Shown here: positions 1 to 4,311 of the stretch, piece after piece
How the letters are laid out: the number at the start of each line of letters is the position of its first letter
Numbering within the stretch: the first letter of the stretch is position 1
From: a virus
Lineage: Duplodnaviria > Heunggongvirae > Uroviricota > Caudoviricetes
Virus record (IMG/VR): IMGVR_UViG_2778261574_000004
Span: 1 to 4,311 of that record
Reading direction: 5' to 3' (one strand)
Length of the DNA: 4,311 nucleotides
Notes under the pieces: model-generated
Told to the model about the DNA's origin: nothing
The model's input: the letters and a program-made list of their open reading frames with translations, nothing else
Database searches by the model: none
Position numbers and translations under genes: made by a program

Positions 1-17
1 ACCTTGGTTTAAGAGAA
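1..17. other. Left DNA-invertase crossover site (hix/gix/cix-like), truncated by the window start; only the inner half-site GGTTTAAGAGAA (6..17), core TT (4-5) and 3 nt of the outer half are present
   Basis: Positions 1..17 ACCTTGGTTTAAGAGAA are the reverse complement of the inner half and core of the right site (4276..4292). The core dinucleotide is TT here versus AA at the right site, i.e. identical in inverted orientation as needed for inversion by a serine invertase. Confidence 0.6.
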
Positions 18-182
18 CTCGGTACCAGCGGTGAAAAGATCCCCTTGTTGAGCACGGCTAACACATGGAGTGCGCGCCAGACTTTCAACGGCGGGATCAC
101 CGGGGCACTGACAGGGAACGCCGATACCGCGACGAAATTGAAAACAGCCAGAAACATTAATGGCGTCAGGTTCGATGGTTCT
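1..182. repeat. Inverted repeat block A, left copy (pairs with 4111..4292)
   Basis: Direct comparison with the reverse complement of 4111..4292 gives 180/182 identical. The two mismatches (pos 45 T vs C, pos 107 A vs G) are both synonymous (Leu TTG/CTG, Ala GCA/GCG). Identity stops abruptly after the codons for FDGS (182). Confidence 0.95.
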
Positions 183-1565
183 ACGAACATTTCGATACCA
201 ACAATTACGTCTAGAGGACGCGTTACTGCGCTTACCGGTACAACGCAAGGTGCTGCTACTGGATTGCAGATGTATGAGGCATACAACAATGGTTATCCAA
301 CGACTTACGGGAATGTACTTCACCTGAAGGGAGCAGCATCCACTGGTGAAGGCGAGTTGCTCATTGGCTGGAGTGGCACAAATGGCGCTCATGCACCTGC
401 TTTCATTCGATCCAAAAGAGATAGCACTGCTGCGGCATGGTCCGAATGGGCGCAGATCTATACGTCAAAAGATTCAGTTCCCGGCGTCAATGCTAAAGGG
501 GATCAGGATACCTCTGGTAATGCGGCTACAGCGACTAAATTGCAGACAGCATGTACTATTAACGGTGTCTCGTTTGATGGTTCTAAAAATATTGAGCTAA
601 CGGCGGAAGATTTAAATCTTGAGCAAACCGTAGAATTAGCCGCTGGATCATTGCAGAAAAACCAGAACGGCGCAGATATTCCAAACAAAGATAAATTTAC
701 GCAAACAATAGGTGCTTGCCGCTCTTTTCATGGTGCTATTAGCACAGGTGCAGGAAACTGGACGACGGCACAATTGATTGAATGGCTGGATTCTCAAGGG
801 GCATTCAATCACCCATACTGGATGTGCAAATGTTCATGGTCATACGGCAATAATAAAATTATTACCGATACTGGCTGTGGAACTATTCATCTTGCAGGTT
901 GCGTTATTGAGGTTATGGGTAATAAAGGTGCCATGACCATCCGTGTAACAACACCAAGCACTTCCACCGGAGGTGGCACCACTAATGCGCAATTTACTTA
1001 TATAAACCATGGCGCAGATTACGCCCCAGGCTGGCGGCGCGACTACAGCACAAAAAACCAGCAACCTGCATTTGCTTTAGGGCAGACAGGAAGCACAGTT
1101 GGAAATGACAAAGCTGTTGGATGGAACTCAATTAGCGGGGTTTATAACGCAAATATTGGTGGAGCATCTACGTTAATTCTTCATTTTTATATGGGAGCTG
1201 GTAGTTGTCCGGCTGTTCAGTTCCGCGTGAATTATAAGAACGGCGGTATTTATTATCGTTCAGCGCGTGATGGTTATGGATTTGAGGCTGACTGGTCAGA
1301 GTTTTACACCACGACCCGCAAACCCTCTGCGGGAGATGTTGGTGCATACACGCAGGCAGAATGTAACTCAAGGTTTATTACAGGTATTCGCCTTGGCGGT
1401 CTGTCATCTGTTCAGACATGGAATGGTCCCGGCTGGTCTGACAGGTCAGGTTATGTCGTTACGGGTTCAGTTAACGGAAACCGTGATGAATTGATTGATA
1501 CAACTCAGGCAAGGCCAATTCAGTATTGCATTAATGGGACGTGGTATAACGCGGGGAGTATTTAA
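3..1565 (+). CDS. Tail fibre protein, variable C-terminal part A (5'-partial; frame enters from upstream of the window through the left crossover site; first in-window start candidate is TTG at 45; stop TAA 1563..1565)
   Basis: Long ORF (506 aa from TTG 45) whose frame stays open back to position 3 ([22 protein letters not shown]...). Two copies of a fibre-repeat-like motif GNAxTATKLxTAxxINGVxFDGS (nt 114..182 and 516..584), which I recall from lambdoid/P1/Mu-type side tail fibres. Gly/Asn/Thr/Ser-rich beta-type composition; C-terminal tip motif IRLGG...INGTWYN shared with the minus-strand fibre; immediately followed by a tfa gene. Confidence 0.88.
   Translation, partial: LGLRELGTSGEKIPLLSTANTWSARQTFNGGITGALTGNADTATKLKTARNINGVRFDGSTNISIPTITSRGRVTALTGTTQGAATGLQMYEAYNNGYPTTYGNVLHLKGAASTGEGELLIGWSGTNGAHAPAFIRSKRDSTAAAWSEWAQIYTSKDSVPGVNAKGDQDTSGNAATATKLQTACTINGVSFDGSKNIELTAEDLNLEQTVELAAGSLQKNQNGADIPNKDKFTQTIGACRSFHGAISTGAGNWTTAQLIEWLDSQGAFNHPYWMCKCSWSYGNNKIITDTGCGTIHLAGCVIEVMGNKGAMTIRVTTPSTSTGGGTTNAQFTYINHGADYAPGWRRDYSTKNQQPAFALGQTGSTVGNDKAVGWNSISGVYNANIGGASTLILHFYMGAGSCPAVQFRVNYKNGGIYYRSARDGYGFEADWSEFYTTTRKPSAGDVGAYTQAECNSRFITGIRLGGLSSVQTWNGPGWSDRSGYVVTGSVNGNRDELIDTTQARPIQYCINGTWYNAGSI
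438..619. repeat. Inverted repeat block B, left copy (pairs with 3677..3858)
   Basis: Reverse complement of 3677..3858 matches 438..619 with about 5 mismatches (about 97 percent), including perfect runs of 40-66 bp. Encodes WSEWAQ(I/V)[14 protein letters not shown](D/N)[16 protein letters not shown](C/R)[22 protein letters not shown] in both fibre genes. Mapping is left x to right 4296-x. Confidence 0.95.
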
Positions 1566-1567
1566 CG

Positions 1568-2101
1568 ATGATGCACTTAAAAAACATTACTGCTGGCAAC
1601 CCTAAAACAAAAGAGCAATACCAGCTAACAAAGCAATTTAACATCAAATGGCTTTATTCAGATGATGGAAAAAACTGGTATGAGGAACAAAAGAATTTCC
1701 AGCCAGACACTTTGAAAATGGTCTATGACCATAACGGCGTTATTATTTGTATTGAAAAGGATGTTTCAGCAATTAATCCAGAAGGCGCAAGCGTCGTTGA
1801 ATTACCTAATATTACAGCAAATCGCCGTGCTGACATTTCTGGTAAATGGATGTTCAAAGATGGCGTAGTGATAAAGCGAACTTATACCGAGGAAGAACAG
1901 AGGCAACAAGCTGAAAATGAAAAGCAAAGCCTATTGCAACTTGTCAGGGATAAAACCCAACTGTGGGACTCACAGCTACGGCTGGGCATCATTTCCGATG
2001 AGAATAAACAGAAATTAACCGCGTGGATGCTATATGCGCAGAAAGTAGAATCTACAGATACCTCCATCCTGCCAGTAACGTTTCCCGAACAACCAGAATG
2101 A
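1568..2101 (+). CDS. tfa: Tail fibre assembly protein (Tfa/U-type chaperone), partner of fibre A
   Basis: ATG at 1568 (second ATG at 1571) lies 2 nt after the fibre stop, with GGGGAG (1553..1558) as Shine-Dalgarno. 177 aa. C-terminus ...LTAWMLYAQKVESTDTS...PEQPE resembles the conserved Tfa C-terminal motif (recalled lambda Tfa ...LEAWKKYRVLLNRVDTS...). N-terminal ~100 aa about 70 percent identical to the minus-strand paralog. Confidence 0.85.
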   Translation: MMHLKNITAGNPKTKEQYQLTKQFNIKWLYSDDGKNWYEEQKNFQPDTLKMVYDHNGVIICIEKDVSAINPEGASVVELPNITANRRADISGKWMFKDGVVIKRTYTEEEQRQQAENEKQSLLQLVRDKTQLWDSQLRLGIISDENKQKLTAWMLYAQKVESTDTSILPVTFPEQPE

Positions 2102-2104
2102 GAA

Positions 2105-2131
2105 AAGGCCCGTTATCGGGCCTTATTTTTT
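2105..2131. terminator. Bidirectional rho-independent terminator between the convergent tfa genes
   Basis: Perfect 8-bp stem AAGGCCCG (2105..2112) / CGGGCCTT (2117..2124) with 4-nt loop TTAT and 6 GC pairs; followed on + by ATTTTTT (2125..2131) and preceded by GAAAA (giving a U-tract on the minus strand). Sits between the + tfa stop (2099..2101) and the - tfa stop (2130..2132). Confidence 0.7.
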
Positions 2132-2657
2132 ACTCAGGTTTTTGTGGCCATTCTGGCTTTGCCGTATCCACGCGGCTTACAAGAACGCTGTAGCGTTCCC
2201 ATGCTTCCAGTCGGCTGTGGTCCTCATCCGTTGCCATATTCAGCCTTACTGCACGCTCTAGTAGTTGAATGACTGATTCAGCATCAGCAAGAAGTCTAGC
2301 TTTCTGATTTTCTACCTGCTGCTGTAATTCCTCTGCCGTATAAATACGTTTAATAACTGCGCCATCCTTAAACATCCAGTTACCTGAAATGTCGGCACGT
2401 CGGTTAGCAGTAATATCCGGCACTTCAACAACACTTAATCCATCCGGTCTGATAGCTGTTACATCCTTTTCCACATAGCGGATGATGTTATCTTTGTCAT
2501 ACGCTAATTTTATCGTGTCATCCTGGAAGTTCTTTTGTTCCTCATACCAGTTTTTACCGTCTTCTGTAAAAAACCAGATGACATCAAAATGTTTCGTCAG
2601 CTGGTATTGCTCAACTGTTTTTGGATTACCCGCTGTTATATTGATCAAATGCTGCAT
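2130..2657 (-). CDS. tfa: Tail fibre assembly protein (Tfa/U-type chaperone), partner of fibre B; start taken at the ATG (revcomp of 2655..2657) 4 nt after the fibre B stop, not the upstream start at 2855 in the ORF track
   Basis: The 241-aa track ORF overlaps the fibre B 3' end by about 200 nt; the internal Met ([14 protein letters not shown]...) aligns with the start of the plus-strand tfa ([14 protein letters not shown]...). C-terminus ...[27 protein letters not shown] matches the recalled Tfa family C-terminal motif well. Confidence 0.85.
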
Positions 2658-2661
2658 AAAT

Positions 2662-4311
2662 TTAAACCTGTGCCACGTTATACCATGTTCCGTTAATATA
2701 TTTCTGTACCGGTCTATAATATACGCCACCAATGTTATCGGCAGAGTTTGAACCGGTATCCTGGACAATAATGCCGGAATAAACGCAACCTGACGGTGCC
2801 TGATGGGTCCATGTTGTGCCATTATTTGCAGGTTTGTATGATGATGCGCCACCAAGCCTGATATCCCTTACATAGCGGGAATCAAAGTTGCCATAATTAC
2901 CTGGGATAATTTGCGAACCGCAAAGCCAGTTACCGTTATTATCCATGTACGCCTGACCATCGGTGCCATTGGCTGTCCTTGAGTTATTAATCATGTAGAT
3001 GCCAAATTGCTTGTTCCCCAGTCCACCTATCATGAACTTGCGGTCAACGTGATTCTGGCGAAGCAACGCCTGAGCGCTATCTGTATTAACTATATTTTTC
3101 CCAAAGATAGCGTTGTTATCGCGCATCTGAATCCACATACCATTACTGCTGTTAATAGCAAAACGGTCTGAAAGCGTCTCTCCTGAAACATTAAGTCCGC
3201 GTCCCATAGAAACTGCGCCAGTGGCATTATTAATCCATAATGGTCTTAATCCGTTATAAGTCCCCATGTTGTCACCGGAGTTTGTCAACATGAAGTATGT
3301 ATTTGAACCATCATTACGGATAAAAAACCCGTAATTACCATAAGCAATACGGAGGCCGTTTGCTGATTTTGATATTACTTCGCCATTTATAATGGCGTTG
3401 ATAAGAACATACAAAGCATCCCATTTAAGATTCATCAGGTCTTTTGTTGTAGTGCTTTGTTTGCTTCTCCATTTGAAATATTCATTGCCGTTGTCGCCTG
3501 TTTCAAACCACATGAATGAATCAGTATCGCTGTCGGCATCATTTTTAAAACCAATCTTCGCCCAATCAGTATTTCGAATCCAGGCAAGGATTGAGTCATT
3601 TTCAAAAGTAAGCCCGCCGGACAAGATATCGCCTGAACGCTGAACGGCATTATTTGCTTTATTAATGAATTCCTGTAAATTTAAATCTTCCGCCGTTAGC
3701 TCAATATTTTTAGAACCATCAAACGAGACACCGTTAATAGTACGTGCTGTCTGCAATTTAGTCGCTGTAGCCGCATTACCAGAGGTGTCCTGATTCCCTT
3801 TAGCATTGACGCCGGGAACTGAATCTTTTGACGTATAGACCTGCGCCCATTCAGACCAGTTGGCAGAATCAGTATCCCGCCGCGAACGGATATGTACTGG
3901 CGCATGGTCACCACTCGTGCCACTCCAGCCAATGAATAACTCACCTTCGCCAGCAGCGGTGGCACCTTTAAGGTGAAGCACATTGCCATAGGGGGAAGGG
4001 TAGCCATTGTTGTATGCCTCATACAGCTGAATCCCGGATGTTCCCTGTGCATTCGCCTCCAAGGCCGTTACGCGACCGCGTGATACCAGAGTATTGATAT
4101 TAATGTCACCAGAACCATCGAACCTGACGCCATTAATGTTTCTGGCTGTTTTCAATTTCGTCGCGGTATCGGCGTTCCCTGTCAGCGCCCCGGTGATCCC
4201 GCCGTTGAAAGTCTGGCGCGCACTCCATGTGTTAGCCGTGCTCAACAGGGGGATCTTTTCACCGCTGGTACCGAGTTCTCTTAAACCAAGGTTTTTGCGA
4301 ATTGCCTCCGT
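2662..4311 (-). CDS. Tail fibre protein, alternative variable C-terminal part B (5'-partial or silent copy; frame open from the window end through the right crossover site; first in-segment start candidate is TTG at 4245..4243; stop TAA revcomp 2662..2664)
   Basis: 527 aa from TTG. The first ~46 aa are identical to fibre A, the next ~85 aa about 70 percent identical, the next ~60 aa nearly identical (block B), and the remaining ~330 aa unrelated except the C-terminal tip (IRLGG...[11 protein letters not shown]). Same two fibre-repeat motifs (revcomp coordinates 4111..4179 and 3712..3780). The frame upstream of 4245 reads ...[22 protein letters not shown] with no stop to 4311. Confidence 0.88.
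3677..3858. repeat. Inverted repeat block B, right copy
   Basis: See left copy. The 3-nt offset difference from block A reflects one extra codon in the diverged patch on the plus-strand gene (255 vs 252 nt). Confidence 0.95.
4111..4292. repeat. Inverted repeat block A, right copy
   Basis: Reverse complement matches 1..182 with 2 mismatches; mapping is left x to right 4293-x. Confidence 0.95.
4276..4301. other. Right DNA-invertase crossover site, 26 bp: TTCTCTTAAACC-AA-GGTTTTTGCGAA (imperfect dyad around a 2-bp core)
   Basis: Seen in sequence: two 12-bp imperfectly inverted half-sites flank a central AA at 4288-4289. From memory it closely resembles the Hin/Gin/Cin/Pin site family (recalled hixL: TTCTTGAAAACC AA GGTTTTTGATAA). 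It sits exactly at the outer boundary of inverted-repeat block A. Confidence 0.75.

Follow-up and report, generated by a model that had tools for sequence, protein, structure and literature searches.

A P1 C-type invertible tail-fibre segment in a P1-like phage-plasmid

The DNA analysed here, referred to as the window, is a 4,311-nt stretch from a tailed phage in which two tail-fibre cassettes converge on each other. The question that this locus raises is whether it is a working host-range switch, and if so, to which known system it belongs and which enzyme would flip it. We consider it very probable (roughly 0.93) that the window carries a P1 C-type invertible tail-fibre segment of a P1-like phage-plasmid, flipped by a site-specific serine invertase. 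The switch, which exchanges the tip of the tail fibre and with it the bacterial targets, is real and evidently active.

Layout of the segment

The window is colinear with the annotated C segment of phage P1, with 88.7% nucleotide identity over 96% of the window length. The P1 stretch aligned to it, 32221-36484, includes cixL, cixR, Sv', U', U and Sv. The initial annotation had judged that the window looked most like P1 C, and the alignment bears this out. As judged by this alignment, the window is the orthologue of the P1 C segment, carried by a phage-plasmid of the P1-like kind (Punavirus, IncY). Of the window's 4,311 bases, all but 2 are the same in pRHB23-C01_3, an IncY P1-like plasmid from Escherichia fergusonii. 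The flanks described below were read from this plasmid, 2 bases off the window; that the window's true source has the same flanks is an inference. The window contains neither an invertase gene nor the constant part of the fibre gene; both are seen in the flanks of pRHB23-C01_3, where homologues of R, Sc, lydC, lydA, lydB, hdf and darA follow in the order of P1.

The invertible segment proper spans 5-4288 (4284 bp), with boundaries transferred from the annotated P1 crossover points through the colinear alignment. The order described initially, in which fibre A, its chaperone, a terminator, a second chaperone and fibre B form a mirror image, is the one that we find. The variable C-terminal part of fibre A (3-1565, plus strand; 520 codons and a stop) is the orthologue of P1 Sv' (88.8% amino acid identity, with the last ~120 aa 98-100% identical), and it matches Mu S' at 83% over the 320 aa at its C-terminus. 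It is followed by tfaA (1568-2101, plus strand; 177 aa), which encodes the assembly chaperone of fibre A and is the orthologue of U' of P1 (93.8%) and Mu (96%). On the minus strand lie tfaB (2130-2657; 175 aa), the chaperone gene of fibre B and orthologue of U of P1 (77.1%) and Mu (75%), and the variable C-terminal part of fibre B (2662-4293; 543 codons and a stop), the orthologue of P1 Sv (89.3% at the amino acid level). The comparison of both fibres and both Tfa proteins with those of P1 and Mu, by which the initial annotation expected identity to be settled, thus returns an orthologue for each. A block near the tip of fibre B (residues ~481-520) has been replaced and shows 15% identity to P1, and the nucleotide sequence of tfaB is nearer to P2-like phages. 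As a separate observation, the fibre B tip and its chaperone resemble their counterparts in P2-like phages. Between the convergent cassettes there is a G+C-rich hairpin (2105-2124) of 8 pairs, 6 of them G-C, with a T-run on the plus strand; it is called as terminator-like for both strands.

Pfam identifies fibre repeats, gp37_C or Gp34_trimer domains and Caudo_TAP chaperones, with a Caudo_TAP gene after each fibre cassette. Two copies of the phage tail-fibre repeat PF03406 lie at 114-191 (plus strand) and 516-593, and their mirror copies in the other arm lie at 3712-3780 and 4111-4179. The short direct and inverted repeats in the window (D1, D2, I4 and I5) exist because of these copies. Fibres A and B share ~80% identity over their first 219 residues, which correspond to the inverted repeat. 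Their C-terminal domains had been described as unrelated. This is correct over about 235-250 residues but not for the last ~70, which show a weak match (38%, E = 1e-7).

Large internal inverted repeats had also been recognised from the outset. The outer left arm (1-191) pairs with 4102-4292 at 97% identity, with 6 mismatches, and the inner left arm (267-626) pairs with 3670-4029 at 83%. The right arms, which together occupy 3670-4292, are 92-100% identical to the P1 repeat in each 50-nt bin. In P1, the corresponding repeat is essentially perfect over ~600 nt, whereas here a divergent patch at about 180-450 interrupts the similarity of the arms, which is high only at 1-191 and at ~450-600 and falls to 50-78% in the patch between. 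Compared arm to arm, the window's segment lacks the near-perfect ~0.6-kb inverted repeats of the P1 style.

Crossover sites and flanking genes

The 17-nt inner half-site plus core, TTCTCTTAAACCAAGGT, has exactly two exact copies in the window, inverted with respect to each other, at 1-17 and 4276-4292. The chance expectation for two sites is 0.01, and 0 of 200 shuffled sequences had two matches. No further crossover site was found in the window even with 3 mismatches allowed. The site pattern TTCTCTTAAACC-AA-GGT... is present in inverted orientation at 1-17, where the full site is read from pRHB23-C01_3, and at 4276-4301. Of the proposal that inverted 26-bp sites bound the window, the two inverted sites stand, but only the right one is wholly inside. 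The left site, on the side of the constant fibre part (1-17, minus strand), matches exactly in its inner half and core; 17 of its 26 bp are in the window and the other 9, the outer ones, precede the window in the source record. The full left site, TTCTCTTAAACCAAGGTATTGGATAA, is identical to P1 cixR at 26 of 26 positions, and its crossover centre, positioned from the P1 annotation, lies between 4 and 5. The right site, on the invertase side, is complete (4276-4301, plus strand; TTCTCTTAAACCAAGGTTTTTGCGAA), with its crossover centre between 4288 and 4289. Its inner half and core are those of P1 cix, whereas its outer half is GGTTTTTGCGAA in place of the GGTTTAGGATTG of P1 cixL. This outer half is the same as that in phage SJ46 and in a 48.7-kb phage-plasmid.

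The constant fibre part comprises 453 codons and reads in frame into fibre A in pRHB23-C01_3, giving a protein of 973 aa with no stops. In the sibling plasmid pRHB23-C02_3, the same constant part reads into fibre B, again with no stops, giving a fusion of 995 aa. This is what was expected of a constant fibre N-terminus outside the window that joins either C-terminal part, and it is not what a stop immediately outside both sites would have produced. Fibre B is silent in the window's own orientation: the frame of the silent cassette runs to a stop about 32 codons beyond the invertase-side site, so that there is no constant part on that side.

A serine recombinase of about 190 aa had been predicted for one of the flanks, together with the constant 5' part of the fibre gene, and both are there. 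The recombinase gene encodes a 193-aa serine DNA invertase, starts 55 nt past the right end of the window and is transcribed away from the segment; the last letters of the window (4302-4311, plus strand) are the first 10 nt of the 64-nt spacer that separates the crossover site from its start codon in the source record. The protein has the Resolvase (PF00239) and HTH_7 (PF02796) domains, and the context of the catalytic Ser9 is kept (YARVST). Its closest solved structure is that of Mu Gin (3UJ3), which it matches over the full length with E = 1.3e-71. Overall, it is 59.7% identical to Cin and 61.6% identical to Gin, and the gene's final ~150 nt match gin at 82-95%. Of cin itself, only a 74-codon 5' stump is left, about 790 nt from the site. 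The source flank has no intact cin that points towards the segment and overlaps cixL at its 3' end; the outward invertase gene is there instead. By sequence comparison, the adjacent enzyme is not Cin but a chimeric invertase of the Gin/Pin type, in the outward orientation seen in Mu. The stretch of the new invertase gene homologous to the P1 enhancer (gene nt 19-90) aligns without gaps and is identical at 45 of 72 nt, and the cin stump keeps 67 of the 72 nt of this interval. The interval from the crossover site to the invertase start shows no consensus sigma-70 promoter.

Both orientations occur in nature

Between the sibling plasmids pRHB23-C01_3 and pRHB23-C02_3, from the same sample, the segment is exactly inverted, without a single mismatch, and the flanks of the two are identical over 5044 and 5063 nt. 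The inversion agrees with the segment boundaries at 5 and 4288. A second pair, AP028849 and AP028829, from an independent plasmid set in another country, shows an exact inversion, also with 0 mismatches. Both orientations occur in nature, as seen in finished assemblies of sibling isolates rather than in reads within one culture. The initial annotation would have been undone by a lack of both an invertase gene and a flipped isolate; instead, the gene is adjacent and two plasmid pairs are inverted.

The inverted repeats, with 191 nt at 97% and 360 nt at 83% identity, and the truncation of cin could suggest that the segment inverts by RecA-dependent homologous recombination between the arms, and not site-specifically. 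However, homologous recombination should produce exchanges at any point in the arms. In the pRHB23 pair, the first arm polymorphism, at window position 45, travels with the segment, as does every arm polymorphism further inward. Therefore, the exchange took place in the 44 identical nt at the outer end, where the crossover site and its core lie. A length of 44 nt is a poor substrate for homologous recombination. Since an intact Gin-type invertase gene also lies 55 nt from the window's right end, we regard the RecA route as highly improbable.

The reduction of cin to 74 codons could also mean that the locus is a frozen relic, a P1 C homologue in which switching was lost when its own cin was destroyed. 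For the P1-like plasmids pSvP1, pTZ20_1P and pJIE250-3, it has been argued that a truncated or reversed cin likely impairs the switch (PMC6906374). Here, however, a full-length invertase with an intact catalytic motif stands in place of cin, the two sites, fibre frames and chaperones are all intact, and two otherwise identical sibling plasmids from one sample carry opposite orientations, which makes such a loss even harder to accept than the RecA route. We give just as little credence to the view that the sibling difference is an assembly artefact. Inverted repeats can confuse assemblers, and the comparison is based on finished records and not on reads, but the inversion is exact, free of mismatches, ends at the crossover sites and is repeated in the independent plasmid set. 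Moreover, a mis-join would need reads for both junctions, which would itself point to a mixed population. Least probable of all is a multi-site shufflon like that of p15B Min, which would need at least three crossover sites and three fibre variants. P1-like plasmids carrying Min-type invertases do exist (PMC6906374), but here there are only two sites, with 3 mismatches allowed, and only two cassettes.

We propose that the P1 C-type segment works as follows. The late tail-fibre operon would drive gene S, whose 453-codon constant 5' part lies outside the window and would be read over the 26-bp crossover site into whichever cassette faces it. The serine invertase encoded beside the other site would pair the two inverted sites and cut at the central AA/TT dinucleotide, and rotation of the strands would flip the 4284-bp segment. 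One orientation would yield Sc-Sv' (973 aa) with the chaperone U', and the other Sc-Sv (995 aa) with the chaperone U. The central hairpin would halt transcription ahead of an antisense run into the silent cassette. One lysogen would release two kinds of virion, whose host ranges would differ along with their receptor-binding parts. We infer that the flipping is probably done by the adjacent chimeric Gin-type invertase and not by another invertase in the cell, and that inversion would require Fis and an enhancer. The host range of the two orientations is known for P1 and Mu themselves. By homology, the receptors are expected to be the glucose of the LPS core for the S type and the O-antigen for the S' type. 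Published work describes the mechanism in P1 and the host ranges that go with S and S' (bioRxiv 10.1101/2022.07.24.501295; PMC6906374).

Comparison with known systems

The closest counterpart is the P1 C segment (NC_005856 32225-36480). Both have the gene order Sv', U', terminator, U, Sv, and in both genomes the segment is flanked by the R-Sc tail-fibre operon on one side and the lyd/dar genes on the other. The site next to Sc is cixR, neither site departs from P1 in its inner half or AA core, each constant part measures 1361 nt, and the segment is 4284 bp here and 4256 bp in P1. The window's locus is unlike P1 in its 74-codon cin, replaced by the outward 193-aa invertase, in the invertase-side outer half-site, in arms that are 84% identical with a ~270-nt divergent patch, compared with ~100% over ~600 nt in P1, and in the replacement of U (77%) and of the block near the fibre B tip.

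Mu G is similar in its fibres, S' and S, to which both fibres here are 83% identical over their C-terminal ~320-350 aa, in its chaperones (96% for U' and 75% for U) and in having its invertase gene, gin, beyond the segment and pointing outward. In contrast, the Mu segment is ~3 kb with only short inverted repeats of the 34-bp class, its gix inner half-sites, TTCCTGTAAACCGAGG, differ from those here, Mu S has a short constant part, and the genome is that of a transposable Mu-type phage. The invertase here is also only 61.6% identical to Gin overall.

The replacement of the truncated cin by an outward chimeric invertase is already present in a published phage, the P1-like Salmonella phage SJ46 (NC_031129), which was not among the 25 matches listed for the window. 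The invertase of its pin module is identical over all 193 aa. Outer half-site, invertase gene and 74-codon cin stump sit together in a ~1-kb region that is 99.7% identical and occupies the same place in a P1-like genome. Between its sites, however, SJ46 has other fibre and chaperone cassettes, which are shorter (~3.2 kb), and slight differences are also seen in its inner half-sites.

A family of 48.7-kb phage-plasmids, including pRHB23-C01_4, the 48.5-kb plasmid of E. coli ATCC 25922 and Yersinia phage vB_YpM_39, has the same outer half-site, an invertase with 88% amino acid identity (nt 1-420 at 87-97%) and a fibre-tfa-tfa-fibre module about 82% identical to window 649-3207. These elements differ in backbone, in their Mu-G-sized segment (~3.07 kb) with gix-like inner half-sites and in their invertase, which is 184 aa with a different C-terminal end. 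Tentatively, the P1 cin may have been displaced by a chimeric invertase with a catalytic domain from this family and a Mu gin-like DNA-binding end, which may have brought its own outer half-site and left a hybrid, still-working site. A 48.7-kb phage-plasmid with the 88%-identical invertase and the same outer half-site is found in the same cells, and cross-flipping with this co-resident may be possible. If so, the tail-fibre switches of the two elements might be flipped by each other's enzymes, and hence coupled.

The invertases e14 Pin, Salmonella Hin and p15B Min are enzymes of the same kind acting on 26-bp sites of the same kind, and Din-family invertases can substitute for one another. Hin, however, flips a promoter and not fibre cassettes, and Min acts on six sites. 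Taken together, the system described here is an already known, textbook one and not a discovery. Its departures from P1 are minor, consisting of the cin replacement, the invertase-side outer half-site, the degenerate repeats and the P2-like fibre B tip and chaperone.

Anatomy of the segment and its P1-like setting

Two cassettes converge in the window. On the plus strand, the variable part of fibre A is open from base 3 to 1565 (the ORF tool lists its start at 45) and is followed by tfaA, a 177-aa ORF at 1568-2101. On the minus strand, the open frame of the fibre B variable part comes from beyond 4293 down to 2662 and is followed by tfaB, a 175-aa ORF at 2657-2130. By Pfam, both long ORFs are tail fibres with two Phage_fiber_2 repeats each, gp37_C being found in one and Gp34_trimer in the other, and both tfa products are Caudo_TAP tail-fibre assembly chaperones. 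When six proteins were scanned with NCBIfam, the curated cut-off was reached by no family. Between the cassettes, at 2105-2124, is a hairpin (AAGGCCCG-TTAT-CGGGCCTT) with a T-run, which gives a terminator-like call on both strands. Inverted repeats pair 1-191 with 4102-4292 (97%) and 267-626 with 3670-4029 (83%). Together, the ORFs, Pfam domains, hairpin and repeats confirm the mirror-image order of fibre, tfa, terminator, tfa and fibre proposed in the initial annotation. The two fibres had also been described as unrelated in their C-terminal parts. This holds for about 235-250 residues in between, but the initial 219 residues are common at 80% identity and the final ~70 residues match weakly (38%).

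The window is a P1-type C segment of a P1-like phage-plasmid, as its likeness to P1 C had suggested. It is colinear with the C segment annotated in phage P1 (NC_005856, 32221-36484), and 96% of its length aligns at 88.7% identity. The order in the P1 record is the same, i.e., cixL, Sv', U', U, Sv and cixR, with the constant fibre part Sc past cixR and the invertase gene cin past cixL. The genes are orthologous to those of P1: the fibre A variable part is 88.8% identical to P1 Sv' (83% to Mu S' over the C-terminal 320 aa), tfaA 93.8% to P1 U' (96.0% to Mu U'), tfaB 77.1% to P1 U (74.9% to Mu U) and the fibre B variable part 89.3% to P1 Sv (83% to Mu S over 347 aa). P7, D6 and RCS47 match as well, and the central 3 kb also matches the G segments of Mu and D108. 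Unlike the P1 arms, which are ~100% identical over ~600 nt, those of the window are degenerate. In the left (Sv') arm, a ~270-nt patch at ~180-450 has 50-78% identity with both the other arm and P1, and thus the N-terminal "shared" portion is not the same in the two variable regions here (80% aa).

The nearest record to the window, with 2 differences in 4311 bases, is pRHB23-C01_3 (L002), a 95,926-bp, IncY, non-mobilizable plasmid of Escherichia fergusonii from UK sheep faeces. A copy with five differences is found in an E. coli blood isolate from Korea. At window positions 125 and 151, the sole differences from pRHB23-C01_3, the left arm of the window has the right-arm base, a pattern that fits either gene conversion between the arms or a source isolate that differs slightly. 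The flanks in the source record are those of a P1-like genome, with baseplate, tail-tube and R homologues and the fibre gene upstream, and holin, lysis, hdf and darA homologues downstream. The constant part of the fibre gene is 1361 nt (453 codons plus 2 nt), equal in length to P1 Sc.

Some annotations in these records deserve mention. A homologue of the P1 baseplate gene bplA (L002 850-2283, also in the sibling plasmid L003 and in records L004, L007 and L008) is named "bleomycin hydrolase", apparently in error. In addition, silent fibre cassettes are entered as free-standing "tail fiber protein" genes, and one such gene overlaps the start codon of the invertase. An 89-nt pattern specific to the window matched nothing in the genome contigs searched and a single IMG/VR record. 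This record is another P1-like element, IMGVR_UViG_2582580933_000011 (from 3269-3668 onwards), which has the same constant fibre part. Its segment is alike to the window at 92% over the initial ~400 nt, after which its fibre cassettes are entirely different (ORFs of 847, 289 and 194 aa, and of 382 and 183 aa on the opposite strand).

Crossover sites and the adjoining invertase gene

The 17-mer TTCTCTTAAACCAAGGT occurs exactly twice, in inverted orientation, at 1-17 and 4276-4292, where 0.01 occurrences are expected by chance. The inverted site pair of the initial annotation is therefore present, though the left of its two 26-bp sites is cut by the window edge. A Min-like multi-site shufflon is ruled out, since there are two sites only. 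The exchange points were taken over from the annotated P1 crossover points and fall at window 4/5 and 4288/4289, which gives an invertible segment of 4284 bp, compared with 4256 bp in P1. On the Sc side, the crossover site (TTCTCTTAAACCAAGGTATTGGATAA) is identical to P1 cixR. The invertase-side site (TTCTCTTAAACCAAGGTTTTTGCGAA) has the cix inner half and AA core, and its outer half is unlike cixL (GGTTTAGGATTG).

A serine invertase had been expected within a few kb, and an intact 193-aa ORF (L002 9366-9947) begins 55 nt past the window end in the source record, directed away from the segment as is Mu gin. The encoded protein carries resolvase and HTH_7 domains, in which the catalytic serine context is retained, and aligns from end to end with the Mu Gin crystal structures (E = 1.3e-71). 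It is 61.6% identical to Gin and 59.7% to Cin, against 76.8% between those two enzymes, and the published P1-like Salmonella phage SJ46 encodes the same protein (100% identity) under the name "pin". The gene adjoining the segment is not cin. A cin stump of 74 codons, 91% identical to Cin residues 1-69, lies on the opposite strand ~130 nt beyond the invertase gene (L002 10080-10304). Because this stump keeps 67 of the 72 nt of the P1-annotated inversion-enhancer interval, the locus may hold two enhancer candidates. At the nucleotide level the new invertase gene is a chimera: over its initial ~420 nt it matches the invertase gene of a 48.7-kb phage-plasmid family (87-97% identity), and over its final ~150 nt it matches Mu gin (82-95%). 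From the crossover site to the invertase start, a consensus promoter scan for a Mu-like site-overlapping promoter found none, and the two matches in the region are no more than in shuffles.

We infer that this adjacent chimeric invertase is the acting enzyme, although a different invertase elsewhere in the cell could do so in trans. The outer half-site GGTTTTTGCGAA is also that of the 48.7-kb family, and a member of this family, pRHB23-C01_4 (L009, 48.7 kb), is carried by the strain that also harbours the source plasmid. It carries its own Mu-G-like fibre-tfa-tfa-fibre module, with sites at ~2933 and ~6002 and an invertase at 6085-6639 that is 88% aa identical to the 193-aa protein. Given this identity and the common outer half-site, the two switches might cross-react. 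When a flip of the pRHB23-C01_4-type fibre module was sought between two sibling strains, gene order and orientation were the same in both.

Both orientations in sibling plasmids

The flipped orientation, anticipated for some isolate, is present in pRHB23-C02_3, a plasmid of equal length from a sibling isolate obtained from the same sample. In a comparison with pRHB23-C01_3 over 14.3 kb, the left 5044 nt and the right 5063 nt are identical, and the 4204 nt between these flanks are an exact reverse complement with no mismatches. The constant part is fused in frame to either variable part, as had been predicted. In pRHB23-C01_3 it continues through the left crossover site into fibre A to give a 973-aa protein, and in pRHB23-C02_3 it is joined to fibre B as a 995-aa protein, followed by tfaB. 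The frame of the silent cassette meets a stop ~32 codons outside the invertase-side site, and thus a full fibre is made only from the Sc-facing cassette.

The arms differ at window position 45, and this difference moves with the segment; the outer half-sites differ as well, outside the core. These differences place the exchange inside 44 nt containing the crossover core, which is what site-specific recombination predicts. Homologous recombination across the 190-620-nt arms could in principle invert the segment, but it is an unlikely source of an exchange confined to these 44 nt. An exact inversion between records is also found in a second E. fergusonii set, from Japan, whose 122,823-bp plasmids (AP028849 and AP028829) carry a related segment and a true cin of 186 aa.

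The sibling pair shows that the switch still turns in this lineage. Altered cin genes in P1-like plasmids were described earlier, and impairment of the switch was suggested (PMC6906374). A working switch despite a broken cin is a small, useful correction to this suggestion.

Fibre specificity and comparison with known switches

By the mechanism established for P1 and Mu (bioRxiv 10.1101/2022.07.24.501295; PMC6906374), a late promoter upstream of R-S would express Sc in fusion with whichever variable cassette faces it, along with the chaperone of that cassette. Together with enhancer-bound Fis, the invertase would flip the segment at low frequency, so that induced lysogens would yield a mixed population of two virion types. 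Dependence on Fis and an enhancer is presumed by analogy for the system studied here.

The receptor of the P1 S form is glucose in the LPS outer core (bioRxiv 10.1101/2022.07.24.501295). Since the last ~120 residues of fibre A are 98-100% identical to P1 Sv', it is reasonable to expect that fibre A shares the specificity of P1(S'), which needs O-antigen. In fibre B, a block near the tip (residues ~481-520) is replaced, with 15% identity to P1 Sv, and the chaperone is diverged. Together, tfaB and the fibre B tip (window 2130-2897) are 85-87% identical to the tail-fibre tip and chaperone of P2-like Peduovirus phages, against 40-77% for P1 and Mu. Judged from these identities, the tip-plus-chaperone module looks like the result of horizontal exchange, and fibre B may use a receptor other than that of P1(S). 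Many E. coli also carry this module in chromosomal prophages.

Since P1-like phage-plasmids disseminate resistance genes among Escherichia and Salmonella, a working two-state fibre switch in this lineage bears on the prediction of host reach, and the P2-like tip of one fibre is likewise relevant.

The invertible fibre switch is real and was correctly interpreted in the initial annotation, yet it is already known. Inversion of the C segment by Cin, with its Mu, e14 and p15B relatives, has been a textbook case of site-specific inversion and host-range switching since the early 1980s. RefSeq already contains this exact sequence family, and phage SJ46 already carries the invertase module, with its annotation, so the discovery value is small. 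Compared with P1, the invertase is replaced and faces outward, the invertase-side crossover site is hybrid, the inverted repeats are degenerate, and one fibre tip is exchanged together with its chaperone. Each of these four departures is a familiar kind of mosaicism, and the locus is a clean natural case of module swapping (invertase, half-site, and fibre tip with chaperone) in a conserved switch frame.

Follow-up and report, generated by a model that had tools for sequence, protein, structure and literature searches.

The window, by which we mean the whole stretch of 4,311 nucleotides that was analysed, was identified by sequence comparison as the C-segment, or invertible host-range segment, of a phage-plasmid of the P1 family. 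It is identical at 4309 of 4311 positions to pRHB23-C01_3, a 96-kb IncY phage-plasmid of Escherichia fergusonii, and the annotated invertible C-segment of phage P1 covers 96% of it at 88.7% identity. The core of the window (620-3676) is homologous to the G segment of phage Mu at about 86% identity, and this homology begins at 619-649 and stops at 3633-3635. Two convergent ORFs for fibre ends were observed, each followed by a chaperone gene of the Caudo_TAP family, with a terminator-like hairpin between the two gene sets (Table 1).

Table 1. Features of the 4,311-nt window (rc, reverse complement)
Feature	Position	Strand	Basis or remark
Inner part of left cix	1..17	+	Last 3 nt of outer half-site, TT core (4-5) and inner half-site GGTTTAAGAGAA
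Block A, left arm	1..182	+	180/182 against 4111-4292; 96-99% across the family
Direct-repeat motif box 1	114..191	+	Partner box 2 at 516-593, 73% identical, 402 bp apart
Patch, left arm (pL), P7-type allele, predicted 85-codon fibre-shaft beta domain	183..437	+	99% to phage P7 left arm
Block B, left arm	438..619	+	176/182 against 3677-3858; encodes WSEWAQ..., second motif box
Inner repeat boundary	613..624	+	Counterpart at 3668-3679 in the right arm (rc AATTTACAGGAA)
Distal fibre part SvL (gp37_C-type tip)	620..1565	+	ORF; Pfam gp37_C; homologous to Mu and P1 Sv'
Tail-fibre assembly chaperone U'	1568..2101	+	Pfam Caudo_TAP, E = 2e-36
Bidirectional terminator-like hairpin between the convergent gene sets	2105..2124		Predicted from sequence
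Tail-fibre assembly chaperone U	2130..2657	-	Pfam Caudo_TAP, E = 7e-34; annotated CDS in L002
Distal fibre part SvR, with Gp34_trimer domain	2662..3676	-	ORF; Pfam PF21446, E = 4e-37
Block B, right arm	3677..3858	-	Direct count against left copy
Patch, right arm (pR), P1-type allele, 84 codons	3859..4110	-	98% to both P1 arms
Block A, right arm	4111..4292	-	Direct count against left copy
Right cix TTCTCTTAAACC AA GGTTTTTGCGAA	4276..4301	+	Hin/Gin/Cin/Pin-type consensus, 1 mismatch

The segment is bounded by two inverted crossover sites of 26 bp, each made of 12-bp half-sites around a 2-bp core. The window begins within the left of these, and the remainder of the outer half-site lies immediately upstream; L002 (plasmid RHB23-C01) has the site in full, TTATCCAATACC TT GGTTTAAGAGAA. 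The sequence of this site is that of the annotated P1 cixR, and the crossover position is the same. The right cix was the sole match to the consensus in the window, and 200 shuffled sequences gave 0 matches. No extra cix-like site was found within the window, block B included, at up to 3 mismatches, and a nested site-specific inversion of the kind carried out by Min of p15B was rejected since the window holds no third cix-like site. At the other end of each arm, the inner repeat boundaries align with the inner half-site of Mu gix (GGTTTACAGGAA). By these alignments, the arms consist of DNA that codes for the shaft, with an outward-placed cix on one side and what appears to be a vestigial gix on the other. 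Each arm encodes the shaft stretch between the outer cix and the position of Mu gix, and the reading frames are open from cix inward in both arms.

In order to compare the arms, positions 1-640 were aligned with the reverse complement of 3651-4311. The initial annotation had described a split inverted repeat with two near-identical blocks, and our direct counts returned its figures for both: 180/182 in block A, with mismatches at 45/4248 and 107/4186, and 176/182 (96.7%, given there as about 97%) in block B, with mismatches at 443, 456, 501, 509, 552 and 618. Between them lies a diverged patch which differs in length by one codon (255 nt against 252 nt), again as described, but its protein identity was measured as 55/85 (65%) and not the approximately 70% that had been claimed. 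At the DNA level the patches of the two arms are identical at 165/257 positions (64%). The mismatch density of the patch differs from that of block A with a Fisher p of 2e-22 and from that of block B with a p of 2e-18. The boundaries of the patch had been called sharp; this holds for the end of block A, which falls exactly after the FDGS codons (the serine codon occupies 180-182), but the return of identity at about 438 is less sharp. The patch is more strongly diverged in its 5' part than in its 3' part, and the stretch 267-626 is 83% complementary. The longest exact inverted match in the window is 75 nt, compared with at most 18 nt in 100 shuffles.

The C-segment of P1 (Cin/cix) consists of a 3-kb unique part flanked by 0.62-kb inverted repeats, and this repeat was reportedly described by Iida et al. 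in 1982 and by Hiestand-Nauer and Iida in 1983. The 620-bp feature of the window is this classical repeat, a point which the initial annotation missed, and its outer and inner limits (1-619) match those of P1. The two arms of P1 (AF234172) are 100% identical for about 558 bp and show a few mismatches at the inner end only, whereas in the window the near-identity over about 0.6 kb that is typical of a P1-type repeat is broken by the 255/252-bp stretch. We class the feature as a variant form of the P1-type 0.62-kb repeat and not as a typical example.

The two patches are distinct alleles of known types. That of the left arm matches the long arm of phage P7 (99%) and is 100% identical to that of the IMG/VR elements L005/L026, and that of the right arm is of the P1 type. 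The patch is bracketed by two copies of a conserved box, TATKL-TA--ING--FDGS, the first of which is encoded by block A together with the sequence LGLRELG.... Half of the patch residues are conserved, and nearly invariant residues cluster in the TATKL...FDGS boxes and in the domain core. An AlphaFold model of the patch contains six beta strands, with a pLDDT of 70-82 over residues about 90-150 and a mean pLDDT of 62. Comparison with solved structures gave no significant match, either by sequence or by fold (best fold E = 0.26, T4 gp34), and the proteins that did match the patch were predicted tail-fibre proteins only. Since the second arm of P7 is without a 94-residue stretch and yet keeps both boxes, the patch is a discrete, optional domain. 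We take it to be a putative shaft domain, which a fibre can have or lack. The P7-type short arm had also been considered as a deletion of one 402-bp unit between the boxes; this is wrong in detail, as the short arm lacks 282 bp (94 codons) and retains the two boxes. As regards selection on the patch, its synonymous sites are saturated, and so positive selection gives no readable signal there.

Inversion of the whole segment was observed directly in natural isolates. The sister plasmids RHB23-C01 and RHB23-C02 (L002 and L003), which come from one sheep-farm sample, have identical flanks, and the segment is wholly inverted between them. The first and last differences are at 45 and 4248; since this mismatch pair travelled with the segment, the crossover took place in the outermost 44 bp, at cix. 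Nine more members of the lineage are colinear with the window in one or other orientation, both orientations being seen among L094-L103. The normal fibres, of 973 and 995 aa, were found on 22 and 23 contigs respectively. Routine switching thus occurs at the terminal cix sites and not in block B. As in Hin/Gin/Cin/Pin-type systems, both orientations of the segment are found, and their junctions are at the crossover sites. The segment carries two alternative C-terminal fibre parts, each with its chaperone; these are oppositely oriented, and both are in frame with the constant N-terminal part encoded beyond the segment.

A serine invertase gene is adjacent to the segment, outside the window (L002, 8366-8947; Resolvase E = 8e-44, HTH_7 E = 4e-15). 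Its product shares 60% identity with Cin and 61% with Gin and is not the Cin orthologue; the gene reads away from the segment and is located between cix and a 74-aa cin remnant. The cin remnant holds a candidate for the Fis-dependent recombinational enhancer of such systems: at about 0.9 kb from cix it retains 67/72 positions of the P1 enhancer sequence. The new invertase gene has a weaker match (44/69) in its 5' end. This invertase would flip the whole segment at the two cix sites, giving a frequent switch between two fibres. The arm adjoining the constant part of gene S would continue in frame into the distal receptor-binding part that belongs to it, so that SvL would be expressed when the left arm is in this position and SvR after inversion.

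We surveyed 77 IMG/VR loci together with selected plasmids and phages. Ten two-armed lineages were uniform and about 5/15 were split, the latter being the window's lineage, L005/L026, L013, phage D6 and pCFSAN004178P_01. The allele switch is at 182/183 in every element. The D6-type alleles are themselves sub-mosaics, in which the exchange between P7-type and P1-type sequence took place at the conserved islands YEAYNNGY and IGWSG. A sliding comparison revealed the whole C-segment to be a fine mosaic with tracts of 99-100% identity: the left arm from about 151 to 650 matches L005/L026, 601-900 matches L025/L086, and 901-1150 and 1851-3150 match L024. The initial annotation had offered DNA-level homogenisation or a recent mosaic origin as the source of the split; each contributes, as the patch is a swapped-in allele and arm-to-arm homogenisation is real across the family. 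The P7-type allele of the left arm came from homologous exchange with another P1-family element. The imported tract includes block B besides the patch, because 151-650 in its entirety is 99-100% identical to L005/L026.

Homogenisation was assessed by comparing arms within and between elements. Block A showed a median of 0 differences within an element against 6 between elements (p = 4e-5), and block B a median of 7 against 11 (p = 0.02). Private variants common to both arms were seen in several elements, P1 and L024 among them, in which the arms are 100% identical. One may ask if the blocks are alike simply through purifying selection on the fibre motifs, with no process acting on the DNA itself, and the blocks do encode the conserved boxes in which, as in the domain core, nearly invariant residues cluster. 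Synonymous sites, however, are almost identical in the blocks, as had been claimed (proportion of synonymous differences, 0.045 for A and 0.07 for B). Those of the patch are saturated (0.83), despite the conservation of half of its residues. The greater likeness of arms within an element than between elements, and the private variants shared by identical arms in P1 and L024, also argue against protein constraint alone, which we regard as extremely improbable.

The blocks would instead stay near-identical for two reasons, namely family-wide conservation at the DNA level and mutual conversion of the arms within an element, and this conversion would be strongest at the outer end. For block B of the window's own element the sequence comparisons give a mixed picture of arm-to-arm homogenisation, the left copy having 2 differences from the left arm of L005 (L005_L) against 5 from its own partner arm. 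In block A, three small changes would fit short conversion tracts, although polishing artefacts in repeats could mimic them. T125 and G151 of the window are its sole differences from 12 relatives over 4292 bp and are toward the partner-arm state, as is 45C in L103, and the deposited fibre P0164 (HFP4107896.1) joins the left-type residue I50 to a P1-type patch.

According to the initial annotation, recombination between the block-B copies would invert everything except the patch and yield chimeric fibres, and a product of this kind was found in L098, a member of the window's own lineage. L098 is a 78-kb contig of the short-read E. coli assembly GCA_012825095.1 and runs through both cix sites, and its flanks show 0 differences in 2.1 kb from those of the ordinary member L095. 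Its inner part, 456-3743 in window coordinates (about 3.3 kb), is inverted and differs from the window by 1 base. Block A and the patches are in place, and both patches show 0 differences from the alleles of the lineage. On the Sc side, the arm has left-type bases at 45, 107, 125 and 151, over the whole patch, and again at 443, 456, 501 and 509, before turning right-type at 552 and 618 and on into SvR; the invertase-side arm is right-type through 443 and left-type from 456 into SvL. The junction intervals, 444-455 and 510-551, are both inside block B, and sites 456-509 are left-type in both arms, forming a conversion tract. Variable junctions within homology, a conversion tract and no specific site are hallmarks of homologous recombination. 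The hybrid fibre of 996 aa is deposited exactly as EFL7689464.1, and its silent partner ORF as EFL7689461.1; the hybrid was found on 1 contig, compared with 22 and 23 for the normal fibres. The arrangement, as read from this single short-read assembly, supports one crossover between the two block-B copies accompanied by a conversion tract.

The recombinant was found via an exact-protein index only. Searched for exact matches, the same protein collection contained none of the seven other fibres that a simple crossover could give, nor the fibre predicted from the window itself. As no other crossover product was present in this collection, the block-B event appears to be rare (about 1 in 46 sampled). 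No recent recombinant of this kind turned up in PLSDB, INPHARED or the complete E. coli genomes of RefSeq either, and the only three close relatives found there were all ordinary. An exact 101-nt pattern from the window matched nothing among genome, viral and metagenome contigs.

A further candidate recombinant is L093, a contig of 864 bp which passes from the P7 long arm into the distal part of the P7 short arm, with the switch within 501-560. It starts exactly at cix, spans the repeat and is too short to exclude artefact.

It could be argued that L098 and L093 are short-read mis-joins from a culture of mixed orientation and that the arms never recombine in block B. Both contigs are from draft assemblies, L093 extends only 864 bp from cix across the repeat, and cultures of lysogens are expected to hold both orientations. 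Nevertheless, L098 would need two mis-joins at different places, within stretches of 12 (444-455) and 42 (510-551) identical bases, and a k-mer graph is unable to switch paths within 12 nt. The longest stretch shared by the two arms (553-617, 65 nt) was left unused, the left-type state of 456-509 in both arms is typical of a conversion tract, and the contig is as long as 78 kb. An assembly artefact in L098 therefore seems very unlikely to us.

Alternatively, the split repeat, all of the combinations and L098 itself might have arisen purely by exchange among co-resident P1-family elements, with recombination between an element's own arms playing no part. That tracts of the C-segment are 99-100% identical to different elements, and that the left patch and block B match L005/L026, would be in keeping with this. 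Furthermore, all combinations of patch alleles and distal parts occur family-wide, in unrelated lineages. Against it, every informative site of L098 is of the lineage's own L-type or R-type, with 0 differences in patches and flanks, which identifies the parents as the two arms of the same element and not a foreign donor. The reciprocal exchange with a conversion tract is also what one crossover between the B copies would produce. We consider exchange within the family as the only process to be unlikely.

Taken together, we favour the explanation that this is a P1-type segment in which cix provides the routine switch, the arms carry unequal patch alleles, and block B serves as an occasional homologous route of inversion; we put its probability at roughly 0.85. 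It builds on the anatomy of the segment, its inversion at cix, the origin of the alleles and the natural block-B recombinant with its conversion tract, each of them observed. Block B, being 97% identical and inverted, would let general homologous recombination cross over occasionally. Such a crossover would invert only the inner 3.3 kb and re-pair each patch with the other distal part, and a third and a fourth fibre type would result. RecA or a phage recombination function would presumably carry out the exchange, and its rate, like the assembly and binding of the hybrid fibres, is something that we infer.

A more far-reaching proposal, which we put forward tentatively and hold to be possible rather than probable, is that the split repeat constitutes a four-state switch. 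Fast inversion at cix would pick the arm and slow inversion in block B would re-pair the domain, with the boxes kept alike at the DNA level, by arm conversion and family exchange, so as to serve as joints. The hybrids would then be functional and would feed the evolution of host range in the P1 family. Phage-plasmids of the P1 family carry resistance genes and are widespread in Escherichia and Salmonella; the fibres of P1 itself are being engineered for DNA delivery. If the four-state switch is real, hybrid fibres would contribute to host-range evolution of these phage-plasmids.

The window is a variant of a long-known system and does not represent a new kind of system. What is new is that the arms can be unequal in one shaft domain, which is true also of the published phages P7 and D6. 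The sequence data further support the view that the inner block can act as a second, homologous route of inversion leading to hybrid fibres, caught once in nature. In the papers that we read, we found no description of unequal repeat arms, those of P7 and D6 included. Homologous recombination inside the repeats of P1 is invisible because the P1 arms are identical. Unequal arms make such exchange visible. In a natural lineage whose two parents are known, they show that one crossover is able to re-pair a shaft domain with a receptor-binding end, and the split repeat is in this respect a simple natural reporter in which site-specific and homologous inversion can be compared. The motif boxes are also marked out as probable safe junctions for the building of hybrid fibres.

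Among known systems, the C-segment of P1 shares with the window its gene order (fibre ends Sv' and Sv, chaperones U' and U), the sequence of the fibre-side cix, the repeat length and the inner boundary. It differs in having uniform arms, whereas those of the window diverge over 255 bp (64% identity), and the invertase next to the window, 60% identical to Cin, lies in the orientation opposite to that in P1. In P7 the long arm carries the left patch allele of the window (99%), but the second arm is without the patch domain and keeps both motif boxes, 22 residues apart. Phage D6 has unequal arms like the window, its two patches being 68.6% identical, but its variant allele combines P7-type and P1-type sequence. 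The G segment of Mu (Gin/gix) resembles the window in the homology of the core, in the alignment of the gix inner half-site and in the orientation of the invertase relative to the segment. In Mu, however, the sites immediately border the core and are contained in short inverted repeats, while those of the window are 0.62 kb further out, and for this reason a shaft-coding stretch is duplicated in inverted orientation in the window.

The Min system of plasmid p15B and the shufflons likewise obtain more than two fibre variants from one locus, but they do so with several site-specific sites, whereas the window has two cix sites and would gain its extra variants through a homologous 182-bp block. 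Tail fibres are reportedly subject to mosaic evolution at conserved sequence boxes, as is said to have been set out by Haggard-Ljungquist et al. in 1992 and Sandmeier in 1994, the 'His boxes' of the T-even phages being a further case. The window conforms to this pattern in that its module borders are conserved boxes and the TATKL...FDGS box recurs at the junctions of unrelated mosaics. It departs from the pattern in two ways: the two recombining boxes are inverted within one element, so that exchange between them is an inversion, and the product has been caught in a single clonal lineage in which both parents are known.

In the uniform-repeat elements of the family (L085, L086, L089, L090, L022 and L035), block A, at the cix end of each arm, and the adjoining fibre-shaft patch were usually observed to be 100% identical between the two arms, and the block B copies of the same element, at its inner end, only 91-96% identical. 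Arm homogenisation seems to be strongest near cix and to weaken inward throughout the family. Exchange between oppositely oriented plasmid copies, which would have long flanks in common, is a possible cause of this gradient. On a finer scale, the window was compared with 12 other members of its lineage and was found to differ at positions 125 and 151 only, over 4292 bp. It carries the partner arm's base at both positions, a pattern which fits an arm-to-arm conversion tract of 27-75 bp, inside 108-182. No collection searched contained the exact record from which the window derives. The difference at 151 is an I to R change in the first TATKL...FDGS box, one of the two copies of the conserved fibre motif that bracket the patch.

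Both boxes are retained, at a spacing of 22 residues, in short arms from which the 94-residue patch domain is missing, namely the right arms of phage P7 (L083) and of the family elements L006, L016 and L091. Since one P7 arm lacks this domain, the two alternative P7 fibres differ by its presence or absence. The box also reappears as a module junction in ELA3575110.1, an E. coli fibre of 972 aa from a different lineage, where a different N-terminus is followed by a patch of the P7 type, the Gp34_trimer portion from the proximal side of an SvR-type (right-type) distal end, a third box (TATKLQTAR...FDGS) and an SvL-type (left-type) tip. A candidate for a block-B recombinant in a P7-like element is the contig JAVDCS010000087.1 (GCA_036633895.1), which matches the P7 long arm to about 500-560 and the short-arm distal part from 561 onward. 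This contig is short (864 bp), and the switch may instead be an assembly mis-join.

In each 0.62-kb repeat, the inner end was observed to be alignable to the Mu gix inner half-site, and homology to Mu begins at these ends. Other features within and beside the segment are listed with them below.

Coordinates of features in the window and in the near-identical E. fergusonii phage-plasmid pRHB23-C01_3 (L002)
Feature	Location	Strand	Remark
Inner repeat end	window 613-624		alignment to Mu gix inner half-site GGTTTACAGGAA
GC-rich hairpin, flanking T-runs on both strands	window 2105-2124		between convergent chaperone genes; likely a bidirectional terminator (predicted)
Inner repeat end, right arm	window 3668-3679		AATTTACAGGAA
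Invertase gene	L002 8366-8947	+	74 bp past window's right end
cin remnant	L002 9080-9304	-	about 0.8 kb past window's right end

The invertase adjoining the segment is not Cin; it shares 60% identity with Cin and 61% with Mu Gin. The cin remnant encodes 74 aa that are 91% identical to the N-terminus of Cin, and the P1 enhancer sequence is kept within it (67/72). The 3' two-thirds of cin appears to have been replaced by the present invertase gene. The invertase gene of L002 is oriented away from its segment, as gin likewise is in Mu. As for the C-segment, it has the look of a G-type segment with crossover sites shifted 0.62 kb outward.

Follow-up and report, generated by a model that had tools for sequence, protein, structure and literature searches.

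The 4,311-nt window, meaning the whole stretch of viral DNA that was analysed, is recognisable from its sequence as a Cin/cix-type invertible C segment of a P1-like phage-plasmid. A motif of 23 residues or 69 nt, GNAxTATKLxTAxxINGVxFDGS, occurs four times in the two tail-fibre genes of this segment. The explanation that we consider quite probable is that the window is an invertible P1-like C segment, in which the four motif copies are the cores of shaft repeat units, here called R, that lie within the inverted repeats. The arrangement as such is ordinary, well-understood mosaic tail-fibre biology, and the window is a variant member of the long-known P1-type family. The one mildly new point is that R is very abundant and yet has neither a curated family in Pfam or NCBIfam nor a solved structure. 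The first-pass annotation of this DNA had described the motif copies together with two inverted "blocks", but it missed the main context, namely that these blocks are parts of the inverted repeat known from the P1 C segment, one arm of which has been replaced in a patch.

The window as an invertible C segment

The P1 C segment matched positions 1–4292 of the window with 88.7% DNA identity, 96% of the window being covered, and the features annotated for P1 across the matching region are cixL, Sv prime, U prime, U, S and cixR. An even closer match was the Escherichia fergusonii plasmid pRHB23-C01_3 (95.9 kb, IncY), which differs from the window by one base. Two convergent sets of a fibre end and a chaperone are encoded, while the constant N-terminal part that they share lies outside the segment. 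Fibre A (3–1565, plus strand) is the variable C-terminal part of the tail-fibre protein S and a homologue of P1 Sv prime, as assigned from its open reading frame, the P1 annotation and a Pfam gp37_C match at amino acids 360–453. Its constant part, Sc, is located to the left of the window and is fused to it in the source record; in pRHB23-C01_3, fibre A and Sc together form a single S protein of 973 residues. Fibre A is followed by its assembly chaperone, the P1 U prime homologue (1568–2101, plus strand; Pfam Caudo_TAP, E=2e-36, and P1 annotation). On the minus strand, fibre B (2662–4311; Pfam Gp34_trimer, E=4e-37) is the alternative variable part, homologous to P1 Sv and resembling P2 H and Mu S, and it is silent in the present orientation of the segment. 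Its assembly chaperone, the P1 U homologue, occupies 2130–2657 of the same strand (Pfam Caudo_TAP, E=7e-34, and P1 annotation). Between the convergent operon halves, a hairpin scan revealed a terminator-like hairpin at 2105–2124 that reads as such on both strands.

The ends of the segment are formed by two inverted 26-bp crossover sites of the Din family. Only the inner half of the left cix site is included in the window (1–17, mapped from the P1 annotation and the source record), which starts 3 nt ahead of the TT core at positions 4–5; in the source record the site is complete and reads TTATCCAATACC TT GGTTTAAGAGAA. The right cix site, TTCTCTTAAACC AA GGTTTTTGCGAA, is located at 4276–4301, in agreement with the position of P1 cixR, and it was the sole full match to the Din-family site pattern inside the window. 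A serine recombinase gene of 193 codons, the product of which is 60% identical to Cin, is present in the source record 55 nt past the right end of the window. Unlike P1 cin, with which it shares only this level of identity, the gene has the opposite orientation and reads away from the segment. Both orientations of the segment occur in nature: the sibling plasmids H26 and H28, which are of equal length and derive from one study, carry it at identical coordinates on opposite strands. We therefore conclude that the segment inverts in nature. A Cin-family serine invertase would flip it at the cix sites, one per end, and inversion would thereby join the constant part of S to either of two receptor-binding ends, each with its own chaperone. 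Since cix precedes the divergence of the two variants by ∼0.6 kb, both would start with a shared shaft module, R-D-R, inside the inverted repeats, D being a domain of ∼94 residues (SRGRVTAL...YGNVLHLKG...) between R units.

A scan with the Din-type pattern detected no full internal crossover site in the window. One match with a single mismatch was found at 680–705, outside the motifs, and this is at chance level, as two or more matches were obtained in 18 of 200 shuffled sequences. A multiple-inversion system of the p15B Min type was considered and rejected on these grounds.

Alignment of the two arms showed that the inverted repeat is interrupted, so that the continuous repeats of ∼0.6 kb known from this family are not present in the window. 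Block A (1–182) pairs with 4111–4292 and is identical at 180 of 182 nt, block B (441–617) pairs with 3679–3855 and is identical at 172 of 177 nt, and past 617 the arms are unrelated. The stretch between the blocks in arm A (183–440, plus strand), which encodes most of the knob domain D, aligned with only ∼65% identity and a length difference of 3 nt, having ∼100 differences both from arm B and from P1. Thus, the differences between the arms of the window number 2 in 1–182, 100 in 183–440 and 5 in 441–617, whereas the arms of P1 are without a difference over 1–565 and the P1 repeat ends near 617. The counterpart of the patch in arm B (3856–4110) has kept the P1-type allele with 5 differences from P1. 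Because arm B is P1-like throughout and arm A is diverged exactly in 183–440, blocks A and B are regarded as remnants of the classical 0.6-kb repeat. The D domain of one arm would thus have been swapped for a diverged allele, splitting the P1-type repeat into the two blocks. A set of 37 distinct related arms contained two main alleles of the patch stretch, combined with differing flanks. Block A ends exactly at the last codon of motif copy 1 (FDGS), and the left crossover of the D replacement would fall in the conserved DNA of this copy. The right edge of the patch is situated 73 nt upstream of motif copy 2, which itself lies inside block B, at a distance of 75 nt from the 5′ edge of the block and of 33 nt from its 3′ edge. 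The earlier placement of copy 1 at the 3′ edge of block A was therefore exact, and that of copy 2 in the centre of block B was roughly right.

The motif and the 40-residue repeat R

Translation placed the four motif copies where they had been annotated before. In fibre A, copy A1 is located at 114–182 (plus strand) and copy A2 at 516–584, the latter within a complete canonical R unit of 40 residues at 477–596 (plus strand). In fibre B, copy B1 is found at 4111–4179 (minus strand) and copy B2 at 3712–3780, within the complete canonical 40-residue R unit at 3700–3819 (minus strand). A repeat search independently recovered the same motif pairs, two direct and two inverted. As the previous annotation had noted, the copies are near-identical to their counterparts in the other gene: A1 and B1 are the same at 69 of 69 nt and A2 and B2 at 68 of 69 nt. 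Within one gene, the copies share 51 of 69 nt (74%) and 18–19 of 23 amino acids. The value of ∼60% DNA identity given previously was hence too low, but the contrast with the identity between the genes is real.

The motif is identifiable in these translations as the conserved core of a tail-fibre repeat of 40 residues. The consensus of this R unit, derived from 27 units, is xPGVNxxGNQxTxGNAxTATKLxTARxINGVxFDGSxNIx. A2 and B2 match the whole unit. In A1 and B1 the match starts at GNA and is preceded by a different sequence, which makes them R cores with an atypical N-terminal flank. A tandem pair of R units is absent from the window, where the units are spaced by 134 residues because D is inserted between them. 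In relatives, however, arrays with a period of 40 residues are common, and they bear out the proposal that the motif represents a genuine tail-fibre repeat. Homologues of the 216-residue module contain one to four motif copies, successive copies being exactly 40 residues apart, and related fibres in general have from one to at least nine R copies, often in tandem at exactly this distance. The arrangements encountered among 85 loci included RDR (46 arms, among them those of P1 and the window), RD, RRDRR, RRDRRRR, RRRRDR and RRRDRRRRRR. Single-R and RR forms without D occur as well (P0078, P0087, P0076), which marks the knob D as optional. The Pfam domains that follow the module also vary among the homologues, and include Gp34_trimer, Collar with Phage_fiber, Peptidase_S74, Gly_rich_2 and gp37_C. 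When an R profile was compared with 1.84 billion representative proteins, 17,429 matches were obtained at E≤1e-3, of which 5,506 reached E≤1e-10. A single protein had as many as 20 matched stretches, and the commonest spacing was 40 residues. The eight top matches for which the clusters were looked up were mostly metagenomic, one being from a Tara Oceans sample. As a side observation, a scan of genome contigs for related loci yielded 5 additional loci only.

Two simpler accounts of the motif can be judged against these data. One is that the similarity within a gene is a chance match. The best 23-residue self-match in fibre A comprised 18 identities, as opposed to a maximum of 11 in shuffled sequences (n=200), and with a motif family counting 17,429 clusters this account is practically untenable. 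The other is that the motif belongs to the Pfam family Phage_fiber_2 (PF03406), the family that had been suggested for it in the first-pass annotation. This family, too, describes a phage tail-fibre repeat of ∼40 residues, and the very same S protein contains it. However, its match covers residues 215–254 of full-length S, which is a different sequence (QKGLVQLSSATNS...) that belongs to Sc and lies outside the window. Neither the motif peptides nor the N-terminal parts of 216–224 residues gave a Phage_fiber_2 match at E≤10, and the full variable parts gave none at E≤1; the motif thus stays below the PF03406 gathering score of 22 bits. With its own sequence and location, PF03406 is distinct from R, and we see virtually no room for equating the two. 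No repeat family was found by Pfam in the R arrays, nor by Pfam or NCBIfam in the motif peptides, the N-terminal parts or the whole fibres, and PHROGs returned whole-fibre families only. A literature search for the motif found nothing, and the papers that we examined on the structure and the host range of P1 make no mention of it.

In an AlphaFold monomer model, D (residues ∼66–155) was predicted to be all beta with pLDDT values of 80–87, whereas R reached a pLDDT of ∼50 and displayed short strands around INGV and FDG. Foldseek searches against the PDB gave weak matches to fibre proteins (AS12 gp42, E=1.3e-3; T4 gp34, ∼0.1; R-pyocin fibres), none of which was usable for the motif, and a sequence search of the PDB with the 216-residue module found nothing. 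The best matches of the R profile in the PDB were weak too, and both were to a longer variant with an insertion of 7 residues: the C-terminal spike of the phage L protein Dec (E=0.0065; Dec residues 98–130, NAETADKLSTARTI...SFDGSANVT) and a stretch of the PhiM1 tail fibre gp47 (E=0.011). In Dec monomers the spike is unfolded; it takes shape in the trimer only, which it holds together (PMC11398494). It is a beta-structured element, the exact fold of which is unsettled and the atomic structure of which has not been determined experimentally (PDB 6E3C; PMC6449081, PMC11398494). The profile match and the trimer-only beta folding of Dec constitute the likeness; on the other hand, the match is weak and carries the 7-residue insertion, and Dec is a capsid protein with a single copy, not a fibre. 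From the low pLDDT of R in the monomer and the weak likeness to Dec, we infer that R would build a thin, beta-structured part of the trimeric shaft, the folding of which would depend on the trimer.

Conservation and recombination at the motif copies

The two kinds of similarity among the motif copies differ in nature. When the extended repeats around A1 and A2 (nt 114–191 versus 516–593, 26 codons) were compared, 10 codons were identical, 10 were synonymous and 6 changed the residue. Thus, 10 of the 20 conserved codons differ between the copies within the gene, and the longest DNA run that A1 and A2 have in common is 10 nt. These synonymous differences and the shortness of the shared run indicate that conservation within a gene is at the protein level, and the within-gene copies would be alike only as protein, with the fold constraining them. 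The R units within one gene of the relatives present the same picture with a mean DNA identity of 59–72%, apart from a few recent duplications or conversions with up to 97% identity or exact runs of at most 81 nt. Between the genes, by contrast, the identity includes synonymous sites, so what is shared there is DNA, namely the inverted repeat, and the counterparts are almost identical because both belong to it. The inverted repeat is a duplication, the two arms of which probably stay alike because they recombine with each other.

Recombination around the motifs was approached by pairwise two-state segmentation of the 37 arms. Out of 1282 identity transitions, counts that do not represent independent events, 279 fell at 180–194, directly past copy 1. 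Further clusters of transitions were seen at 270–299, 375–389 and 435–464, and there was a broad spread over 465–630. Directly after copy 1 is also where the sharpest identity step in the window is found, and this step was the most recurrent one among the 37 arms. The Hudson-Kaplan lower bound amounted to 41 recombination intervals distributed over the entire arm. An R unit is overlapped by 14 of these, while R units make up ∼28% of the arm. Other breakpoints were located inside the knob D, at the WSEWAQ codons and at the junction that corresponds to the gix site of Mu. Local protein alignments to homologues frequently stopped where R1 starts, within FDGS, at residue 155 where D ends, or just past R2. 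Breakpoints are only moderately concentrated at R, and the role of the motifs in recombination is modest. A clustering of breakpoints at the motifs, for which the first-pass annotation proposed to look, is seen in the top recurrent step right after copy 1, but not in the spread of the intervals along the arm. Likewise, its view that the motifs mark boundaries of fibre modules is right in so far as they flank exchangeable modules and as copy number, D and the C-terminal domains vary, but other boundaries exist too. The suggestion that the copies are themselves weak substrates for rearrangement was not upheld: the non-allelic copies share a run of at most 10 nt, and a query of 72,556 plasmid records with the copy-1/copy-2 junction returned, among the 12 top-ranked matches listed, only two-piece matches spanning 721 nt and no recombinant with the corresponding deletion.

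Two further explanations place the weight either entirely on the protein or entirely on the DNA. It could be argued that purifying selection on the protein alone, without shared descent or homogenisation of the DNA, accounts for the near-identity between the genes, the more so as thousands of fibres show strong conservation of the motif at the amino-acid level. Yet the counts of 69/69 and 68/69 nt, embedded in blocks with 180/182 and 172/177 identical positions, include synonymous sites, and the copies within a gene, which are under the same constraint, differ at 18 of 69 nt. We therefore judge this explanation to be highly improbable. Slightly less improbable, though still very unlikely in our opinion, is the idea that the motifs are DNA recombination signals, be it extra invertase sites as in p15B Min or selected hot spots. 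Their occurrence in direct and inverted pairs within an invertible segment, and the exact coincidence of one identity step with the end of copy 1, would fit such a function. However, beyond the cix site at 4276–4301, the pattern scan left only the chance-level match outside the motifs. Moreover, half of the conserved codons differ synonymously and the longest shared run is 10 nt, from which it follows that the motif DNA itself is not conserved. The protein motif furthermore occurs in thousands of fibres, mostly metagenomic, and close relatives showed no recombinant junction among the 12 two-piece matches listed.

In the reading that we favour, with the motif copies as cores of R shaft units in the inverted repeats, R units would be conserved islands between modules that allow diverged fibre genes to recombine in frame. 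They are neither the sole islands of this kind nor dedicated recombination sites, and the same role is held by the end of D and by the LxL(Q/R)E linker, which hosts cix and, in Mu, gix. A bolder version of this idea would make R an unrecognised, very widespread and trimer-dependent "zipper" that serves as a universal in-frame adapter, the synonymous scrambling of its copies being selected because it blocks deletion while permitting exchange between genomes. We regard this as an unlikely proposition, albeit not a far-fetched one.

Use of the repeat and comparison with known systems

The value of the finding lies mainly in annotation and engineering, and it leaves the understanding of the inversion switch unchanged. 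R and D are invisible to Pfam and NCBIfam, and much of the fibre sequence that is now listed as "hypothetical" would receive a label from a curated model. Natural in-frame junctions are provided by the R-unit ends, by the WSEWAQ...TSKD end of D and by the LxL(Q/R)E linker hosting cix or gix. Such junctions could guide the construction of P1, P2 or Mu chimeras in which the fibres confer new host ranges.

The G segment of Mu (Gin/gix) and those of D108 and SfMu are related to the window in that they encode homologous variable fibre ends and chaperones. The central 3 kb of the window, from ∼620/650 to 3635, is 81.5–87.3% identical to Mu-type G segments, the value for Mu itself being 85.6%. Homology to Mu DNA begins at 619–649 and stops at 3633–3635, which are the inner ends of the inverted repeat, and the match to Mu for this reason has no counterpart of the R-D-R module. 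The Mu crossover site is placed at the point where the inverted repeat of the P1 type comes to its end. Here, at the inner end of this repeat, where fibre B encodes DLNLQE, the window contains the 10-nt sequence TTCCTGTAAA (3669–3678, plus strand), which matches a Mu gix half-site in its outer 10 nt. A site-pattern scan found no second half-site, and the sequence is regarded as a relic of a gix half-site of which only these 10 nt have survived.

A mosaic evolution of tail fibres via exchanged short shared segments is reportedly the subject of work by Sandmeier and colleagues from 1992, by Sandmeier from 1994 and by Haggard-Ljungquist and colleagues from 1992. The window resembles that situation in that conserved short segments and sequences like invertase sites bound exchangeable modules. 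Its closest parallel, however, is the C segment of phage P1, with which it has in common the gene order, the cix sites, the convergent pairs of fibre and chaperone genes and the R-D-R module in the inverted repeats. The two differ in that the arms of P1 are unbroken, whereas one arm of the window carries a diverged patch of 258 nt.

Switch states and fibre tips

The segment was found at the same coordinates in two plasmid records matching the window, H26 (NZ_CP057567.1) and H28 (NZ_CP057563.1), but in opposite orientations. Both plasmids are 95,926 bp in size and originate from one sheep-farm survey, and as a pair they represent both switch states caught in nature. The C-terminal tips of the alternative fibres A and B were unrelated apart from a shared ending, INGTWYN, which is encoded within inverted repeat I6 (1512-1554 and 2673-2715). 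By inference, this ending may serve as a contact for the related chaperones U and U prime.

Components of the R-D-R module

Domain D, the knob encoded at 183-470 and 3826-4110, comprises ∼94 residues and is predicted to be all beta (pLDDT 80-87). Like the shaft repeat unit R, it is without a Pfam family. Since domain D was also found alone ahead of lambda-Stf-like Collar domains, for example in the homologue P0098, it constitutes a separate mobile module.

The window differed from its closest plasmid record solely at position 152. In motif copy 1, the respective codon (150-152) falls on the conserved TAR position and reads AGA (Arg) in the window and ATA (Ile) in the plasmid; Ile at this position of R was furthermore present in several homologues of the R-D-R module in the unit list. 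While the R copies of the window are old and codon-scrambled, those in a few long fibre genes (loci L062, L066, L067 and L068) were 88-97% identical as DNA, or had exact runs of 38-81 nt in common, which indicates recent duplication or conversion of units.

Neighbouring invertase and a relic of a gix half-site

An invertase gene is located just right of the window (L002, the source-record locus, 8366-8947, + strand). The encoded protein is only 60% identical to Cin of P1 and, whereas P1 cin reads towards the segment, this gene reads away from it. Farther out, a recombinase fragment of 74 residues (L002 9080-9304, − strand) may be what is left of a cin gene that has been replaced.

Where the inverted repeat ends on its inner side, fibre B has kept TTCCTGTAAA (3669-3678; compare 617-626 on the + strand), a sequence that corresponds to the outer portion of a half-site of Mu gix. 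The peptide encoded at this relic, DLNLQE, corresponds to YLGLRE at cix and to NLGLQE at Mu gix. Judged from the relic and these peptides, the R-D-R module of the P1 type looks like an insertion separating the crossover site from the variable part.

Follow-up and report, generated by a model that had tools for sequence, protein, structure and literature searches.

The window, by which we mean the whole 4,311-nt stretch of DNA analysed here, is the invertible C segment of a P1-like IncY phage-plasmid. It matches the IncY P1-like plasmid pRHB23-C01_3 of E. fergusonii at 100% and P1 at 88.7%, and its identity is supported by homology to annotated P1, Mu, D6 and P7 (Table 1 lists the features); fibre, chaperone and then, convergent on the opposite strand, the second chaperone and fibre follow one another as in the P1 C segment (genes U', U, Sv' and Sv) and in the Mu G segment (U' Mup51, U Mup50). 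As in other segments of the Cin/Gin type, inverted repeats bearing cix sites lie at both ends, two alternative fibre C-termini, each with a chaperone of its own, are placed in opposition between them, the constant part of the fibre lies outside, a serine invertase is encoded next to the segment and both orientations exist. The invertase of the source plasmid is a 193-aa recombinase encoded outside the window, 78 nt from the right cix site, which is only 60-62% identical to Cin of P1 and Gin of Mu and is arranged as in Mu. The flipped segment was found at identical coordinates in the sibling plasmid pRHB23-C02_3, so both orientations occur in nature.

Table 1. Features of the window, with the evidence on which each was placed.
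Feature	Position	Strand	Basis
Left arm, ~0.6-kb inverted repeat	1..626	.	repeat search
Sv' (S'-type) tail-fibre variable part	1..1565	+	PDB 8JU3 (Mu S' fibre) E=2e-183; Pfam gp37_C
Invertible C-type segment	5..4288	.	crossovers between 4/5 and 4288/4289, aligned to annotated P1 cixL/cixR
Sv' C-terminal ~68-aa tip domain (IRLGG...RPIQYCINGTWYNAGSI)	1359..1562	+	homologous to Sv tip and Mu S tip
TfaA, U'-type tail fibre assembly protein, 177 aa plus stop	1568..2101	+	PF02413
TfaA N-terminal alpha/beta domain, aa 1-107	1568..1888	+	model; superposition on 5yvq_B
TfaA C-terminal helical hairpin, aa 108-177, U' lineage (LW.S/TxL.LGIISDE...AWM.Y)	1889..2098	+	model
GC-rich hairpin between convergent chaperone genes	2105..2124	.	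A-run and T-run flanks; terminator scan, both strands
TfaB, U-type tail fibre assembly protein, 175 aa plus stop	2130..2657	-	PF02413
TfaB C-terminal helical domain, aa 108-175, U lineage	2133..2336	-	sequence comparison
TfaB N-terminal domain, aa 1-107	2337..2657	-	third N-terminal lineage
Sv (S-type) tail-fibre variable part	2662..4288	-	PDB 5YVQ chain A (Mu S fibre) E=4e-188; Gp34_trimer domain
Sv C-terminal ~68-aa tip domain (IRLGG...)	2665..2868	-	homology
Right arm, inverted repeat	3670..4292	.	repeat search
Right cix site	4279-4298	.	alignment to annotated P1 cix crossover sites

The inverted repeat is made of two components, 1-191 with 4102-4292 (97%) and 267-626 with 3670-4029 (83%), and its left arm codes for the part shared by both fibre variable regions. 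The left cix site is cut by the window edge, with only 4 nt of its outer half inside. Repeats of ~0.6 kb with cix sites are likewise found in P1 and Mu. The annotated 2922-nt S gene of the source plasmid spans the window start, and Sv' is the set expressed in that plasmid because it is fused there to the constant part Sc upstream; Sv is silent in this orientation and expressed in the sibling plasmid. In each orientation a single fibre-chaperone set is expressed, with each chaperone gene directly 3' of the fibre variable part to which it belongs. The GC-rich hairpin that separates the convergent chaperone genes is likely, as judged from its sequence, a bidirectional terminator, and terminators are annotated at the equivalent position of phage D108.

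Both chaperone genes lie directly downstream of a fibre gene on the same strand (Sv' stop ending at 1565 and TfaA start at 1568; Sv stop at 2662-2664 and TfaB start at 2657 on the minus strand), and the coordinates given for them in a preliminary description of this DNA were right. A 241-aa ORF considered for TfaB was rejected, being merely an upstream extension into the fibre gene; the protein starts with MQHL, 2 nt after the fibre stop. The two proteins belong to the family PF02413 (Caudo_TAP), with 125.4 bits (E=2e-36) for TfaA and 117.3 bits (E=7e-34) for TfaB against a cut-off of 22.1 bits, in matches that run from aa 40 to the C-terminal end. The U' proteins of P1, Mu and D6 share 94-97% identity with TfaA. 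TfaB resembles U of P1 and Mu at 81-82% in its C-terminal domain but at only 71-74% in its N-terminal domain, which is equally distant from the P1/Mu U domain and from U'. This domain and the Sv tip subtype (class 6, whereas the S tips of P1 and Mu are of class 2 and class 4) set the window apart from P1 and Mu. Textbooks or published work already cover these genes, their invertible switch and the chaperones' two-module plan, and the exact sequence is deposited and annotated.

Uneven likeness of TfaA and TfaB and its age

The two chaperones are 57% identical overall (BLASTP), a value that hides a marked unevenness. Their N-terminal identity is 70-71% (70/100, 76/107 or 78/110) and their C-terminal identity 32-36% (25/70, 23/67 or 19/59); with the boundary set between aa 110 and 111, the figures are 71% for aa 1-110 and 34% for aa 111-177 (Fisher p=2.3e-6). 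Among the 32 N-terminal differences, aa 23-32, 46-62 and 67-75 stand out as variable. The preliminary description had put the N-terminal identity at about 70% and the C-terminal one lower, and this difference is robust to gaps: the alignment has one 2-residue gap, which rules out a gap artefact behind the C-terminal divergence. The motifs that it quoted, including DT and PE, are also present in both proteins. A maximum chi-square analysis places the breakpoint at aa 117, with 1 of 10,000 permutations reaching the observed statistic (p = 1e-4), directly after the conserved stretch KDG.VIKR.YT.EE.QQ.EN.K..LL. Moreover, an inverted repeat found independently in the DNA (1568-1923 with 2302-2657, 71% complementary) ends where the protein similarity drops. 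The sharp change in similarity near the domain boundary agrees with the initial view of the pair as modular paralogs.

U and U' of P1, Mu and D6 behave alike, their N-terminal domains being 71-72% identical and their C-terminal domains 31-34% (~71% against ~33% in P1 and Mu). Within the family as a whole, a C-terminal identity of 34-37% is typical for any two members, while the N-minus-C identity gap of TfaA and TfaB falls at the 99.6th percentile of family pairs. It is the N-terminal conservation that is odd, as had been suspected from the start. The uneven likeness is real, but it is mostly explained by published work.

To account for it, the preliminary description had offered either a recent duplication or a second function shared by the N-terminal domains. 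The first option, together with recent gene conversion, is ruled out by saturation of the synonymous sites in both domains (pS 0.77-0.98) without any near-identical tract. The N-terminal domain has a dN of 0.18 with saturated dS, and no gene-conversion tract was detected in the DNA of the two genes, where the longest identical run is 26 nt and third-position identity is 0.4-0.65. Both the recurrence of the same split in P1, Mu and D6 and the existence of three N-terminal lineages, mutually 71-74% identical, also speak against a recent event. Orthologous C-terminal domains show a dN/dS of 0.02-0.11, indicating strong purifying selection within each type. The C-terminal domains of U and U' are separate old lineages.

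The N-terminal domain and the fibre tip

The reference structure for this family is PDB 5YVQ, the complex of Mu Tfa (gene U) with the tip of fibre S, which reportedly was described by North et al. in 2019 (Nat Microbiol 4:1645). An AlphaFold2 model of TfaA obtained with a 105-sequence alignment (pLDDT 97.9, against 47.5 from the single sequence) has strands and helices over aa 3-103, followed by helices at 108-138 and 144-162, an architecture that pairs an alpha/beta N-terminal domain resembling chain B of 5YVQ with a helical hairpin at the C-terminus. Residues 1-104 of the model superpose on 5yvq_B with an rmsd of 0.8 A over 104 columns (TM 0.97, 69% identity, Foldseek E=1e-15), so that TfaA is predicted to have the N-terminal fold and the two-module plan of the Mu protein. 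The prediction covers TfaA, and the fold of TfaB is taken from its 71% N-terminal identity.

The preliminary description had placed the contact with the fibre in the C-terminal domain. Structure and literature point the other way: the Tfa chain of 5YVQ has 103 ordered residues only (1-103), and a passage of PMC9608196 that cites North 2019 assigns fibre binding to the N-terminal domain and describes the C-terminal domain as conserved, structurally unsolved and thought to trimerise. Passages in the citing literature also state that Mu Tfa is retained on the fibre tip and aids LPS binding. A comparable case is the cyanophage Pam3, where gp25 sits on fibre gp24 with an N-terminal beta-sandwich that grips the tip and C-terminal helices that form a trimeric bundle (PMC9608196). 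This chaperone, solved in full, follows the same functional plan as Tfa with a simpler N-terminal domain and a distant sequence, but, unlike Mu Tfa, which remains at the tip, it is absent from the virion. By analogy with Mu, we infer that TfaA and TfaB fold and trimerise their cognate fibres and bind the fibre tip. The N-terminal domains of both would do the docking, by homology to the Mu S-U complex, and the docking site of the TfaA domain would be the Sv' tip, as 5YVQ and the literature suggest. The entry for the Mu S' fibre, 8JU3, contains the fibre alone, with no U' chain, and our literature search found no relevant publication on it.

The two fibres of the window were initially considered to carry unrelated domains. 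Their receptor-binding bodies do differ, yet both end in ~70 aa that are homologous between them (38%, E=2e-10) and have RP.Q..INGTWYN in common. This homology of the tips accounts for the shared type of N-terminal domain, and docking on a shared tip domain is the form in which the second option of the preliminary description, a common function, fits the data.

Across loci, identity in the tip correlates with identity in the N-terminal domain (Mantel r 0.89 or 0.60) more strongly than with identity in the C-terminal domain (0.79 or 0.49), and the same is seen in the partial correlations (0.75 or 0.46 for the N-terminal and 0.46 or 0.26 for the C-terminal domain); the stronger correlation could come from linkage alone, tip and N-terminal domain being adjacent on the DNA. 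In the IMG/VR loci, the N-terminal class of TfaB is always found beside tip class 6.

Within the family, the N-terminal sequence does not closely follow the tip subtype. N-terminal class 3 occurs with tip classes 2, 4 and 6, and the distant protein P0124 stands beside a tip 66% identical to that of Sv while its N-terminal domain is equally far from U and U'.

Two lineages of C-terminal domain

Direct homologue searches returned almost only near-identical relatives, and the diversity described below comes from a library clustered at 50% and from look-ups with single representatives. The U lineage of TfaB is the commoner one, its C-terminal domain being present in 290 phage records against 63 for the U' lineage, and it is shared with P2 G and lambda-type Tfa. 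This lambda Tfa/P2 gpG branch of PF02413 keeps the C-module motif L.AW..Y..L..VDTS...WP..P, and P2 G-type proteins are 72-82% identical to the C-terminal domain of the U lineage. The U domain is closer to that of the lambda-type Tfa of HK630 (41.5%) than to U' (34-37%); the lambda-type N-terminal domain and Stf tip (an HxH-repeat) are unrelated to those of the window. Of 109 family members, 42 exceed U' in the identity of their C-terminal domain to that of U.

The U' lineage is spread in a similar way. The closest relatives of the TfaA C-terminal domain are those of SEN34 (47%), phiT5282H (45%) and Cartapus (43%), in which U'-lineage domains are joined to unrelated short or long N-terminal domains and serve unrelated tips. 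In the Yersinia phage vB_YpM_23, a U'-like C-terminal domain is combined with an N-terminal domain of the P1 U type and a tip of the P1 S type. Among distant Tfas with a Mu-type N-terminal domain, 8/8 follow a tip of the INGxW type, and their C-terminal domains belong to the U lineage in four cases and to the U' lineage in the other four; for two of the latter (P0124 and P0145) the tips are 57-66% identical to the Sv tip of the window. The proposal that C-terminal divergence tracks the fibre tips is not supported by these data, since both lineages occur on the same type of tip and tips like that of Sv stand beside U'-lineage domains. In this line, the identities of the N- and C-terminal domains are nearly uncorrelated across the family (r=0.14).

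Probable module shuffling and its rivals

We consider it probable (about 0.7) that TfaA and TfaB combine a shared tip-docking N-module with two different assembly modules, and that they are not the products of a recent duplication with co-diverged C-termini. The N-terminal alpha/beta domain (aa 1-~105) would be an adaptor that docks on the last ~70-aa tip domain of the fibre, and purifying selection would keep it at about 70% identity; both chaperones would share one kind of N-terminal domain because both fibres share one kind of tip (RLGG...RP.Q..INGTWYN). The C-terminal hairpin (aa ~108-177) would act as a generic oligomerisation and assembly module, blind to the identity of the tip and existing in at least two old lineages, one U/P2-G/lambda-like and the other U'-like. 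The chaperone genes would recombine around the domain boundary, here near aa 117, and each paralog would carry one C-terminal lineage because these genes are mosaics. The occurrence of the lineages both on the same tips and on unrelated N-terminal domains and tips argues that the asymmetry reflects such shuffling of modules and not co-divergence with the tip. The published rule for these chaperones is that the N-terminal domain is not conserved and the C-terminal one is, the opposite of what is seen for the U/U' pair; the rule would be reversed here because the fibres have the same kind of tip and the C-terminal domains stem from two lineages.

An unlikely alternative, though the best of the rivals, is that the C-terminal domain is specific for the fibre and diverged with it after duplication, each chaperone acting through its C-terminus on its cognate fibre alone, and that the N-terminal domain has a common second function. 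Across 187 fibre-chaperone pairs taken from close relatives, an S'-type body invariably accompanies the U' C-terminal class, which in 68/69 cases lies beside tip class 1, and the C-terminal domain may on this account have a role in matching something upstream of the tip. The correlation of C-terminal identity with the tip (Mantel r 0.79, 0.49) and the purifying selection on C-terminal domains of each type (dN/dS 0.02-0.11) would also be expected. However, this alternative is hard to reconcile with the order of just the N-terminal domain on the fibre in 5YVQ and the binding role given to it in the literature, nor does it account for U'-lineage domains that serve fibres of the P2-H/P1-S type (vB_YpM_23), Sv-like tips (P0124, P0145) and unrelated tips (SEN34, Cartapus). 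The duplication is moreover old, and the U domain lies nearer to that of lambda-type Tfa than to U'.

Still less probable is selection for unlike oligomerisation modules, which would prevent U and U' from assembling into mixed, non-productive oligomers. The C-terminal helical modules would then make up a small set of mutually orthogonal lineages, which invertible segments and multi-prophage lysogens have been selected to combine; we doubt this strongly, but if true the C-terminal difference between U and U' would be functional and not an accident of mosaic ancestry. All the invertible segments seen do pair two different C-terminal lineages (P1, Mu, D6, the window, vB_YpM_23, Cartapus, Fels-2 and PhiR44_2), and oligomerisation has been assigned in the literature to the C-terminal domain; but these segments probably descend from one ancestor and are not independent cases, and with one set transcribed per orientation U and U' would rarely meet. 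Random family pairs differ just as much, with a typical C-terminal identity of about 30%, and it is because the C-terminal identity of U and U' is no lower than this that we rank low both this idea and the next.

A constraint on the DNA itself, by which similar 3' ends only 28 nt apart would make a long near-palindrome unstable in E. coli and dissimilar ends would survive, agrees with the start of similarity ~190 nt to either side of the centre (repeat arms 378 nt apart) and with the ~41% identity of the C-terminal coding DNA, but it is very improbable, as synonymous changes alone would break the palindrome and leave the 33% protein identity unexplained, the N-terminal coding DNA has itself diverged too far (72%, no run above 26 nt) to be of consequence, the nesting of each C-terminal domain with relatives in other phages finds no explanation, and the U' type seems to occur without an inverted partner in phage JL22, which matched window 1-2125 only.

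With module shuffling as the preferred reading, the U/U' pair has an N-terminal domain that follows the last ~70 residues of the fibre and a C-terminal domain that comes in interchangeable old lineages. For the engineering of host range in phages and tailocins, this suggests that the fibre tip and the N-terminal domain of the chaperone should be transplanted as one unit, and that either C-terminal lineage should work in such transplants. Natural recombinants have moved the same unit, the last ~65 fibre residues travelling with the first ~60 of the chaperone: at locus L091, the last ~65 aa of the fibre and aa 1-62 of Tfa have been exchanged as one patch.

The invertible segment

When tested at the sequence level, the region showed every defining feature of the Cin/Gin-type invertible fibre segments. 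The Escherichia fergusonii plasmid pRHB23-C01_3, a 96-kb IncY P1-like phage-plasmid, matches the 4311-base window at 100%; the invertible C segment of phage P1 matches it at 88.7%, and the G segment of Mu and D108 matches its central 3 kb at 85-87%. The layout is the classical one of the P1 C and Mu G segments, with inverted repeats and two convergent fibre-chaperone sets. The constant fibre part Sc is fused to the variable part Sv' of the + strand set in the source plasmid and to Sv in the sibling plasmid pRHB23-C02_3, which has an identical length and comes from the same sheep-farm sample. The segment 5-4288 lies at identical coordinates in opposite orientations in the two siblings (loci L165 and L180), and therefore the switch is active and flips in nature.

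Features of the window, with their matches and particulars
Feature	Position	Strand	Remarks
Crossovers	4/5 and 4288/4289		window ends aligned to annotated P1 cix crossovers
Inverted repeats	1-626 and 3670-4292		arms unevenly conserved: outer 191 nt 97%, further in 83%
Internal direct repeat, one in each fibre variable part	114-191 vs 516-593; 3712-3780 vs 4111-4179		73-74% identical, 399-402 nt apart, coding for GNA(D/A)TATKL.TAR.INGV.FDGS
S'-type fibre part	to 1565	+	PDB 8JU3, E=2e-183
TfaA, 177 aa	1568-2101	+	after the S'-type fibre part; U' by P1 annotation
GC-rich hairpin AAGGCCCG-TTAT-CGGGCCTT	2105-2124		within the 28-nt gap between the convergent chaperone genes; A-run on one side, T-run on the other; predicted terminator score on both strands
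TfaB, 175 aa	2657-2130	-	after the S-type fibre part; U by P1 annotation
S-type fibre part	to 2662	-	PDB 5YVQ chain A, E=4e-188
U-type set	2337-2657, 2665-2868	-	cassette other than that of P1 or Mu; fibre tip a distinct subtype
DNA inverted repeat	1568-1923 / 2302-2657		71%; independently detected

Just past the right end of the window (position 4311), the segment is flanked by an invertase (L165 7866-8447) other than P1 Cin, a serine recombinase of 193 aa that shares only 60-62% identity with either Cin or Gin and, like gin of Mu, is oriented away from the segment. Farther on, at 8580-8804, a remnant of 74 aa has 91% identity with the Cin N-terminus, so this enzyme appears to be the replacement of an earlier invertase.

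Uneven identity and age of the two chaperones

Both chaperones belong to the Tfa family PF02413 and carry all its sequence-level defining features when tested, with chaperone activity itself as their putative role. TfaA is essentially the same protein as U' of P1 and Mu, and TfaB together with its fibre tip forms a variant cassette that is common in enterobacterial prophages. In the record of phage P7, the counterpart of the U'-type gene (L004 1874-2407) is split in the annotation into the ORFs Ua (282 nt) and Ub (252 nt), as though a frameshift or stop lay within it, and the gene labelled U' is actually of the U type.

The two proteins are 57% identical overall, a value that hides 70-71% in the N-terminal domain (boundaries at aa 1-100, 1-107 or 1-110) and 32-36% over the remaining 59-70 C-terminal residues (Fisher p=2.3e-6). 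The preliminary description had thus rightly reported a conserved N-terminal and a diverged C-terminal part, and the sequence motifs it quoted are all present; the contrast stays in a pairwise alignment with gaps handled, which holds a single 2-residue gap. The best breakpoint of similarity falls at aa 117, its statistic being reached in 1 of 10,000 permutations, and the DNA inverted repeat of the chaperone genes ends at the same point. The U/U' pairs of P1, Mu and D6 show 71-72% and 31-34% in the two domains, and such unevenness is not peculiar to the window.

The recent duplication previously proposed does not agree with the nucleotide data: synonymous divergence has reached saturation in both domains (pS 0.77-0.98), and a search for a near-identical tract between the two genes found none, the longest identical run being 26 nt. 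Third-position identity is 0.4-0.65 in N-terminal windows; at non-synonymous sites the divergence reaches 0.8-0.9 in the C-terminal domain, against 0.18 in the N-terminal one. The C-terminal domain of TfaB is 81-82% identical to that of P1/Mu U. Its N-terminal domain is equally far from P1/Mu U (71-74%) and from U' (71%), which makes at least three old N-terminal lineages, held at a plateau of ~70% identity by purifying selection.

The N-terminal domain and the fibre tip

The fibre domains had been taken as unrelated, which holds for the receptor-binding bodies (gp37_C-type in Sv', Gp34_trimer-type in Sv) but not for the tips. The last ~70 residues of both fibres are homologous (38% identity, E=2e-10), share IRLGG...SG.V.(T/S)G...RP.Q..INGTWYN and align each with the Mu S tip. 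A tip of one kind on both fibres offers a simple reason for the N-terminal domain common to both chaperones, which would dock on it.

In the AlphaFold2 model of TfaA (alignment of 105 family sequences, pLDDT 97.9), an alpha/beta domain (aa 3-103) is followed by two long helices (108-138 and 144-162). Foldseek gives this model one significant PDB match, 5yvq_B, the chain of Mu Tfa in its fibre complex; only 103 residues of that chain are ordered, and these overlay the N-terminal domain (rmsd 0.8 A, TM 0.97, 69% identity). Passages of PMC9608196 citing the Mu structure assign binding of the distal fibre to the N-terminal domain, describe the C-terminal domain as absent from the solved structure, and present it as conserved and thought to make a trimerising helical bundle. 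The assignment of fibre contact to the C-terminal domain in the preliminary description is therefore inverted. Other published reports indicate that Mu Tfa remains on the tip and helps LPS binding.

Among 187 distinct fibre-chaperone pairs, taken from 160 IMG/VR loci and named phages, the C-terminal domains fall into only two classes, against seven for the N-terminal domains and six for the tips; the N-terminal class mostly goes with that of the tip, and the upstream fibre body is highly mosaic. Tip distances correlate with N-terminal distances at Mantel r=0.89 in the close-relative set and 0.60 in a diverse set of 16 pairs (partial r 0.75 and 0.46), and with C-terminal distances at 0.79 and 0.49 (partial r 0.46 and 0.26), although tip and N-terminal domain are DNA neighbours and linkage alone could yield the former correlations. 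The pairing is not strict, with N-terminal class 3 found beside tip classes 2, 4 and 6, and the N-terminal domain of the distant representative P0124 is at the same distance from U and U'. The - strand pair of IMGVR_UViG_2537562172_000001 (L091) is a natural recombinant, in which the last ~65 fibre residues and chaperone residues 1-62 were exchanged in one piece, a patch of P1-S/P1-U-type sequence within an otherwise S'-type fibre body and U' chaperone.

C-terminal lineages and the probable mosaic origin of the chaperones

The U-type C-terminal domain is present in 290 phage records, among them those of P2 G-type and lambda-type Tfa proteins, and the U' type in 63. The lambda-type Tfa of HK630 is 41.5% identical to U in this domain, closer than U' is (34-37%, varying with domain boundary and alignment), yet its N-terminal domain gives no alignment at all and its Stf ends in an unrelated HxH-repeat tip. 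Similarly, the closest relatives of the U' C-terminal domain beyond the Mu/P1 group (43-47%, sharing W..(E/Q)L.LG.ISD...AW..Y) carry unrelated tips and unrelated N-domains of other lengths, as in SEN34 (117 aa), Cartapus (131 aa) and phiT5282H (198 aa). Across an alignment of 110 sequences (106 family representatives plus TfaA, TfaB, Mu U and P1 U), N-terminal identity hardly correlates with C-terminal identity (r=0.14), the gap between both values for U/U' lies at the 99.6th percentile, and 42 of the 109 other sequences have a C-terminal domain nearer to U than that of U' is.

We consider it fairly probable (about 0.7) that these are two-module chaperones, a tip-constrained N-terminal adaptor and interchangeable old C-terminal assembly lineages joined by mosaic recombination. 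The adaptor would dock on the tip domain common to both fibres, and the C-terminal helical hairpin would serve as a generic module for oligomerisation and assembly; U and U' would have one C-terminal lineage each because recombination close to the domain boundary makes mosaics of chaperone genes.

The model of the preliminary description, a fibre-specific C-terminal domain that diverged along with the fibres, draws on the constant position of the U' C-terminal domain beside S'-type bodies among close relatives, but we find it improbable, being contradicted by the structure and by natural hybrids. In the Mu-like Yersinia phage vB_YpM_23 (L166, 164-1405), the left chaperone is a hybrid of a P1-U-type N-terminal domain and a C-terminal domain like that of U' (63% identical to it) and adjoins a P2-H/P1-S-type tip. 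Eight distant Tfas, whose N-terminal domain is of the Mu type (22-58% identical), all follow a fibre ending in a (R/Y)..Q..(I/V)(N/D)G.W tip, and half of them carry the U lineage and half the U' lineage (4/8 each). In two of U' lineage the tip resembles that of Sv, at 66% identity for P0124 and 57% for P0145; in the window, the Sv tip is paired with the U-lineage TfaB. These hybrids and distant Tfas, with both lineages on one tip type, show that tip type is followed by N-terminal type and not by C-terminal lineage, the U and U' domains being separate old lineages spread independently of tips.

That two oligomerisation modules were kept different for orthogonality seems less probable still and is not needed, U/U' C-terminal identity being no lower than that of random family pairs (residual z=-0.2). 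Least plausible, and equally superfluous, is selection against a DNA palindrome where the two genes meet tail to tail, since synonymous substitutions would suffice to remove it.

The modular plan of Tfa chaperones is already published; the one small addition here is that the usual rule of variable N and conserved C is reversed inside the U/U' pair, for an understandable reason. In the P2-like phage Cartapus (L169 1296-4510) a separate invertible segment encodes two short chaperones, of 131 and 139 aa; neither has an N-terminal domain related to the Mu type, and here too the C-terminal domains come from two different lineages.

Follow-up and report, generated by a model that had tools for sequence, protein, structure and literature searches.

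The 4,311 nucleotides of phage DNA analysed here, referred to below as the window, carry two convergent sets of tail-fibre genes between inverted ends. The question that they raise is whether these ends are the crossover sites of a DNA inversion switch, and which invertase would act on them. We put the probability at about 90% that the window is the invertible C segment of a P1-like IncY phage-plasmid and that the sequences at its ends are crossover sites for a serine invertase of the Din family. The window aligns with the C segment of phage P1 at ~89% identity across 96% of its length and also matches the C and G segments of D6, P7, Mu, and D108. It differs at only two nucleotides, positions 125 and 151, from pRHB23-C01_3, a 95.9-kb IncY P1-like phage-plasmid of E. 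fergusonii; a search of complete E. coli genomes with the window gave a best full-length match of 92%, leaving pRHB23-C01_3 as the nearest record.

On the plus strand, an open reading frame at 3-1565 encodes the expressed copy of the variable C-terminal part of the tail fibre (89% identical to P1 Sv' at the protein level), followed at 1568-2101 by a gene for a U'-like tail-fibre assembly chaperone (Pfam Caudo_TAP, E = 2e-36). The minus strand carries the alternative, silent variable fibre part at 2662-4290, whose product is 90% identical to P1 Sv, and a U-like assembly chaperone gene at 2130-2657 (Caudo_TAP, E = 7e-34), which is silent in this orientation. Between the convergent gene sets lies a bidirectional terminator hairpin (2105-2124). 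The plus-strand set is assigned as the expressed one because in pRHB23-C01_3 the annotated fibre coding sequence (L001 1644-4565) has its start 1.36 kb before the left end of the window and continues uninterrupted across the left site. The window's longest inverted repeat pairs a left arm at 1-191 with a right arm at 4102-4292 at 97% identity, with the first mismatch between the arms at 45/4248. Past a 3-bp register shift, the repeat resumes between 267-626 and 3670-4029 at 83% identity.

At the right end, window positions 4276-4301 read TTCTCTTAAACC-AA-GGTTTTTGCGAA, a 26-bp plus-strand sequence with a 12-2-12 layout. It consists of an inner half-site (4276-4287) that is identical to the P1 cix inner half, the core dinucleotide AA (4288-4289) that is common to cix, hix, and pix, and an outer half-site (4290-4301) that differs from the P1 cixL outer half, GGTTTAGGATTG. 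The two 12-bp halves are dyad-symmetric at 9 of 12 positions, and the preliminary description of this stretch as a 12+2+12 imperfect dyad is borne out. A scan of the whole window with a permissive Din consensus, TTNTCNNAAACCNNGGTTTNNGANAA, in which three mismatches at most were tolerated, gave one match, 4276-4301, with a single mismatch, and no match was found in 200 dinucleotide-preserving shuffles of the window. The same scoring returned exactly two sites, both at the segment ends, in P1, Mu, SJ46, vB_YpM_39, and the 10-kb locus of pRHB23-C01_3.

Compared with P1 cixL, the right site matches at 20 of 26 positions; the inner half and core are the same, and 6 of the 12 positions of the outer half differ. 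The outer half GGTTTTTGCGAA recurs unchanged as the invertase-proximal one in SJ46 and in ~48-kb phage-plasmids of the vB_YpM_39 type, and the closest published outer half is that of hix, GGTTTTTGATAA, with two mismatches (Din-site table, PMC3241671). The same compilation tabulates the Din crossover sites together with a palindromic 'dix' consensus row (PMC3241671), and the right site agrees with the positions that this row specifies (TTC, AAAC, core A, GTTT, and GAA), on our own reading of a row that was retrieved partly garbled, with 11 characters per 12-bp half; with the same proviso, the right outer half fits the GAA end of the consensus at least as well as cixL does. The right site is a hybrid, in which the inner half and core of P1 cixL are joined to a foreign outer half. 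A scan of a genome collection for the outer half with its flank gave one match, in a WOR-3 MAG, which lacks a Din-like inner half and was judged to be due to chance.

The left end of the window is the counterpart of the right one. Positions 1-17 (ACCTTGGTTTAAGAGAA) are the exact reverse complement of 4276-4292, confirming the earlier proposal of a matching inner half-site and a TT core at this edge. They comprise, on the plus strand, the last 3 bp (ACC, 1-3) of the outer half-site, the core TT (4-5), which is the crossover point and supplies the last two bases of a CTT leucine codon in the expressed fibre gene, and the inner half-site GGTTTAAGAGAA (6-17), identical to the inner half of both cixL and cixR of P1. 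The remaining 9 bp of the outer half, TTATCCAAT, lie directly upstream of the window and were taken from the pRHB23-C01_3 plasmid (NZ_CP057567.1), a molecule other than the window's own that differs from it by 2 nt. Extension to the left had been set beforehand as a test, and these bases complete the 26-bp dyad, TTATCCAATACC-TT-GGTTTAAGAGAA (L001 2992-3017), with symmetry at 8 of 12 positions. The completed site is identical to P1 cixR (L003 6248-6273) at 26 of 26 positions. The two sites are inverted relative to each other with matching cores, TT at 4-5 and AA at 4288-4289, and are the only consensus-like sites in the 10-kb locus of pRHB23-C01_3. The proposal that the segment ends are hix/gix/cix-like Din sites therefore holds, with a left site equal to cixR throughout and a right site that shares the inner half and core of cixL. 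A strict assignment of the sites as P1 cix, with the two of them equal to cixL and cixR, was rejected because the cixL outer half and cin have been replaced; only the left site equals its P1 counterpart.

Three further statements of the preliminary description stand with small corrections. The P1 record annotates the cix sites, the C segment, and a crossover point at the equivalent central dinucleotide; by this GenBank convention, the segment boundaries fall between the core bases, at window 4/5 and 4288/4289, and the recombining unit that had been given as 4-4289 is correct to within one base. The long inverted repeat had been said to take in only the inner half-sites, and it in fact continues for 3 bp past each core (ACC/GGT). 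The cores had also been placed within the fibre reading frame, in the codons N-L-G, with the frame preserved by inversion. The frame is indeed kept: the plus-strand fibre codons start at window position 3, the minus-strand fibre frame reads L-G-L-R-E from the right core, and at both ends the core forms the last two bases of a CTT (Leu) codon, after which 40 residues are identical between the ends. Since both cores share this codon phase, inversion preserves the reading frame. The expressed left junction, however, reads CAA TAC CTT GGT TTA AGA GAA (Q-Y-L-G-L-R-E) and is thus Y-L-G; N-L-G (AAC CTT GGT) belongs to the silent minus-strand right end, where the upstream codons are outer half-site and intergenic DNA.

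Plasmids in which the segment is found in either orientation locate the exchange. The plasmids pRHB23-C01_3 and pRHB23-C02_3, whose hosts are two isolates from one farm sample, are identical in the segment itself and in the 3 kb to either side of it, but they carry the segment in opposite orientations. The nearest difference between the repeat arms, at 45/4248, followed the segment when it flipped, whereas the nearest one between the outer halves (window positions 0 and 4293) kept its place in the flanking DNA. This puts the exchange between window positions 0 and 45, in the outermost 44 bp, which contain the site. The two orientations could in part reflect mixed populations that were collapsed by assembly, and inversion would still be implied. 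The 44-bp interval takes up about a quarter of the near-identical arm, so homologous exchange at that end would be consistent with it. A suspicion that the 48.7-kb plasmid co-resident in the RHB23-C01 and RHB23-C02 isolates had flipped as well was not borne out, as its orientation is the same in both.

A second flipped pair narrows the interval further. SJ46 and plasmid p14076B are both 103,445 bp long, and a 3.2-kb segment is flipped between them. They share the invertase protein accession and both outer half-sites with the window's element, and their segment is a different one. Their inner half-sites differ from each other at one position (TTCTCC versus TTCGCC), and this polymorphism travelled with the segment, as the outer-half difference stayed in place. 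This leaves for the exchange only 13 bp, ACC TT GGTTTAGG, with the core at their centre. The repeat around the SJ46 site measures ~37 bp and is imperfect, and homologous recombination is not credible there because the repeat is so short and imperfect. Strand exchange is accordingly placed inside the site, at the core, by the flipped pairs, with the 13-bp figure obtained from SJ46, a sister element whose segment is another one. Junctions at other points of the long repeats, which had been named beforehand as the mark of homologous exchange, were not seen at the available resolution of 44 bp here and 13 bp in SJ46. Homologous recombination in the long repeats is disfavoured for the window's element, and in SJ46 it is effectively excluded.

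The invertase gene lies beyond the window and was read from pRHB23-C01_3, which differs from the window by 2 nt. An intact gene for a 193-residue serine invertase (L001 7366-7947) starts 65 bp past the right site. It runs outward from the segment, an arrangement shared with gin in Mu, whereas cin of P1 runs into cixL. The encoded protein contains the Pfam domains Resolvase and HTH_7 and matches the sequence of the Gin crystal structure 3uj3 with E = 1e-71. Its identity is 87% with the invertase of vB_YpM_39, 61% with Gin, and 58% with Cin. The catalytic serine sits in a conserved YxRVST motif, and the C-terminal DNA-binding domain is almost identical to that of Gin. An NCBIfam scan of the protein gave nothing but sub-threshold matches to other serine recombinases, and a sigma-70 scan between the right site and the start of the invertase gene gave no convincing promoter.

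Alignments anchored on the right core display a sharp change of relationship at this point. On the inner side, the element is identical to P1 at 69 of 70 positions, and on the outer side at 21 of 90, the random level. Against SJ46, the inner side matches at 25 of 70 positions and the outer side at 90 of 90; against vB_YpM_39, the corresponding values are 25 of 70 and 85 of 90. As the match to P1 ends and that to SJ46 and vB_YpM_39 begins at the core, the outer half-site is part of a foreign block. This block extends over ~777 bp, from the core to L001 8071, where homology to P1 resumes at cin nucleotide 234; it takes the place of the 3' 327 bp of cin, and a 74-codon fragment of that gene remains past the block. 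Rather than an intact cin reading into cixL, the element has an invertase gene of the opposite orientation filling the gap. The same module is present in SJ46, where it is annotated as 'pin', and in eight plasmid records. It has thus already been sequenced and loosely annotated, and the inversion mechanism itself is textbook knowledge; for the hybrid site or the replacement of cin, no description was found in the searchable literature, which is thin for the P1 and p15B work of the 1980s-90s.

The Din systems depend on Fis, on negative supercoiling, and on an inverted-repeat configuration of the sites, and their cis-acting recombinational enhancer, usually located towards the 5' end of the invertase gene, contains a pair of Fis sites. 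By analogy with Hin, Gin, and Cin, from which we infer the dimer binding, the synapsis with Fis and the enhancer, the staggered cut, and the rotation, an invertase dimer would bind each site through its C-terminal helix-turn-helix domain, and on the supercoiled plasmid the two sites would synapse with an enhancer occupied by Fis. The four strands would then all be cut via the active-site serine with a 2-bp stagger at the AA/TT core, and one pair of subunits would rotate by 180 degrees before religation, flipping ~4.28 kb. The constant 5' part of the fibre gene S, upstream of the window, would in this way be joined in frame to either 3' part, because a CTT codon contains the core and the two ends are nearly identical over their first ~190 bp. 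Each alternative 3' part has its own assembly chaperone, and inversion would be predicted to switch receptor specificity. For the enhancer there are two candidates. The cin remnant keeps the stretch annotated as the enhancer in P1, with 67 of 72 positions identical, and the 5' part of the new invertase gene contains weak Fis-like motifs at nucleotides 34 and 82, 48 bp apart and at the same positions as in gin. Such motifs are too degenerate to call, and a simple motif scan of the invertase 5' regions gave no convincing enhancer.

How the segment comes to be flipped could be explained otherwise. The dyads at its ends might be relics of an inactivated Cin system, with inversion brought about by RecA-dependent homologous recombination in the long repeats. 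The reduction of cin to a 74-codon fragment would fit such a history, arms that are 97% identical over 191 bp are long enough for RecA, and the isogenic pair locates the junction no more finely than to 44 bp. An intact Din invertase gene adjoins the right site, however, and the crossover fell in the outermost 44 bp rather than in the other ~150 bp of near-identity or in the 360 bp at 83%. In SJ46, moreover, with the same invertase and the same outer halves, the exchange is limited to 13 bp inside the site, and the repeat around it is an imperfect one of ~37 bp. We regard homologous recombination as the source of the inversions as improbable. That the 26-bp dyad is a chance feature of coding sequence has nothing in its favour apart from the short length of the dyad, and it is refuted by the absence of matches in the 200 shuffles, by the identity to cix, and by the location of the dyad, which coincides exactly with the tips of the inverted repeat and with the breakpoints of homology; its probability is negligible.

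It could also be argued that the right site is a non-functional hybrid and that the switch is frozen in the lineage of the window, in which case the inversions in its relatives would be rare or catalysed in trans, for example by the 48.7-kb phage-plasmid. The right outer half differs from that of cixL at 6 of 12 positions, and the host strains also contain a further Din system, whose invertase is 87% identical to this one. Din invertases are known to cross-complement one another. The hybrid outer half is nevertheless the native partner of this type of invertase in three element families and, as far as the partly garbled row can be read, fits the GAA end of 'dix' no worse than cixL does. Two independent flipped pairs are known, and the invertase gene in cis is intact. 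A frozen switch seems to us improbable as well, slightly more so than inversion by RecA. The preferred reading thus remains a Din-type switch whose crossover sites are the two 26-bp sequences at the segment ends.

On this reading of the sites and of the neighbouring gene, the host-range switch is probably still active despite a 'truncated' cin, with the replacement invertase doing the job. A survey of P1-like plasmids took truncated cin genes as a likely loss of the switch (PMC6906374), and in the present lineage an inference of a dead switch from a truncated cin would be wrong. The sites also define precisely where the invertible fibre segment begins and ends for a group of P1-like phage-plasmids from Escherichia and Salmonella, which often carry resistance genes.

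The sharp homology breakpoints at the cores make a concrete and testable case for invertase sites as joints of module exchange in the evolution of tail fibres. In each of the comparisons the breakpoints lie a few bases at most from the cores. Homology to P1 ends, and homology to the module of SJ46 and vB_YpM_39 begins, within a stretch of 6 bp at the core; SJ46 and the window's element have identical flanks around unrelated segments, with the breakpoints at both cores; and one and the same invertase-proximal half-site occurs with at least five distinct inner halves and with either a GA or an AA core. The host strains today hold both the P1-like element and a 48.7-kb element with this module. 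We tentatively suggest, at somewhat less than even odds, that the crossover sites may also serve as joints for swaps of whole modules between unrelated phage-plasmids. If this is true, Din invertases would now and then recombine the sites of separate elements resident in the same cell, fibre cassettes or invertase modules would be exchanged, and the hybrid right site would be a fossil of such an exchange between elements. Ordinary recombination, with functional sites then favoured by selection, would account for the pattern of breakpoints equally well.

Comparison with known systems sets the locus between several relatives. One group is that of the ~48-kb phage-plasmids, namely Yersinia phage vB_YpM_39, pRHB23-C01_4, and the plasmid of E. 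coli ATCC 25922. Their invertase-proximal outer half is likewise GGTTTTTGCGAA, and identity amounts to ~94% in the 78 bp that follow and to 87% in the invertase. They differ from the window's element in a GA core, in inner halves of the Mu type, in their replicon, and in an invertase C-terminus that is not Gin-like. The Salmonella sites hixL and hixR, on which Hin acts, have the same 12-2-12 layout and AA core, with an outer half two positions away from the one in the window. In the hix system, the invertase gene lies inside the segment, and the switch controls a promoter, not alternative 3' ends of a gene. SJ46, a P1-like phage of Salmonella, has an identical invertase protein (WP_001749380.1), and both of its outer half-sites, its AA core, and both flanks including the cin remnant are the same as in the window's element. 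It differs in having an unrelated 3.2-kb segment, the inner half-sites TTCTCCTAAACC and TTCGCCTAAACC, and a repeat of only ~37 bp, which is imperfect.

P1 offers a parallel on the side of the segment and Mu on the side of the invertase. With cixL and cixR of P1, the sites of Cin, the element shares the gene content Sv', U', U, Sv at ~89% nucleotide identity, the junction codon, and the 40 residues that follow the junction, which are identical. It differs from P1 at the right site, where cixL is TTCTCTTAAACC AA GGTTTAGGATTG and the outer half found here is GGTTTTTGCGAA; in cin, which is intact in P1 and here is cut at about nucleotide 234, with an invertase gene of the opposite orientation in its place; and in the repeats, which are perfect over ~590 bp in P1 and here have diverged to 97% for 191 bp and then 83%. 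With Mu, the host of gixL, gixR, and gin, the layout is held in common: a constant fibre part Sc, the segment, and then an invertase gene reading outward that starts ~65 bp past the outer half-site. The DNA 3' of the invertase gene resembles the gin-com region of Mu at 81%, but Mu has a GA/TC core, inner halves TTCCTGTAAACC, and short repeats, and Gin is only 61% identical overall. Taken as a whole, the locus is the C-segment switch of P1 in a P1 relative, working on its invertase side like the G segment of Mu with Gin.

The element to which the window belongs and Salmonella phage SJ46 share identical flanks, with 90 of 90 positions matching beside each crossover site (L001 2992-7301, on E. 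fergusonii plasmid pRHB23-C01_3, versus L005 2777-6026). The invertible segments enclosed by these flanks are unrelated, measuring 3.2 kb in SJ46 and 4.3 kb in the window's element, and the breakpoints lie at both cores. The whole cassette has been replaced between the two elements.

Directly right of the window, the replacement block region (L001 7295-8304; about 4295-5304 in window coordinates) contains a block of ~777 bp that has taken the place of cin nt 235-561 and the outer half of cixL. A 74-codon remnant of cin is left on the minus strand, and the enhancer annotated in P1 is still present (67/72 identical). The invertase region of Yersinia phage vB_YpM_39 displays 90% identity to L001 7282-7874, and the 3' end of Mu gin together with the gin-com intergenic region displays 81% identity to L001 7706-8069; the block is a mosaic in its own right. 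On the minus strand of an IMG/VR viral contig, L009, around position 640, the invertase module of this block is joined to the inner half TTCTCGTAAACC; the core there is GA, and a stretch similar to the P1-type 'GTGCCGAG' junction comes before it. The contig thus carries another hybrid combination.

For the isolate carrying the flipped segment, the RefSeq record contains a CDS called 'tail fiber protein' (L002 2922-4565), whose start lies within the invertase gene, on the other strand, and which continues across the site. This CDS is almost certainly an annotation artefact, arising from the open frame that lies upstream of the silent fibre end.

The E. fergusonii strains carrying the window's relative also harbor a phage-plasmid of 48.7 kb. 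This second element likewise bears an invertible fibre segment, whose orientation is equal in both isolates. Its crossover sites (L015 1929-1954 and 5001-5026; L016 1923-1948 and 4995-5020) have GA/TC cores, yet their invertase-proximal outer half, GGTTTTTGCGAA, is identical to that of the window's element, and the invertases share 87% identity. Because this phage-plasmid has GA/TC-core sites and an invertase of its own, two Din systems with unlike cores are co-resident in one strain.

Within the window, the convergent chaperone genes are separated by a hairpin at 2105-2124, with a perfect 8-bp stem and A and T runs on either side, which scores as a terminator on the plus and minus strands alike. 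Positions 114-191 and 516-593 form an internal direct repeat of 78 nt (73% identity; mirrored at 3703-3780 and 4111-4179) that encodes the repeated fibre motif GNA(D/A)TATKL(K/Q)TA..ING(V)(R/S)FDGS, present in two copies per fibre variant.

Positions 125 (T/C) and 151 (G/T) are the sole differences between the window and pRHB23-C01_3, and both window alleles agree with the opposite repeat arm. Gene conversion between the arms would fit this agreement, as would merely a different lineage. The arms themselves (1-626 versus 3670-4292) form an inverted repeat with 97% identity over 191 bp, followed by a stretch that has diverged and shifts the register by 3 bp, and then by 83% identity over 360 bp. 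In contrast, the repeat of P1 is perfect over about 590 bp; with its repeat degraded by comparison, the window's two fibre variants therefore diverge much nearer the junction than those of P1.

Follow-up and report, generated by a model that had tools for sequence, protein, structure and literature searches.

The window, by which is meant the whole 4,311-nt stretch of DNA analysed here, holds two convergent gene sets, each consisting of the variable C-terminus of a tail fibre and its own chaperone (Table 1). By megablast the window is 88.7% identical at the nucleotide level to the annotated invertible C-segment of the Punavirus P1 (NC_005856) over 96% of its length. Further matches were obtained with P7, D6 and RCS47, and the central part of the window matched the G-segments of Mu and D108. 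The hairpin between the convergent chaperone genes has an 8-bp stem with runs of A and T on either side.

In the plasmid collection, 4311/4311 nt of the window aligned with pRHB23-C01_3 with only 2 mismatches, at window positions 125 and 151, and the match also spans the 19 window bases that lie outside the repeat. This plasmid of Escherichia fergusonii RHB23-C01 (NZ_CP057567.1; 95,926 bp) is IncY and P1-like, and the window occupies its positions 26291-30601. Both flanks were read from it, 2 nt different from the window as it is; its locus is referred to as L001, in which the window is 6001-10311. Exact-match scans of genome and viral contigs with a 61-nt stretch specific to the window (99-159) and with the 36-nt invertase-side junction gave no hits, and a search for records encoding the silent fibre reading frame of the window also came back empty. 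Since the best public record differs from the window by these 2 nt, we infer the left flank from a near-identical plasmid. At both 125 and 151 the window base is the base found on the opposite repeat arm, and on sequence grounds the two differences look like homogenisation (gene conversion) between the arms. The difference at position 151 is an Ile to Arg change in the fibre.

Table 1. Features of the window, in window coordinates.
Feature	Position	Strand	Remarks
Left arm, outer inverted repeat	1..191	.	pairs with 4102-4292, 97% complementary
Left crossover site, cut by the window edge	1..17	.	ACC TT GGTTTAAGAGAA
Variable C-terminal fibre part, Sv' type	3..1565	+	P1 Sv' homologue, 89% amino acid identity
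Tail-fibre assembly chaperone, U' type (Caudo_TAP)	1568..2101	+	predicted to be co-expressed with the + strand fibre part
G+C-rich hairpin, intrinsic terminator-like on both strands	2105..2124	.	between the convergent gene sets
Tail-fibre assembly chaperone, U type (Caudo_TAP)	2130..2657	-	predicted silent in the window orientation
Alternative variable fibre part, Sv type	2662..4290	-	P1 Sv homologue, 89% amino acid identity
Right arm, outer inverted repeat	4102..4292	.	pairs with 1-191
Invertase-proximal 26-bp crossover site	4276..4301	.	TTCTCTTAAACC AA GGTTTTTGCGAA
Spacer start	4302..4311	.	first 10 nt of the 64-nt spacer from the crossover site to the invertase ATG

The outer inverted repeat is mismatched at only 2 positions (45 and 107) in its first 182 nt, and a second repeat block further in (267-626 vs 3670-4029) is 83% complementary. 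The stretch 4246-4311 is made up of the outer end of the right arm, the 26-bp crossover site and 10 nt of spacer. The two 26-bp sites lie in inverted orientation, with identical inner halves and complementary cores, which is the arrangement of two imperfect palindromes that marks the Hin/Gin/Cin/Pin (Din) family. The window edge leaves only 3 nt of the outer half of the left site, followed by the central TT and the inner half. In pRHB23-C01_3 the full left (Sc-side) site reads TTATCCAATACC TT GGTTTAAGAGAA, is exactly P1 cixR and abuts Sc. In the right site the inner half and the AA/TT core are those of P1 cix, but the outer half GGTTTTTGCGAA is of the type carried by phage-plasmids of about 48 kb (e.g. 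the plasmid of E. coli ATCC 25922) and not that of P1 cixL. The right site is a hybrid in which a P1 core and inner half are joined to a donor-type outer half. Its core (4288-4289) is AA/TT as in P1 and SJ46; in the 48-kb plasmids, which appear to be the invertase donors, and in Mu the core is GA/TC.

A first-pass annotation of the window had noted that the fibre frame is open to both edges, and this was borne out, from window base 3 on the left and from the right crossover site to the window end on the right. It was also right that the invertase and the fibre N-terminus are absent from the window and that 22 nt lie beyond the central AA on the right. Two details needed correction. The central TT on the left has 3 nt (ACC) before it rather than 2, and the seven codons past the right site encode TEAIRKN, not RRQFAKN, which had been read in a neighbouring frame. 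The further claim that the window cannot decide which flank is which stands for the left edge, since both outer half-sites contain ACC. It fails for the right edge: bases 4293-4311 agree throughout with pRHB23-C01_3 on its invertase side, and 9 of them do not match the flank beside Sc in the inverted sibling described below.

Two orientations of the segment in sibling plasmids

The sibling isolate RHB23-C02, obtained from the same farm sample as RHB23-C01, carries pRHB23-C02_3 (NZ_CP057563.1; locus L002), which is also 95,926 bp long. When the two loci were compared in record orientation, all differences were confined to L001 6045-10248, and the flanks of the siblings are therefore identical. 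The segment of L002 is reversed: a single CDS (L002 8662-11649) joins Sc to the other variable part, and the Sv'-type part lies next to the invertase flank. Turned to the orientation of the window, the L002 segment is the same as the window as far as base 4292, except at 125 and 151, where L001 differs too. At 45 and 107 the arm-specific bases travelled with the segment, which places the exchange within the outermost 44 nt, the part of the arm that contains the 26-bp site. Both orientations of the segment, as expected of the Hin/Gin/Cin/Pin family, are represented by pRHB23-C01_3 and pRHB23-C02_3, an observational comparison of two assemblies. As far as the aligned bases can tell, the sibling pair fits site-specific inversion and argues against exchange at random points along the arms.

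The same two orientations could in principle come from RecA recombination between the long inverted repeats or from a choice made during assembly. With 97% complementarity over 191 nt and homology over about 620 nt, the arms are repeats of a kind on which both RecA and assemblers can act. Evenly spread crossovers, however, would mostly fall further in than the outermost 44 nt to which the exchange is confined, and an intact invertase and canonical sites are present at the locus. We consider either origin very improbable.

The constant fibre part and the invertase

The left flank was examined in L001. A CDS of 973 codons (L001 4644-7565) begins 453 codons before the crossover and continues in frame into the window, crossing the site as ...LAKTSTLAVIQY| followed by window-encoded residues. 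The 453 left-flank residues, which end in ...LAVIQY, are 97% identical to P1 Sc, the constant part of P1 gpS. Together with the + strand fibre part of the window they form a 973-aa fibre protein. Because it is joined in frame to Sc of the left flank, the Sv'-type part is the expressed copy in the window orientation. An R homologue lies 5' of Sc, as does a stretch with 98% identity to the P1 late promoter LPs. With the P1 annotation as reference, both LPs boxes are kept (-22 AAGTTACTT and -10 TACAAT). The locus therefore has the traits of the P1 C-segment, namely the Sc-Sv split at cixR, the Sv/U and Sv'/U' sets, long inverted repeats and the R-S-U operon with LPs. The first-pass annotation had anticipated a flank with a promoter and the constant 5' portion of the fibre gene. 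The - strand fibre part has neither promoter nor constant part in the window orientation, and its frame exits into the invertase flank.

We also considered whether both fibre reading frames might start inside the window, at the TTG codons at 45 and 4245 or nearby, with no shared constant part, which would depart from the Mu/P1 arrangement. Both TTG codons appear in the list of open reading frames, and PGAP calls the silent copy either as a free-standing gene (L001 8662-10197) or from the invertase flank (L002 5922-7565). Such starts are nevertheless very hard to reconcile with the 453 in-frame, P1 Sc-like codons by which the left reading frame extends beyond the window, or with the sibling, whose identical Sc runs into the other variable part. 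Gene callers presented with a short open frame produced the free-standing annotations. The Mu/P1 paradigm therefore holds, given the long in-frame continuation of the fibre on the left flank, and in-window starts are very unlikely. The case carries a caution for annotation, as gene callers make spurious fibre starts in the invertase flank. The call at L002 5922-7565, a 547-aa 'tail fiber protein' started from TTG in the invertase flank, overlaps the start of the invertase gene on the opposite strand. Elsewhere in the locus a homologue of the P1 baseplate gene bplA (L001 1850-3283) is labelled 'bleomycin hydrolase'.

The right flank carries an invertase gene (L001 10366-10947, + strand, 193 aa) that points away from the segment; counted from the window end, its ATG begins at base 55. 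Here the fibre frame stays open for 33 codons after the crossover, past LGLREL, before a TGA closes it. The suggestion that the right flank is the constant side, with the - strand reading frame 2662-4290 expressed, leaned on the seven stop-free codons beyond the right site, but such a run is expected by chance with a probability of about 0.71, or (61/64)^7, and so carries no weight, TEAIRKN is unlike the ...LAVIQY end of Sc on the left flank, the frame closes at the TGA and the invertase starts there on the opposite strand, and a different right flank in the window's own source is spoken against by the 19 flank bases inside the window, all of which makes this assignment barely credible. Taken together, the Sc fusion on the left and the invertase with the fibre-frame TGA on the right establish that the constant fibre side is the left flank and the invertase side the right flank. 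The window is thus read, with a probability of about 0.9, as a P1 C-segment-type invertible tail-fibre cassette of a P1-like IncY phage-plasmid, with 4246-4311 as its invertase-proximal end.

A serine recombinase had been expected on the flank opposite the constant one or on the same flank, and pRHB23-C01_3 has it on the opposite one. The protein matches Pfam Resolvase (E = 7.8e-44, residues 3-135) and HTH_7 (E = 4.4e-15, residues 138-181). At 193 aa and with a C-terminal HTH it conforms to the Hin/Gin/Cin/Pin (Din) family, whose members are about 180-195 aa long. Comparison with Gin crystal structures gave about E = 1e-71 (3uj3, E = 1.3e-71 over residues 2-191). An alignment shows the same nucleophile, Ser9 of the motif YARVST, in Gin and Cin, in agreement with the position of the catalytic serine (9 or 10) in the family. 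NCBIfam returned only sub-threshold matches, to other serine recombinase models. Amino acid identity is 61% to Gin, 58% to Cin, 86% to the invertase of the 48-kb plasmids and 100% to 'Pin' of SJ46. On these identities the enzyme is not Cin; by sequence it is a heterologous Gin-family enzyme that has taken the place of most of cin. When the right flank was scanned for sigma-70 promoters, sites were no more numerous than in shuffled sequence, and so no invertase promoter is claimed.

A remnant of cin is still present. It lies about 770-990 nt right of the window end (L001 11304-11080, - strand, 74 codons), is frameshifted by a 1-nt deletion and keeps the cin promoter region, the start codon and the first ~230 nt before it breaks off. 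The same remnant occurs in phage SJ46. An intact cin whose 3' end overlaps cixL, as in P1, was not found at the locus; the foreign invertase gene lies between the remnant and the site.

Homology to P1 ends at the crossover site (L001 10294/5). The 48-kb plasmids match L001 10282-10874, which starts at window 4282, at 89.7% identity; the 3' end of Mu gin with the DNA that follows it matches L001 10706-11069 at 81%; and the 5' end of P1 cin, reversed, matches L001 11072-11350 at 91%. Judged by these matches, the invertase module (L001 10282-11350) is a mosaic of three sources. That P1 homology breaks off precisely at the crossover site points to an exchange of the module at or through the site itself, and this break illustrates modular exchange of invertase genes between phage-plasmid families. 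A 790-nt module beginning at window 4296 is near-identical in seven other plasmids (Escherichia and Salmonella) and in phage SJ46, and the right-flank module also occurs in the E. coli plasmid NZ_CP159120.1 (97.3%).

A second phage-plasmid, of 48,686 bp, is present in both host strains, as pRHB23-C01_4 (locus L008) and pRHB23-C02_4 (locus L007). The plasmid has an invertible fibre cassette of its own, and the gene for its 184-aa invertase shares ~90% nucleotide identity with the present one. A second flipped segment was sought in these 48.7-kb plasmids, and the orientation of their cassette proved the same in both isolates. Invertases of the Hin/Gin/Cin/Pin family cross-complement. The invertase of the 48.7-kb plasmid could act in trans on the present sites. 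We nevertheless infer that the flipping is done by the present invertase rather than by its co-resident relative, and the sibling pair suggests that the swapped invertase arrangement is functional.

Candidate enhancer sequences and predicted Fis contacts

In the Hin/Gin/Cin/Pin family a recombinational enhancer with two Fis sites acts in cis and usually lies at the 5' end of the invertase gene. The enhancer annotated in P1 is cin nt 19-90. In the cin remnant 67/72 of these positions are kept, at 926-997 bp from the crossover. The equivalent segment of the present invertase gene (nt 19-90) lies 95-166 bp from the crossover, as against 85-156 bp in Mu, and it matches the P1 and Mu enhancers at only 45-46/72 positions, a level of agreement that coding constraint could explain. 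The native spacing of the Hin enhancer is ~100 bp (PMC3798978). A scan with the degenerate Fis consensus gave a single positionally conserved match, shared by gin, cin and the present gene at nt 71-85, and no convincing partner Fis site.

In what follows the numbering of Hin and Gin is taken to be offset by one residue. The residues at the positions of the Fis contacts, Q150, R153 and L154, are invariant with Gin and Cin. In Hin these contacts are made by Gln151, Arg154 and Leu155 in helix 1 of the DNA-binding domain (PMC3798978). Helix B is less well conserved. Where Hin has the basic residues Lys47, Arg48 and Lys51, the present invertase has Asp46, Lys47 and Lys50, so that 2 of the 3 are basic. 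The position of Lys47 of Hin, which clamps the enhancer, is reported to be 'always a lysine' in 15 aligned invertases (PMC3798978). Asp46 also occurs in the invertase of the 48-kb plasmids, and Lys in Gin and Cin. The present invertase is still basic at residues 47, 50 and 53. At the position of Hin H107 and Gin H106 it has Thr106; the change H107Y makes Hin independent of Fis (PMC3798978). Residue 114 is Leu (Leu114), against Met in Gin (M114) and Val in the crystallised Gin of 3uj3.

By its family membership the present invertase is likely to depend on Fis and an enhancer, for which the two stretches above are candidates, and the residue changes could be neutral. The three positions would also fit an altered or relaxed dependence on Fis and the enhancer in the invertase type of SJ46 and the 48-kb plasmids, a reading that is improbable; the cin remnant might then have been kept because its enhancer is used.

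Proposed switching and comparison with known systems

Transcription and translation would enter the segment from the left, passing from LPs through the R homologue and Sc into whichever variable part faces left. Since Sv'/U' faces the left flank in the window, the Sv/U set beside the invertase is expected to be silent. A Gin-family serine invertase would bind both sites, cut at the central AA/TT dinucleotide and flip the 4.3-kb segment, and the flip would switch host range.

The assignment of the flanks was a bookkeeping question that near-identical public plasmid records answered. The two isolates from one farm sample provide a natural example of inversion of a P1-like fibre cassette despite a truncated cin and a reversed foreign invertase. 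Variation in cin among P1-like elements has been described, including truncated and reverse-orientation copies, and the switch was thought likely to be impaired (PMC6906374).

The locus is a textbook Mu/P1 host-range switch, in which a P1-type cassette, fibre operon and Sc-side site are combined with a Mu-style heterologous Gin-family invertase. The likeness to P1 extends to the order of the cassette (Sv'-U' then U-Sv) and to the proteins, with 97% identity for Sc and 89% each for Sv' and Sv. The Sc-side site is cixR, the inner half-site and AA/TT core are common to both sites, and LPs is conserved. The neighbouring genes are also those of P1, lydC-lydA-lydB-hdf-darA-ddrA on the invertase side and 16-bplA-pmgA-sit on the fibre side. 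In P1, however, cin points to the segment and its 3' end overlaps cixL, whereas the 58%-identical invertase found here points away, and cin itself is reduced to the frameshifted 74-codon 5' remnant. The outer half-site on the invertase side also differs (TTCGCAAAAACC here vs CAATCCTAAACC in P1).

On the invertase side the layout resembles that of Mu, with a crossover site, a short spacer and an invertase gene transcribed away from the segment. The invertase has 193 aa in both, its DNA-binding domain is nearly identical to that of Gin, and nucleotide identity to Mu is 81% across the 3' end of the gene and the DNA beyond it. The protein as a whole is nevertheless only 61% identical to Gin, and the Mu sites have a GA/TC core. 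The constant fibre part of Mu is far shorter than the 453 codons found here, its entire S gene being 1515 nt. The inverted repeats of Mu are ~34 bp long. Mu is a transposable phage, whereas the replicon here is a P1-like plasmid-prophage.

The right-flank module also occurs in the Salmonella phage SJ46, a P1-like Punavirus (NC_031129), in which it is 99.7% identical at the nucleotide level, with a 100% identical invertase and the cin remnant as well; its invertible cassette, in contrast, is a different and shorter one. The paper on SJ46 names only 'cin' (PMC5241659). The 48-kb plasmids share with the present locus the outer half-site, the spacer and the first ~170 invertase codons (~90% nucleotide and 86% protein identity). 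They differ in that they are not P1-like, have a GA core and encode a 184-aa invertase with a different C-terminal tail.
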